A program made the position numbers and the translations under genes. From an uncultured bacterium (lineage in GTDB: Bacteria; Zixibacteria; MSB-5A5; CAIYYT01), in NCBI GenBank assembly GCA_903903945.1, contig CAIVAP010000101.1, positions 1-58,235 of the forward strand: a stretch of DNA of 58,235 bases. Direction: 5' to 3'. The notes beneath the pieces were generated by a model that had not been told where the DNA came from, ran no database searches, and saw nothing but the letters and a program-made list of their open reading frames with translations. Numbering within the stretch: position 1 is the first letter of the stretch; every line of letters begins with the position of its first letter. Below, piece after piece: positions 1-58,235 of this stretch.

Positions 1-369
1 ATTCTCGAAGTTGACCGCTTCGATCTTGAGTAGCGCAAAATAGCGCTCGGATTCCTTCGGAGGGCGCACCTGACCGGAGATAATGTCGCCGGTGCGCAAG
101 TCGAACCGTTTGATCTGCGACGGCGAAACATAAATGTCATCCGGACCCGGCAGGTAGTTGTAATCAGCCGAACGGAGGAAGCCGTAGCCCTCCTCGAGGA
201 TTTCCAGTACTCCTTCGCCAAAGATCAGACCATCTTTCTCCGTCTTGGCTTCGAGAATCTTAAAAATCAGTTCGGACTTGCGCAGACCGGACACGCCGGG
301 AATTTCCAATTCCTCCGCATGCCTAAGCAGCTCGGCGATAGTTTTCGATTTAAGTTCGACAATGTCCAT
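1..369 (-). CDS. rho: Transcription termination factor Rho, N-terminal 123 codons (gene runs off the window start)
   Basis: Not in the ORF track. My reverse-strand translation from ATG (367-369) reads [123 protein letters not shown]. This matches the Rho N-terminal helix bundle plus RNA-binding cold-shock-like domain. Confidence 0.9.
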
Positions 370-447
370 ATTCGTGAGTCCTTTCCGAATAGTATAGATA
401 TTTTGAATTTTCTCTTAGTTACCAGCCCCCGCGGGTGTTGAAAAAGG

Positions 448-792
448 TCAGGCGGCGACTTCTTCAGTCGGAGCGTCGCCCCATAAATCCTCTAAGCCGT
501 AGAAATCTCTAACCTCCCGTACGAAAACGTGTACAACGACATCAACATAATCCAACAACACCCAACGCAGTGATTCGTAGCCCTCGCGATGCCAGTAGCG
601 TTCACCGCTTTTTTGCAACTCGTCGGCAATATGATCGGCGATGGCCCTGGCCTGAACATCGGCATCGGCGGAACAAACCACAAAGTAGTCACACACCGAC
701 GAAAGTTTGCTCAGATCGAGTATTCTGACGTCGTACGCTTTCTTGTCTAATGCAAGATCAGCAATTCTGTGAGCCAACTCATGCGAAGTCAT
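448..792 (-). CDS. rsfS: Ribosome silencing factor RsfS (iojap family)
   Basis: 114 aa. The pattern DKKAYDVRILDL..CDYFVVCSADADVQARAI..WVLLDYVDVVVHVF is typical of RsfS/iojap. Confidence 0.9.
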   Translation of the reverse strand: MTSHELAHRIADLALDKKAYDVRILDLSKLSSVCDYFVVCSADADVQARAIADHIADELQKSGERYWHREGYESLRWVLLDYVDVVVHVFVREVRDFYGLEDLWGDAPTEEVAA

Positions 793-825
793 TAACGAGT
801 TTCTGTCTGCCTCTCCTTGATCATG

Positions 826-1347
826 TTAGTTTTTGCCCACAGAGCGTGACAAGTACTTGTCATAGTCTGAGCCCACGACAAGAGAATAGTCTATATCCAG
901 AAAATTGTCTTCCAGTTCCTTGTAAGTCACTTGCTCAGGCGACAATCCGAGTTTCATCGCCAAGCGCTCCGCCACCGGACTGCCGGCTCTGCGAGCGATA
1001 AGTGTCGTCTTCTCCTGTTTGAAGGAACCGAAGTTCCTTTCGTCAATAACGTCAATCGCAAAATCCGGCTTTCCCGCCTCCAGCAAATACTTGGCGAACC
1101 GGCCGGCCACTCCCGGCACACCGCAGCCGTTAAGCACTTGCAGGCGCAGCGAAATTGACACCGACGATTGGTTCTGGGATGTTTGCCCCTGTGGCGCCGC
1201 CGGCGCCGACTCCCCTTGCGTGTATTTCAGCGCAAACGAGCCGATAACCACCAACACCGTCAACGAAATGACGATAAGTAAGAAGTCTATGATTCGGCTT
1301 CCCGCTTTCGGTTTAGCCGCCTTGGATTTGCTCCGGTCTGCTTTCAA
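826..1347 (-). CDS. Membrane-anchored LytR_C (LytR C-terminal) domain protein
   Basis: N-terminal TM helix (IIDFLLIVISLTVLVVIGSFAL), then LQVLNGCGVPGVAGRFAKYL...TTLIARR, which is typical of LytR_C. Confidence 0.6.
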   Translation of the reverse strand: MKADRSKSKAAKPKAGSRIIDFLLIVISLTVLVVIGSFALKYTQGESAPAAPQGQTSQNQSSVSISLRLQVLNGCGVPGVAGRFAKYLLEAGKPDFAIDVIDERNFGSFKQEKTTLIARRAGSPVAERLAMKLGLSPEQVTYKELEDNFLDIDYSLVVGSDYDKYLSRSVGKN

Positions 1348-1399
1348 GTCTATTCAGTCTGTTTTGAGGCATCAAGCTTAAGGGGAACGAACTTCACCG

Positions 1400-1918
1400 T
1401 TACCGGTCTTCAAAAATGGACTCATACCTCCCAAAGGGTGAATTGGAATACAATTGATAGGGCGAGCGCGTCTCGTAATTAAGAATGAAGCGGAAATTCC
1501 GGGACGGCTGCCAATCCAAACGGAAACTCGGCAAGAGCTTGTTGCCGGAAATCTGAGTGCGCGCCCCCCATAGCCCCTGGGGCTGATGAAGGTAGGCGAT
1601 CGCGAACGACACCCGCAACGGCTTGGCGAACTCATAGTCTATCTGATTGATATACATCCCGATCATCTTTCCCTGACCCACGCCGGAAGCATAACTCAGA
1701 CTGTAACTCTGGGTCATGTGCAAACGCGACGGATCAAGAAGAGAAAATACCGGTCGCGGCCTGGAACCGGATAGCGCCGTTGAACCAGTGGAACCGGTCG
1801 TTCCCTGTTTGACCAAGGTGTCAGCCGCAAAAGCGACATTCATCAGCAGCAAAAGCGCAACCGCGAGGCTCGCTATGTACAACAATGTTTTGATAATCAG
1901 ATCTCCTGCAAGTCTCAA
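1400..1918 (-). CDS. Hypothetical secreted or outer-membrane protein
   Basis: 172-aa ORF with a signal-peptide-like N-terminus (LLYIASLAVALLLLMNVAFA) and an aromatic-rich beta-like C-terminus. No family recognised. Confidence 0.4.
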   Translation of the reverse strand: MRLAGDLIIKTLLYIASLAVALLLLMNVAFAADTLVKQGTTGSTGSTALSGSRPRPVFSLLDPSRLHMTQSYSLSYASGVGQGKMIGMYINQIDYEFAKPLRVSFAIAYLHQPQGLWGARTQISGNKLLPSFRLDWQPSRNFRFILNYETRSPYQLYSNSPFGRYESIFEDR

Positions 1919-1958
1919 TGCTTATACGTTTTGAATCTATCTCTTGCCCAATTTATTG

Positions 1959-2708
1959 TCAACGTTTTAATTCAACAAATATCGCTTCGAGTTCCTGAAG
2001 CTGCTCCACGGAATTGACACCCAGCGCCTCGCGATAGTCGTCCAGGACTACGGCCCCGGTTGTTTTGCCTTCGCGCAACAGAATCTGCACAACGTCAGTC
2101 AGGTAGTATTCTCCTTGAGTGTTATTGCGATCAACCTTGTCCAGTGCGGCATCAAGCGATGGGGCGTCGAAAAGAATGATGCCGGTATTGATCTCTCTAC
2201 TCTTCCGTTCTTCGTTAGTACAATCGGCTTGTTCCACGATCTTCTTTACCCTGCCATCGCTGTCGCGCACGATGCGTCCGTAGCCGGTGGCATCTGGTGG
2301 CATTGAAGTCAAGACCGTCGCTGCGTTGCCGCGCCGGAAGTGTTCGTCAATTAGCCGGGTTAGCGACTCGCGTCGCAACAACGGAACGTCACCGGTTATG
2401 ACAAGTACTCCGCCGTCCTGCTTGTGGAAATATCCACGGGCGGATTTGACGGCATCGGCGGTGCCCTTCAGCTCATGCTGTACGGCGAAAACAATTTCCG
2501 TCCCTTCATAAAGCTTTTGCACCAATTCGCGGCCGTGGCCGACAACTAACACTATCTGTTGCAATCCCAGCGAATTGAGGGTGTCGGTCAGGTACGTGAT
2601 CAGCGGTCTGCCGGCAATTGGCTGTAGAACTTTGGGCAACTCAGACTTCATCCGTTTGCCCTTGCCGGCGGCGAGCACGACCGCAATGATATGTTGGGAA
2701 TTGTTCAA
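1959..2708 (-). CDS. Sugar-phosphate nucleotidyltransferase (GlmU N-terminal uridyltransferase-like, no LbH acetyltransferase domain)
   Basis: VVLAAGKGKRMKSELPKVLQPIAGRPLI motif, GTADAV and YYLTDV. At 249 aa it covers only the pyrophosphorylase domain. Confidence 0.75.
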   Translation of the reverse strand: MNNSQHIIAVVLAAGKGKRMKSELPKVLQPIAGRPLITYLTDTLNSLGLQQIVLVVGHGRELVQKLYEGTEIVFAVQHELKGTADAVKSARGYFHKQDGGVLVITGDVPLLRRESLTRLIDEHFRRGNAATVLTSMPPDATGYGRIVRDSDGRVKKIVEQADCTNEERKSREINTGIILFDAPSLDAALDKVDRNNTQGEYYLTDVVQILLREGKTTGAVVLDDYREALGVNSVEQLQELEAIFVELKR

Positions 2709-3064
2709 CTGAGGGGTCGGTTTTTCTTGTCTACCTTGACGATTGTCGGTGTATGCTTCTGGGCTTCTTCGGGACTCATAAGAACATAGGTGATAACGAT
2801 AACTTCATCGCCAACCTGTCCCAAACGAGCTGCCGGGCCGTTCAAACAGACCGTGCCGCTGCCGGGCTTGCCCTTAATCGTGTACGTCTCAAATCGGACG
2901 CCATTGGCAACATTGACGACTTGCACTTTCTCCCCTTCAAGGATGTTGGCAGCGGTCATCAACTCGGGATCGAGTTCTAACGAGCCTTCATACTTAAGGT
3001 TAGCATCGGTGATTGTAGCCCGATGGATTTTCGACTTGAACATTTGCAACAGCATCTTATCCAA
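2705..3064 (-). CDS. panD: Aspartate 1-decarboxylase
   Basis: MFKSKIHRATITDANLKYEGSLELD contains the Gly-Ser self-cleavage site. 119 aa, with a 4-nt overlap onto the downstream gene. Confidence 0.9.
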   Translation of the reverse strand: MDKMLLQMFKSKIHRATITDANLKYEGSLELDPELMTAANILEGEKVQVVNVANGVRFETYTIKGKPGSGTVCLNGPAARLGQVGDEVIVITYVLMSPEEAQKHTPTIVKVDKKNRPLS

Positions 3065-3905
3065 CCTTCAGCACAATATTGTCGATCAGCCGCACGCCAT
3101 CTATCCTGCATGCGAGGCTGATGGCGATTCTGCCCGAAATTCTTTTCAATTCCGCCAGTGTTTCGGCGTCCGCTACCGAGACATAGTCCACATCAGCTTC
3201 CGCATCTTTAACGAGTCGGCGGCGGATAAAGTTCCTGATTTTCGCGGCATTACGTTCACCGGATAGAACCAATTGCCGAGCCGCAAACAGGGAACGAGAT
3301 ATTGCCGGCGCTCGCCGGTGTGCATCTACAGAAAGATACGCATTTCGGGACGACAATGCAAGTCCGTCGGCATCCCGCACTGTCGGCGCAACCACGATCC
3401 TGACCGGTACATTCAGGTCTTTGACCATCTGCTTGATCACGACTGATTGCTGGAGGTCTTTTCTGCCGAAAACGGCGAAATCGGGCTGAACAATATTAAA
3501 CAATTTGAGCACAACAGTATCAACGCCTTTGAAATGCGTCGGGCGGGATTCCCCATCAAGAATCGTGGCCATTTTCTCGGGGACGACATACGTGTCAAAC
3601 CCTGCCGGATAAACGTCCTGTGGTTGCGGGTGAAAGACAATATCAACACCCAACGGACGCAGTAACTTGCAGTCCAACGCGAGGTTACGCGGATAACGAC
3701 TGAAGTCCTCGTGCGGTGCAAACTGCGTCGGATTAACGAATATCGAGACGACCGTGATGTCGGCCAGCCTGCTGGCTCTTTTGACCAGTTCCAGATGCCC
3801 TCTATGCAGCGCGCCCATGGTGGGAACAAGGGCAATTGTCTTGCCTTGTTTCTTCAGCTTCAGCGCCAGTTTCTGCATCCGGGCCACGGAGCGAACAATT
3901 TGCAC
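3057..3905 (-). CDS. panC: Pantoate-beta-alanine ligase
   Basis: VPTMGALHRGHLELV and SIFVNPTQF motifs; 282 aa. Confidence 0.9.
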   Translation of the reverse strand: MQIVRSVARMQKLALKLKKQGKTIALVPTMGALHRGHLELVKRASRLADITVVSIFVNPTQFAPHEDFSRYPRNLALDCKLLRPLGVDIVFHPQPQDVYPAGFDTYVVPEKMATILDGESRPTHFKGVDTVVLKLFNIVQPDFAVFGRKDLQQSVVIKQMVKDLNVPVRIVVAPTVRDADGLALSSRNAYLSVDAHRRAPAISRSLFAARQLVLSGERNAAKIRNFIRRRLVKDAEADVDYVSVADAETLAELKRISGRIAISLACRIDGVRLIDNIVLKVG

Positions 3906-3908
3906 GGC

Positions 3909-4721
3909 TTAGCCGTAGCTTTCTGATTCGCTTGGATAGTTGCCGCTGCGAACATCGGCGGCAAACTGAGAGGCGACCTCGCGCAATTTGGCTCCGAGAT
4001 CAAAATATCGTCGTACGAACTTAGGAACGAAATCGCCGCTAGCGCCGACGATGTCATTGGTCACGACGATCTGACCATCCGTGAGGCTACCGGCGCCGAT
4101 GCCGAAAGTCGGAATTTCCAGCGATTGACTGATTTTCTGGGCGATGTCGCTCTTGATTGCCTCCAACACCATGCCGAAACATCCGGCTTCCTGCAACGCC
4201 AGCGCCGATTCCAGCAGGTAATTTTTGGCCTGGTCGGTCTTGCCCTGCACCTTGTAACCACCAAACTTGTTGATCGACTGTGGTGTCAGACCGATATGCC
4301 CCATTACCGGTATGCCGATTTCGGTGATCCTGCGAATACGCGCCGCCATCTCAATACCCCCTTCCAACTTGACACCGGCAGCACCGCCTTCAGACAGAAA
4401 GCGACCGGCGTTGTGAATGGCTTCAGCATCGGAAGTCTGATATGACATAAACGGCATATCGCCGATGACGCAGGCGTTTTGTACGGCGCGACTAACGGCT
4501 TCGGTATGCGGCAGCATCACTTCCATCGTGACGGAGAGCGTATCTTTCTTGCCATAGACGACCATGCCCAACGAGTCACCGACCAATATGCCATCAACAC
4601 CGGCATCATCAAGAGCGCGGGCAGTGTAATAGTCATAAGCCGTCAGCCAGACAATCTTCTTCCCCTTTTTCTTCATGTGCGTAAAAGAGAGTGTCGTGAT
4701 TTTGTCGCGCGTGTCAGCCAT
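3909..4721 (-). CDS. panB: 3-methyl-2-oxobutanoate hydroxymethyltransferase
   Basis: LTAYDYYTARALDDAGVDGILVGDSLGMV, VKLEGG and MGHIGLTPQ motifs; 270 aa. Confidence 0.9.
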   Translation of the reverse strand: MADTRDKITTLSFTHMKKKGKKIVWLTAYDYYTARALDDAGVDGILVGDSLGMVVYGKKDTLSVTMEVMLPHTEAVSRAVQNACVIGDMPFMSYQTSDAEAIHNAGRFLSEGGAAGVKLEGGIEMAARIRRITEIGIPVMGHIGLTPQSINKFGGYKVQGKTDQAKNYLLESALALQEAGCFGMVLEAIKSDIAQKISQSLEIPTFGIGAGSLTDGQIVVTNDIVGASGDFVPKFVRRYFDLGAKLREVASQFAADVRSGNYPSESESYG

Positions 4722-5384
4722 TTATAACCCCAGCATTTCGTCCCCGCGCGTAAAATAGCGCGTCCCTTGACGCATCTCGGCGATCTGCGTGAAGATCTCA
4801 TCAAGATGCGTTGAGTTCTCGACGAAATCCAACTGATCGGTCTTGATCACCAAGAGCGGGGTCCGGTTATAGTGAAAGAAGTAATGATTATACGCTTCCA
4901 CGACCGAAGTCAGGTATTCGGCGTCGAAATTCCGTTCGTAAGTGACGTTGCGTTTCTTGATTCGCGCCGTAAGCACTTCCACTGATGCCGTCAGGAATAC
5001 GACCAAATCCGGTTTCGGGAGATTCTTTTTTAGCAGCTCTGCGACCTGCTTATACAGTGAGAGTTCGTCTTCCGTGAGGTTGGATTGCGCAAAAAGGAAA
5101 TCCTTCTCGAAAGTATAGTCGGCGACTATTTTCTTCTTGAAGAGATCGTATTCGACCAGTTCCTTTTGCTGGGCATAACGCGACAACAGAAAGAAGAACT
5201 GCGTCTGTAAGGCGTAACGCTTGCGGTCGCGGTAGAAATCTTTCAGGAACGGATTCTTGTCCGCCTCTTCCAGCACCAGATGTCCGCCGATGCGGTCGGC
5301 CAGGATGCGGCAGAAGGTTGTTTTGCCGACGCCGATCGGACCGTCGACGGCGACATAGCGAAGATGGGCAAAGCGATCATCCAT
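4722..5384 (-). CDS. Deoxynucleoside kinase family protein
   Basis: P-loop VDGPIGVGKTTF, EEADKNPFL, and a lid RIKKRNVTYERN; 220 aa. Confidence 0.8.
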   Translation of the reverse strand: MDDRFAHLRYVAVDGPIGVGKTTFCRILADRIGGHLVLEEADKNPFLKDFYRDRKRYALQTQFFFLLSRYAQQKELVEYDLFKKKIVADYTFEKDFLFAQSNLTEDELSLYKQVAELLKKNLPKPDLVVFLTASVEVLTARIKKRNVTYERNFDAEYLTSVVEAYNHYFFHYNRTPLLVIKTDQLDFVENSTHLDEIFTQIAEMRQGTRYFTRGDEMLGL

Positions 5385-5865
5385 GATAGATTTCCACCTT
5401 CTGTGTTGGGTCGTTTAGTAGTGCCAGACATTCATCATACCGACGCTGGTCGACCGGACAGAGTGCGTCCGGCTCGATCTCCAGCAGTGGCACCAATACG
5501 AATTTGCGTCGGCAGATGGCGGGATGCGGCAGTTGAAGCCGGTCGGAATCGATATGTTCATCGCCGTATAAAAGAATATCCAGATCGATCACGCGAGGAC
5601 CCTTGTTAATTCTTGGCAGCACATTGAAAAGCGTTTCCACAACCTTGATCTTGTCCAGAAGCTGCCGAGATGATAGCCGAGTATCAACTTCGACCACGCC
5701 GTTAATGAAAAACGGCTGGTCGGTGTTTTCCACCGGCGAGGTTTCATAATAACCCGACCGCCTCAGGACTGTTACGTCGCCGTTGTCCTGAAGTCGCTCC
5801 AACGCACGTTGGATGTTGGCAACTCGGTCACCCAGATTGGAACCGCAAGAAAGATAGATGCTGAT
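5377..5865 (-). CDS. folK: 2-amino-4-hydroxy-6-hydroxymethyldihydropteridine pyrophosphokinase (start uncertain)
   Basis: The track ORF starts at TTG 5802, but the open frame continues upstream to 5868 and encodes AISIYLSCGSNLGDRVANIQRAL. That is the conserved FolK N-terminal GSNLG motif. There is no ATG/GTG/TTG in 5803-5868; the only candidates are ATC codons at 5863-5865 and 5857-5859. Confidence 0.75.
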   Translation of the reverse strand: MSIYLSCGSNLGDRVANIQRALERLQDNGDVTVLRRSGYYETSPVENTDQPFFINGVVEVDTRLSSRQLLDKIKVVETLFNVLPRINKGPRVIDLDILLYGDEHIDSDRLQLPHPAICRRKFVLVPLLEIEPDALCPVDQRRYDECLALLNDPTQKVEIYHG

Positions 5866-5868
5866 AGC

Positions 5869-6231
5869 CTACTCCCTCACTCGCTGAATTTCAACTTCGA
5901 TATGATCGAGATTCCCCGGTATCGGGGGAATCATCTTTCGCACTCTGACTACAACTTCTCTGATATGGTCGAGTTGCAGGACTCGCCCGGCGATATCCGC
6001 GGCAATTGCTTCCAACAGGGAATAGCGCTTGCCGTTCAAGACGTCCTCGACAATGCCATAGACCTGTGCATAGTTCACCGTATCCGCTAGCTTGTCGGTT
6101 TTGGCCGGCAGTGTGAGATCAAGGTGCAGATCACAATCGACCTCATAGCGTCGACCGGTCTCTTTTTCGGCGGCGCTGACACCATGATAGCCGTAGAAAG
6201 TCATATTTTTCAGTCTGATGACATCCATCAA
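5869..6231 (-). CDS. folB: Dihydroneopterin aldolase
   Basis: 120 aa. FYGYHGVSAAEKETGRRYEVD and VNYAQVY are typical of FolB. ATGA overlap with the upstream gene. Confidence 0.85.
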   Translation of the reverse strand: MMDVIRLKNMTFYGYHGVSAAEKETGRRYEVDCDLHLDLTLPAKTDKLADTVNYAQVYGIVEDVLNGKRYSLLEAIAADIAGRVLQLDHIREVVVRVRKMIPPIPGNLDHIEVEIQRVRE

Positions 6232-7409
6232 TCGGTTCTCCGGTGCAAACGTGATTTGATCGGTTGGTAGGCGCGTACCAGAGCAGTCATGACTTCTCGC
6301 AGTCTGTCGGATTCAACATTGGCTGCAATCCTAATCCAGCCCTCACCTTCCTCGCCAAAGGCAGTGCCGGGCGTAATAAGAATGCCGCGATGGCGCAGCA
6401 GTCCCCGCGCAAAGCTGACCGACAGCCGTCCGCGTCTAAGCTTGACCCAGACAAAACCTGCGCCAAAAGCCGGGTAGAACTCGATGCCGGCACTTTGAAG
6501 CGTCTCGACGATGACATTCATGCGCAAGCCAATCTCTTCTCGGCAGCGAGCAATATGATTCGCCAGTGATTCCGCGGAAGCAAAATAGGGAGCTGCATAA
6601 GTCAGCAGCGGCCCACTGGGAAGCAGACCAAGTGAACGCGCCAACGTCGCCAAGGGGTCGATCATGCGTTTGCGACCGACGATTGCGGTGAGTTTCAGTT
6701 GTGGTGCTGCCAGATTGGTAGAGAAGCTGAACATCTCGATACCGAGGCGGAGCCGTTTACGCGATTGGCAGAACAACGGTGGTCGGAAATTACCGGAATA
6801 CGAAAGGGCGTATGAGGAATCGGCGACGACCAGGATATTCGCCTCGGCAGCCAACCGCTGCAAATGCGAATAGAAGTTTTCGTCGCAGACGGCGCCGGTG
6901 GGATTGTGCGGCGAGGTCAGGAACAGCAAGCGCGGCGACTTGGAAGCGATCCGGTCGAACTGCTCAAGATTCGGCAGGTAGTCATTGCGTTGATAGATCG
7001 GGCAACTGCGCGGTTTGCCTTCAAAGAGCAACACCAGTTTGCGGTAGGCATCGTAGCCGGGATCAGGAAGAAGGCAAATCGTTCCCGCGTCAACAAAGTG
7101 CGCCGCCGTCAAGAGCAGCGCGGCACGGATTCCCGGTACAAGCAGAATCTCCTGCGTCGGATCAATTTCGATTTGATATTCGCGCGCGAGGTATTCGGCA
7201 AACGTCTTGGCAATGGTAGTCCCGTCGGAGGGACTAACAGACGTCTGCGCAGCAAGGGGCACATGGATGGCATATTTACCGAGATCGACAATCTCTTTGC
7301 CCCGGCGTTCCAAAGTCTTACACAATCCCTGTAGTTCGCTCAGGAACGGCGCGGGCAATTGCTGAATTCGTTCCGCCGCGCTGACCACCACGCGCTTAGT
7401 GATCTTCAT
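6228..7409 (-). CDS. Class I/II aminotransferase-fold protein lacking the canonical PLP-lysine
   Basis: SPHNPTGAV and ADSSY motifs fit fold-type I aminotransferases. Where SxSK..G.R.G is expected, the sequence reads FSFSTNLAAPQLKLTAIVG. Confidence 0.7.
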   Translation of the reverse strand: MKITKRVVVSAAERIQQLPAPFLSELQGLCKTLERRGKEIVDLGKYAIHVPLAAQTSVSPSDGTTIAKTFAEYLAREYQIEIDPTQEILLVPGIRAALLLTAAHFVDAGTICLLPDPGYDAYRKLVLLFEGKPRSCPIYQRNDYLPNLEQFDRIASKSPRLLFLTSPHNPTGAVCDENFYSHLQRLAAEANILVVADSSYALSYSGNFRPPLFCQSRKRLRLGIEMFSFSTNLAAPQLKLTAIVGRKRMIDPLATLARSLGLLPSGPLLTYAAPYFASAESLANHIARCREEIGLRMNVIVETLQSAGIEFYPAFGAGFVWVKLRRGRLSVSFARGLLRHRGILITPGTAFGEEGEGWIRIAANVESDRLREVMTALVRAYQPIKSRLHRRTD

Positions 7410-8095
7410 CAGTTCCCTCTGGGAGGATGGAATTCCGATTCATCTTCGCCAAAGATCTCGTCATCGTCGGCAAAAGCGCCTTCCTCGTACATCAGAGAGA
7501 CATCGGTGAGCACACGCGAGAGATAAATTGTCTTGGCCAGCTGTTCAGCCATCTCCACGCGGAAGAAAGCCTCCATTAGGTTTGATCCAAACGACATAAT
7601 ACCGTGGTTCTCGAGCAAGAACGTATGATAGCCGAGGACCAGATTTCCCAAGCGATCGGCCAAGTCCTGCGTGCCGGGTTCGGCATAGGTTATGAAAGGT
7701 ATCTCACCGAAATTGGCGCGCCCTTCCGGAAGCTCGGCGACATCAAGCATAACGCCACCAAGTGCAAACGCGGTCGCATATGAAGGATGCGCATGCACGG
7801 TAGCCTGGAAGTCCTCGCGGCGTTTGTAACCGTGCAAATGCAGAAGACATTCGGACGATGGACATTGCCGGCGATCAACCGGCAAACCAGATGCATCGAT
7901 CAGCACGATGTCGTCCGGTTGCAGCATGCCCTTGCATCCGCCCTTTGGCGTAATCAAGATCTGTCCGTCAGAAGCCCGACAGGAAAGATTCCCCTGTGTT
8001 CCGACAATTAACCCTTTTTCATAAAGCAACTTACCGACCTGGCAAAGCTGCTCCCTTAGAACTCCGTCTTTGATTGACAATACACTTTCCTCCAA
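7409..8095 (-). CDS. Class II aldolase/adducin family protein
   Basis: GTQGNLSCR, PSSE, VHAHP and LLENHGIMSFG motifs, with an acidic C-terminal tail. Confidence 0.8.
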   Translation of the reverse strand: MEESVLSIKDGVLREQLCQVGKLLYEKGLIVGTQGNLSCRASDGQILITPKGGCKGMLQPDDIVLIDASGLPVDRRQCPSSECLLHLHGYKRREDFQATVHAHPSYATAFALGGVMLDVAELPEGRANFGEIPFITYAEPGTQDLADRLGNLVLGYHTFLLENHGIMSFGSNLMEAFFRVEMAEQLAKTIYLSRVLTDVSLMYEEGAFADDDEIFGEDESEFHPPRGN

Positions 8096-8162
8096 TCGGG
8101 CAATTAGCCCGCGACGGTCGGCTTTGTCAAGGCAATTCTAAGTCTGGCGCTGGTCGAGAGTT

Positions 8163-8456
8163 TTAGGGTTTCGCTTCATAGATGGCCGAGCGCCAGAAAT
8201 ACCAACTGAATGCGGCTGCAAGCACAACAATGCCAGCCAGATTCGTTAGCAAACCCCAGCCGATGATTCGTCTGAGTATCACCGAGATTATCACAATCAG
8301 GGCACCGACAATCAACGAGACCCACCAGATGCGAAACCATCTTGGTGAGAGCAGCAACTGAGCGCCGCAATGGCCACAACGCACAGAGCGCGGGTCGATT
8401 ACAAATAGGAATCTCAAGAACGACATCGCCGTACTACGGCACGACTGGCAAATCAT
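8163..8456 (-). CDS. Small membrane protein with an N-terminal CxxC...CxxC zinc-ribbon-like motif
   Basis: MICQSCRS...VRCGHCG followed by two hydrophobic helices. No family recognised. Confidence 0.4.
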   Translation of the reverse strand: MICQSCRSTAMSFLRFLFVIDPRSVRCGHCGAQLLLSPRWFRIWWVSLIVGALIVIISVILRRIIGWGLLTNLAGIVVLAAAFSWYFWRSAIYEAKP

Positions 8457-8632
8457 CGATAACCAACCTCCTGTCTACAGAGCAGAAGCAATTACTCTCT
8501 CTCAAATATGGATGTCAACATGATTGTCTGGAAACCGGCATCGCGATGACCGAATCCACTATTTTTGCAACCGATTCTCTTTCAGCAGCTTGAAGATGCT
8601 CGCAAACCGCATCAAGCAGGCATATGCTCGAT

Positions 8633-8681
8633 TGCGTATATGTTGTGGCTGGTAAGTCATTGCCGATACTACATATTGTGT
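8633..8681 (+). promoter_or_regulatory. Putative tandem NrdR boxes upstream of nrdJ
   Basis: 8666-8681 (atactacatattgtgt) matches 14 of 16 positions of the NrdR-box palindrome as I recall it (acaCwAtATaTwGtgt). 8633-8648 (tgcgtatatgttgtgg) is a weaker 10/16 match, 33 bp upstream. Confidence 0.4.
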
Positions 8682-8893
8682 TTTTTCAAAATTTTATGTT
8701 TGACTGTCTTTCGGCATTCTGCTAACCTGTCCCCCGCGCCGCAACCCGGGTAGGACAGACTTACACGGCGCGAGAGTTTACAAATGTGATTTCCAACGGG
8801 GCTGTTGGAACGTTAATATGCAGGGAAGCTACGACGATCTAACTAAATAGTCCCTTTCATCACGCAGATGCTTCATAGAGGGAGAGAGAGCTT

Positions 8894-11221
8894 ATGCAGG
8901 GATACGCCAAGAAAACACTAACCGAAAACGCGTTGCGAGTATTGGAGCGCCGCTATCTGGCCAAGGACGCGGAGGGGCAGATAATCGAAACGCCCGAGCA
9001 ATTGTTCCGGCGTGTCGCCGGCGCCGTGTCGCTGCCCGATAGAAACTACGGTATCACCGACGAGCAAATCAAGCAGAGTGCTGAGGATTTTTTCCAGATG
9101 GTCGCCAATCTGGAGTTTATGCCCAATTCGCCGACGTTGATGAACGCCGGTCGTCCCTTGGGACAGCTCTCCGCTTGTTTTGTTTTGCCGGTCGGCGACT
9201 CGATGGAACAGATTTTTGAGACTATTAAACATGCGGCGCTGATTCACAAATCAGGCGGTGGCACCGGTTTTTCATTCTCACGCCTGCGTCCGCGCAATTC
9301 GGTAGTGGCGTCCACCTCCGGCGTGGCATCGGGGCCGGTGTCGTTTATGCGGGTCTTTAATGCCGCAACCGAGGCCGTCAAGCAAGGGGGTACCAGGCGC
9401 GGCGCCAATATGGGTATCCTGCGAGTGGATCATCCCGATATCGATGAATTCGTTTCCTGCAAAGACGACGTCACTCAAATCACCAATTTCAATATCTCGA
9501 TCGCCATTACCGACGAGTTTATGCGCGCGGTAAAGGAGAACCGGCATTATGCGCTCATCAATCCGCGTACCGGCAAAGAGTATCTCGTCAACGGCGAAGT
9601 GATCACCAAACATGCGCCGACGGTGTTTAATAGCATTATCAAACATGCCTGGTCAACCGGCGAGCCGGGGATCATTTTTATCGATCGGATGAATCAGCAG
9701 GCTCCCTGCCCTGATTACGAAGTTATCGAAGCGACTAATCCGTGCGGTGAACAACCGTTGCCGCCGTACGATTCTTGCAATCTTGGTTCAATCAATCTTG
9801 GCGAGATGGTGCTGGATGAGTTCCCTCGCGATTATGATCCTAAACAGAATCCCGAACAGGGTGTAGAGTGGGACAAGCTGGCGCGGTTGGTCAAGAACAC
9901 GGTGCACTTCCTTGATAATATTATCGACGCGAACAAATACCCGATTCCGGAGATCGAAAGCCAGACGTTGAAAAATCGGCGCGTTGGTTTGGGGGTGATG
10001 GGCTGGGCTGATATGTTGGTCAAGCTACGCGTGCCATACAACAGTGAGGCGGCATTCCGGCTCGGTGAAAAAGTGATGGAGTTTATCAACAGCGAAGGGC
10101 ATATCCAATCCAGTGAGTTGGCCAAAACGCGCGGCAAATTCCCCAACTGGGAGCATTCGCGTTTTGCCGCCGAGGGTGTCTCTATGCGCAATGCCACCGT
10201 GACGACTATTGCGCCGACCGGCACGATTTCGATTATCGCCGGTTGTTCATCGGGGATCGAGCCCTACTATGCCGTGTCATTTGTCCGCAATGTCATGGAC
10301 AACACCAAGCTGGTAGAAGTTAATCCTCTGTTTGAGAAGATCGCGAAGCAGCGCGGGTTCTACAGTCAGGAATTGATGGAGCGCATCGCGTTGGACAACT
10401 CGCTCAAGAATTTCGAGGAAATCCCTGCCGACGTGCGTGACCTCTTTGTGACTGCCGCTGATGTCAGTCCGAAAGAGCATATCCGGATGCAGGCGGTGTT
10501 CCAACGCAATTGTGATTCGTCGGTATCAAAGACGATCAACATGGATAATTCCGCTACCGAACAGGATGTCCATGACGCCTATTGGTATGCCTATGAGCTC
10601 GGTTGCAAGGGTGTGACCATTTATCGTGACGGTTCGCGTCCGATGCAAGTATTATCAACCGGCAAGACCGGCGCCCAACCGGCAAAACCGGAAGCGACGC
10701 CACAACTGGAACTGATACCCGAACCACCCAAAGCCGTGGCGACTCCCATAGAGGCGCCTGCCTTAGCCGGAGCCAAGCAGATCGAGGCGCGGCCGGATGT
10801 GTTGGCCGGTATCACCGAGCGCATCCGCACCGGTTACGGCAATCTGTTCATCACGATCAACAGCAAAGATGATAAGCCGTTTGAAGTCTTCGCGCAGATC
10901 GGCAAATCGGGTTGGTCAACGATGGCCGACACCGAGGCGATCTGCAGGTTGATTTCGCTGGCATTGCGAGCCAGTGTGCCGGTGGAAGCGATTATCGAGC
11001 AGCTTGCCGGTATCGGTGGTGAGTCGCCCCTATTCCAAAACGGCGAGTTGATCAAGTCGATTCCGGATGCCATCAGTATGGTCTTGAAGAAGCATTTCGG
11101 TAACGGCAAGCAGTACCAGCGCCAGTCCAACTACGGCGATGTCTGCCCTGACTGCGGCACCAAGCTTGAGCATGACTCTGGCTGCGTGACGTGCCGAGGG
11201 TGTGGGTATAATAGGTGTTGA
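8894..11221 (+). CDS. nrdJ: Adenosylcobalamin-dependent (class II) ribonucleotide reductase
   Basis: 775 aa. [22 protein letters not shown] active-site region and C-terminal CPDCG...CVTCRGCG redox tail. GGAG-rich RBS upstream. Confidence 0.93.
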
Positions 11222-11246
11222 TGCTGCCGATAGTCGGCTGATAAAT

Positions 11247-11271
11247 CGTAGGGGCACGTTGCTACGTGCCC
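11247..11271. repeat. GTAG-prefixed perfect hairpin (REP-like or possible terminator) between convergent genes
   Basis: cgtagg GGGCACGT tgct ACGTGCCC: 8-bp perfect stem at 11252-11259/11264-11271. There is no clean T-tract on the plus strand. Confidence 0.4.
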
Positions 11272-11386
11272 GATGCTCCCGGATGCCTGACGAAGAATCA
11301 CTCACCGGAACGTTTTGGGCAGGCCATAAAAGTGGAGAAGAAAACTATTTTAGAATTCGATGCAGTGACCAGGCACGACCGAAGCA

Positions 11387-12691
11387 CTAATCTGCAGCTG
11401 TAATAATTCGACCCTTACCGTTCTCTTTGGCAAGCCGTTGGGCGGTCTGAGCCGCAGAAGTTAAGTCTAAGCATGTCTGCGTCGAGGTGGAACGATAAGC
11501 AAGTCCTGCACTCACGCTGACCGGGTAGAAGATGGAATCATCAAAGATGTCTTGTGCTTTAATACATAGCAATTCGCGGAGTATACTGGAGCAGGTCTTG
11601 GCAATCTCCTCTCTGGTTTTTCCCCTCAACAGAACGGAGAACTCGTCTCCGCCATACCTGTATACAGTGTACGGTGCAGCCGCCTTTTCGGCCACCTTCG
11701 CAATCTGTTTCAAAACTTCATCTCCCTGCAAGTGCTCACCAGGTTTAGCATTGAAACTCTTGAAATCGTCGCAATCAAAGAACATTTCCGCAACAATTAT
11801 ATCGATTGGTGACTCGAATATTAATCCGCGATCGATATCGTATTGGCCCCTATTACTGAGTCCCGTGAGATCATCCTTGCGCTGGAAGTCTACGACGCCA
11901 GCGGCGGAGAGCCGCTGCTGAACAGCATGATAGCGGCAATTGCAGATTTTGTTCTTGCAGGTATCGCAAACGTCCGGGTAACGCGTCCAGACTTCTTTCC
12001 CGAGATCGAGAACCTCATTTGGATCACCGAGGTTCGGCAGGAGATTCGCGAGTCCACAAATGCAGGCAAATACGTCGGCAATCTCGTTCTTGACATTGTT
12101 CGGGTAAAACGGTCTCAACCTAATGGCCTCAGACAACTCAGTTAGTTCTTCGTAAGTCTTTAAGAAAGCATAAGCAATTAATCGATCGGGGGTTGGGTTC
12201 CCTTCGCCGCCATAGAGCCCTGCAATCCCTTTTTGCCTTTGGCTGTAGATTCTGTCGAACAGAGCCTGCCAATTAGCGATCGTGACCGGCTGTCTCGATC
12301 GACCGGCAGAAGCCAGTTCAGCCAACATGGAGGAATTTAGTTCCTTCTTAATGACACCTGAACAATTGCACACCGTCTGATTGCAGAAAGGGCAGATACC
12401 TGGAAACTTGTTCCAGATCAGAGCACTGACATTTCCCAATTCCAGGCTTCTCACTAGTCCACAATACCACGCGAAGAGCTTTGGCAGCCATTTCGTTCGA
12501 CACTCGTTGTATTCGCGTGCCTTGATCGCTGACTTCTGCAGATTCAGGAGAGTCTCGTATAGACGGCCGAGAATCTGAAGAGGGCTGCGTTCGTGATTCT
12601 GAGAGAAATAGTATATGCGCTCAAATGTGGATACCCAGGTATCAAGCGTGAGGTCCTTTCCCTGAACTTCTGAAATGGTGGTATTCGTCAT
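11387..12691 (-). CDS. Tandem MazG-like NTP-pyrophosphohydrolase repeats, each ending in a CxxCx4CxC knuckle, fused to a C-terminal GGDEF domain
   Basis: Repeat 1 spans residues ~14-110 and ends WNKFPGICPFCNQTVCNC. Repeat 2 spans ~135-252, carries EELTE...EIAD and ends WTRYPDVCDTCKNKICNC. The GGDEF domain spans ~270-434 (LTGLSNR, FFDCDDFK, RYGGDEF). Confidence 0.75.
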   Translation of the reverse strand: MTNTTISEVQGKDLTLDTWVSTFERIYYFSQNHERSPLQILGRLYETLLNLQKSAIKAREYNECRTKWLPKLFAWYCGLVRSLELGNVSALIWNKFPGICPFCNQTVCNCSGVIKKELNSSMLAELASAGRSRQPVTIANWQALFDRIYSQRQKGIAGLYGGEGNPTPDRLIAYAFLKTYEELTELSEAIRLRPFYPNNVKNEIADVFACICGLANLLPNLGDPNEVLDLGKEVWTRYPDVCDTCKNKICNCRYHAVQQRLSAAGVVDFQRKDDLTGLSNRGQYDIDRGLIFESPIDIIVAEMFFDCDDFKSFNAKPGEHLQGDEVLKQIAKVAEKAAAPYTVYRYGGDEFSVLLRGKTREEIAKTCSSILRELLCIKAQDIFDDSIFYPVSVSAGLAYRSTSTQTCLDLTSAAQTAQRLAKENGKGRIITAAD

Positions 12692-12694
12692 AAT

Positions 12695-13468
12695 TTACTC
12701 AGGCCACTCGAACAGATTGGGATTCCTATGCGCAGTTGAAGAACCCGGCTTTCCGAGAATTGAACCCACCGCATTTCGCACCCGAGCAGTGACGCTCGAT
12801 GTGGACAGCGAAGCATCAATTGAAATGATGGTTCCCAATTCGGGTCGCTGGCTCGCCACGAGTTTCAAATAGCGGTCTCTTATCTTTCTGAGTACGTCCT
12901 CATCTTCGTATAGATCACGCGTCCACCGAGTCTGTCGCATCCGATTTCCGGCATGTTCAACAGGAACATCAAGATAAATAGTCAAATCCGGAATAGGAGC
13001 AAACCGGTTCATCTCGATAAGCCACTTTTCATCAACGGAAAGACCCTGATAAACAAGAGTAGAAAGGAAGTAACGATCACAAATTACTATCCTATTGCTG
13101 CGAAGATTCGGGATTACTTCAGTAGCAAGGTGATCCATACGATCAGCTGCATAAAGCAGTGCGAGTGAATAGGGATCCAAATCGCTAGGAGGTGCTGCCT
13201 GTTCGGACCCAGACTCATGGTAAACACCCGAAGCACCCTTCAGCCGACGAGCGAGCGCCAATCTAATCAACAGACCAGCGGGCCCATTGCTTGGCTCATG
13301 CGTAAAATAGACGCGATACTTCTGTGCCCTCAACCACGAAGTGAGCTTCTCGCCTTGGGTTGTTGAACCACAACCGTCTATTCCCTCTAAGACTAGAAAA
13401 AGAGGGCCAAGAGACTGACCGCGAGACTCGTTATTCTCTGCGTCCGCTTGAAACTGCGTCATAGACAT
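12695..13468 (-). CDS. Thymidylate kinase-family homologue with the Walker-A lysine replaced (GIDGCGSTT)
   Basis: LVLEGIDGCGSTTQ, THEPS, LLYAADR, ICDRYFLSTLVYQG and an Arg-rich lid match the Tmk layout. The codon at 13364-13366 is TCA (Ser) where the P-loop Lys is expected. Confidence 0.75.
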   Translation of the reverse strand: MSMTQFQADAENNESRGQSLGPLFLVLEGIDGCGSTTQGEKLTSWLRAQKYRVYFTHEPSNGPAGLLIRLALARRLKGASGVYHESGSEQAAPPSDLDPYSLALLYAADRMDHLATEVIPNLRSNRIVICDRYFLSTLVYQGLSVDEKWLIEMNRFAPIPDLTIYLDVPVEHAGNRMRQTRWTRDLYEDEDVLRKIRDRYLKLVASQRPELGTIISIDASLSTSSVTARVRNAVGSILGKPGSSTAHRNPNLFEWPE

Positions 13469-13736
13469 CCATTAGGTCCTGCGAAGAGAATCCTATCTTT
13501 CGCGCGACCCTGCTTATGAAGGCCTGCCGCTCCGAGGGGGGCAAGTAGACTGGATCAATCGATTCAATCTCTTCTCCGCGCAGAGCAGAGATTGCCTCAC
13601 AAATGCCCTCAGGGTTATCTCGAATTGACTTCGCCAACCTTTCCCATTTGGTGGCTACTTGTAGGATGTCCTTCACTTGAGTTCTCATCGACGACCCGAA
13701 TCCGCTCTCTCGTTGGCAGTTCGACTTCATTTCCAT
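13431..13736 (-). CDS. Hypothetical small protein (first gene of the three-gene operon; start uncertain)
   Basis: 101-aa ORF overlapping the Tmk-like start by 38 nt. No recognisable family and no clear RBS at the first ATG. Confidence 0.4.
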   Translation of the reverse strand: MEMKSNCQRESGFGSSMRTQVKDILQVATKWERLAKSIRDNPEGICEAISALRGEEIESIDPVYLPPSERQAFISRVARKIGFSSQDLMDVYDAVSSGRRE

Positions 13737-13880
13737 TGCAGTTCGTTACCAACTAAACTACTTTTGTGGGAATTTGGTCACTAATTAAACAAATGTCAAG
13801 CATTTAGTTCCTCAGACCGAATTCTCATCCACCTTGATACGTTTCAACACACCTATTCATGTGCTCGCACACACCCTGCA

Positions 13881-14433
13881 CCTCACCCAGCGGGTGAGTT
13901 CCACGTCTATGACAGCAGAATGTGCGGTGCGATAACCGTCGATGGCAACCGAGTTCGGATTCCCAGCACTATTCAGCACGTCGGTTGAATGCAAAGCCCA
14001 CCCGCTGGGTGGGTTACTGGCTGGCGGTCACGCCAGTCCCGTAGGTCGGCGTTCCGAGTCCCATGCTATCACTGTCACTCCGATTTCAACCACATCCACG
14101 TCAATCCAACCACCCACGCTTCTACCACCACGGGACGAGAAACCCGGCATACATTTGATTTTGTGGTCGAAACATGTCGGGTTTCTCACTCCGTGCCAAT
14201 GCCAAGGGATTCCATGTTTTCCACGGTTTAGCACGACCAGCGGATTCCACGATCAGACCACCGTTCGGAACACCGACCTACGGCAACAGCCTGGATTCCC
14301 GCCGAAGTCTACCCCGTGCTTTGACACGGGGCGGGAATGACAGGTTCTTGTTCGCGACTTTGTACCCCACCCAGAGCCCTGCGTCGGGTGGGTTCTTCTT
14401 TGCTGGCTGTACCTTGTGTCTGGCTACTTTGTA
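13881..14433. repeat. Composite hairpin-rich repeat, copy 1 (full: module A 13881-14020, module B 14021-14342, module C ~14356-14433)
   Basis: Module A has inverted termini CCTCACCCAGCGGGTGAGTT / AACCCACCCGCTGGGTGGGTTAC. Module B has 19-nt inverted arms at 14039-14057 and 14265-14283, and an inner 14-bp stem at 14137-14150/14174-14187. It aligns to the copies at 14434, 16217 and 17258. Confidence 0.85.
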
Positions 14434-14718
14434 CCTCACCCAGCGGGTGAGTTCCACGTCTATGACAGCAGAATGTGCGGTGCGATAACCGTCGATAGCA
14501 GCCGATGTTCGGATTTCCGGTATTGTTCAGGGCGTAGATTGAATGCAGAACCCACCCGCTGGGTGGGTTACTGCCTGGCGGTCACGAGGTCCTGTAGGTC
14601 GGCGTTCCTGCTATCACTGTCACTCCGATTTCAACCACATGCGCGCTGACGCCGCCACCCACGTTTCCATCACCATGGGACGAGAAACCCGACATACATT
14701 TGATTTTGTGGTCGAAAC
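14434..14718. repeat. Composite repeat, copy 2 (module A plus the 5' half of module B; similarity stops 6 nt from the stop codon of the next gene)
   Basis: Near-identical to 13881-14165 except for small indels (for example an 8-nt difference at gttcc[gagtcccat]gctatc). Similarity ends after gtggtcgaaac at 14718. Confidence 0.85.
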
Positions 14719-14723
14719 TTGGG

Positions 14724-16082
14724 TTAGTCCCTCTTTGATGCTTCAATTGCATCTGCTATCGCGCGGAATACACTATCGAAGCTCGGGCCAACAAACCATT
14801 GCCCGTGTGATCGTACACTTACGCCTGAGACTTGATTGTTCAAGAGGCTTTTGGCTATCTCTCTGCCGATCTGCTCTGTACCGAAGTCATAATGAGGTAT
14901 AGTGGGAATGAAGACCGGTCCAAGTCGGACGTCCGAATGCTCGGCTATAGCGGTCAACTCCTCATTATGAATATGAATTATTGAGTGATATCTATTGTCA
15001 TTCTGTGCGAACAACATGGAGTGAATAATCCAGTGCGGTATAGCCTCGCTAGATGGACGCATTGAGGAGTCACCAAAGTAAAGGTATCCCTCGTCTTCTG
15101 TGACGATGGGAGTATCCGAGTATACCTTCAGTCTATCTTTGTAAGTGTTGGAAGCTGTAATCAACATGATTGGTTTTTGATTGCAGATCATATATGCGCT
15201 CAGGACCATATGCGTAAACGATATTGTGGCTCCTTCTCTTATGAGCCTGGCCGAGAAGCTCTTGACTTCCTCCATCTTTGCAAACACACTGTCAATGTCC
15301 TTTCGATTCACGAAGGTTGGAAATGCTCCTTGGTGGCGGATGGTTGGCGGATCATATGAGTATCTCTCCCGGTCGCTTTCGGAAGGATGCGGAAACCTCT
15401 CCTGAAGCAGATTCGCCTTCAAGAAGTGTTCTTTATTCTCTTCGGCCAAAGAGGCGTCATAGTCTTCAAATATGTCTCGGATCGACAAAAGCGCAACTCT
15501 GGTCTTGTCAAGCCTGTTGTATACGTTGCGTATCGTGAGATACAGCTGCTTTGGAGAATCGACAATGCAGTTGGCTAGGTAGTCATAGATTGTTATTCTT
15601 CTCGTAACCTGCTGACCGTAAAATATCCTGAATTTCCTATTGCCCCAATCTCTAGATTCAAAGTCCTCTAGATACTTGCAAATAAGCAGCAGCCATTCCT
15701 CATCCTCTTTCCAGGCCATGGCTTTGTCTAGGGCAGTCATAGCTGTTATAGTAGTCAGTGCCCCTCTTAGACTTCGCTTCTTGCTAAGCCGATCAATGAG
15801 AAAGCCCTTTACGTTGATGGTCCTGCCCCTCAACTCCTCATTCTCTTCGTTCGCCCTTCTGTCAGAGGTGGTGTAGAAAACCAAAGCATTTCCTAAAAGC
15901 CCGCCTATAGTCAGCAGAGTCGTCACCGCCGGCTCATAGCCGGGTTTGCTGCCCCACCAAGCCGAAGACAGAACGAGGACAAGAGTCAGGCCTGACGCAC
16001 GGATGAGATAGCCCTTTTTAGAACCCCAGAATTCAATAGTTGACACCGTTCCCTCCAATATGATATTCCTCTCGTTGACCAA
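14724..16082 (-). CDS. Membrane-anchored protein (2 predicted N-terminal TM helices) with a C-terminal class II aldolase/adducin-like domain
   Basis: TM-like segments at residues ~25-43 and ~51-71. The C-terminus has PSSE (343-346), HIH (370-372) and RSHGQWFVG (H426), which align to the PSSE / HxH / NHG motifs of the bona fide aldolase at 7409-8095. The start may instead be GTG at 16046, preceded by GGAGGG. Confidence 0.65.
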   Translation of the reverse strand: MVNERNIILEGTVSTIEFWGSKKGYLIRASGLTLVLVLSSAWWGSKPGYEPAVTTLLTIGGLLGNALVFYTTSDRRANEENEELRGRTINVKGFLIDRLSKKRSLRGALTTITAMTALDKAMAWKEDEEWLLLICKYLEDFESRDWGNRKFRIFYGQQVTRRITIYDYLANCIVDSPKQLYLTIRNVYNRLDKTRVALLSIRDIFEDYDASLAEENKEHFLKANLLQERFPHPSESDRERYSYDPPTIRHQGAFPTFVNRKDIDSVFAKMEEVKSFSARLIREGATISFTHMVLSAYMICNQKPIMLITASNTYKDRLKVYSDTPIVTEDEGYLYFGDSSMRPSSEAIPHWIIHSMLFAQNDNRYHSIIHIHNEELTAIAEHSDVRLGPVFIPTIPHYDFGTEQIGREIAKSLLNNQVSGVSVRSHGQWFVGPSFDSVFRAIADAIEASKRD

Positions 16083-16133
16083 TGCGATAGAAGTTCATCT
16101 ATTATGCATTTGTTGTCAACGATTTTCGGCAAT

Positions 16134-16670
16134 CTTCGTACTTTGTACCCCACCCAGAGCCTTGCGTCGGGTGGGTTCTTCTTTGCTGGCTGTACCTTGT
16201 GTCTGGCTACTTTGTACCTCACCCAGCGGGTGAGTTTCTATAACTATAGCCGCAGAACGTACAGTGTGATAGCTGTCGATAGCAGCCGATGTTCAGATTT
16301 GCGGCATTGTTCAGCGCGTCGATTGAGTGCAAAGCCCACCCGCTGGGTGGGTTACTGGCCAGTCCCGTAGGTCGGCGTTCCGAGTCCCATGCTATCACTG
16401 TCACTCCGATTTCAACCACATGCGCGCTGACGCCGCCACCCACGTTTCCATCACCACGGGACGAGAAACCCGACATACATTTGATTTCGTGGTCGAAACA
16501 TGTCGGGTTTCTCACTCCGTGCCAATGCCGAGGGATTCCATGTCTTCCACGCTTATGTACGACCAGGGAATTGCACGATCAGACCACCGTTCGGAACACC
16601 GACCTACGACAACAGTCTGGATTCCCGCCGAAGTCTGTCCAGCGCTTTGACACGGGGCGGGAATGACACC
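16134..16670. repeat. Composite repeat, copy 3 (module C 16134-16216, module A 16217-16358, module B 16359-16670)
   Basis: Aligns to copy 1 over A, B and C, with a 12-nt deletion after gggttactgg. It is followed by a solitary REP (AACCCACCCGCTGGGTGGGTT) at 16690-16710. Confidence 0.85.
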
Positions 16671-16840
16671 CCTTGTGCACGGCTGCGAGAACCCACCCGC
16701 TGGGTGGGTTACCGTGCATTGCCAAAGCTTTTTCCCTCCGGCCTTTTTCACAGAAGCTAAATTCCTTTGCAACCTTCGGAGCGGATTGCGTATAAGAGCA
16801 TATGTAGACCTATATTGACCATAACCGAAAGGACAACACA

Positions 16841-17152
16841 ATGAAATTCCTGGTGAAATTCTCGTTTGCGAATGACGCAGGAAACGACGCTCTGAGCGAT
16901 CCTCAATTCGGATCAAAAATGAAGCAGCTTCTGACCGACATTAAAGCTGAGAGTGCGTATTTCACGACCGTGAACGGGCAGCGGGGCGCTTACCTCGTGG
17001 TAAACATGGACGACGCCTCACAAATACCGGCCATTGCCGAGCCGTTGTTTCTTTGGCTGCATGCGGACCTTGAATTTATCCCGGTAATGCTTCCGCAGGA
17101 TCTTGAGAAAGGTGGTCCCGCGATTGCTGCCGCAGTCAAGAAGTGGGCATAA
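16841..17152 (+). CDS. Small alpha+beta protein (DUF3303/GYD-like topology, tentative)
   Basis: 103 aa. MKFLVKFSF...GAYLVVNMDDASQIPAIAEPLFLWLHADLEFIPVMLPQDL resembles dimeric alpha/beta-barrel small proteins. It has its own terminator downstream. Confidence 0.5.
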   Translation: MKFLVKFSFANDAGNDALSDPQFGSKMKQLLTDIKAESAYFTTVNGQRGAYLVVNMDDASQIPAIAEPLFLWLHADLEFIPVMLPQDLEKGGPAIAAAVKKWA

Positions 17153-17184
17153 GTATCTCTGGCACTAACCAATAGTTAGTAAAT

Positions 17185-17219
17185 AGGCCGTCCTTGATTG
17201 AGGGCGGCCTTTGTCTTTC
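17185..17219 (+). terminator. Rho-independent terminator after 16841-17152
   Basis: AGGCCGTCC ttgattga GGGCGGCCT: 9-bp stem with one G.U pair, followed by TTGTCTTTC. Confidence 0.6.
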
Positions 17220-17257
17220 GGGAAATTCCGTCCCATCAGCCGGTAACCCACTGTGTA

Positions 17258-17398
17258 CCTCACCCAGCGGGTGAGTTTCATGACTATTGCCGCAGAATGT
17301 ACAGTGAGATAGCTGTCGATTGCAGCCGATGTTCAGACATCAGGTATTATTCAACACGTCGGTTGAATACAAAACCCACCCGCTGGGTGGGTTACTGG
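17258..17398. repeat. Composite repeat, copy 4 (module A only, REPIN-like)
   Basis: cctcacccagcgggtgagtttc...aaaacccacccgctgggtgggttactgg, with an internal hairpin ATTCAAC acgtcg GTTGAAT. Confidence 0.8.
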
Positions 17399-17451
17399 AT
17401 TACCGAATGTCGTTGGGGAGCGCTCGATTCGATGGCGCACGCCGTGCGCCG

Positions 17452-18084
17452 CTACTTGACGATTTCTGGTCCGTCGGGGAGCTCGTTGATGTCGTCTGCT
17501 TCGCGCGGGAAAAATTGCGCCAGTTGCGTGGCAATTTCCTGAATGGCTTCGATGATGCCTTCGGCGTGGCGCCCTTTCTGCATGGCTTTCTCGATCAGAG
17601 AATGCGGGTGTTGCCAGTAGGCAGGATCGAGTTTCTCGGCAATAGCTTTGTCGGCGATTACGGCTGCTTCGTTTTCGTCCACCGAAATGAAAATCAACAC
17701 GCCGGTGTGACCGCGAGTTGGCTGCAATTTGGCGAAGTGTCTGAGCGCGTTTTTCCAAACAGCCTTGTGACGCGCGGAGAGGCGTTTGAACCAGAGATTG
17801 ACACCGAAGTAGCCGATGAGGAAACCGATGATGCCCCAGAAAGCAGCCTGAGTGAAGTTGTAATAGGTCCCCCAATTGCTTTCGCGCGTAAGATACAGCG
17901 AGACCAGCGAGAAGACGATCCCCAACGCGGCAGAGAAGAGCCAGCGATCAACGAGCCAATGTCTGGAGTGCGGCGTGATCATAATAGCGATTTCGCCGGA
18001 GGTCTTAAGTTCGGCGGCCTTGACCGCCTCGGTGATCTGCTTGAGATCACCTTCCGAAAAACACTTATCAACTAATGTTGCCAT
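17452..18084 (-). CDS. TPM-domain (TLP18.3/Psb32/MOLO-1-like) membrane protein
   Basis: 210 aa. It is third in the common LemA / TPM / TPM arrangement, with TM helices mid-protein. Confidence 0.65.
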   Translation of the reverse strand: MATLVDKCFSEGDLKQITEAVKAAELKTSGEIAIMITPHSRHWLVDRWLFSAALGIVFSLVSLYLTRESNWGTYYNFTQAAFWGIIGFLIGYFGVNLWFKRLSARHKAVWKNALRHFAKLQPTRGHTGVLIFISVDENEAAVIADKAIAEKLDPAYWQHPHSLIEKAMQKGRHAEGIIEAIQEIATQLAQFFPREADDINELPDGPEIVK

Positions 18085-18098
18085 CTGCGTAATCCTCC

Positions 18099-18827
18099 TT
18101 ACCAGCCGCCGCTGGCGCCACCGCCGCCGGAGCAGCCGCCGCCAAAGCTGAAACCGCCTCCGCCCCCTCCACCACTGCCTCCACTAAACAAACCACCGCC
18201 TACCCAACCACCACCAAAGGGTCCCCGGAAACCACCGCGCATTCCGCCGCCGAAGATTCTCAGCAGCATAACCAATGCAGAGATTATGATGACGACTACA
18301 AAAGCGACCGGCTTTTGACCACCGGCGTTCTTGCTTTGGGGCGGATCGTATTCACCGCCAATGGCTTGAATTATACCGTCGATAACGGCGTCGACGCCGC
18401 CATAATAGTCATTGGCGCGAAAAGCGGAAGCCATCGGCGAATTGCGCGCGACAATGCGGCCACTTTCCAAATCCGTAAGTTCGCCCTCAAGTCCGTAGCC
18501 GACTTCAAGACGTGCCTTGCGGTCGGTGACCGACATCACGAACAGCACGCCGTTGTCTTTGCCCTTCTTGCCGATTCCCCATTTCACGTAAGCATCGTGT
18601 GCGTAGTTGTCGATGGCATCGCCATCGAGACTATTGACGATCAAGACACCAATCTCATTCGTGCTCTGTATGCGATAGTCGAGGATCTTCTGCTCAAGTT
18701 GCTGGCGCTGCTGATCGTTCAGCACGCCTCCGAGATCGGTGACGGGGGAGCGATACGGCGGCACATCAAGAGCGTACGCCGTAACGGCCGCAATCAGAAA
18801 AAGCGATATGAGGGCGAGTCGTCTCAC
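18099..18827 (-). CDS. TPM-domain protein (YgcG-like) with a Gly-rich C-terminal tail
   Basis: Signal peptide, VTDLGGVLNDQQRQQLEQKI..., a TM helix, then a GGGGGGF-type tail. Confidence 0.8.
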   Translation of the reverse strand: MRRLALISLFLIAAVTAYALDVPPYRSPVTDLGGVLNDQQRQQLEQKILDYRIQSTNEIGVLIVNSLDGDAIDNYAHDAYVKWGIGKKGKDNGVLFVMSVTDRKARLEVGYGLEGELTDLESGRIVARNSPMASAFRANDYYGGVDAVIDGIIQAIGGEYDPPQSKNAGGQKPVAFVVVIIISALVMLLRIFGGGMRGGFRGPFGGGWVGGGLFSGGSGGGGGGGFSFGGGCSGGGGASGGW

Positions 18828-18839
18828 GTTAGCGGGTAC

Positions 18840-19457
18840 CTACTTCTTCTCGAGCAATTGCTTGACACTTGGCGCCTGCTGCGCTTCCGTCGCGGCGGCG
18901 AAGAACTGCTTCTCGTACGGGAAACCAAAGATAGACCCGGCAATCAAAGCGCTGATGCCCTTTTGGCGGTAGGTGTTGTAACTGCGCACCGCCTCGTTGA
19001 ATGTGCGCCGCTCCTGCGCAATGCGGTTTTCCGTGCCTTCAAGTTGCGTCAGCAGATCAGAATACATCTGCTCACCTTTGATCTCGGGATAGCGCTCGAC
19101 AACAACGTTGATGAAGGAATTCAGTTGTTTCGAGAGCATCCCCGACAGCGAATCCAGCATCGCCGGATTCTGCTGTGAAAGCGCTGACTGGGCGGATGAT
19201 TTGAGATCGAGCACGCGTTGCCGCATGGCGATAACATCTGTCAGAGTCTTCTGCTGGCGTTCCATAAAGTTGTCGACGCTGGCGACAAGATTCGGCACCA
19301 GATCGAAGCGCCGCTGGTATACATTCTGCACCTGCGACCATTTTTCGTCAACCGCCTGCGAGCGCTCAATCAACCCACCACGGCCTGACCAGATGACACC
19401 GGCGATGATCAACACCACCAGCAGCAATGCACCTACAACTATACCGACGATTTTCAC
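18840..19457 (-). CDS. lemA: LemA family protein
   Basis: N-terminal TM helix, then WSQVQNVYQRRFDLVPNLV...RYPEIKG...QLEGTENRIAQERRTFNEAV, typical of LemA. Confidence 0.9.
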   Translation of the reverse strand: MKIVGIVVGALLLVVLIIAGVIWSGRGGLIERSQAVDEKWSQVQNVYQRRFDLVPNLVASVDNFMERQQKTLTDVIAMRQRVLDLKSSAQSALSQQNPAMLDSLSGMLSKQLNSFINVVVERYPEIKGEQMYSDLLTQLEGTENRIAQERRTFNEAVRSYNTYRQKGISALIAGSIFGFPYEKQFFAAATEAQQAPSVKQLLEKK

Positions 19458-19653
19458 TCTCTTCTCCTTTGCACTGTCACATTCATAGACTGCAACATCT
19501 CAAGACTACGGCACTCAAAGCCAATATCAAAACCTTTTTCCGAGCGGGACAATCATTTTTACCGCTGTCCCACTTCGCACAGATTACGGACGGGCGGCTG
19601 GGAATGTTTCATTGGTTGCGGGCTGGGGAAGAACCTCCACGCGAGGCACGACG

Positions 19654-20556
19654 TTAGCGAATGCAATGGTAAGTTACATCCTGTGCGGCGAGAAATGTCT
19701 CTGCACTATCTCCATGCAGCATAGCCAATGTTGCCAAAAAACCAGTTTCGGTACAGTTCTTAGCAATCACAGTCACGCTGCGCGGAGCCCCGGTTACAGG
19801 CCATCCTGTAAGAGGATTAAGGATATGCCCCAGTCGAATTCCCCGGAAATAGCAGAAGCGGCGTGAATCGCCGCTGGTAGCAACAGCGCCTTCGGTCAAT
19901 TCTATCACTCCAACAGCACCGGCATCTTTCGACGGATCTTCGATGCCTATACTCCAGGTGCGGTGCTCCTTGCTTTCACCAATGACTCGAATATCTCCCC
20001 CAAAATTGACCATTAACGAAAGACCCGAAGTCTTGGACAGCAAACCTGCCACCCTATCGACGGCATATTCCTTGCCAATTCCCCCCAAATCCAACTCCAT
20101 CCCCGGCCACAATTTGATATCCGAATCGCGCAGTTCAACTTTGGTCCAACCAACCACTTCGAGGAAGGACTTGATAAGATCACCGTCCGGTTCGGCTATT
20201 CGCCCATCAAAGGTCCATGCTTTTCTGAGAATCCCTGAAGTGATATCGAAAAGCCCATCGCTGAGATTATGGCATTGACCGGCATAGCGCAGCAGCCGTG
20301 CAGTCTCTTCATCCAACCGAACTGTCTCCCCGTTGCTACAGTTGATTGAGTGGATGATGTTATCATCGCGATAACGACTGAATTTCTGCTCGATTCTCTT
20401 GGTCTCTTGAAAAGCGAGCGAAGCCAATTCTTCAGCTTCGCTCCTCGTTTTGCAGCTGACAAGCACTTCGCATGGACTAGCCATCGCTGCATATGCAATA
20501 GCCCAATAATGATCCGCTTCACGCAAACTGAATTCGCAGTGTCGACTAGAAGCCAC
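19654..20556 (-). CDS. apbE: FAD:protein FMN transferase (ApbE family)
   Basis: MASPCEV, FSRYRDDNIIHSIN, GGIGKEYAVDR and VATSGDSRRF motifs. Confidence 0.85.
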   Translation of the reverse strand: MASSRHCEFSLREADHYWAIAYAAMASPCEVLVSCKTRSEAEELASLAFQETKRIEQKFSRYRDDNIIHSINCSNGETVRLDEETARLLRYAGQCHNLSDGLFDITSGILRKAWTFDGRIAEPDGDLIKSFLEVVGWTKVELRDSDIKLWPGMELDLGGIGKEYAVDRVAGLLSKTSGLSLMVNFGGDIRVIGESKEHRTWSIGIEDPSKDAGAVGVIELTEGAVATSGDSRRFCYFRGIRLGHILNPLTGWPVTGAPRSVTVIAKNCTETGFLATLAMLHGDSAETFLAAQDVTYHCIR

Positions 20557-21847
20557 TCTCGAATCCCAGCCTGAACATTAGTACTTTCATTCTCGGGAAC
20601 AGATCGTATTGGCGCAGTATGCCGATAGCTTCCGGGGGACTGCGATCACCAACCTGTGTATAGTATTCGGCCGCTATGTTAAGGCGCGAACCACCGGTGA
20701 TCGGCAGAGAGTATTGCAGACCAGCTGTCACCGCACTAAAGCGAGCCAACCGGACGTCCGCAGAAGCATACTGAGGGAACGCTACACCATTCACCAGAAA
20801 AGGGCGGTAGAAATTCGCCTGACTCTGATGATACCAGCGCAAGTGAGGTTGCAGCGCCTTGTCGCCCTTCAGCTGCCACCGATAGAAGAAGTCAACGGTA
20901 TGCGAGGTGATTCCCCAATTGTCCCAAAAATATCGATAAGACAAGTCTATTGTATTGCCGGCCAAATCCCGGCGCACCTGGCCGTATAATGCCTGTCTGC
21001 CGGCAGTGCGCGGCCGACTTTCATAGATGTAATTCACCGGGTCGCCGGCATCTGGCGAATTCTGATCGTTAACAACGCTAAGGATCTTATACGGGTCATT
21101 TAGGTAGCCCGATGTCCGATTATATGAGTAGTTCAAGCGCATGATCGTCTTGCGATCGAGAATCTGGCTAACCCCAAGAACGACGTCGAACACTTCCTTG
21201 GGGCGCGTAGAGTGAACACCACCGGATTCGTGTTCATCGTCGGAAGGGGGCTGGTCCGGGGGAACGGGAAGAAACGCAAATGGTATTGGTGCTGAACCGC
21301 GCGGAGCCACGATATCGTGGGAATATGATCCCGACAATCCGACGGTAGTATTTTTCCTATTGAAATCCCTGGTGATGCCGCTATTTACACCAAACGAGTA
21401 ATAATCTTGTTCGGCGGAGAAGTGTCCTCCAAAGACCGACGAAGTAACCCGATTCCAAGGTTGGGACAGATTGGCGTCTACAGCAAATCGCATGTCACGA
21501 AACGACCCATCGAGCGGAATTACACCCGGTTGAACGACATTTTGTGTTCTTCCGGATGCTCCGGTAAACGTCTGCGCCTTACTCGAAGGAACTGCTCCAT
21601 TTGGCGTCGCGCCGGTAAGGCCATCAAGGGTAAGTTTAACCCCAATGTTGCGATCCCCTTTCAATTGCTTGCTTATGTTGACTATCCCCTCGCCCGCTCG
21701 AACGCGACCGGATTCCGAGTAGTATAGAAGAGATGATTCCAGTTTGCCCTGACCCGCCACCGAAACCGCGTTAGCGCCCAGCAGCGCTGCAGTGATTGTG
21801 GCAAGAGCACCCCTGATTGATTTGCTACTATTCAGTTGCATCCGCAC
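20546..21847 (-). CDS. DUF3570-like predicted outer-membrane beta-barrel protein
   Basis: 433 aa with a signal peptide and a C-terminal aromatic residue. Its position between the DUF4266 and ApbE genes matches a recurrent cluster. Confidence 0.65.
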   Translation of the reverse strand: MRMQLNSSKSIRGALATITAALLGANAVSVAGQGKLESSLLYYSESGRVRAGEGIVNISKQLKGDRNIGVKLTLDGLTGATPNGAVPSSKAQTFTGASGRTQNVVQPGVIPLDGSFRDMRFAVDANLSQPWNRVTSSVFGGHFSAEQDYYSFGVNSGITRDFNRKNTTVGLSGSYSHDIVAPRGSAPIPFAFLPVPPDQPPSDDEHESGGVHSTRPKEVFDVVLGVSQILDRKTIMRLNYSYNRTSGYLNDPYKILSVVNDQNSPDAGDPVNYIYESRPRTAGRQALYGQVRRDLAGNTIDLSYRYFWDNWGITSHTVDFFYRWQLKGDKALQPHLRWYHQSQANFYRPFLVNGVAFPQYASADVRLARFSAVTAGLQYSLPITGGSRLNIAAEYYTQVGDRSPPEAIGILRQYDLFPRMKVLMFRLGFESGF

Positions 21848-22065
21848 CCACCACCACCAAAACCGCGTCCGCCGCTCGATGCTTCCTTGCTGAAATAGAT
21901 GTGATCGTCCAATGCGTGGTCATTGGCATTGGCATCAAGCTGCATGGCTGGTTTGGCAAGAATGTCGCGCTCCCAAACATTGACTCCCATCGAAGCACAG
22001 CCTCCCAATGAGAAGGCAGTGATTGTGGTGATAATGAAAGCGATGAAGAGTTTACGAATTCTCAT
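21832..22065 (-). CDS. DUF4266-like small lipoprotein
   Basis: 77 aa with lipobox LGGC and C-terminal GGGGCGCN. Confidence 0.65.
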   Translation of the reverse strand: MRIRKLFIAFIITTITAFSLGGCASMGVNVWERDILAKPAMQLDANANDHALDDHIYFSKEASSGGRGFGGGGCGCN

Positions 22066-22598
22066 TTTGACACATTCTCCGCCAACAGTTTTCTTATTAG
22101 AGTATTCAGATCCGCGGTGTCCTTTGGCAGAAACCCTTCGTGGGTAGTCCGCAGATTCCCATCGCGACCATATAAAAAGGACATTGGCATGGCCTGAAGG
22201 TGATACGCTTTGGCTATCGAACCGGCGGAATCAAATATCACGGCAAATGGCGCCTTCGTTTCCGCCAGAAATGCCTGCGCGGCTTTATGATTCTTATCCA
22301 AATTTACGGCAACTACTTGCAATCCCTGTGAGCGATAGTTCTCCTGAAGTTCCTTCATCCACGGAAACGATTGTCTACACGGCGTGCACCAGGATGCCCA
22401 GAAGTCAACATAAACGACTTTGTTATTCAATTGGATGGAGTCCGTCAAGGCGGAAGCTATCAACTTGGTCGATTTGGGAACATCCTTGGTAGCGGCGAAA
22501 GAAAACGCAGAGATAAACAAGAGAGAGATGCACAACAGAGATGTTAAAAGTCTTTTCGACATGGAATTTATTGCCTCACTTGCTAAGAACCGCAACAA
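22062..22598 (-). CDS. TlpA-family thiol:disulfide oxidoreductase
   Basis: WASWCTPCRQSFPWM thioredoxin-like motif. The start is more likely Met13 (22562), just before the signal peptide. Confidence 0.85.
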   Translation of the reverse strand: MLRFLASEAINSMSKRLLTSLLCISLLFISAFSFAATKDVPKSTKLIASALTDSIQLNNKVVYVDFWASWCTPCRQSFPWMKELQENYRSQGLQVVAVNLDKNHKAAQAFLAETKAPFAVIFDSAGSIAKAYHLQAMPMSFLYGRDGNLRTTHEGFLPKDTADLNTLIRKLLAENVSK

Positions 22599-22767
22599 CG
22601 GAAATGACTCTTTGGGTCAGGGATTTGCGCCTATGCAAACTCGTATTGTCCATGTATACAATTGGTGAATTTCCGTGGTTGCATTTTTCTTCGAATCCTT
22701 TCACCCCGATTGGTTCAGACGGCGTGAAGGTCAACAGATCTTGTGAATATGTCTCTGGGGCTGGACA

Positions 22768-23634
22768 CTATGCTGTTTGTCGCTTTTGCACTGTCACCGT
22801 CAGCACACCGACAAGTATCATCGTGCCTCCGAGAAAGAAGTACTTGTCGAACGATTCTGAGAGGATCAGATACGCCAGAAACGATGCCACCAGCGGTTCC
22901 AGCAAGGTCATCATCGAGGCAGCGACAGCGGAGAGACGCTTGAGTAGGTAGAACCAGATGATAAAGGCAATGCCTCCGCCAAAGATCGCAAGATAGATCA
23001 CCGAGCCGGCGCCCTTCGCATCTATCCAGAATCGCACCGGCGTTTCAAAGATCGCCAGACAGGGCAGAAGCACGATCAGGCCGGCCGGCAGCATCAGGAT
23101 CGCCAGCGCGCTGGGGTCGATGAGATGCAGGTCACGTTTGGTCTTGACGGTCGCCCACGCACAAGAGCAGGAACTGAGCACCATCGCCAGCATACCTGAG
23201 ATCGTGCCAGAAAGACTTAGTTTGCCGGCAAAAAGCAAAATTGCACCAACGAAGCCGATCAGCAAACCAAAGATCACCCGAAGTGTTAGTCGCTCTGCGG
23301 GGACCATAAAATGGGCGAAAATTCCTGTGAAAAGCGGCATGGTGGCATAAAGGATGGCTGACATGGAGGAGTCGATGCGCTCTTGTCCCCAGTAGAGCAA
23401 AGCAAAGCTGACGCCATAGAGCATCAGTCCCGTCAGTAGAAAATCACGTCGGATATTTTTTATTGGTGGAAAGCGAAAACGCCAGAGTCGGAAGGCCACG
23501 AAGAACACTACAAAAGTCAGGATACTTCTGGCAACAGCAGCCGCAAACGGTGGCATTGCCTGCAAACCGATCTTCATCGCGACCCAGGTCGATCCGAAGA
23601 TGAGAACGCCAAGTATGTAAATCAGCCATCGCAT
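22768..23634 (-). CDS. EamA/DMT-family transporter
   Basis: 288 aa with ~10 hydrophobic helices and a duplicated EamA-like layout. Confidence 0.8.
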   Translation of the reverse strand: MRWLIYILGVLIFGSTWVAMKIGLQAMPPFAAAVARSILTFVVFFVAFRLWRFRFPPIKNIRRDFLLTGLMLYGVSFALLYWGQERIDSSMSAILYATMPLFTGIFAHFMVPAERLTLRVIFGLLIGFVGAILLFAGKLSLSGTISGMLAMVLSSCSCAWATVKTKRDLHLIDPSALAILMLPAGLIVLLPCLAIFETPVRFWIDAKGAGSVIYLAIFGGGIAFIIWFYLLKRLSAVAASMMTLLEPLVASFLAYLILSESFDKYFFLGGTMILVGVLTVTVQKRQTA

Positions 23635-23760
23635 GTCTTAATGCCTACAACCTCGCAATGGCGTGACTGTCACAATCGAACCGAACAGTTGAAAAGCCTC
23701 GGAGAGGAGTCGGAGCGAAAGAGAGGGGAGGAGGAATGACGACGAAGCAATCTGTGCGCT

Positions 23761-23846
23761 TGCATCTGGAGAACGTAATCGAGATTGCTTCGTCGTATCC
23801 AACACCCGGCGTCACCTTTCCGCACTCCTCGTAATGACGCGGTCTG
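23761..23846 (-). repeat. ~86-bp dispersed repeat (tcattgcgaggag...acgacgaagcaatctcgatt family), copy 1
   Basis: The reverse complement aligns with 37182-37268. It overlaps a 14-bp perfect inverted repeat, CGACGAAGCAATCT at 23740-23753 and AGATTGCTTCGTCG at 23782-23795. Confidence 0.75.
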
Positions 23847-23985
23847 AGCTTTCTTGACAGCCCCGGATAACTGCGGTTGCGAAAACATGCCCCGTTGAAG
23901 CAACAACTTGGCGATGCGCATTCGATTTCGCAACTGTCCAGCATGGAATTGGCAACGCCCACCCAATCGGTCTAAGAGATATCAA

Positions 23986-26529
23986 TTAGAATCTGCCGGC
24001 AGCAACCGTTCGAGCGGTAGGATCACCGGGATTGGTGCGCAGGAATTCGCGCGAGACGCGCATCGCATCTTCGCGTCGACCATTGAGGACATAGATGTTG
24101 ATTAGTGTCCGGTAAGTCACCCCAATCGCCGGATTGATTTTGTAGGCTTTCTCGGCTTCTGCAACCGCTTCGGAACCCTTGCCGTTGTACTGCAGGGCCA
24201 GCGTCTTGTACTGGTGGTAGTAGTAGTTGTCGGGATTGGTCGCCATCAGACTGTCGAGATAAACAAAATAGTCGGCGTACATCGAGTCCGTCTGCGTCTG
24301 CGTAAGCTTCAAGTAGCGCGCTTTCCTGTCGTATGCTTGCCAGAATTCAGGAGTTCGCTTAATCACCAAGTCCGTCACTTGTTGACCCCTGACAGTGTCG
24401 CCGCGACTGTCGAGAAAATCGCAGAACTCCATCATCATTTGCGCTGAACCGATGAGCAGTGTAGTCGCCACTTCATCGCGGTAGGCGCGCGGGTTATTCA
24501 ACTCCCGAGCCTGAAATGTAGTCGTGAGCAGATTCATGGTTGCTTCGACATCCCAAGTGCCCTTACTGGGTTCCGGCACGATCTCGTCCACCCAACCGCG
24601 ATGACGGACATGGTCAGCCAGCGGGAATCTGACTGTGGACGGATAGCCGTTGGCAAAAACAATCGGATATTTCCAGCGATTGGTGGTAATAATGTTCTCC
24701 ACCATCAGATCGGCCGCACTGATTACCTGTCCGGTGGAATCATCCTGAAATGCCATCAAGTAGTGCTCCCAACCGCCGCGGAGATGATCGATGTAGGGTT
24801 TCTTGGGACGCGAGATAAAATTGCCATCTCCGCGCGGCGAAGGCACTTCTTCCCACAGCATCTGATCATCATCGAGCGAAATCGGCACTCCCATCTCATG
24901 CTTCAACTGCATCTCGTACCAGTCGGTCTGGATCAAAGATAGGTTAGCAATCTTGACATCTTTACGAATACCGTATGCCTCCTGTAGACACCAGAGCGGG
25001 AAGGTGTCATTGTCTCCGTTGGTGAACAGAATCGCGTCTTGCGGACACGACATCAGGAAATTGTAGGCATAATCATAGGCGAGGTAGTTATCGGAGCGGT
25101 CATTGCATTGGAAGTTCGCGATCACGGCTGAGAGGGGCATTAGCAGCCCCAAGATACAGACAGCATAGGTCACCAGCTTGGCGCGCTGCTGCCCAACCAA
25201 TTTGGTCAGGAAATTCAGCACTACAAACAGACCCATGCCGATATAGAGCCCGATGAGAATGAACCCGGGTGTAAAGAAGTAATCACGGTCGCGCACTTCA
25301 AGCTTGTCATTACCAGTCATAGCATCCATCAGCGAACCATCGGCGAAATTCATGTATATCACCAGACCGATCGTACAAATGAACAGGAGTAGTGCAATGA
25401 AAACTCCGACTTTCCATTTCCATTTGATCAGACTAATGATGCCAATCAACGTCAGTACCAACGGTATCACGAAGAAGACACCGGACATGCCGAATTGAGC
25501 GACCAGAAATCCGCCAAAGCCCATGCGTGGGAAATCCCCCAACTGGTGAGACCAACTGGCTCGGCGATGGAACATTTTGGAGAACATGGATTCATTGCCA
25601 TATTGTTTGCGCTCGAGATACCGGACAAAGCGCGCGTAAGTCTGCGGATCGTTTTGATTGATACTCGGACGCTCGTCCGCGCGAATGGGGATATAGGCAT
25701 GCACGGAGAAGCCGGCTACCGCGGCTATTGTCAGACCGAGCGGCAGCAGCCATGCGCGGGAGCGTTTGGCCAGATAGAAACCAAGCGAAATGATCAACCA
25801 GGCCGCCAGCAGCGTGAAATACTGGGAGACATCAACCATCACCCAGAAAAGGACGATACCAGAAATCCAGACGCGTAGGTCCTTGAGCAATGAGCGATCG
25901 GCCAAGACTAGAAAAACGAAGATAGCCGGCATGACCAAGAAAACGGTCGGATGCAAGGCGACTGACAGTGTACCCAGGTAGGCGATCAGAATCAAATACT
26001 TATTGGCGCCCGAAGTTTCACGCTGGTCATACCAGCGGAGTGCAAGCCAGACGAGCAGGAAGATCAGCAGCATCGACAGCGCATAAACTTCGGCCTCAAC
26101 GGAGTTCGACCACTGGGTGCGACCAAACGCAAACAGCAGACCGCTGATGAGGGAGCAGAAATAGACGCCGACTCTCTTCAGGGCATCTTCAGCGACACCC
26201 GGGAGAAAGAACAGCAGACGCACCGCAACCACATATCCCGCTGTTGCAGCCGCGGCGCTGGAAAACGCGGAAAGGAGATTGATGCGGTAACTGACATCAC
26301 TGACAAACGGAAGCAAGGTAGCCAGACGTCCGATGAGCAGGAACAGCGGCGTTCCCGGCGGGTGGGCAATACCCAGCGTTGCCGAGCAGGCGATAAATTC
26401 CCCGCAGTCCCACAGTGGCACGGTGTGTTGCACCGTAAGCAGATAGATGACCAGTGAGGTCAGAAAAACGGCGGCGCCGAATAGCCTGTTAATGAGATCA
26501 GTTGTTGCTTTCTGAATCAAGTCGTTCAA
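23986..26529 (-). CDS. DUF2723-family polytopic membrane protein (glycosyltransferase-like) with C-terminal TPR repeats
   Basis: 847 aa. N-terminal TVPLWDCGEFIA...GIAHPPGTPLF motif, many TM helices and a TPR-like C-terminus. Confidence 0.75.
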   Translation of the reverse strand: MNDLIQKATTDLINRLFGAAVFLTSLVIYLLTVQHTVPLWDCGEFIACSATLGIAHPPGTPLFLLIGRLATLLPFVSDVSYRINLLSAFSSAAAATAGYVVAVRLLFFLPGVAEDALKRVGVYFCSLISGLLFAFGRTQWSNSVEAEVYALSMLLIFLLVWLALRWYDQRETSGANKYLILIAYLGTLSVALHPTVFLVMPAIFVFLVLADRSLLKDLRVWISGIVLFWVMVDVSQYFTLLAAWLIISLGFYLAKRSRAWLLPLGLTIAAVAGFSVHAYIPIRADERPSINQNDPQTYARFVRYLERKQYGNESMFSKMFHRRASWSHQLGDFPRMGFGGFLVAQFGMSGVFFVIPLVLTLIGIISLIKWKWKVGVFIALLLFICTIGLVIYMNFADGSLMDAMTGNDKLEVRDRDYFFTPGFILIGLYIGMGLFVVLNFLTKLVGQQRAKLVTYAVCILGLLMPLSAVIANFQCNDRSDNYLAYDYAYNFLMSCPQDAILFTNGDNDTFPLWCLQEAYGIRKDVKIANLSLIQTDWYEMQLKHEMGVPISLDDDQMLWEEVPSPRGDGNFISRPKKPYIDHLRGGWEHYLMAFQDDSTGQVISAADLMVENIITTNRWKYPIVFANGYPSTVRFPLADHVRHRGWVDEIVPEPSKGTWDVEATMNLLTTTFQARELNNPRAYRDEVATTLLIGSAQMMMEFCDFLDSRGDTVRGQQVTDLVIKRTPEFWQAYDRKARYLKLTQTQTDSMYADYFVYLDSLMATNPDNYYYHQYKTLALQYNGKGSEAVAEAEKAYKINPAIGVTYRTLINIYVLNGRREDAMRVSREFLRTNPGDPTARTVAAGRF

Positions 26530-26614
26530 AATCGTCCTCAGTTACTGCCCCAACCCGGTCGATAACTATAACAAATAATTCTCGCGGAACAACTATTTTC
26601 AGTGTGAGGTTTCG

Positions 26615-26860
26615 ATGCTGACATGGTGCGCCATACTTTTCGTGCTTGGCATTGCCGCATTCCTTGACTCGTTGTACAATTACGGGGATATTTTCCGGCA
26701 AGTCAATTCCGTACTTTTTATGCTTGTATCACTCGGTCTGCTGGTGCGGACAGCTACTAAGATGCGCATGCGTATCACCGAAGGATACATTGCCCGGATT
26801 GAGAAACTGGAGAAGGAACTGAAGGAGTTCACGCGCGGGGTAGTCAAGACGGGAGTTTAA
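26615..26860 (+). CDS. Hypothetical small membrane protein
   Basis: 81 aa with two hydrophobic helices and a charged helical tail. No family recognised. Confidence 0.4.
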   Translation: MLTWCAILFVLGIAAFLDSLYNYGDIFRQVNSVLFMLVSLGLLVRTATKMRMRITEGYIARIEKLEKELKEFTRGVVKTGV

Positions 26861-26985
26861 GCGGGGCCGCGCATCTGCAAGCCGTTCCATCGGCAGGTTA
26901 TACGGGCAGGAAAATAACATTCCGCATCCTCTGCGGGGCAGCCTAATTATTGTTAGGTGAAAAACAGCGAAAGGGAGAGCAACAG

Positions 26986-27585
26986 ATGAAGCAGAATAAA
27001 TGCTTATTGTATTCAGCAATTGTGATTGCTCTTATGAATGGATTTACACTCAAGGCTGCAAATGGTCAGAGTGACTTTAGGAAATCAAGTTGGGGAATGG
27101 ATTCGTCACAAATAGCAACAGCAGAGGGAAAGAAACCTGAATATCAGGACAAGAAAGGTTCAATTCAATATCTTGGATATTCAGATCAGATAGCTGGGCT
27201 TGACTGCAATGTCATCTACATTCTTGCTTTCGATCAATTTGTACGCTCTCAATACAGCATTTCTGAAGAACATACAAATAACACTGAGTACTTATCGGAT
27301 TATGACAAATTGAAAGAGGCTCTCGCAAGCAAGTACGGCAAACCCAACAGCGATGACATCTACTGGAAGAATGATTTGTACAGAAGCGATCCTTCAGAAT
27401 GGGGAATGGCCGTCGCTATTGGTCACATGGTGAAGTATACGAGATGGGAATTACCACGCACGTCAATTATCATATTTCTCACCGGTGATAACTTCAAAAT
27501 AAATCTTGGAATAGAGTATTCGAGCAAGGAATTGGATGCACTCGAGGAAAAGGTGAAGAAAGAACAAGAAGCATCAAAATTCTAG
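26986..27585 (+). CDS. Hypothetical secreted protein
   Basis: ATG at 26986 is preceded by AAGGGAGAG. Signal peptide MKQNKCLLYSAIVIALMNGFTLKA. The coding sequence is AT-rich. Confidence 0.5.
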   Translation: MKQNKCLLYSAIVIALMNGFTLKAANGQSDFRKSSWGMDSSQIATAEGKKPEYQDKKGSIQYLGYSDQIAGLDCNVIYILAFDQFVRSQYSISEEHTNNTEYLSDYDKLKEALASKYGKPNSDDIYWKNDLYRSDPSEWGMAVAIGHMVKYTRWELPRTSIIIFLTGDNFKINLGIEYSSKELDALEEKVKKEQEASKF

Positions 27586-27603
27586 CACCTTCAAGGAGAA
27601 AAT

Positions 27604-28338
27604 ATGGGCAAAATAGGTTATGGATACGGTAGTGAATGGCACCTGCTCAGGCATCTTGGCTATCATCGAGAAGATTTGTCGCGGAAAACCTTGAAAGTAA
27701 CCGGCGGCAACTCGATTGAGTGGTTAGATTTTGGGTTCTCCAAAAGAGATGCTCCTCGGAGAGATGACAAAGAGTTCTTGGGGCTCGAATTTATTGAAGA
27801 CGAGCAGGTTCAAGAAAAATGGAAATCATTTTGGCCGCAAACCGGCAACGCACAAAATTGGGACGCAGTTGGCAGAATCCATTATGGTGATCGTGATGAA
27901 TGGCTTTTGGTTGAAGCAAAAGGTCATATTGGCGAGCTTAAGAGCAAGTGCGGCGCAGCAAACCCAAAAAGCAAGCAAAGAATCTATTCGGCACTGGAAA
28001 AAGCAAGACAGGCTTTTGGCAATCAGTCCAGACCTATTGAATATTGGCTCGAACCATATTACCAATATGCCAATCGATTAGCCGTCCTGCATTTCCTAAT
28101 GAAAGAGTGTGTCCCGTCAGTTGACGCCCGTTTGTTGTTCATTTACTTTTACGGCGAAGACAGAAAAGATCTTGTATGTCCAAAAGACGAGCAAGGTTGG
28201 TTGCCAAGTATTCAAGAAATGAAGGATCGGTTAGGTTTTGACAGAAGCTGTGAATTAGCCGAGCGGGTTCATGATCTTTTCTTGCCTGTGAATCCTGTTG
28301 GGGTTGGAGAACGTTGCAGCGCAACAGCACAACGTTAG
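27604..28338 (+). CDS. Hypothetical protein with PD-(D/E)xK nuclease-like motifs
   Basis: GSEWHL ... NWDAVGRI ... EWLLVEAKGH gives E / D / ExK spacing compatible with the restriction-endonuclease-like fold. Inference only. Confidence 0.4.
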   Translation: MGKIGYGYGSEWHLLRHLGYHREDLSRKTLKVTGGNSIEWLDFGFSKRDAPRRDDKEFLGLEFIEDEQVQEKWKSFWPQTGNAQNWDAVGRIHYGDRDEWLLVEAKGHIGELKSKCGAANPKSKQRIYSALEKARQAFGNQSRPIEYWLEPYYQYANRLAVLHFLMKECVPSVDARLLFIYFYGEDRKDLVCPKDEQGWLPSIQEMKDRLGFDRSCELAERVHDLFLPVNPVGVGERCSATAQR

Positions 28339-28359
28339 GTAAACTTCTTCGACAGCCTC

Positions 28360-30201
28360 CTATGACTTCGGCTTTTCGAGGGGCGTGCAGAGAACGCGTT
28401 CCACACGCTGCAGTTTTTTCCTGACACTCTCGAGATTCAGGCCCGTAGGGTATTTCATCAGTACCGATTCGTAGGTCGCTTTGGCCTGCGAACAGTCGCG
28501 GTTGATATCAGCGAAGATGTCTCCCTGGCATTCAAGCGCCAGCGGCGCATGGGAACTCTCCGGAAAACGGACGAGCAACGAGTCAAATTGACCCAACGAC
28601 TCCGCCGTCTTTCCCAATTCCCAATCAATTATGCCAGCATCATACCAGGCGATCTCGGTTAATGATCCGCTCTCACGCTCCTTAAGTTTATCCAATAGCG
28701 CCTGCGACGAATCGTAGTCAAATCGATATTTGGCGTACGCGGCTTCGGCATAAATGCGCAGGGTGGCTTCGTCCATATCAGGATATTCACTGATCAGCAT
28801 TATCCGCCGCAGACAATCGTTAACATAAACGCTTTTGGGAAAAGTGTTCATAAATTTGCCATAGGCATCCCTTGCCTGCTGGAAGTTGCCCAGATAGAAC
28901 TGCAATTCGGCTTGCTTGAACAGCAACTCCTCCTGATTTGCATGCTGAAGCTGCTGTGGCGACACGGCTGCGTACAGCGAGTCGGCAACTGTCGCCTGAC
29001 CCAGCGCCAGATGACAATCGGCAGCGGCGATTCGAGCCGTCACCGAAACTGCCGCGAGCGGGTAGTCCTTCATCAGGCGATCAAACAGAGTCAGCGCGCC
29101 GGCGGCATCATGCAGACCATCCAACTTGGTGCGGCCCGAAGCAAATAGCGCCTGAGCGACGTCGCGCTCGGAGGGTGATTGTTTGGCAATCTGGTCGTAA
29201 ACCGCGAGCGCATCGTTATAGCGTCTTTCATCATTGTAGGAAGCGCCCAGAACAAAGCGGGAAGCAACCCGAAATGGTGACTGCGGATAACGCGAAATCA
29301 AGTAATCGCAGGCCTTCTCGACAACCCCATGATTGCCATTGTCGCGAGCCACGGCGGCGAAATAGAGAATGCTCTTGCCCTCGCCATTGCTCAGCGAATC
29401 GACCAGCCGGAACCGCTGGAATGCCTCATCCAACTTGCCCTGCGACATCAAGAGGTCGCCGACAAATCGGTGCGCATCACTGTTCTTCGGATTTTGCTTG
29501 GCAATCTCCGTCAACGCATCTTTCAAGCCGGTTTCGAAACCTTCATCAGAATCAAGTCTGATCAGTTCACTCATTTTCCCGGTGACGAACACCTCACTGG
29601 TAGTGTCGCGCGCTAGCAACTCGAAATATTCCCGCGCGGCATCACCGTAGTTGCGCAGAATTTCGTAGAGTTGCCCAAGTTGTTTGGCGAAGAGCACAGG
29701 GCTGCCGAATTTTTTGCGACCATCCTGAAGCAGTTTTACGGCGTCAGGGTAATAGCCGTTTCCAGTGTAAGTATTCGATGCCTGTTCATAGGTCTGTGGA
29801 TTGTTGGGCGCGAGGGCCAACGCCGTTTGCAGTTGCTGCGCGGCCTTCTCGGTCTCGCCCTTCTTGAGGTAGACGCCCGCGATATCAAGGTAATATGTAA
29901 AGCGCAGCATTGGTTCGGGCGAGATCTTAGTCAGGTAATCAAGCACCAATAGCGCCGAGTCAAGTTCCTTGTTGCAAACGAGAGCATTCTTGAGCAGAAC
30001 ATATACCTGAATGTTTCGAGGATACTTCTGCGCCAGATCGCGCAACTGATCAACAACCTCAGCACAACCGCCGGTGTAGATCATTGCCTCCATGGCTTTG
30101 AGACTCTGCAGATCCTGTGGCGTTTGCGCGACAGAGGGTCGCCACGTGGCAAGCAGAAATGCGGCCGCCATTATGAAACTCAGATTTCTGACGATTGTCA
30201 T
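28360..30201 (-). CDS. Secreted TPR-repeat protein
   Basis: 613 aa with a signal peptide and repeated A..Y/F..A TPR-like helices throughout. Confidence 0.75.
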   Translation of the reverse strand: MTIVRNLSFIMAAAFLLATWRPSVAQTPQDLQSLKAMEAMIYTGGCAEVVDQLRDLAQKYPRNIQVYVLLKNALVCNKELDSALLVLDYLTKISPEPMLRFTYYLDIAGVYLKKGETEKAAQQLQTALALAPNNPQTYEQASNTYTGNGYYPDAVKLLQDGRKKFGSPVLFAKQLGQLYEILRNYGDAAREYFELLARDTTSEVFVTGKMSELIRLDSDEGFETGLKDALTEIAKQNPKNSDAHRFVGDLLMSQGKLDEAFQRFRLVDSLSNGEGKSILYFAAVARDNGNHGVVEKACDYLISRYPQSPFRVASRFVLGASYNDERRYNDALAVYDQIAKQSPSERDVAQALFASGRTKLDGLHDAAGALTLFDRLMKDYPLAAVSVTARIAAADCHLALGQATVADSLYAAVSPQQLQHANQEELLFKQAELQFYLGNFQQARDAYGKFMNTFPKSVYVNDCLRRIMLISEYPDMDEATLRIYAEAAYAKYRFDYDSSQALLDKLKERESGSLTEIAWYDAGIIDWELGKTAESLGQFDSLLVRFPESSHAPLALECQGDIFADINRDCSQAKATYESVLMKYPTGLNLESVRKKLQRVERVLCTPLEKPKS

Positions 30202-33200
30202 TTCTCCGGTTGACCGTTGTTGATCGCTTTGAAGTATTCTTTGATCAGCTCTTCATATTCCGGCGGGTAGCCCTCATTGAGATATTTTTGCAGGCGGTCC
30301 TGATAGCTGTCCTTGCTCTGCGCATTGAACTGCAGCGACGGTGGTGACTGCCGGAGAATATCCTGCGCGGTCTCAGCCTTGCGGTCCTCGGAAAAATCCT
30401 GGCGCTGCAGGGAATGCTGAAAATCCAGCATGCGCGAGTAGATCTGTTGCTGGCGGCGCAGCGTGTTTTCGTTAAGAGTACCACCTTCAATATCTTCCGA
30501 GACTTTTTTGATCTCTTTGCCAAGCTCGTCCAGCCGACCGAGGATCTCTTTGCGGGTTCCCTGTTCGCGCTGCAAATCGCCGATACCCTTGCGGACAGCA
30601 TCCTGCTCAGCGGCCAGACGACCCATGCCATCCTTGTCGACACGTCCCGGCTTCGGGTTTTGGCACATCGCAGATGATTGCTGATTGATTTGCTTCTGAC
30701 TTTTGCTCAGCTTGTCCATCTTCTTAAACACATTCTGGTTTGAGCAACTGCCGTTGGAACACTGTTTCTGGCTCTGCATCGATTGCATTAGTTGGTTGGC
30801 GGCCTGATTGAGTGAGAACATGGCATCTTTCTGATAACGCATGGCATTCGAACCATTGCGCTCCATTAGTCCTTGCGTCGCCTGATCCATGGCCTCGCGC
30901 GCCTGCTCCATCATCTTGCCGATCTGCTGCGAATAGAAGGGGGATTCTTTCGAGATGTCCTTCAGTTTCGTATCCAGCGAGTGCAGTGTCTTCTGCAACG
31001 CCTGCTGCTCGGCAGCCAGTTGCTGCAACTGTGGGGAGGTCGGATCCGAACCTTCGGCTCGATCAAACACTTTCTCCTGTTGGTCTGAAACATAAAGCAC
31101 ATCGTTCGCCGCCCCCTTCATCTTTTCCGCCGACTGAGAACCCATACCGGAGTTGAGGGAATCCTTGAGATCCTGCATTTCCTTCTGGAGCTGCTTCAGG
31201 TCGTCCAGAGCCGCTTCGCCCTTTTGCTCTGAACTCTGTTTATCCTTTGTCTGCAAGCCTTGAATCATGGCCTGCATCTTCTCGCCGGCTTTGGAGTTTT
31301 TTGGTGACTGGGTGAACTTCTGAGCCGCTTCATTCTGATCGAGCTTCTGCTCTTGCAGCATTTCCTCAAGTTCCTTGGCTTGCTGCTGTAAGTCTTCGAA
31401 GTCCTTCTGGTTCTGCTCTTCCTTGGGCGCCAGTTGCGGTAACTGGCTGGACTCGGAGGAGCCCGTTTGCTTATTGACGCCTTCCTGCTGCTTGATCAGA
31501 TCCCCCAACTGCCGCATCATGTTTTCCATCTTCTGCTGCAATTGTAGCATCTTGAGAAGCGCGATCGTGCGGTCGAGACGCTGCTTCAACTCTTCTTGAG
31601 AAAGCTTCATGTTTTCGGCCGCTTTTTGCATCTCTTGCGGCGTCATCTTGTCCATCTGCTCTTGCAGCTTGCGCATGGCCTCTTTCATTTCCGGAGTAGC
31701 AACCTGATCGAAGAGCTTGCGGATCTCTTGTAGTTTCTGCAGGATCTCAAGTGATGTCATGTCGTTCTTCTCCATCTTGTCCTGCATATCCTGCAACCGC
31801 TCGCCAACCTTCTTCATTGCGTCGAGGATATTCTGCTGCGACTGAACCGATTTCTGAATCTCCTGCTGCTTCTCCCAACTGAGCTCCTTGTTGTTCATCA
31901 ACTCTTCCTGGAGCTTCTCGGTTTTCTGCTGCAATTCCTCTTGCGCCGTTTTCAGCTTCTCCAGATCGGTGATCTGCGAATCGCTCTCGGCATCCAGATA
32001 AGCAAACTGTTCGTCCAGAGAAGGCAATCGCGCGGTCAGGGTCTGCGACACGCCCCGCTTGGGTCCGGAGATATTGTCGTTGTCAAAGGCCTCGATGTAG
32101 TACTCGACCCAGCCACCCGGTTCCAGCCCGATGTCGGACATGTCCCAGGGATAGGCCATTTCGAAACTGCGACCGGCCTTCTTGTCGAACGCAATCGCCG
32201 TCTTTTTTTCAAACGTCTCCCCCGGTACCGTGAAAATGCGGTAGATCAAATTGACCGCGGAAAAACCAAAATCATCGAACAGCTTGAATCCGAGTTGGAG
32301 CGCCATGTCGTCGCCTAGTTCGACGGGAACACCCGGAGAATAGAGATCCACTTCGGGAGAAAGATCGGCTATCGATTCAATACGATACTCAATGGGATCG
32401 GGATTCTCGTTGCCGAGTTCGTCCTTGACGGTAATGTGGTAGGTGCCGTTATCAGTCACCGTAAGACCGCCGCTTAGCTTCTGCTTGGAGACATCAAGTT
32501 TTTCCGATTGACCGCTGCCAAACTGCAATGATGCAGCTACCACTGTCTTGTTGACCGAGGCCTCAATCTTGACGCGAGTTCCCTTAATCGCCGAAATATT
32601 GCCGTCGTTTTCGTCCACGACGAGCGGCTGCAGACTGGTGTAAGGCGGATATGTATAGGTCAGCTTGATGTCGATAACGCGCGGTTTGTCGACGGCGGTA
32701 ATCGTATAGACGGGCGATTTCACTTCGCCGGCAGACACCCAGTAGTCGAATGTTTTCTTGACTTCGCGGAAGTCGTAGGCGAATTTGGCTGTGTCGCTCA
32801 GATTGAGATGTGCGCCAATACTTGTGGCGGAAACATCCTTGGCGAGGTCCTCGGTCTTGACCGGACCATCTTCATATTGCCAATACAAGGTAGCCCCTTC
32901 CGGAAGCGATTTTCCCCGTAGCAATGCCTGGATTTTGATCGTCGAGAATTTAGCGATCTCGACGCTTCCGGGAAGAACTTCAAGCGAATAGCTCAAATTG
33001 CGCGGGACTTCCACGGTCGGATGGCTGAAGAGGTAGACCGATTCATTGAAGGCGCCGGGAAATAGCACGGCGAGAAACAGTATTACCAACGCCGAGGAAC
33101 CGAAATAGCGGAGACCGCGTCGCAGCGGTTTTTTGTCGACCGACTTGTGGAAATCGATACCACGGCACATTTGCTCGGACTGGCGGATGATCGCCTGTAT

Positions 33201-33584
33201 CATGTCCGTCGAGAACCCTTCGCGATTTTCCTGCAGGTTGCGTTCGAGCTGTAGCGAAGCGATCAACCGATTCTGTAATTCGGGGTAGCTCTTTTCCACC
33301 TGCAGCGCGACCGACTCGGTATTTGGTCGAGTAAGAATCCTCCAGAGAATGGTATGGACAAACAACGCCACTACCGCGATCGCGGCCAAAGAAACAAATA
33401 TGATCCTGAAAGTGACCGTCAGGAAAAAGGCTGCATTGAAGAGAAAGCCAACGAAAAGAAAGACCGCCAGAGCTGATAAAATTACCGCGACACCGAACCC
33501 AAAGTGGTTCAGGAGAATGAAATTTCGCAAGCGATTAAGCCGGTCGGTGAGATATTGTAGAGACAGTTTCGGATTCATGTTCAC
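30198..33584 (-). CDS. Large membrane-anchored protein with a long Q/E/K-rich coiled coil (DUF4175-like, tentative)
   Basis: 1128 aa with N-terminal TM helices, Ig-like middle part and a ~450-aa coiled-coil low-complexity region. 4-nt overlap with the TPR gene. Confidence 0.55.
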   Translation of the reverse strand: MNMNPKLSLQYLTDRLNRLRNFILLNHFGFGVAVILSALAVFLFVGFLFNAAFFLTVTFRIIFVSLAAIAVVALFVHTILWRILTRPNTESVALQVEKSYPELQNRLIASLQLERNLQENREGFSTDMIQAIIRQSEQMCRGIDFHKSVDKKPLRRGLRYFGSSALVILFLAVLFPGAFNESVYLFSHPTVEVPRNLSYSLEVLPGSVEIAKFSTIKIQALLRGKSLPEGATLYWQYEDGPVKTEDLAKDVSATSIGAHLNLSDTAKFAYDFREVKKTFDYWVSAGEVKSPVYTITAVDKPRVIDIKLTYTYPPYTSLQPLVVDENDGNISAIKGTRVKIEASVNKTVVAASLQFGSGQSEKLDVSKQKLSGGLTVTDNGTYHITVKDELGNENPDPIEYRIESIADLSPEVDLYSPGVPVELGDDMALQLGFKLFDDFGFSAVNLIYRIFTVPGETFEKKTAIAFDKKAGRSFEMAYPWDMSDIGLEPGGWVEYYIEAFDNDNISGPKRGVSQTLTARLPSLDEQFAYLDAESDSQITDLEKLKTAQEELQQKTEKLQEELMNNKELSWEKQQEIQKSVQSQQNILDAMKKVGERLQDMQDKMEKNDMTSLEILQKLQEIRKLFDQVATPEMKEAMRKLQEQMDKMTPQEMQKAAENMKLSQEELKQRLDRTIALLKMLQLQQKMENMMRQLGDLIKQQEGVNKQTGSSESSQLPQLAPKEEQNQKDFEDLQQQAKELEEMLQEQKLDQNEAAQKFTQSPKNSKAGEKMQAMIQGLQTKDKQSSEQKGEAALDDLKQLQKEMQDLKDSLNSGMGSQSAEKMKGAANDVLYVSDQQEKVFDRAEGSDPTSPQLQQLAAEQQALQKTLHSLDTKLKDISKESPFYSQQIGKMMEQAREAMDQATQGLMERNGSNAMRYQKDAMFSLNQAANQLMQSMQSQKQCSNGSCSNQNVFKKMDKLSKSQKQINQQSSAMCQNPKPGRVDKDGMGRLAAEQDAVRKGIGDLQREQGTRKEILGRLDELGKEIKKVSEDIEGGTLNENTLRRQQQIYSRMLDFQHSLQRQDFSEDRKAETAQDILRQSPPSLQFNAQSKDSYQDRLQKYLNEGYPPEYEELIKEYFKAINNGQPEK

Positions 33585-33587
33585 TCC

Positions 33588-34262
33588 CTAATGCATCAAT
33601 GCCCAGACCAGTACGTTGGTTCCCATCTGTAGCGCCTCAGTCCGCTTCTCCAGAGGGTCGTTGTGCACTTGCGGGTCTTCCCAACCATCCCCGATGTCAG
33701 ATTCAAAGGTCAGCACCACCGCCAACCGGTCGCCAACAAACCAGCCAAACAACTGCGGCGGTTTGCCGTCATGTTTATGAATTTTCGGCAGGCCATTGAG
33801 AAACTTGTAGTAGCAATCGAAAATCCCATGATTAAAGGGAATCTCTCTCGGCTCCTGATCGGGAAACAGCTTTTTCATCTCGCGGACGAATGCCTTCTTC
33901 AAACCGTAGGAATCATTGGCGAGTAGAAACCCTCCGGCGCTGAGGTACTTCTGTAGAACTTCGATATCCTCAGCGCGAAAATTGACATTGCCGTGTCCAG
34001 TCATATAGAGAAAGGGATAGTTGAACAACTGCGGGTCGGAGAGATCGACCCTGACTTCTTCCTTGGCAATCGGGATATTGGTATTCTGCCGAATAAACGT
34101 AGTCAGGTTGGGCAAGGCTGACGATCCCCAGTACCAGTCGCCGCCACCCGGGTACTTGAGCCGGGCAATGGCGACGTTGTCGGCAATGTCAGCCCCGGTA
34201 GCCGACAAAGCAATCACAATCAAGAACGCCAAAGAGGTAGATGCGACACAACGGAAGTTCAT
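33588..34262 (-). CDS. DUF4159-like secreted protein
   Basis: LKYPGGGDWY...NYPFLYMTGHG...GGFLLANDSYG. The start was moved from 34508 to ATG 34262, immediately before signal peptide MNFRCVASTSLAFLIVIALSA. Confidence 0.7.
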   Translation of the reverse strand: MNFRCVASTSLAFLIVIALSATGADIADNVAIARLKYPGGGDWYWGSSALPNLTTFIRQNTNIPIAKEEVRVDLSDPQLFNYPFLYMTGHGNVNFRAEDIEVLQKYLSAGGFLLANDSYGLKKAFVREMKKLFPDQEPREIPFNHGIFDCYYKFLNGLPKIHKHDGKPPQLFGWFVGDRLAVVLTFESDIGDGWEDPQVHNDPLEKRTEALQMGTNVLVWALMH

Positions 34263-34525
34263 AGTATTCCTTATACGTCCGAGATCCCTATATGGTTCAA
34301 CGACAAGGCCGTCTAAAGGCGAGACCTTGACCAATCTACGCCATTTTCTGGATTTGTCAATGGGTATGCCAGACTCTTGCGAGAAGCCACAAATTCGCCT
34401 TGACCGCGCCGGCAGGAAATCCTGAGGCTGTTCCACAAGTTGGAGAATGGTCGCTGATAGAAAATGCGATTGCGAAGAGTCTTCAGTTGCATGATAGCGC
34501 CGCAACATTTACACCCTCACCCCAA

Positions 34526-34550
34526 CCCCTCTCCCTTGAAGGGAGAGGGG
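34526..34550. repeat. Perfect 10-bp GC-rich hairpin (REP-like)
   Basis: CCCCTCTCCC ttgaa GGGAGAGGGG. Confidence 0.6.
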
Positions 34551-34663
34551 CAGGAAATGAACTTGTGGGATCGCCTCTCCTGTCCGGACGGATCAGCAAG
34601 CTGGTCAAGATCGTCAGGAAGCGATTCTTGATGACGGCAGTCAGAATGGCTGCTAATTTCCAA

Positions 34664-34692
34664 TTGACAATCTGCCGATTACGTATTATAGT
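34664..34692 (+). promoter_or_regulatory. Sigma-70-type promoter of the arsR/ATPase operon
   Basis: TTGACA (34664-34669), a 17-nt spacer, then TATAGT (34687-34692). Confidence 0.55.
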
Positions 34693-34715
34693 TGAACGAT
34701 TGCTCAAGTGTTTGT

Positions 34716-35084
34716 ATGAATCATAGCGAAGACGATACCTGCCAGATCAAATACGTAAACCAGGAACTGGTCACGGCGCTTCTTAAGTCACAGCATGACA
34801 ATAAGATAGTGTCTGGATTAGCGGAAATCTTTGGAGTTCTTGCCGATCCGACCCGTCTCAAGATATGCATGTTCTTGTCTGAGAGTGAGTTGTGCGTCTG
34901 TGATCTTGCCGCCATGCTAAACATCTCCGAATCAGCAGTATCACACCAATTGCGACTCCTGCGGTCTCTGCGGATCGTAAAATTCCGGCGCGAAGGCAAG
35001 ATGGCATTCTACACGCTCGACGATAGCCATGTCAATTCCCTCATCAGTCAGGGTCTCGATCACGCCAAGGAAAAAAGTCAGTAG
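34716..35084 (+). CDS. ArsR/SmtB-family metal-responsive repressor
   Basis: ELCVCDLAAMLNISESAVSHQLRLLRSLRIV. The start is set at ATG 34716 because the track's TTG at 34692 lies inside the -10 box. Confidence 0.85.
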   Translation: MNHSEDDTCQIKYVNQELVTALLKSQHDNKIVSGLAEIFGVLADPTRLKICMFLSESELCVCDLAAMLNISESAVSHQLRLLRSLRIVKFRREGKMAFYTLDDSHVNSLISQGLDHAKEKSQ

Positions 35085-35087
35085 ACG

Positions 35088-37163
35088 ATGGCAACACTAC
35101 GGATTGAAGCCGCCACAACGCGGATTGACTGCCCCAATTGCGCCCGAACCGCTGAGAATGAAATCAGGCGGATTGAAGGGGTTGCAGGCGCCCGAATCGA
35201 TTTCTTGAATAGACGCATCTATTATTCTTTCGACCAAGACACAATTCAGGGTGACGATCTAAGGAATCGTATCGAAGGACTCGGGCATTTCAAATTCGCC
35301 GAGGAGAGTCCTTCCGCACGGAGCAGTCTTCCTTTTTCGAGAACTCTACTGACATCAATTTCGATCGCATTAGGTCTAACTCTACTCGGACTGGCGGCAG
35401 AACATTTGGCCAATCTAAGAACCATTGGCCGTATCCTGATCTATGCTGCTATTGCCGTCGGCGGTTGGGAAATTGTCAAGAAGGCAACGATCGGTCTCCG
35501 TCATAAGCGCGTTGACATGAACACCCTGATGTCGTTGGCAGTGATTGGCGCCGTGGCAATTGGCAAACTTGATGAAGCGGTTGTGGTGGTGCTGCTTTTC
35601 GGCGCGGCTAATTTGTTGGAATCATTCTCTCTCTGGGAGTTCTCTCGCAGTCTCACCGACTTGCATGATTTCACAAGCGGTCAGGCGCTACTCAAACAAG
35701 GCAACTCCGTTCTGGCCGTAACGCCGGAATCGCTGCAGACGGGAGATATCGTAGTAGTACGAGAAGGAATGAAGCTTCCGGCGGACGGTCAGGTAGTTTC
35801 CGGAAACTCGGCGCTTGACCTATCTTCTTTGACAGGCGAGGCACAACCACAGCAGGTGGCTGAAGGGGACGACGTGTTTGCCGGATCGGTCAATCTCGAA
35901 GGTTACATCGAAGTTCAGGTAACGGCGCCGCTCAAAGACTCTCGCATCGGCAAAATCCTGCGCATGGTCGGCGACGTTGCCGAACGCAGAGCCAAACTTG
36001 AGCGGCTCGTTGACCGCTTTGCCCACATCTACACTCCGATCGTGGTGGCCTTGGCCGTGGCTGTGGCCGTGTTTCCGCCGCTCTTGTTTGACGGGGTTTT
36101 CAGTGTCTGGTTCTATCGAGCACTGGTGTTCCTGGTGATATCGTGCCCCTGCGCGCTGGTGATTTCCACGCCGGTAGCAGTTACAGCCGCTTTAGCAGCC
36201 GGTTCGAGAATGAAGGCGGTCGTCAAGGGGGGAGATGCAATTGAACGGCTGGCACATGCAAGAAAAATCGCCTTTGACAAAACCGGCACCTTGACTACCG
36301 GTGCATTGCAGCTCGGTCAGATTGAATGCTTTGATGGTCTCAGTCAGGATGAAGCGATTCAGATAGCGGCATCGCTGGAGCGGATATCCAACCATCCGGT
36401 AGCCAGGGCGGTTACGAATGCGGCTTCCTTGAAGGGATTGCAATTGCTGTCAATTGACGATTTTAGATCAGTCACGGGCTTTGGTGTCGAAGGGCAGATT
36501 GATGGACGGCTATACCGGTTCGGCGGAATCGAATTTCTGAACAGCGACGAACGCGCAACTCAGCCGCAAAAGGAAAGCTCATACCTCGTTTGCAATGGCC
36601 GAATGCTGGCGCGGTTTGGTTTCGAAGATGAGTTGCGACCGGAAACAGCAACAACGATCTCGAAGCTGCGCGAACAGGGATTTGAGTCGGTCGGTCTTTT
36701 GTCGGGTGATCGCCGAGAGATCATCGAGACACTGCGCGCCAAGCTGCATCTTGACTTCGGAGTCGGTCAACTGATGCCGGAAGAAAAATACGAACGGCTA
36801 CGCGACCTTGGTGACAACGTAGCCATGGTGGGTGACGGTATCAACGACGCGGTCGCACTGTCGGGTTCTGATATTTCGATCGCAATCGGTCGGCTTGGCA
36901 ACGATATCCCCGCGCAGCACGCCAATGTCGTTTTGTTCGGCAACAGTATCAGCAATCTCCCGCATTTGTTCCAACTTGGCAAACGGACAGTCGCGCTCAT
37001 CAAGACGAACATCATCTTCGCCTTCGCGATCAAGGTGATTTTCCTCGGTTTGGCTCTGGCCGGATATTCCACAATCTGGATGGCGGTTGTTGCGGACATG
37101 GGAGCATCGCTGATAGTAATTTTCAACAGCCTGCGACTGTTGCGCCATTCGGATGTTGATTAG
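35088..37163 (+). CDS. Heavy-metal (Zn/Cd/Co-type) P1B-type ATPase
   Basis: N-terminal HMA domain with CPNC, a CPC transmembrane motif (SCPCALVIS), DKTGTLT and GDGINDA. Confidence 0.9.
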   Translation: MATLRIEAATTRIDCPNCARTAENEIRRIEGVAGARIDFLNRRIYYSFDQDTIQGDDLRNRIEGLGHFKFAEESPSARSSLPFSRTLLTSISIALGLTLLGLAAEHLANLRTIGRILIYAAIAVGGWEIVKKATIGLRHKRVDMNTLMSLAVIGAVAIGKLDEAVVVVLLFGAANLLESFSLWEFSRSLTDLHDFTSGQALLKQGNSVLAVTPESLQTGDIVVVREGMKLPADGQVVSGNSALDLSSLTGEAQPQQVAEGDDVFAGSVNLEGYIEVQVTAPLKDSRIGKILRMVGDVAERRAKLERLVDRFAHIYTPIVVALAVAVAVFPPLLFDGVFSVWFYRALVFLVISCPCALVISTPVAVTAALAAGSRMKAVVKGGDAIERLAHARKIAFDKTGTLTTGALQLGQIECFDGLSQDEAIQIAASLERISNHPVARAVTNAASLKGLQLLSIDDFRSVTGFGVEGQIDGRLYRFGGIEFLNSDERATQPQKESSYLVCNGRMLARFGFEDELRPETATTISKLREQGFESVGLLSGDRREIIETLRAKLHLDFGVGQLMPEEKYERLRDLGDNVAMVGDGINDAVALSGSDISIAIGRLGNDIPAQHANVVLFGNSISNLPHLFQLGKRTVALIKTNIIFAFAIKVIFLGLALAGYSTIWMAVVADMGASLIVIFNSLRLLRHSDVD

Positions 37164-37181
37164 GGGAGTGTTGAAGAAGCC

Positions 37182-37268
37182 CAGACGGTGTCATTGCGAG
37201 GAGTGCGGAAAGGTGATGTATGGTGTGGAGCACGACGAAGCAATCTCGATTTGTGCTCTTCCGATGCA
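37182..37268 (+). repeat. ~87-bp dispersed repeat, copy 2 (same family as 23761-23846)
   Basis: cagacggtgtcattgcgaggagtgcggaaaggtga...acgacgaagcaatctcgatt. A 13-nt core is also present at 41626-41638 (minus). Confidence 0.75.
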
Positions 37269-37292
37269 GTTTTGACAGCTTTGCTTATCAGA

Positions 37293-40109
37293 TTACATTC
37301 CTTGGCAGTGTGGCGTGGCACCACCCACGAAAATATAGGCGATTAGGTACACAGCATCAGAAATATTAATCTTGCCATCGCCACTGGCGTCTCCCATGCC
37401 GTTTGGATAATTGCAGTCTCCCGGAGGTGTGCCACCTGCGAAAATATAGGCGATTAAGAACACCGCGTCGGCAATATTAATGTTGCCGCTGCCGTTGGCG
37501 TCTCCACATGTGCAGGTTCTGATCGCGTGGGCAAGAAAAATGTTCCGGAAAGTCTCACCCGCCGGATAACCTTTGCGGGCCCAACCGGCCGTGAATTGGC
37601 TGATATTGTTGCAATACTGCTGTCCCGCGGAATCCGGCCAGGGGTCATAGTCCCAGAAGACGTCCCAGATGGCGTCGATGCCAGACCAGCTATCACTCGT
37701 ATTATGGTCATTGTTGTGCCCCCAAATCTGCCCGCCGTAAAGATAGTTATCGTCATCCACCTTGTCGTATAGATCCCAGAGCGCTTCTGCAACCGAACCC
37801 TCAACATCAGCGCCGTTGTAGAAGGGGGTGGAATTGGAGGCGGCGCCCTGGCTCATACTGAGGACATACGGTATGTCTGGGGAGGGCCGTTCCATGTCCC
37901 CACTCCAAACGTTGTGCCCAATGTTGTTCCGATCGAAGAAGTCCGGCATGCTCCTGAGTACTCCTTGGAAGAACCATGCCCAACCCTCTTGATAGGCCAG
38001 TATCTTGGATTTCCAGGCATCAGCCCCCATATGAGCAGGGTACCAATATTCGTGGTCACCGCCCCCGTTTGGATCGAGGGATGCATAGGTGTTCATGATC
38101 ATGTGCGAGTACTCATGAAAGATGACCGGGTAGTCCCACTGATCGCGGTCTGCATAAGGGTCGGCGTCACCGCGCAAGAAAATGGCCTTACTCCCGCCGA
38201 CGATAAACCCCCCGTAGTTGGGGGTTATTGCCTGCGAACAGGCGCTGTCCCAGAGTATCGGCGTTGGCGTTGGTAGGGGATAAGGATTCACTTTGCTGAC
38301 CAGATCGCTCTTGGCGGCCACCATTGCTCTGGCGATGTTGAACGCCCCGACCTTTGCAGGTTGACGAATACAAGTCCATGTCGTATCGATGTCTACGGTT
38401 TGGTACCCTAGATTCGTAATCGAGAGAGCCACACCGTAAGGATACAAGTTATCTCCAACGTCGAAGCTATGATCTTCGGCATACAGAACGCTGGCATTGT
38501 CACTCTCAGCGTAAAAGCAGAGCACACACTCGGCTTCGTCACTCCAGAGCGACAGAAACCCAGTTACGCTTGAGTAACCTTCGGTGAGGATGTGCCAGTA
38601 TCCCAGGCCATCCTGATACCAAACCGCTGCATATATCAGGGCGGCAGGCAACAGCCCGCCGGTCTCATTCTGGAAATACCATTGCGAGTAAATGTTGTAC
38701 ACTTGCAGGCTGCTGATGAGCCTGATCACCAACGTGTCTTTCCCTACGTGTATGAAGATATCTCCCGTGCCCTTCGCACTCGATCTTCGAAGGAGAAGAG
38801 TACTGCTGTCTCTGATCGAGACCCTGCCGAAATTCGAGTTGACTACTCTTGCCGAGTCAATCTTGGGAACACCGCCGATTTCGATTTCATGTTGCTGGTT
38901 CGTCTTGGCCTTAATGTCACCGAGTAGGATTCGTCTGCTTGTCTGCTGATTCAGGTTGGAAACCACAAACCGATATTTTCTGACAGCTTCTTCTTCCTTG
39001 CCGCCTATCGCAGTCTCTGGGGGAATCTCCTTTGATACCTCCAGTTTCATCTTCTTGGTCTGCATCTCTGGTGGCGGCCCCAACCCATCCAACTTCTTGA
39101 TCATGACCGTGCTATTTTTCAGTTGATGCCATCCTGTGTCAGGTTGCGAGGTAATGGGAATCCTGACCGAATTCTGGACTATTTTTGACATGAAGGCGAA
39201 AGTGTTTCCTCGATCAGTTGATGGATCCCAGTCGCTCTTCGGTGTACAGGCCACGATTTCGGCCGCGATCTGATAAGTTCCTTCAAAGGTGGCATCCTCT
39301 CCAATCGAGAAGACTTCTGTCTTGCCGACAACAATCGGCGTCAATTCCGAGCTGTATTTCCTTGGCGAGTTGTCAGGTCGAGTGATCAAGATTGTCGCCT
39401 GCCAGACCGAATCCCACACGCCACAGTCAGGCATCTCGTCGAATTTTAGCGAGATCTGTACTTGAAGTTCATCACCGATTTTCTGCGGTGTTTTGAGAAC
39501 CGATACCTCCCAAGTTGCCGGTGGTTCTTTTGGAATATACCGGAACCCTCCGTAACCACTTTCTGAAGGCTGGGGGCCGGCTGGCTGCGCCATCGGCCCG
39601 GGCTGTCCGCGGTAAATGACTTTGTCACGGTTCTGAATCCTCGTGGTCTTCCCTATGGGGCTTTGAAGCAAAATGTACTCCGCGTCCGTCATAGCTCGAC
39701 AAAGTGTGTCGCTGACCTGAATATAAAAATCAGAATCGTTCGTAAATCTTATGGAATCAGGCCGATCGCCTTCCGCCACTACCTTAACCCGCCAGATGCC
39801 CCGAGCCGTAGCCCGGATCACGCCTTTGAAAAAGACTGCTCCGGTATCCGTTTCGGCGTACTTCTCTTGCGGCTGACTGACGATCTCAAAACCACTGTCC
39901 AGAACGATTCTGGCAGTAATGTTCTTGACCTGCCTGGGCCAACACCAGACACTGATCGACACCGTGGACAAAGTTCCCAGACCGACCGTGTCGACATTGG
40001 TTACCCTTACTTCCATTGGACCCCGATTGGGACCAATTCCCCAACAGGGACTTGACATTAGCGCCCAACAAGCAACTATGCTTACCAACGCAATGCATAA
40101 CCTACTCAT
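37293..40109 (-). CDS. Secreted putative zinc metallopeptidase (HExxH) with a C-terminal double dockerin-type repeat
   Basis: 938 aa with a signal peptide and VIFHEYSHMI. The C-terminus carries GDANGSGNINIADAVFLIAYIF and GDASGDGKINISDAVYLIAYIF. Confidence 0.7.
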   Translation of the reverse strand: MSRLCIALVSIVACWALMSSPCWGIGPNRGPMEVRVTNVDTVGLGTLSTVSISVWCWPRQVKNITARIVLDSGFEIVSQPQEKYAETDTGAVFFKGVIRATARGIWRVKVVAEGDRPDSIRFTNDSDFYIQVSDTLCRAMTDAEYILLQSPIGKTTRIQNRDKVIYRGQPGPMAQPAGPQPSESGYGGFRYIPKEPPATWEVSVLKTPQKIGDELQVQISLKFDEMPDCGVWDSVWQATILITRPDNSPRKYSSELTPIVVGKTEVFSIGEDATFEGTYQIAAEIVACTPKSDWDPSTDRGNTFAFMSKIVQNSVRIPITSQPDTGWHQLKNSTVMIKKLDGLGPPPEMQTKKMKLEVSKEIPPETAIGGKEEEAVRKYRFVVSNLNQQTSRRILLGDIKAKTNQQHEIEIGGVPKIDSARVVNSNFGRVSIRDSSTLLLRRSSAKGTGDIFIHVGKDTLVIRLISSLQVYNIYSQWYFQNETGGLLPAALIYAAVWYQDGLGYWHILTEGYSSVTGFLSLWSDEAECVLCFYAESDNASVLYAEDHSFDVGDNLYPYGVALSITNLGYQTVDIDTTWTCIRQPAKVGAFNIARAMVAAKSDLVSKVNPYPLPTPTPILWDSACSQAITPNYGGFIVGGSKAIFLRGDADPYADRDQWDYPVIFHEYSHMIMNTYASLDPNGGGDHEYWYPAHMGADAWKSKILAYQEGWAWFFQGVLRSMPDFFDRNNIGHNVWSGDMERPSPDIPYVLSMSQGAASNSTPFYNGADVEGSVAEALWDLYDKVDDDNYLYGGQIWGHNNDHNTSDSWSGIDAIWDVFWDYDPWPDSAGQQYCNNISQFTAGWARKGYPAGETFRNIFLAHAIRTCTCGDANGSGNINIADAVFLIAYIFAGGTPPGDCNYPNGMGDASGDGKINISDAVYLIAYIFVGGATPHCQGM

Positions 40110-40347
40110 CTAAAACCTTCTTTCGTTTATAGCTGTTCGTTTCTCTTCAGTATTAAGGCAATCACGATTAGGGAAGTCTATTACTGAAACTCACCTCCTC
40201 AAGACACAGGTGTTGTTTTACACACGTGCCCCGTATGCTCGATGTAACTAATGGTCGCTCGGTGGGATGACGGATGAGGCAAAACCTCATCTCGTTCTGG
40301 CGGTATCCCGCTGCCTAATGCTACCACCCCTGAATACCATCTGTCAA
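40110..40347 (-). promoter_or_regulatory. Promoter plus ~210-nt conserved 5' leader of the 938-aa gene
   Basis: On the minus strand: TTGACA (40342-40347), an 18-nt spacer, TAGCAT (40318-40323). Hairpin GATGAGG/CCTCATC at 40273-40291. The core 40235-40309 matches 41311-41385 at 73 of 75 positions. Confidence 0.45.
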
Positions 40348-40388
40348 GCGATTTATTCCCGAAAAATGCAGATTCGCTGCGTTGGCAA

Positions 40389-41186
40389 CTATGCGGGATG
40401 AATGCCGGTGATCGCCGTGCCCAGGTACGTGTCACTCGAAGAAGGATTATCATACTGGTTGTCATTCCAGACTTCCACGTCACAATTGGCGGCCGGCCTG
40501 TACGAACCTTGCGGATCGCGAGCATCGTGGTAAAGCAGGCACCCGTTAATGTTAAACGTTCCCGAGCGTTTTCCTTTCCGGTTACGCTTCTGCAGAAGGC
40601 TATCCGGGATATGCGGTTTGGCGCTGGGTCCCCTCCGTGATGGCAATATCGTGATTGAATCAAGGTTGGGTTGCGGTGGCAGCTGGTGAAGCGACGGTAT
40701 TAGAAGATGCCGTTCAACAAACGTCATAGCCCGATTGAGTGTGTCGCTGATTTGAATGTAGACGTCTGATAAGACCGTGGTTCTTATCGTGTCAGACAAA
40801 GTGCCTAATGCTGCTACCCCGACTTTCCAAATGCCATTGGCGGTAGCCCGTATCATTCCCTTAAAAACACCGGTCGCGGTATCCGGCTCGGTATATGTCT
40901 CCTGCGGCTGAAGGACTATCTCATAGCCGCTGTCCGGAACGATTCTGGCGGTCACGTTCTTCACCTGCTTGGGCCAACACCGGACCCTGATCGATACGGT
41001 GGAGACAACTCCGAGGCCAACCGTATCAACACTTATCTTGCCTACTTCAAAGGGAGCATAGCTTCCGCTGCTAAAGGTTGCTTGCTGGGCGCTGTCGCTC
41101 CCCTTCGGTTGGGCCGCATATCCGGAATATGACATCAGGATGCTGCAGGCGACTATACCCGCCAACGCAGTACATAACCTATTCAT
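40389..41186 (-). CDS. Paralogue of the N-terminal ~200 aa of the 938-aa protein (possibly a truncated duplicate)
   Basis: VDTVGLGVVSTVSIRVRCWPKQVKNVTARIVPDSGYEIV... parallels VDTVGLGTLSTVSISVWCWPRQVKNITARIVLDSGFEIV.... The ORF ends exactly where the duplicated leader of the next gene begins. Confidence 0.5.
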   Translation of the reverse strand: MNRLCTALAGIVACSILMSYSGYAAQPKGSDSAQQATFSSGSYAPFEVGKISVDTVGLGVVSTVSIRVRCWPKQVKNVTARIVPDSGYEIVLQPQETYTEPDTATGVFKGMIRATANGIWKVGVAALGTLSDTIRTTVLSDVYIQISDTLNRAMTFVERHLLIPSLHQLPPQPNLDSITILPSRRGPSAKPHIPDSLLQKRNRKGKRSGTFNINGCLLYHDARDPQGSYRPAANCDVEVWNDNQYDNPSSSDTYLGTAITGIHPA

Positions 41187-41424
41187 TGAAACCTTCCTTC
41201 GTTCAAAGTTGTTCGTCTCTCTTCACTATTAACGCAATCATGATTAGGGAATTCTATTACTGCAGTTCACCTCCTCAAGACACAAATGGCGTATTGCACA
41301 CGTGTCCCTTATGCTCGATGTAACTAATGGTCGCTCGGTGGGATGGCGGATGAGGCAAAACCTCATCACGTTCTGGCGGTATCCCTGCCGCTTCGTGCTA
41401 CCACCCTCGAATACCATCTGTCAA
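41187..41424 (-). promoter_or_regulatory. Second copy of the promoter plus conserved 5' leader
   Basis: TTGACA (41419-41424), an 18-nt spacer, TAGCAC (41395-41400). Hairpin at 41349-41367. Confidence 0.45.
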
Positions 41425-41665
41425 GCGATTTATTCCAATCGGAAGTTCATTTATTTTCGAAGGTCTTGCATCAGGAAGATTTGGCCCCCAGAGGGAGAAA
41501 CAGGAGAGTAGATCAAGCCCTCTTGGGGCTTGACGTTCTTCGTCGGGCCGCAAGACGGCCTGACCTACTCTTGCTGTAGCCTGAATGGAAGTCGGAACCG
41601 CGGGGGTTTGGACCTACTGAACTGACTCCTCGCAATGATAATTCCAAGGTCTCTCAACAGTCGAT

Positions 41666-42511
41666 TCATGGTTTGCTCTGAGACGCCTTTTCCGCGCGTG
41701 ATGTCTTCTTGTTTCCCGTCTTGCCGCGGTCTGCCTTGAGGTTGCGTTCGATCAAAGCATAAGCGTTGTGGTTGTGAATCGATTCCAGATTCTCCGACTC
41801 GATGGTAAACCAGTCGATGCGATGATCGCGAGAGAGCTTCTCGGTCACACCACGGACGATGTCTTCGACAAATACCGGATTTTCGTACGCGGTCTCGGTA
41901 ACGTATTTCTCGTCCTCACGTTTGAGTAGCGAAAAGACTTCGCACGAGCCTTCTGCCTCGACCACGCGGATCAGTTCTTCCAACCAGATGAATTCATTGT
42001 AGCGCACGGAGAGAGTCACCAGTGAACGCTGATTGTGGGCGCCATACTTGGAGATTTCCTTCGAGCAAGGACAGACGGAGGTCACCGGAACCCGCACGGT
42101 CAGCAGCAAGTCGACTTTGTCATTACCGTTAAGCACCGCCGAAACCGTGCAATTGTAATCAATTAGTCCCAAAGCGCCCGATACCGGCGCTTTCTTCTCG
42201 ATGAAGTACGGGAATGTCAGCTCCAGATGCGCTTTCTCGGCTTTGAGTTTCTTGCGAGCCGTCTGCAGGATTTCCTCGATGCGGCAGATGTCAATGGCTT
42301 TGTCGCGGTAATCGTTGAGGATCTCAATGAACCGGCTCATGTGCGTGCCTTTGAACTGATGCGGCAAATCGACATAGAAATTGACATCGGCAACCGTCGT
42401 CTGCGTTTCATTCTTTTGATCCTGCACCACCACGGGCAGTTTGAGATTTTTGATGCCGACTTTGTCAATTTTGATATTGCGATGGTCGGGCATGCTTTGT
42501 ATGTCCTTCAT
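41666..42511 (-). CDS. folE2: GTP cyclohydrolase I type 2 (FolE2/MptA family)
   Basis: KDIQSMPDHRNIKIDKVGIKNLKLPV, GTHMSRF and VCPCSKEIS motifs. Confidence 0.88.
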   Translation of the reverse strand: MKDIQSMPDHRNIKIDKVGIKNLKLPVVVQDQKNETQTTVADVNFYVDLPHQFKGTHMSRFIEILNDYRDKAIDICRIEEILQTARKKLKAEKAHLELTFPYFIEKKAPVSGALGLIDYNCTVSAVLNGNDKVDLLLTVRVPVTSVCPCSKEISKYGAHNQRSLVTLSVRYNEFIWLEELIRVVEAEGSCEVFSLLKREDEKYVTETAYENPVFVEDIVRGVTEKLSRDHRIDWFTIESENLESIHNHNAYALIERNLKADRGKTGNKKTSRAEKASQSKP

Positions 42512-42698
42512 TTCGCTAACTCCAATGTACTATAGGCAACACGGATCGAGGCTGTCCCGCAAGTTTGCGCGAAAGAATCTGCACCGCTACATCTTTTGGT
42601 GCCAATGCAAGGAACCCACCGCAAGCGGTGGGCCACCCTACGCTTTGGAGACTTGTGCGACAACCTCGATTCCTCCTGCCCGATCCAGCGACTTGCAG

Positions 42699-43106
42699 TT
42701 ATCTTGTCACCTCGAAACGGTTATTTTCCGACTCCCAGAGAACGATCCTGGTCAGCATCCCGCCAGCAAAGCGGGCGTCGAGAATTTCCCAGATTTTGTT
42801 GGCAAGCGTTTCCGTGGTTGGAATCAGACCCCGCAAAAAATCAACATCAAGATTCAGGTTTTTGTGATCAATGCGCGACACGATCTCGGAATCGATAACA
42901 GCCTTCAGATCCTTGAGACTGATGATCATACCGGTCTCGGGATCAACCGCGCCGGTGACGCTGACCTCAAGCACGTAGTTGTGGCCGTGCCCGTTGGGAT
43001 TGGCGCACTCGCCGAATACGATCAGATTTTTCTCATCGCTAAACTGGGGATTGAAGAGCCGGTGACCGGCACAAAACGTAACGCGTTTGGTAATCGTAGT
43101 CTTCAT
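42699..43106 (-). CDS. 6-pyruvoyl-tetrahydropterin / 6-carboxy-tetrahydropterin synthase family (PTPS/QueD)
   Basis: From ATG 43106: MKTTITKRVTFCAGHRL...CANPNGHGHNY...IDHKNLN. The longer track ORF (to 43337) overlaps the upstream gene and was rejected. Confidence 0.85.
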   Translation of the reverse strand: MKTTITKRVTFCAGHRLFNPQFSDEKNLIVFGECANPNGHGHNYVLEVSVTGAVDPETGMIISLKDLKAVIDSEIVSRIDHKNLNLDVDFLRGLIPTTETLANKIWEILDARFAGGMLTRIVLWESENNRFEVTR

Positions 43107-43999
43107 ATTTCCTTGCTTTGCCTGACCTCCCCATCCGGTTCGAGTTGCGGCAACCGTCTGAGGAAGTGATTTCTGCGGTAATACAACACAAAGAGAAGGT
43201 AAAGGTTCATTGCTGTGACGACAAAGACGAGTCCGTATTGTGGCCGTCCCAGCAAGGCGGATACAATCAAAACAAAAATGTGAGTACCAAAACACAAGGG
43301 CGATTGCATTACCATGAGCGCTTTGTCTCCATACCAATCTGTCTTGGGGCAGGTGACGCAGCGTTTTAACAGCGTGTTGTCTACCGCCGCCACAAATCTA
43401 TCCTGCCAACTATACACGACAATATATGCGAACCGCAGCAGTTTCAAAAGGAGTCTTGCGGGAACGGGCAAAGCGCCGAGATCGAGATCGTCACGATCAG
43501 TCTCATCCCGTTTGGAGTTGAGTGAACCGATCCAGTATTGCTCGACATATGCAATCTGGTAGAAATTGAAGAAAGAGCACTGGAGGAAAATCGAAAATAA
43601 AGCAGCCAGCCCCCAAACCAGATAATGCTGTTTACCTAACCAGTAGGCGCGCAGGGAGATGGCAATGACGACCGAGGCCAGCACCAGAAAGTCACCGAGC
43701 GAGTCCAGATATCTGCCTATCAGATGCCCCCTGCCGGTCATCCGCGCCAGAGAGCCGTCGCAGGCATCGAAGAGGTCTTTGATATGCAACAGTATGGCGG
43801 CGGGAATCAGTCTACCTTGATAGAACATCAGCGCCGAAAGCAGCCCCGAACCGATGGCCGCCAACGTGACCAACTCGTGCGGGAAACGCAGCCAATACAA
43901 CAACCGCAGAACGCTCCGGTAGTAGAAGATCCAGATGACAGATATGTTGAAATACCGCTGCGAGACGGGAATCTTCTCCGCCTTCTCAAGATCAATCAT
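43103..43999 (-). CDS. CDP-alcohol phosphatidyltransferase family membrane protein
   Basis: DACDGSLARMTGRGHLIGRYLDSLGDFL matches Dx2DGx2ARx8Gx3Dx3D. Multiple TM helices. Confidence 0.8.
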   Translation of the reverse strand: MIDLEKAEKIPVSQRYFNISVIWIFYYRSVLRLLYWLRFPHELVTLAAIGSGLLSALMFYQGRLIPAAILLHIKDLFDACDGSLARMTGRGHLIGRYLDSLGDFLVLASVVIAISLRAYWLGKQHYLVWGLAALFSIFLQCSFFNFYQIAYVEQYWIGSLNSKRDETDRDDLDLGALPVPARLLLKLLRFAYIVVYSWQDRFVAAVDNTLLKRCVTCPKTDWYGDKALMVMQSPLCFGTHIFVLIVSALLGRPQYGLVFVVTAMNLYLLFVLYYRRNHFLRRLPQLEPDGEVRQSKEI

Positions 44000-44738
44000 C
44001 GGACTGCCAGTGTCGAGACTTGCCGTCCAGTATCAGATTGCCGCCGGTTATGGGGGTGGATTCATCGGAGGCAAGATACAAGATCTCACCGGCAACTTGC
44101 TCCGACGTCAAATCGGCTTTGACTCCGGGGGGTGCGGCTTGTTTGAACATCTGTGTGTCGACGCCGCTCAGGGAGATTTGGTTGACCCGGAGGTTGCGCT
44201 CTTTGTTTTCCAAGGCTAAAATCTCGGTAAGTCCCCAGAGACCATATTTGCTGATGTTGTAGGCGCCAAAACCGGGGAACTTGGTCACTTGGAAACAGCC
44301 GGAGAGTGAGGAGACATTGACGATTGTCCCCCAGCGCTTCCTGTCCATCATTGGCATAACTTTCTGACAAAGGTAGTAGGGCGCGAGCAGGTTTATGTCG
44401 AGCAGATGCTGGAATCGGTCAATGGGAAACTCGCGGGAACGTCCGGAAGCGAAAACAGCCGCGTTGTTGATGAGGATATCGACTGTCATACCGCGTTCGT
44501 CTACCAATTCGAAGAGCCGGTCAATTTGCCGGAGTTCGGCCAGATCAGTTGGGACGGACAAAACACGAATGTCACTGTTGTTTGTCTTGCATAACGCGAC
44601 TGTCTCGTCCAGTTGCAGAACCGTGCGCGCAATCAGAACGAGATCGGCGCCCTGCTCGGCGAACATCGTTGCCGTCGTGCGACCGATTCCCCGTCCCGCA
44701 CCGGTTATCAATGCGGTCTTGCCAAACAGGCTTTTCAT
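43992..44738 (-). CDS. Short-chain dehydrogenase/reductase (SDR)
   Basis: TGAGRGIGR, NNAA and YNISK motifs. The start is taken at Met14 (MKSLFGKTALITGAG). Confidence 0.85.
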   Translation of the reverse strand: MKSLFGKTALITGAGRGIGRTTATMFAEQGADLVLIARTVLQLDETVALCKTNNSDIRVLSVPTDLAELRQIDRLFELVDERGMTVDILINNAAVFASGRSREFPIDRFQHLLDINLLAPYYLCQKVMPMMDRKRWGTIVNVSSLSGCFQVTKFPGFGAYNISKYGLWGLTEILALENKERNLRVNQISLSGVDTQMFKQAAPPGVKADLTSEQVAGEILYLASDESTPITGGNLILDGKSRHWQSDD

Positions 44739-44973
44739 GCATATCATACGTATCTCCTTTACCCCAAAATAGGGCAAAGGGTGGAACGAGGCAACAAAGG
44801 TTCGGATCGCCTTCTTCCTGACTCGCAGAATAGTTTGTCTGCAATCAGGGAAAGCGAGAGACCGGACTATGTAAATCTACTTTCGCTGCAAGCCGAGGCA
44901 TCGAGTCATCCTGTTATGCAAGTCCTCTCGATGATTTCGGCACCAGCAACGACAAACGTTATTGAGGTTGAGA

Positions 44974-46350
44974 ATGGCCAAAGTGAATGACGTCCTGGAA
45001 GCTATCGGCAATACGCCGTTGATACAATTGAAGCGCATGGTACCGGCAGGTGCAGCCGAGGTTTATGCTAAGCTCGAATTTCTGAACCCGGGCGGGTCGA
45101 TCAAAGATCGCATGGCGAAATACATCATCGAGGATGCCGAGCAACGCGGCGAGTTGAAGCCCGGTGGCACAATCGTGGAGAATACATCGGGCAACACCGG
45201 AGTTGGTGTCGCAATCGTGGCCGCGGTGAAGGGCTACAAGACGATTTTTACGATACCGGACAAAATGTCTGATGAGAAAATCAACCTGCTCAAAGCCTTT
45301 GGCGCCAAGGTGGTTGTTACCAAGACCAATGTCCCCGCCGACAGCCCGGAGTCATACTACGAAACCGCCAAACGAATTCACCGCGAGACACCCGGATCGT
45401 TCTACCTAAATCAGTATCATAATCCTAAGAATATCGAGGCGCACTATAAGCTGACCGGGCCGGAAATCTGGGAGGATATGGAAAGACGCATCGACTATTT
45501 TGTCGCCGGCATCGGCACTGGTGGAACGTTGTCGGGCGCGGGTCGATACTTGAAGGAGCAAGACCCCAAAGTCCAAATCGTCGCTGTCGATCCATACGGA
45601 TCGGTCTTTTATGACTACTTCAAGACCGGCAAGCCGGGACTGCCGGAGGTGTACAAGGTTGAAGGCATCGGCGAAGACATGATCACGCAGGCGATGGATT
45701 TCTCGATTGTTGATGACATGATTCAAGTCACCGACAAAGACTGCTTTCTCACGGCGCGCGAGCTTACTACCAAGGAAGGAATGTTTGCCGGAGGTTCTTC
45801 CGGCGCAGCCGTCTGGGGCGCGCTGCAAGTGGCCAAGAAGGCCGGGCCGGGCAAGCGGATAGTTGTGGTTCTTCCCGACAGCGGCACACGTTATTTATCC
45901 AAGCTCTTTTCGGATGAATGGATGCGCGATTGGGGATTCCTTGACGATCGCCCCGATCTGGGAAGCGTACAGCAGATGTTAAATCGCAAAGGCAACGCGC
46001 CGATTTTCAGCGCCGCAGCAGGCGATTCAATGCTGGCCGTGATCGACAAAATGAAGCAACATGACATTTCGCAACTGCCGGTGCTTGCAAACGATGAGTT
46101 GGTTGGTCTGATTCGCGAGTCTGATCTGTTGGCCATGTTGGTCTCCGGCAAACACTCGTCCACCAATCCGATCCGCGAGGCGATCGAGGTCGACTATCAT
46201 ACGATAAGCCCACAGACGCCGGTGAGTCGGCTGGCTGAGATGTTTTCCAAGGGCAATTGCGACGTGGTTTTTGCCGTTGACAACAAGAAGCTGGTCGGTA
46301 TCCTGACCAAGATAGATTTGATCGATTATTTAGCAGGAGCACAGAGTTGA
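44974..46350 (+). CDS. Cystathionine beta-synthase-type enzyme (PLP cysteine-synthase fold plus a CBS domain pair)
   Basis: IGNTPL, NPGGSIKDR, SGNTG and GTGGT motifs, then two CBS-type repeats at the C-terminus. Confidence 0.85.
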   Translation: MAKVNDVLEAIGNTPLIQLKRMVPAGAAEVYAKLEFLNPGGSIKDRMAKYIIEDAEQRGELKPGGTIVENTSGNTGVGVAIVAAVKGYKTIFTIPDKMSDEKINLLKAFGAKVVVTKTNVPADSPESYYETAKRIHRETPGSFYLNQYHNPKNIEAHYKLTGPEIWEDMERRIDYFVAGIGTGGTLSGAGRYLKEQDPKVQIVAVDPYGSVFYDYFKTGKPGLPEVYKVEGIGEDMITQAMDFSIVDDMIQVTDKDCFLTARELTTKEGMFAGGSSGAAVWGALQVAKKAGPGKRIVVVLPDSGTRYLSKLFSDEWMRDWGFLDDRPDLGSVQQMLNRKGNAPIFSAAAGDSMLAVIDKMKQHDISQLPVLANDELVGLIRESDLLAMLVSGKHSSTNPIREAIEVDYHTISPQTPVSRLAEMFSKGNCDVVFAVDNKKLVGILTKIDLIDYLAGAQS

Positions 46351-47513
46351 AGAAGTACAATCCCGCCGAACACCAGTTTGAGACAAACGCTATTCATGCC
46401 GGTCAAGACCCTGACCCGTCTACCGGCGCGATCACTTTTCCGATCTATCAGACTTCCACTTACGTTCAGGAGGCCGTCGGCAAACACAAGGGCTACGAGT
46501 ATTCACGCACAACCAACCCAACCCGCTGCGCGCTGGAGGCCTGTTTGGCATCGCTGGAGGGAGCCAAGTACGGACTCTGTTTCGCGTCAGGAATGGCCGC
46601 GATGACGAATGTACTGTCGCTGGTAAAGGCCGGCGATCATGTGATCGCTTCGGATGATCTTTATGGCGGAACACCGCGACTGTTTGACCAGGTTTATGCC
46701 GGTTACGGTATTGAGTTCACCTACGTCGATTCGTCTTTCACCGATCGTGTGGAAGCGGCAATCAAACCCAACACCAAACTGGTTTGGATCGAGACCCCCA
46801 CCAATCCGCTGCTGAAGATTACGGAGATCAGGGCGATATCATCGCTGACTCGTCGTCACAGACTGATTCTTCTGGTTGATAACACATTCGCGACGCCTTT
46901 CTTGCAGCGACCACTTGATCTGGGCGCGGACATAGTCTTGCACTCCGTGACCAAGTACATAGCCGGTCATGCCGACACCGTCGGAGGTGTCGTAATGACT
47001 TCAAACGATGCTCACTACGAGAGAATGAAATTCCATCAGAACGCGGCCGGCGCCGTCATGGGACCGTTTGATGCTTTTCTGACAATGCGTGGCGTCAAGA
47101 CGTTAGCACTGCGGGTCGAGCGTCAATGCGAGAATGCGCTGGAATTGGCACAATATCTGGAGCAGCATCCCAAAGTCGAACGTGTGATCTATCCGTGGCT
47201 TGATTCGCATCCGCAGAAGAAGATCGCCGAGCGACAGATGCGTCTGGGGGGAGGTATTATCAGTTTTGAGATCAAGGGTGGACTGAATACGGCGTTGCAG
47301 TTTTTAGAACTGGTTCCGCTTTATTCACTAGCCGAATCGCTCGGCGGAGTGGAATCGTTGATAGAGCACCCGGCCATGATGACCCACGCGGCAATCCCCA
47401 AGGAGCGTCGTGAAGCAATCGGTATCACCGATGGCCTGATTCGCATTTCGGTTGGTATAGAGGCTTACGAGGACTTGAAGAAAGCAATTGACGCTGGCTT
47501 TGCTGCAATCTAG
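46347..47513 (+). CDS. Cystathionine gamma-lyase/gamma-synthase family (Cys/Met metabolism PLP enzyme)
   Basis: [26 protein letters not shown] and [10 protein letters not shown] motifs. The TTG start overlaps the upstream stop. Confidence 0.85.
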
Positions 47514-47557
47514 CGTCGGCATCGATTAGTAATTGGATGGTCGAAGCATAGGAGGCG

Positions 47558-47962
47558 ATGACTATGTACAATACTGACTACACATTTGGCGTCGAGACCA
47601 AAATGACGGTCTCCGCGGCGCGCCAGAAGATCGCAGAACTCCTTAAAGAAGAAGGATTCGGTATTCTCACCGAGATCGATGTCGCTGCCACTTTGAAGAA
47701 GAAGATCGACGTTGATTTCCGACCCTATTTGATTCTCGGCGCCTGCAATCCCAAGATCGCAAATGAGGCGCTCGGGCTGGAACTCGAAATCGGGTCGCTA
47801 CTCCCCTGCAACGTTATCGTGTATCAGAACGACAAGGGTGGAACGAATATCGCGTTCATGGATCCGCTGGTGGCGATGGCATCGACGGGCAATAAGGGTT
47901 TGGCGCAGCACGCGAAAATAGTCAGAGACAAACTGATGAGCGTGGCAAGGAAGCTGGAGTAA
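47558..47962 (+). CDS. DUF302 domain protein
   Basis: EEGFGILTEIDVAATLKKK...ILGACNP...LLPCNVIVY. Confidence 0.75.
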   Translation: MTMYNTDYTFGVETKMTVSAARQKIAELLKEEGFGILTEIDVAATLKKKIDVDFRPYLILGACNPKIANEALGLELEIGSLLPCNVIVYQNDKGGTNIAFMDPLVAMASTGNKGLAQHAKIVRDKLMSVARKLE

Positions 47963-48133
47963 CAGTAGCTACGGGCATTGCGGCTGCTCGTCCATCTTGC
48001 CAATGTCTGCTACCTATCAAACTGTTTGCTTGTAATTTTATTCACCACATCATAGTTTTCTCAACTGAATGATGCGATCACAATACGCTCTTGAACGCAC
48101 ATCTCCTAAATATGAATTAAGGACGAACTAACC

Positions 48134-50374
48134 ATGGACGAATTGACAATCTGGCAGGCGATCAAAGAAGACACTGAAAACGAAATCAATGGATTTCTCA
48201 AGCGGCAATTTGAAACCGGGTCGGTTGACCGACTGATCTACGAGAAGGCGATCTCGCCGGTCGGTGTGTTCGGAAATCTGTGCCGCTGGATGGATTCACC
48301 GGATTTGACCCGTATATCGCCCAATGCCAAGCGCGGTATATTTTCGGCAATCTTCGCCAATCGCTGGGATGACCTCAACGAAGCGTTCTTCACCGAAGTC
48401 GAATTCGGCACCGGCGGAATCCGGGGGCGCGCCGCGATCTCGGATTGGGAGTTGGAATTACTGCGCGATCAGGGAATTGACGCGCCGTTTTTGCGTGGGC
48501 CCAACACGATCAACGACATCGTGCTGATGCAGAAATCAGCGGCCATCGCCAAGTTCGCCAATCAACGCGGTTTCAAGTCGCTGGTGATCGGCTATGACAG
48601 CCGCATCCGAGGAAGAGATTTCGCCAAGATCGTCGCCGAGGTGTTCATCTATTACGGACTAAAGGTGTATCTCTTTGATGATGTCGTCCCCTATCCCGAA
48701 GTGACTTTCGCCATTCCGACAATGAAGGCTGATATGGGCATTCTTCTCTCGGCCAGCCACAATGATCGGCGTTACAATGGCTACAAGTTTTCCTGCGGCA
48801 ACGGCTCGCAGTTTTCGGTCAGTGAGCGACGATTGATCTTGACTGAGTTTATCGGCAAGACCGGCTTTGACGAGATTCACCAGAAGCGCCTCGAAGATAC
48901 TTCCATCGAGCAATTAGAATTCCTCGGTGGTAGCGGTCAGTTGAAGAGTGTCAGCTACTACAACTACACCGGTAAACCGTTCAACATGCACCAGAAACAT
49001 TTCCAGCAGATTAAGTCGTTTATCCTTGATCCCAAACTGGTAGAGCGCTACGCTAAGAAAATACATCTTGCGTTTTGTGCTTACAACGGCGCAGGGCGTG
49101 ATGCGGTGCCGCGATTGGTTAAGGCGCTCAAGATAGACAAGCTCGATATCATCTCCGTCATGAATCCGATTGACGGCATGTTTCCGGCGTTTGATGACCT
49201 CAAAAGCCCCAAGGGCAAAAAGGTCTACCAACAACCCGATCCGGGGGATAAGTTTGCCGCCAAGAAAGCGGTCACCGAGTATATCAAAGAATTCGGAGAG
49301 AAGCGGTTTGCTGAGGTCGACATGTTGATCGGCACCGACCCAGATGCTGACCGGGTAGGTGTGGTCGTGCCCGTACCCAAGAGCCACCGCGAGATTTATG
49401 GCGCCGACCATACTCTGCTGGACGCCGACACCGCCTGGTCGATTCTGCTCTGGTATCGAATGGAGAAGATGAAAGCGGCGAAGATTGATTTCGGGAAATA
49501 CTTCTTCGTACAATCGCACACAACGACCGACGTCATGCCACTTTTGTGTGACAAGTATGGTATCCCCTGGATCAAAACCTGGGTCGGCTTTGCGCAGTTG
49601 GCTGCCGCCGTTCAGCGCGTCTGGGAGGATCAGCCGATAACCAAAGACATCTACTGGACGATTTACGATTTTGCGAACCTGACTCCCGAAGCAACTATCA
49701 ATGTTGCCGCTCTGGAACAATCCAACGGCTTCAGCATTCTCGGCGGCAAACCCAAGGACGACATGTCGATGGGCGCACACGGCCATGTTCGCGATAAGGA
49801 CGGCATCTTTGCTGCGATTCTGCTTGTGGAAGTGCTCGCTTATGCCAAGTCGATCGGCAAGTCGATTGTGGAACTGGTTGACGAGAAACTGTACCTCGAT
49901 CCGGGCATCGGGCTGATTCGCACCGGTTACCGTCCGGCACCGGTTTATGGCCAATATGAAGGCATCGAAGGACGCTCAACCAAGATGAAGGTGATTCACA
50001 AAGCCGAAGCGCTGATGGATCAGGTCAAGGCGGGTAAGACGGTCAAATTCGCCGATCTAAAGGCCACGAGATTCGAAGTCTACAAGACCGGCAAGTACGA
50101 TATTCAGCATGGCTACTCGCAGGGATACAATCCGGACGATCCCTCGACTTTCGGTTTCCCAGATGAAGGCATTCGCTTCTTCTTTGGGGATGACTTTAAC
50201 CACCTGACAATCAGACCATCGGGCACCTCGCAGAGTTTGAGGTTCCATATCCAGTTGCGCGACATCGATGTCAAGAAGAGCAATCTAAAAGCAAGACGCA
50301 TTGCCATGGAAAAATGCATCACGGCGATTTTCGAGGATGTCGGCAAGAAGCTGGACGTTGACTGGGATGAGTGA
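48134..50374 (+). CDS. Alpha-D-phosphohexomutase family protein (phosphoglucomutase/phosphomannomutase-like)
   Basis: Active-site loop LLSASHNDRRYNGYKF, metal loop GTDPDADR and IRPSGT near the C-terminus. Confidence 0.8.
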   Translation: MDELTIWQAIKEDTENEINGFLKRQFETGSVDRLIYEKAISPVGVFGNLCRWMDSPDLTRISPNAKRGIFSAIFANRWDDLNEAFFTEVEFGTGGIRGRAAISDWELELLRDQGIDAPFLRGPNTINDIVLMQKSAAIAKFANQRGFKSLVIGYDSRIRGRDFAKIVAEVFIYYGLKVYLFDDVVPYPEVTFAIPTMKADMGILLSASHNDRRYNGYKFSCGNGSQFSVSERRLILTEFIGKTGFDEIHQKRLEDTSIEQLEFLGGSGQLKSVSYYNYTGKPFNMHQKHFQQIKSFILDPKLVERYAKKIHLAFCAYNGAGRDAVPRLVKALKIDKLDIISVMNPIDGMFPAFDDLKSPKGKKVYQQPDPGDKFAAKKAVTEYIKEFGEKRFAEVDMLIGTDPDADRVGVVVPVPKSHREIYGADHTLLDADTAWSILLWYRMEKMKAAKIDFGKYFFVQSHTTTDVMPLLCDKYGIPWIKTWVGFAQLAAAVQRVWEDQPITKDIYWTIYDFANLTPEATINVAALEQSNGFSILGGKPKDDMSMGAHGHVRDKDGIFAAILLVEVLAYAKSIGKSIVELVDEKLYLDPGIGLIRTGYRPAPVYGQYEGIEGRSTKMKVIHKAEALMDQVKAGKTVKFADLKATRFEVYKTGKYDIQHGYSQGYNPDDPSTFGFPDEGIRFFFGDDFNHLTIRPSGTSQSLRFHIQLRDIDVKKSNLKARRIAMEKCITAIFEDVGKKLDVDWDE

Positions 50375-50944
50375 AGTCGCGTCGTCATAGGCACGCTCAG
50401 GTTATTCTCGCGGACGCAAGAATTTAGAATTCGTGTGCTGTCAGGTTCGGTAGTTTCTGGCGCCACGACCAGACGAATACTCTCCCATCCGACGCATCCT
50501 GGCTAAGTGCAGCGCTCTGAATCAAAACCTATGTTGTCTCTTCATGGCCTTGGCACTTGGACTCGCCGGGGCTGCTGCACCACTCCGATCAAGGCGGTCA
50601 GTACGCCGCCGTGGATAAGTGTCGCCGCCTACGCTCTTAGCTCCATTATAGTCCCCATCGTAGCCGTTAATTGGTTTCGCGTTGAAACACCGGCAACTAC
50701 TTTGTCCCAAATCGGTACTCCTCGATTCTAATGGTAATTGCCATTCGGTACCGGCACGAGGAATCGAAGACTAACCTAAAATCTGACGGCTATTGACCGA
50801 CAATAGAACCAAGGGGGGAACTCTGATTTTTCAAGGAAGATAAGACCAAGGACCACTGAAAGGGACGGAGAAATAATGAGAACTACTTTTCTATCATTCA
50901 CCAAGAAGACAAATTCAAAGACCATCAAAAGGGATGGAGGAAAA

Positions 50945-51487
50945 ATGAGAACAACATTTACATCAATGTGCGCAATGGCTGCTCTGGTAGCGGCTTTGTG
51001 GGTGTCGCCGGTTCTGGCCGCCGATGTCACTGTCACCGCAACTATCTTGAGCGTGAGTGTATCGGTGACGAGTGGCTCACCTGTCGCTTTCGGTATTGTG
51101 GCCGCTTCGAGCACGACTCGTTCGACAGTAGCGGCGGTAATTGCTAATGACGGCAACGTCGACGAGACATATTCCCTGAGCTTGACCGATCCCGTCGCCG
51201 ATTGGACATTTCACGCGACGACGCCCGGAGCCAACGTGTATGTCTTAAGCGCCATGTTTAGCACTGCAGCGCCGGGAGCCGCCTTCGGCGCCGAGGATGC
51301 GCTGACCGACACTCCGGCAGCATGCACTGCCGCGAAGTTCGGCAACACCGCTGCTGCGGAAAGCGGTCTCGTCGTTCCGGAGTCTGAAGCTCGGAATTTG
51401 TGGTTGGAGTTTAAGGCGCCTACAACCACGTCCAGTTATGCTCAAAAAACTATCACCGTGACCATAACAGCAGCAGACGCCAGCTAA
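50945..51487 (+). CDS. Hypothetical secreted beta-rich protein
   Basis: ATG 50945 is preceded by GGAGGAAAA. Signal peptide MRTTFTSMCAMAALVAALWVSPVLA. The track ORF starts 69 nt upstream at a duplicated start region. Confidence 0.5.
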   Translation: MRTTFTSMCAMAALVAALWVSPVLAADVTVTATILSVSVSVTSGSPVAFGIVAASSTTRSTVAAVIANDGNVDETYSLSLTDPVADWTFHATTPGANVYVLSAMFSTAAPGAAFGAEDALTDTPAACTAAKFGNTAAAESGLVVPESEARNLWLEFKAPTTTSSYAQKTITVTITAADAS

Positions 51488-51567
51488 GAGATCGGCAACG
51501 AGACGGATTGTTAGAAGAAGAAGCTGAGAATCGGAGTCTCCGCTTCATCTCTGTGGGAGATCACAAA

Positions 51568-52485
51568 ATGAAAACCGCATCAAATGGATTTGCGACTACC
51601 GGACTGTTTATCCTGACACTTTTTGTTGCCACCGCCCTGCAGGCGGCAGGGCTGAGCACCAGCTTGGGTGAAGTGGTTGTCGAGAACCTGCAGGTGGGTC
51701 AGACTTACAGCTTGAAGCAGTTGGCGAACGTGCGCCTGAGCGTCGCCAACAACAGCGATGACAGTGTGGCTTTGAAAATGGATATTCTGTCACCGGACAG
51801 TTCGGAGTTGAGGAAGGGATCGAGCCAGATTCCGGACATTTCCTGGTTAAAACTTAGCCCGGACAACTTTGTGCTGGGCCCAAACGAGATCGCTTTATCG
51901 GATATCACACTCTCCATCCCGGACGAAAATCGGTATCTCGGAAAAAAGTATCAGGTGGCGATTTGGTCTCATACTGTGGCTCTTGCCGGTCGCGCGCTGT
52001 CTTTGGGTTTAGGGTTGAAATCCAGGATAATATTCACTACCGACACCGCGAGAGCACCGGCAAATAAGATAGTCAAGTCTTCCGATGCCAGCGTTGAGCT
52101 TGTGCTAAATCCTGCGAACCTGTTTTTGGATGATGTGGAACCGGGCACGGCTTATGATCCCGAAGCCCGGAAAGGTTCGGTTCTAACAGTATCTAACCAC
52201 AGTGGACATGAACAATTGTTGCGATTACGCAGTTTGACGGTAGGCAATTCGGTAGCCACGCTCACCAGCGGATACGAAGATGCTCCCGATGCTTCCTTCC
52301 TGAGATTCAGCGAGAATGAGTTCGTTCTTCCCGCCTACGGCACAAAGGAAGTGAAGGTATATCTCGACTTTTCTCGGCGAACGGAGTATCTCGGCAAGCG
52401 ATTTATGTTCATCATTCACGCATCTGTCGTTGGCGAAAAAGTCAGTGCCGGGGTCTATTCGAGAGTCTACGCCTCGATCAAATAG
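51568..52485 (+). CDS. Hypothetical secreted protein with two internally repeated beta-sandwich-like halves
   Basis: Signal peptide, and two halves ending in ...RYLGKKYQVAIWSH and ...EYLGKRFMFIIHAS. Confidence 0.5.
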   Translation: MKTASNGFATTGLFILTLFVATALQAAGLSTSLGEVVVENLQVGQTYSLKQLANVRLSVANNSDDSVALKMDILSPDSSELRKGSSQIPDISWLKLSPDNFVLGPNEIALSDITLSIPDENRYLGKKYQVAIWSHTVALAGRALSLGLGLKSRIIFTTDTARAPANKIVKSSDASVELVLNPANLFLDDVEPGTAYDPEARKGSVLTVSNHSGHEQLLRLRSLTVGNSVATLTSGYEDAPDASFLRFSENEFVLPAYGTKEVKVYLDFSRRTEYLGKRFMFIIHASVVGEKVSAGVYSRVYASIK

Positions 52486-52507
52486 AAATAGATAGAAGGG
52501 TTGGCGA

Positions 52508-53218
52508 ATGAGAATAAGCAAAAGTCGCATCCTGGCAACATCGATGGCAGTGGCTGTCATGGCAATAATCATGCCGGTTTCGCTGGTGCCTTCTGTAGGC
52601 GGCACGTTTTTCCAAACTGCGACCGCCGCTACTTCGGCCACAGTCACGGTGACCGTAACGCTGGCCCCCGCGTCAGTCACGATTTCCGGCAGCACGGATG
52701 TAGTTGGCGCGACCCTGACTTATGGAACGCAGGACTCGACCGCGATTGCAGGCGCGTTAGGCGCCTACTCGTTCGCTGTCCCCTACGACTGGACAGGCGT
52801 GGTAACGCCGACCATGACCGGATACACTTTTGTGCCCGATCACCTGGACTTTGCCAATATCCTGGCAGACACAAGCGGTAACGATTTCACTCCATCACTG
52901 ATAGTCGCCGTCGAACAGGACTTCGACAATGGCATTCCCAAGGAATACTCGCTTGGGCAGAACTATCCGAACCCATTCAACCTATCTACTGTAATTCCCT
53001 TTGCATTGCCCCGCGCTGGATTCGCGAGTCTGAAGATATATAATATCGTCGGTCAGGAAGTTGCCAACCTCATCGCAGGTAATCTTCCGGCTGGTTCCTT
53101 CCGAGCCACGTGGGGCGGAAAGGATATGAACGGGGAAACAGTCTCCTCGGGAATATACCTCTATCGCTTGAAGGCCGGCGATTACGCTGAAACCAGGAAG
53201 ATGCTGCTGATGAAATAG
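52508..53218 (+). CDS. Secreted protein with a T9SS (Por) C-terminal sorting domain
   Basis: The C-terminus LGQNYPNPFNLSTVIPFALP...ASLKIYNIVGQEVANL...GIYLYRLKAGDY..RKMLLMK is typical of the type A CTD. Confidence 0.75.
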   Translation: MRISKSRILATSMAVAVMAIIMPVSLVPSVGGTFFQTATAATSATVTVTVTLAPASVTISGSTDVVGATLTYGTQDSTAIAGALGAYSFAVPYDWTGVVTPTMTGYTFVPDHLDFANILADTSGNDFTPSLIVAVEQDFDNGIPKEYSLGQNYPNPFNLSTVIPFALPRAGFASLKIYNIVGQEVANLIAGNLPAGSFRATWGGKDMNGETVSSGIYLYRLKAGDYAETRKMLLMK

Positions 53219-53241
53219 TAGCATTATTGATGCAATATACG

Positions 53242-53267
53242 GCGGACAGATCACTTGATCTGTCCGC
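53242..53267. repeat. Perfect 11-bp hairpin
   Basis: GCGGACAGATC actt GATCTGTCCGC. Confidence 0.6.
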
Positions 53268-53280
53268 ACTGTCTTAAAGA

Positions 53281-53312
53281 AAAGCCCTCACGTCTGTAAG
53301 GGCTTTTCTTTT
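53281..53312 (+). terminator. Rho-independent terminator after the T9SS-CTD gene
   Basis: AAAGCCCT cacgtctgta AGGGCTTT followed by TCTTTT. Confidence 0.6.
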
Positions 53313-53351
53313 GAGCGCACCGGCAAGAATCCTTTCCTGCCGGATCAGCAA

Positions 53352-53387
53352 GGTAGGCAGGGGCGTCAGGAAGGGATTCCTGACGCC
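53352..53387. repeat. GTAG-prefixed 11-bp perfect hairpin (REP-like)
   Basis: gtaggcagg GGCGTCAGGAA ggga TTCCTGACGCC. A partial direct repeat (ggattcccgacgcc) lies 13 nt downstream. Confidence 0.55.
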
Positions 53388-53448
53388 GCCTGAATAAAGG
53401 ATTCCCGACGCCTGGTGACTGTCGGTTTTTCAACAGTCCCAGTTTCTT

Positions 53449-54978
53449 CTACTTAATCTGTAGAGTCTTTGGGTCGCGCAACGGTATGATCGTGATCTGC
53501 CCAAAATCAGAAAAACGCTCGTTGTGTTTATCCGACCCTTTCTGCACAGCCTCCGGATCACCGATCACCAAGAACACCAACTGATCCGGATGCAAGTATT
53601 TCTGCGCCACGGCGAGCACATCATCCGGCGTTATGGCTTTCATGTTCTTTGTGTAGTTCTGCCAATAGTCATCGGGGCGATGGGTGTATTCGTCATCCGC
53701 GAACGTATTGACAATACTGTTTTTGCTGGCGAAGGGATTGACCACATCGCTGATGAAACTGGCTTTGGAATTCTCGACTATCTCCGCGTCGCATTTTTCG
53801 GTGCGGATACGCTTGATTTCGTCGACAATCAGTCTGGTACCGAATGCCGCAGTAGCGTGCTTGGTTTGGAACCACGCTTGGAAGGTGCCCGGGTACAGGA
53901 CCGGACGATCGAACATACTGCCGGCGTTGTAGGCCAGACCTTCGTCGGAGCGCACCCGACGCATAATCCGCGAATTAAAACCACCGCCGCCAAGAATATC
54001 GTTCATGACCATCAGGGCATACTGATCGGGAATATCCCGCTTGACGCCGGCATGTCCTACCCGGATGCGCGACTGGTTGACATCTTCCTTCTTGATCATG
54101 TACACGCCCGGCTTTGGAGAGGGAATCTGATCTGACAAAGCAGGAAGAGTTAGCTGCTGCTCAGGCCAGTCGCTGAGCAGGTTGTCCAGCTTAGTCAGAA
54201 TCTCAGCGGTCTTGAAATCTCCCGAAACCGCAAGGATGAAGTTTTTCGGGAAGAAGTACTTCTGGTGGAAAGCGATCAAGTCGTCCCGTGTAATCGAATT
54301 GATCGACTGTTCAGTGCGACGATACGGAATCGTTGAGGGGTAGTCGCCATACATTAGGAACTGCCACTCGCGTGATTCAATGGCGGACGCTGAGGAATTG
54401 CGCTGCTCCATTTCCGAGAGAACATCCCCACGGTAGCGAGTAAGCGCCTCTTGATCGAAAACCGGAGAATGCAAGATCTTCTTCAGCAGCCCCAGTCCCT
54501 CGTCGACGTCCTTCGACAGGCAAAATAGACTGGCCCGACCCCGCGAGTCGCCGATATTGACCGAGATTTCTCCGGCAAGGTAAGCAAGCCGCTCGTCGAG
54601 TTGCTTGGTGGTCATTCCCTGAACACCGCCATTGCGCATTAGGTAACCGGTCATATCCGCCAATCCGGCTTTTTCCACCGGTTCGTACATCGAGCCGGTT
54701 CGAATGGAAATCGTCAATTCGAAAGTCGGAACTACCGGGTTCTCCACCACATAGGCGGTGACACCGCATTTCAACGTATGTCGGTAGCCATCCGGCTTGG
54801 GCGGCTGATATTTCAATTCCTCGTATTTCAGTTTGTCGGGATGATCAACGATTTTATCTGCCAGGATTCCGGAGTTGGAAGTCAGAACGATGGCGAACGC
54901 CGCAATCAAGGCAAGCGTCATCGACCGGCGGAACAGCAATCTGTATTGTCTTATCATGTAAGTTCTCCTTTGACGCAT
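53449..54978 (-). CDS. M16-family (pitrilysin/insulinase-like) peptidase, subunit without an obvious HxxEH motif
   Basis: 509 aa with a signal peptide and M16 C-terminal-type domains. Immediately downstream of the HxxEH-bearing partner. Confidence 0.8.
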   Translation of the reverse strand: MRQRRTYMIRQYRLLFRRSMTLALIAAFAIVLTSNSGILADKIVDHPDKLKYEELKYQPPKPDGYRHTLKCGVTAYVVENPVVPTFELTISIRTGSMYEPVEKAGLADMTGYLMRNGGVQGMTTKQLDERLAYLAGEISVNIGDSRGRASLFCLSKDVDEGLGLLKKILHSPVFDQEALTRYRGDVLSEMEQRNSSASAIESREWQFLMYGDYPSTIPYRRTEQSINSITRDDLIAFHQKYFFPKNFILAVSGDFKTAEILTKLDNLLSDWPEQQLTLPALSDQIPSPKPGVYMIKKEDVNQSRIRVGHAGVKRDIPDQYALMVMNDILGGGGFNSRIMRRVRSDEGLAYNAGSMFDRPVLYPGTFQAWFQTKHATAAFGTRLIVDEIKRIRTEKCDAEIVENSKASFISDVVNPFASKNSIVNTFADDEYTHRPDDYWQNYTKNMKAITPDDVLAVAQKYLHPDQLVFLVIGDPEAVQKGSDKHNERFSDFGQITIIPLRDPKTLQIK

Positions 54979-54981
54979 ATC

Positions 54982-56835
54982 CTATTTGTCCTTGGTAGCT
55001 TTGAGCTCTTTGAGATGCTCGTTGGCGATCTTGAGCAGCTTTTCCATCTGGGCCTTATCTTTGGGATCCTCCACCTTGTCCAACTGCATCGAAAACATGC
55101 CGATCATTTGCTCGAGTCTGGCAGGGTCTTTCATCGACTTGACCATTTGCACGGCCTGAGCAAACTGGGGATCCTCACCCTGCTCACCACCGGCAGCAGA
55201 TTCCGCTTTGGTGTTAATGAGCAGCACATTTCGCTGATTTTTGGCGAAATACTCATTGGCTACGCGCTGAACATCGGCGGCTGTCACCAGATCGTTCTTC
55301 TTTGGACCGTTGTTGGCTTCGGTCCAGTCACCCATAGCGGCATTCTGACCGAGGAAAAACAGAATGCCCATTCCCGACATGAAGTCAATGGCGCGAATGC
55401 TCTGTACGCGTAGCTGGTTTTTGACCTTCTGCAATTCGTCTTCGGGCACCGGATTTTTCTGCAGATCTTCGATGACTTCGTAAATCCCCGCCTCCAATTG
55501 CTCCGGTTTGGCGCCGGAGATTCCCTCAGCCGACACCTGGAATGCTCCGGCGTACTTCCGGGAATCCTGAGCGGCATCAACGGCCTGGCCGCCGCCGCCC
55601 CCCATCATCCGTCCTCCACCTCCGGAGGAGCTCTTGGCAATGCCTTTCTCCTCAACCAATTTCTTATATAGCCGCCCTGTTTTCCCTCCCATGATTCCGC
55701 TCAACACGTCCAAAGGATAGCTGTCGGGATGTTTCCAAGCGACCGTATGATACCAAATTTCCGCCTTCGGGCTGGTTTCCGCTTCGGCAATCAGCCGCTT
55801 TTCTCCATATTGTTTCTCTTCGAGAGTCACAACATCCGGAGGAGATGTCTTGCCACGCGGAATTCGCTCGAAATACTTCTTGACCATCTTAATCAATTCA
55901 TCGGGATTCAGGTCGCCCACTAGGATCATGGTCAAGTTATTGGGCGCATAGTAAGTGCCAAAATACGAATCAGCCTGCTCGCGGGTAATCGAACCCAAAT
56001 CGGAAGGCCAACCGAGGACTTCCCAGTGATATGATGAGGATTTCCAGAACATGGCGCTGAAATCCTCCTCGATCAGTCCGGTCGGCGTCGACTCCAAGCT
56101 CAGGCGACGTTCTTCACGGACGACATCCCGCTCAGAGTAGAATTCCCGGAAAACCGGATGGTTAAAACGATCAGACTCCAGCCACATGTATAATTCCATC
56201 TTGTTCTTGGGGAGACGAATGAAGTATCCGGTCATGTCCTGAGACGTAAAGGCGTTCAGAAAATAGCCCCCGTTCTTGGTGTAGAGTTCATCAAGTTGAT
56301 CTTTGATGATCAATTTGCGTTCTTCGAGAATCAGACTGTCAAATACGACTTCGATTTCCCGATATCGCGGGGTCTTCGCCTCGGGATCGAGCATGTCTTT
56401 GATCTGTCCCCGGCGTAATTCCTCACGCATCGTTCGTTCTTCGGCCCGCATCAGCACCCGCAGCGAGTCGAGTCGGGCCATCACTTCAAGGTCGCGCTTG
56501 ATATCGGTTGTTCCGATCGTCTCGGTTCCTTTGAACATCATGTGCTCGAATAGATGCGAAATGCCGGTAATGCCTGGAACTTCGTTCGCCGAACCAACCC
56601 GGGCGAAAATCGAAGCCATAACTGTCGGGGCATCGTGCCGCTCTACCATCAGAACCTGCATGCCATTATCGAGCTTGAATTCTTTGGCATCAATTGTCTG
56701 TGCGACTGCAGGAACCGTAGCGGCGAAAGTCATCATCACGCAGATGAAAACTGCAGGCAATATGCGTCTCTCCACGATCCGCTCCTTTGAGGATTTTGGT
56801 GTATGTCTAATAAGTTGTACTTCCTTCGTCGTCAT
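54982..56835 (-). CDS. M16-family zinc peptidase
   Basis: GISHLFEHMMFKGT contains the HxxEH motif. The start is taken at MTTKEV (56835), ahead of the signal peptide, and is uncertain. Gly-rich insertion SSSGGGGRMMGGGGG. Confidence 0.8.
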   Translation of the reverse strand: MTTKEVQLIRHTPKSSKERIVERRILPAVFICVMMTFAATVPAVAQTIDAKEFKLDNGMQVLMVERHDAPTVMASIFARVGSANEVPGITGISHLFEHMMFKGTETIGTTDIKRDLEVMARLDSLRVLMRAEERTMREELRRGQIKDMLDPEAKTPRYREIEVVFDSLILEERKLIIKDQLDELYTKNGGYFLNAFTSQDMTGYFIRLPKNKMELYMWLESDRFNHPVFREFYSERDVVREERRLSLESTPTGLIEEDFSAMFWKSSSYHWEVLGWPSDLGSITREQADSYFGTYYAPNNLTMILVGDLNPDELIKMVKKYFERIPRGKTSPPDVVTLEEKQYGEKRLIAEAETSPKAEIWYHTVAWKHPDSYPLDVLSGIMGGKTGRLYKKLVEEKGIAKSSSGGGGRMMGGGGGQAVDAAQDSRKYAGAFQVSAEGISGAKPEQLEAGIYEVIEDLQKNPVPEDELQKVKNQLRVQSIRAIDFMSGMGILFFLGQNAAMGDWTEANNGPKKNDLVTAADVQRVANEYFAKNQRNVLLINTKAESAAGGEQGEDPQFAQAVQMVKSMKDPARLEQMIGMFSMQLDKVEDPKDKAQMEKLLKIANEHLKELKATKDK

Positions 56836-57080
56836 TTGATCGTGCAGAATAGTCAGTTGTCGCTGGCGTGTCAAGCCAATACGGGCGTCTTTGGGGTCTT
56901 GTTGGAATATCCCGGCTGGTCTGATTCGAGATTCCAACCCAAGTTCTCCCCTTGCCTTTGGAAATCCGACAGTGTAAATTGGGGTCCTGCGCAAACTGTT
57001 TTACGCAGCCCCGGGTGCCTGATATTGCGTATTATCATTGGGCAGGGCGTTAGTTGGAGTCAGAGAAGGCGAGGTTCGCG

Positions 57081-57959
57081 ATGTTAGCAGATAAAGACTA
57101 TCAGTTGAAGGTCGGTTTGGCGGAGATGCTCAAGGGTGGCGTGATTATGGATGTCACTAATGCCGAGCAGGCGAAGATAGCCGAGGATGCCGGCGCCGTG
57201 GCGGTGATGGCGCTCGAACGGGTGCCGGCGGATATCCGCAAAGCCGGTGGTGTCGCCCGGATGGCGGCAATTGAAAAAATCGAGGAAATTCAGCGCGTAG
57301 TGCAGATTCCGGTGATGGCTAAATGCCGGATCGGACACTTCGCCGAAGCCGAATTGCTGCAGGAACTGAAAGTTGATTTCATCGACGAATCGGAAGTGCT
57401 CACGCCTGCTGATGAAGAAAACCATATCATAAAGCACCCTTTCAAGATTCCGTTTGTCTGCGGTTGTCGCAATCTCGGCGAGGCGATGCGTCGCATCAAC
57501 GAAGGGGCAGCTATGATTCGCACCAAGGGCGAAGCCGGGTCGGGCAACATTGTCGAGGCGGTCAGACACCTGCGAATGATCTATGGCGAGATTGCCGCTC
57601 TGAAGAAGCTAAACACAGAGAAAATGAAAAAGCTCGCCAAGGAAATGCGGGTGCCGGTGGAACTGGTGAAGAAGACGGCGCAACTTGGCGACCTGCCGGT
57701 TCCGAATTTTGCCGCTGGTGGAATTGCCACGCCTGCTGACGCAGTTCTCTGTATGAAGCTGCGTGCGCAAGCGGTGTTTGTCGGCTCTGGCATCTTCAAG
57801 TCCTCCAATCCGCAAGTGGTCGCCAAAGCCATAGTGACCGCAGTCGGCCACTATGATGATCCGGCGATTGTGCTGCAAGCATCGCGTTCACTCGGTGAAG
57901 CGATGCCCGGCTTGGAGATCAGCAAGATTCCCAAGGAAGAACAGCTTCAATATCGATGA
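57081..57959 (+). CDS. pdxS: Pyridoxal 5'-phosphate synthase, lyase subunit
   Basis: [37 protein letters not shown] and GEAGSGN motifs. Confidence 0.93.
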
Positions 57960-58235
57960 AGAAGAGACCTTGGGTTGGCATTCTGGCCTTTCAGGGAGAT
58001 TTCGCCAAGCATCAGGAAGTGTTTGCCAGACTTGGCTGCCTTACGCAGTTGGTGAAATCAAGTCGGCAACTGGCGAATATCGACTGCCTCGTCATTCCCG
58101 GCGGTGAGTCATCAGTGATCGACCGCTTCGTCAAATCACAACAGATCGCCGATCCGATCAAGGAATTCGCCGTGACAAAACCGGTTTGGGGTACTTGCGC
58201 CGGCATGATCATGCTGGCAACTCATGTCGAAAACG
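57956..58235 (+). CDS. pdxT: Pyridoxal 5'-phosphate synthase, glutaminase subunit (5' part; runs off the window end)
   Basis: Not in the track. ATGA start/stop overlap with pdxS. My translation reads [58 protein letters not shown]...[12 protein letters not shown]. Confidence 0.88.

Follow-up and report, generated by a model that had tools for sequence, protein, structure and literature searches.

A three-gene operon pairing a thymidylate-kinase-family protein that lacks the P-loop lysine with a tandem MazG-like/GGDEF fusion: a candidate nucleotide-centred conflict or signalling system

What might an operon do that sets a thymidylate kinase (Tmk)-like gene lacking the P-loop lysine beside a fusion of MazG-like repeats to a GGDEF domain, and does the combination belong to any wider system? 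The question was raised by the first-pass annotation of the window, by which we mean the whole stretch of 58,235 nucleotides that was analysed, and all the sequence features that it described for this operon are indeed present and correctly placed. The minus strand carries three ORFs, 13431-13736 (101 aa), 12695-13468 (257 aa) and 11387-12691 (434 aa), and they are as tightly packed as was claimed, with a 38-nt overlap of the 3′ end of the small ORF with the start of the Tmk-like gene and a 3-nt gap between the latter and the GGDEF fusion. The same trio is present at five or more independent loci from metagenomes or MAGs, at roughly 50–60% identity, with the order of the genes and the overlap between the small ORF and the Tmk-like gene conserved (L001, L002-5, L012-14 and L176). 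Conserved synteny and overlapping ORFs in independent loci thus support the proposal that a functionally linked trio is co-expressed, and on these comparative grounds we consider the three genes to be one real, conserved operon. The survey of homologue neighbourhoods that the annotation had called for also turned up defence- or mobile-type genes beside several of the loci.

The small protein (13431-13736, minus strand) contains the motif DPVYLPPxER and, as the annotation had supposed, belongs to no recognised family, with no match in Pfam, NCBIfam, PADLOC or PHROG. Alignment of its homologues suggests that the true start is likely M17 (13688), which corrects the earlier length of 101 aa to about 85 aa. 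Homologues are found upstream of the Tmk-like gene in L001, L002-5, L006/7, L012-14 and L176, and the overlapping ORF might encode a translationally coupled regulator or adaptor.

The MazG-like module and the GGDEF domain

The 434-aa fusion protein (11387-12691, minus strand) consists of a tandem MazG-like/zinc-knuckle module followed by a GGDEF domain, and its N-terminal 265 aa arose by duplication within the protein, as an hhalign comparison of the two repeats shows (probability 99.9%, E=1.3e-35). Repeat 1 (residues 14-112; 12356-12652, minus strand) is a degenerate MazG-like helical unit with knuckle cysteines C100/C103/C108/C110 (12362-12394, minus strand), and repeat 2 (residues 136-254; 11930-12286, minus strand) is a MazG-like unit with C242/C245/C250/C252 (11936-11968, minus strand). 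Both knuckles have the reported spacing, C100-x2-C-x4-C-x-C110 and C242-x2-C-x4-C-x-C252, and are invariant in the 7-8 closest homologues; most of the cysteines are invariant across 95 diverse relatives, and in the module family at large the knuckles are of Cys4 or Cys3His type. The EExxE...ExxD motif (EELTE...EIAD) is kept by repeat 2 only, as had been noted, and there it is conserved among homologues, with each of the residues of E181-E182-x2-E185...E203-x2-D206 (12074-12151, minus strand) at least 90% conserved in 95 sequences. Repeat 1 lacks this acidic metal motif here, while in distant relatives it still has EE...E. Because only repeat 2 keeps the metal/NTP-binding residues, the module, of about 240 aa, resembles a fused MazG pseudo-dimer with a single predicted active or binding site.

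The assignment of both repeats to the MazG type is backed by the family profile and not by a search with the single sequence, for which the Pfam MazG score is 14.4 bits (E=0.047), below the cut-off of 22. Several relatives of the module reach or come near that cut-off, and a 23-sequence family profile (A5) finds in PDB 1vmg at 4.6e-10, iMazG 2q73 at 1.8e-5, YpjD 2gta at 5.7e-4 and E. coli MazG 3cra at 0.017. When modelled alone with AF2 from a 95-sequence alignment, the module is all-helical with four helices per repeat and a pLDDT of 93.4; an earlier run of the full protein with 7 sequences gave a pLDDT below 60 for the module and about 90 for the GGDEF domain. The top match of the module model in a Foldseek search of PDB was E. 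coli MazG (E=0.55, TM 0.25), and phage NTP-PPase/MazG-like proteins were matched in BFVD (probability 0.99-1.0, TM 0.4-0.6, E>=0.08); neither result is significant, and the assignment rests on the sequence profiles. Repeat 2 aligns to the core of the MazG family, including EExxE...ExxD (E. coli tandem MazG, 3cra; S. solfataricus SSO3215, 1vmg; integron iMazG, 2q73), and E. coli MazG likewise has two tandem units of which only one looks catalytic. In contrast to MazG, each unit of the module ends in a conserved Cys knuckle that the 74-position Pfam model of MazG (PF03819) does not include, the first repeat is degenerate, and signalling or effector domains are fused to the module.

The GGDEF domain (residues 273-427; 11411-11875, minus strand) matches PF00990 with 63.6 bits (cut-off 23.8; E=2.5e-17). 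The earlier description of it as intact, with RYGGDEF and DCDDFK and with no RxxD I-site upstream, holds; the RYGGDEF motif occupies residues 345-351, with GGDEF encoded at 11639-11653 (minus strand). Residues D306/D308, K311, N314, D324 and K422 do not vary within the family and correspond in alignment to those of solved diguanylate cyclases (5euh, 6tts). The intact active site and the helical linker from an N-terminal regulatory module recall sensor-regulated diguanylate cyclases such as PleD, WspR and DgcZ, from which the protein differs in that its regulatory module is an NTP-pyrophosphatase-like tandem and in that it has no RxxD product-inhibition site. To our knowledge no such tandem domain has previously been linked to GGDEF.

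The Tmk-like protein and its P-loop

The 257-aa product of the second gene (12695-13468, minus strand) is a member of the thymidylate kinase family on its profile matches, with 142.2 bits against PF02223 (cut-off 27; E=1.9e-41) and a full-length match of 146.9 bits to TIGR00041 (cut-off 83.25), and its closest PDB match is Thermus Tmk (5x7j, 1.8e-22). Within the 58-kb window there is no second Tmk match. The P-loop LVLEGIDGCGSTTQ, with GIDGCGSTT at G29-T37 (13358-13384, minus strand), has Ser35 (codon TCA, 13364-13366) at the canonical Lys position, just as the annotation read it, and so departs from the canonical GxxxxGK[ST] with its catalytic Lys. All close homologues have Ser or Thr at this position, and the substitution, being common to the orthologues that were checked, is not an assembly or sequencing error.

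The rest of the protein looks like a Tmk. The DRY box (D131 R132 Y133; 13070-13078, minus strand) and the Arg-rich LID (R176 MRQT R181 WT R184; 12917-12943, minus strand), whose retention had been pointed out, are also conserved among relatives: R110 (the Arg of AADR), D131-R132-Y133, Y140-Q141 and R176 are invariant in 26 members of the subfamily, and R181 nearly so. In the alignment the residues of the predicted dTMP pocket are conserved as well. The homology to canonical Tmk (TIGR00041; Thermus 5x7j, Aquifex 2pbr) is thus full-length, with dTMP pocket, DRY box and LID shared, and the differences are Ser for Lys in the P-loop, a conserved insertion, absent from solved Tmks, of about 25 aa after the EPxxGP segment, an LxLF-type C-terminal tail and the placement in a three-gene operon with a MazG-GGDEF protein. 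The tail, NPNLFEWPE (12698-12724, minus strand), is a variant of [DEQ]LxL[FL], and a strict form of that pattern, which does not count the NLFEW variant of the window, is found in 7/14 module-linked against 4/81 unlinked Tmk-like proteins; a role as a docking peptide is possible.

Loss of the lysine extends well beyond this operon. When genomes were scanned with a Tmk alignment (A6), 76 of the 80 best GTDB loci had no P-loop Lys, a count to be read knowing that the scan was seeded on the lysine-less motif itself, and the residue was replaced by T, S, I, V, L, N, C or G. Most lysine-less homologues are solitary and in core-genome contexts, for instance before a CinA-like gene in Myxococcota, near spo0A in Peptococcaceae and beside ABCE1 in an archaeon, and apparently core copies occur in Myxococcota, Chloroflexota, Bacillota and archaea. 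As judged from these sequences a P-loop without lysine characterises a large Tmk clade and is not specific to the system of this operon; a search of the literature on lysine-less Tmk found nothing relevant. Whatever the operon does, a large clade without the "invariant" lysine raises the question of how, or whether, dTMP is phosphorylated.

The annotation had favoured a pseudokinase, and that part of its account is not established. A catalytically dead protein, serving purely as the nucleotide-binding sensor subunit of the MazG-GGDEF protein, would fit the change of Lys to Ser or Thr in every system-linked close homologue, the insertion, and the system-enriched tail with its suggestion of protein-protein docking. 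We nevertheless hold it to be improbable: hundreds of Tmk homologues that stand alone and look like core genes have lost the Lys too, which speaks for an alternative P-loop that still works and not for decay; the Lys persists in some of the Tmk-like genes linked to the module (L109, L125, L144); and the remaining catalytic residues are all strongly conserved. Since the clade includes conserved core-genome copies, its members may be active kinases.

Module relatives and known systems

Though a word-based search for homologues of the module by itself yielded no more than 8 close GGDEF relatives, an exhaustive HMM search reached the family as a whole, which comprises 784 cluster representatives (50% identity clusters). 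In these relatives the fusion partner of the module is GGDEF, cytidine deaminase, CHAT, PNP nucleosidase, TIR of the CAP12/Pycsar type, class III cyclase, CARF or a helical domain of unknown type, and swapped output domains on a constant module are a pattern known from conflict systems. A Tmk-like gene is the commonest neighbour of the module, at 16 of 87 loci and at about 10 of 80 in the module-side sample (alignment A7 on metagenomes), where by our own rough estimate well under 1% would be expected by chance. It is found also beside deaminase variants (L006/7, L018, L097, L122 and others) and a TIR variant (L015), so that Tmk-like genes recur beside modules with at least four different output domains. 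About 80% of module proteins have no Tmk-like neighbour, including the more distant GGDEF fusion L177; the partner is frequent, not obligatory.

The fusions lend support to the nucleotide-centred conflict logic that the annotation had proposed, as do the neighbours at L001, L002, L012 and L177, which include toxin-antitoxin, restriction-modification-like (ResIII plus methyltransferase), integrase and IS genes. Effector swapping and placement in defence or mobile islands, the generic marks of a conflict system, are thus both observed, though some loci have housekeeping surroundings. Scans of IMG/VR for the module, with patterns from A7 and A4, found nothing, and within the limits of such pattern seeding we reject a phage-encoded or anti-defence origin.

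No described system matches the operon, as the annotation had suspected, either among PADLOC-DB v2 models or in the literature on the gene combination; a further literature search on PDC-S35, PDC-M51 and VakA also found nothing relevant. Against PADLOC-DB v2 the GGDEF fusion and the small ORF have no match at E<=1, and of the window's proteins only the Tmk-like one does (PDC-M51B 1.9e-15, VakA 7e-7). The match to component B of PDC-M51 covers only the C-terminal half of the kinase, and no other component is matched by window proteins; it means that predicted defence operons already include proteins of the Tmk/dNK-like kind. Among the relatives, PNP fusions match CBASS-type effector models and TIR fusions match PDC-S35, a PADLOC candidate predicted to act as a single gene, which in the TIR-fused relative P0256 is matched at 1.6e-44 across repeat 2 and TIR. 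The shared logic is that a MazG-like unit carries an effector; however, the window protein has no PADLOC match, has GGDEF in place of TIR and comes with two extra genes, and the PDC-S35 models span one MazG-like unit and not the tandem module. We know of no validation of PDC-S35.

Another of the closest known systems is nucleotide-depletion defence of the dCTP deaminase/AvcD type, in which, as Tal et al. (2022) and Hsueh et al. (2022) reportedly describe, a kinase-like P-loop domain is fused to a cytidine deaminase. Some relatives pair a Tmk-like P-loop protein with a cytidine-deaminase protein and share this pyrimidine-nucleotide theme; here, unlike in AvcD-type proteins, the kinase-like part is a separate Tmk-family gene, the MazG-like tandem module is interposed and the output in the window is GGDEF. 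The PADLOC dCTPase model matches only weakly (9.8e-5), and only the deaminase part of one relative.

Readings of the operon and its setting in the window

With a probability of roughly one half, we read the operon as one form, with GGDEF as output, of a large and undescribed family of systems for nucleotide-centred conflict, most likely anti-phage, or for stress signalling. The MazG-like site would bind, and perhaps slowly hydrolyse, a (deoxy)nucleoside triphosphate whose level or identity shifts during infection or under replication stress. The Tmk-like protein, whose conserved LxLF-type C-terminal tail may serve for docking, would bind or convert a thymidylate-like nucleotide and so feed, buffer or gate the signal. 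A ligand-dependent rearrangement or oligomerisation of the module could then pair two GGDEF domains, with c-di-GMP or alternatively GTP consumption as the output, in keeping with the full catalytic set, the GTP-type N314/D324 and the lack of I-site feedback. A bolder version, which we regard as doubtful, makes the tandem module a new class of immune sensor for phage-made or perturbed (deoxy)nucleotides, with the lysine-less Tmk partner making, trapping or presenting a thymidylate-derived ligand and the GGDEF domain turning infection into c-di-GMP.

Several observations weigh against a conflict or stress-signalling system. The Tmk of this operon may be no more than an active dTMP kinase, given that most of its lysine-less homologues are both solitary and in core-genome contexts; GGDEF and class III cyclases are signalling domains and not typical killing effectors; some trio loci lie amid housekeeping genes; and so many module proteins have no Tmk-like neighbour. 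All but the last of these points also favour physiological signalling from the nucleotide pool, in which a working dTMP kinase with a non-canonical P-loop, and a MazG-like (d)NTP sensor or house-cleaning enzyme, would be coupled through GGDEF so that dNTP or replication status sets a c-di-GMP lifestyle, and the defence-type fusions of relatives would be reuse of a generic nucleotide-sensor domain. The TIGR00041 score well above its cut-off, the conserved dTMP pocket, DRY box and LID, the conserved core contexts of the large lysine-less clade and the housekeeping surroundings of two trios (nrdJ in the window, dprA and obg at L176) all agree with such a role, and deaminase, MazG-like and Tmk-like proteins together resemble a dCTP-to-dTTP salvage route, by analogy with T4-type pyrimidine metabolism. 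We still think it somewhat unlikely, as fusions to TIR, CHAT, PNP and CARF are hard to square with metabolism, toxin-antitoxin, restriction-modification-like and integrase genes stand beside four of the loci, and the distribution is patchy and suggestive of horizontal transfer, with only 7-8 close homologues in 5.8 billion clusters and, in the window, an island of lower GC. Chance adjacency of three unrelated genes, in which the tmk would be a housekeeping gene, the diguanylate cyclase an ordinary one with an orphan domain at its N-terminus and the small ORF spurious, has in its favour only that tmk and GGDEF genes are each common; the conserved order and overlap at the independent loci, the conservation of the small ORF and the recurrence of Tmk-like genes across output domains effectively refute it, and we give it next to no weight.

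If the preferred reading of a conflict or stress-signalling system is true, the module would define a widespread sensor-effector family (about 800 cluster representatives at 50% identity) built on a constant pseudo-dimer of fused MazG units with zinc knuckles. NTP-pyrophosphatase-like nucleotide recognition would be a new sensing principle in bacterial immunity, with a new Tmk-family partner, and through the variants with GGDEF or class III cyclase, sensing of the nucleotide pool or of infection would be linked to second-messenger signalling. Should the immune-sensor version hold, antiviral immunity would have a previously unknown link to c-di-GMP signalling, and the lysine-less Tmk clade, within an essential family of enzymes, would be an unstudied branch with a function of its own.

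In the window, scans for Rfam families and for tRNAs found no match, and hence neither a c-di-GMP riboswitch nor a tRNA integration site. HIP1 sites are not enriched (2, with 2.4 expected) and lend no support to a cyanobacterial origin. A functional tie to nrdJ is rejected, since nrdJ is absent near every other locus inspected, and its adjacency is probably incidental. The operon had been described as bracketed by repeats in an AT-richer segment. Palindromic repeats do exist, in 8 copies of a CCCACCCGCTGGGTGGGTTAC core, but all lie upstream of the operon, within 13997-17395, and a scan of the window found none between the operon and nrdJ; the gene that they actually bracket is the neighbouring 452-aa ORF. 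The AT-richness is real and only modest, with a GC content of 0.46-0.50 at 11.3-13.4 kb and 14.6-16.1 kb against 0.52-0.57 in nrdJ.

A conserved operon of three genes

The operon consists of three minus-strand genes, all confirmed as ORFs: a small ORF of 101 aa (13431-13736), a gene for a 257-aa Tmk-like protein (12695-13468), and a gene for a 434-aa protein in which an N-terminal tandem MazG-like/Cys-knuckle region, here called the module, is joined to a GGDEF domain (11387-12691). Their positions, sizes and close packing, with a 38-nt overlap between the first two and a 3-nt gap before the third, are as the first-pass annotation had described them. Full-length relatives of the 434-aa protein are rare, only 7-8 being found among 5.8 billion clusters (~49-56% identity), and every relative with readable context has the same gene order, the small ORF leading into an overlapping Tmk-like gene and then the module-GGDEF gene. 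This arrangement was read in the metagenomic or MAG loci L001, L002-5, L012-14 and L176, and contigs of matching length imply it for three more. The small ORF is conserved among these loci at 31-36% identity, with a DPVYLPPxER motif, and alignment of the homologues suggests that its true start is M17, at 13688. Its overlap with the Tmk-like gene is also kept across loci (38, 53, 17 and 47 nt), a sign of translational coupling, and the conserved order and overlap bear out the co-expression that had been suggested from packing. Chance adjacency of the three genes is excluded, because the same arrangement is seen wherever the context of relatives can be read and both the small ORF and the overlap are conserved; by this comparison the trio is a conserved operon.

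The tandem MazG-like module and the domains joined to it

The single 434-aa sequence gives a sub-threshold match to the Pfam MazG family (E=0.047, residues 179-218), and a profile built from 8 close N-termini matches the integron iMazG 2q73 with E=7e-4. When 1.84 billion representatives were searched exhaustively with an HMM, 784 module proteins came up at E<=1e-3 and 321 at <=1e-10. A profile of 23 diverse modules gives clear support to the proposed MazG relationship, matching the solved MazG proteins 1vmg (4.6e-10) and 2q73 (1.8e-5) and, more weakly, YpjD (5.7e-4), 5ie9 (7e-4) and E. coli MazG (0.017), with all matches on repeat 2. Comparison of the two repeats by hhalign (95 sequences each) aligns the whole unit including the knuckle, with a probability of 99.9% and E=1.3e-35, which shows the module to be a true tandem duplication. 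Across the 95 module sequences C100, C103, C110, C242, C245 and C250 are invariant and E181, E182, E185, E203 and D206 show conservation of 90% or more, while both knuckles and the EELTE...EIAD motif are invariant among the closest homologues of the 434-aa protein. The acidic motif of repeat 1 is kept in distant members and lost in the window protein, in agreement with the earlier observation that only repeat 2 has the metal motif. An AlphaFold model with a deep alignment (pLDDT 93.4, pTM 0.91) has four helices and a knuckle per repeat. Foldseek ranks the E. coli tandem MazG first in the PDB, but with E=0.55, and in BFVD finds phage NTP-PPase/MazG-like models with a probability of ~1 and TM of 0.4-0.6, but E>=0.08. 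The fold comparison is thus consistent with MazG but not decisive, and the assignment rests on the sequence profiles, by which the module is a MazG-like/Zn-knuckle unit in tandem, with a single acidic site left intact.

The GGDEF profile matches residues 273-427 of the 434-aa protein (2.5e-17), and the domain is intact in its motifs: RYGGDEF and DCDDFK do not vary among its closest homologues, and an RxxD I-site is absent upstream, as had been noted at first reading. The domain can be aligned over its full length to solved diguanylate cyclases (5euh at 3.3e-12, DgcB, WspR and DgcZ), contains the metal Asp, F-K-x-x-N, H-x-x-G-D, GGDEF and K...R elements and is confidently modelled by AF2, all of which predict an active, GTP-specific cyclase, probably without product inhibition. 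A helix (residues 252-263) links it to the module.

GGDEF is one of several partners of the module, and when considering the best 150 of the 784 module matches it is found in 28. The commonest partner (35 of 150) is a C-terminal helical domain of ~148 aa with no assigned family, which has a conserved hydrophobic C-terminus, has no Pfam or PADLOC match (P0257, P0263, P0266 and others) and may be a novel effector. A further 18 matches fall together in a single BLAST cluster by their C-terminal extensions of ~110-450 aa (most ~330 aa), 10 of which were scanned: 7 contain CHAT (up to 4.8e-15) and 2 contain PNP_UDP_1 (1.1e-13), the latter also matching the CBASS 'PN' effector model. An N-terminal cytidine deaminase is present in 16 of the 150, and single examples carry a CAP12/Pycsar-type TIR (1.2e-35; PADLOC PDC-S35 at 1.6e-44), N-terminal TIR-like domains that can be recognised from the sequence, a class III cyclase or a CARF domain. 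No flanking extension of at least 70 aa is present in 39 of the 150, some of them truncated sequences. The module family is thus large and shows effector swapping, and an unvarying module that exchanges TIR, CHAT, PNP, deaminase and cyclase domains is the signature of conflict systems. One relative, P0318 (730 aa), combines the module with an N-terminal CARF-like domain (8e-7 to PADLOC CARF6 models) and with the helical C-terminal domain, which hints at a link to cyclic-oligonucleotide signalling.

The Tmk-like partner and its P-loop

The Tmk-like protein is matched by Thymidylate_kin at 1.9e-41 and by TIGR00041 at 146.9 bits (cut-off 83). Its P-loop reads EGIDGCGSTT, and the TCA codon at 13364-13366 does place Ser35 where Tmk enzymes usually have Lys. 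The dTMP pocket (R110, Y140-Q141) is invariant or nearly so, as are the DRY box and LID arginines that had been reported as retained. When GTDB species genomes were scanned with EGIDG[SA]G[ST]T or LL[YF]AADRxDH as seed, at least 580 relatives came up; 76 of the 80 best have T, S, I, V, L, N, C or G in place of the Lys, a figure that does not measure lysine loss among Tmk homologues overall, because one seed pattern specifies the Lys-less motif. These 80 (GTDB loci L016-L095) include Lys-less proteins from Myxococcus (M. vastator, L039), Corallococcus (L038), Anaeromyxobacter (L050), Chloroflexia, Peptococcaceae (L058), Gemmatimonadota and archaea (Methanofastidiosia, L023), and only Longimicrobium (L018) has a module neighbour. 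A conserved CinA-like gene follows the Lys-less homologue in Myxococcota, and others lie near spo0A in a Peptococcaceae MAG and next to ABCE1 in an archaeon, which are core contexts. The spread of the loss across the clade, these contexts and the conserved pocket, DRY box and LID make it an old and conserved clade trait that is not specific to the module system. Sequencing error and system-specific decay of the P-loop are thereby ruled out.

Tmk-like genes are the most recurrent neighbour family of module genes (16 of 87 loci; ~10 of 80 in the sample collected with the module as starting point), occurring beside GGDEF, deaminase, class III cyclase, TIR and helical-domain variants and beside none of ~25 loci of the CHAT/PNP-type class. 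The majority of module genes lack such a neighbour, and the association is statistically strong and non-obligatory. Some linked Tmk-like genes keep the Lys (L109, L125 and L144); at L109 (1589-2854) and L125 (1517-2746) the protein is fused to a C-terminal ~200-aa domain with no assigned family and is encoded directly downstream of a deaminase-module gene. In the closest subclade a C-terminal [DEQ]LxL[FL] tail tracks with linkage (LTLFSWPE, ELSLF, ELTLF, ELTLL and QLxLL, with NLFEWPE as the window variant); its strict form is found in 7 of 14 linked compared to 4 of 81 unlinked proteins, and it is possibly a docking peptide.

A possible nucleotide-sensing system and its surroundings

PADLOC matches neither the GGDEF fusion nor the small ORF, and full-text searches of the literature brought up no description of the gene combination, of the PDC-S35, PDC-M51 and VakA candidates, or of Lys-less Tmk proteins, in keeping with the initial view that no such system had been described; some Aravind-group papers on conflict systems make no mention of MazG or Tmk. 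The Tmk-like protein matches PDC-M51B (1.9e-15) and VakA (7e-7); among module relatives the only PADLOC candidate is PDC-S35, for TIR relatives, and PNP relatives match generic effector models.

Neighbourhoods of module loci often agree with a conflict-system reading, with RelE/MqsA, ORF6N, ResIII with an N6/N4 methyltransferase and a 918-aa kinase-HD protein at L001, MazE/PIN, HigB/HTH and Metallophos-ORC/CDC6-like-Dam genes at L012, integrases and IS21 at L002, and ParE and a group II intron at L177. The trio has housekeeping surroundings at L176 (dprA, obg) and in the window (nrdJ, panB, ApbE), and pattern-seeded scans of IMG/VR viral contigs did not find the module. The Pkinase and HD-associated protein of L001 (6104-8860; family ~920-950 aa) lies directly upstream of the trio, recurs as homologues close to module genes at three more loci (L098, L111 and L149) and may be a further accessory component.

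At roughly even odds (about 0.5), we favour a system of an undescribed conflict family, in which the module would sense or hydrolyse a (deoxy)NTP, the Tmk-like and small proteins would modulate or supply that signal, and activation would yield c-di-GMP. The main rival has the same parts serving physiological nucleotide-pool signalling with c-di-GMP as its output, the Tmk-like protein being an active though non-canonical dTMP kinase, and seems to us less likely. That the Tmk-like protein is a strict pseudokinase is improbable: the Ser at the Lys position stands, but as a conserved clade trait it need not mean lost function. The interpretation in the first-pass annotation is supported in part and considerably extended, with its pseudokinase element unproven. 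In the favoured conflict-family reading a known principle, a sensor with a swappable effector, would be built on an uncharacterised sensor module, and the trio is worth experimental follow-up.

Around the operon, an nrdJ-like class II ribonucleotide reductase ORF (8894-11221, plus strand) converges on it, and no B12 riboswitch or other Rfam family is found anywhere in the window at gathering thresholds. The stretches holding the operon and a neighbouring 452-aa ORF (14724-16082, minus strand) have a GC of 0.46-0.50, compared to 0.52-0.57 in nrdJ, and are separated by a GC-rich repeat block. The operon had been placed in an AT-richer, repeat-bracketed segment; a slightly lower GC holds, whereas the palindromic repeats all lie upstream and bracket the 452-aa ORF instead. 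They form a MITE/REP-like cluster at 13873-17406, absent elsewhere in the 58-kb window. In this cluster a CCCACCCGCTGGGTGGGTTAC core occurs 8 times, where chance predicts no copy, beside families of 148 nt and 113 nt and two 300-nt copies (14017-14316 and 16343-16642) with 88% identity. The product of the 452-aa ORF, which lies in a stretch of ~0.46 GC, is hydrophobic at its N-terminus, resembles class II aldolase/adducin in its C-terminal domain (2.1e-12) and matches nothing in PADLOC or PHROG; the gene may have been acquired separately. The window also has a canonical class II aldolase gene, at 7409-8095. GC is lowest, at 0.42, in the kilobase 27001-28000, where GC and AT skew are both strongly positive.
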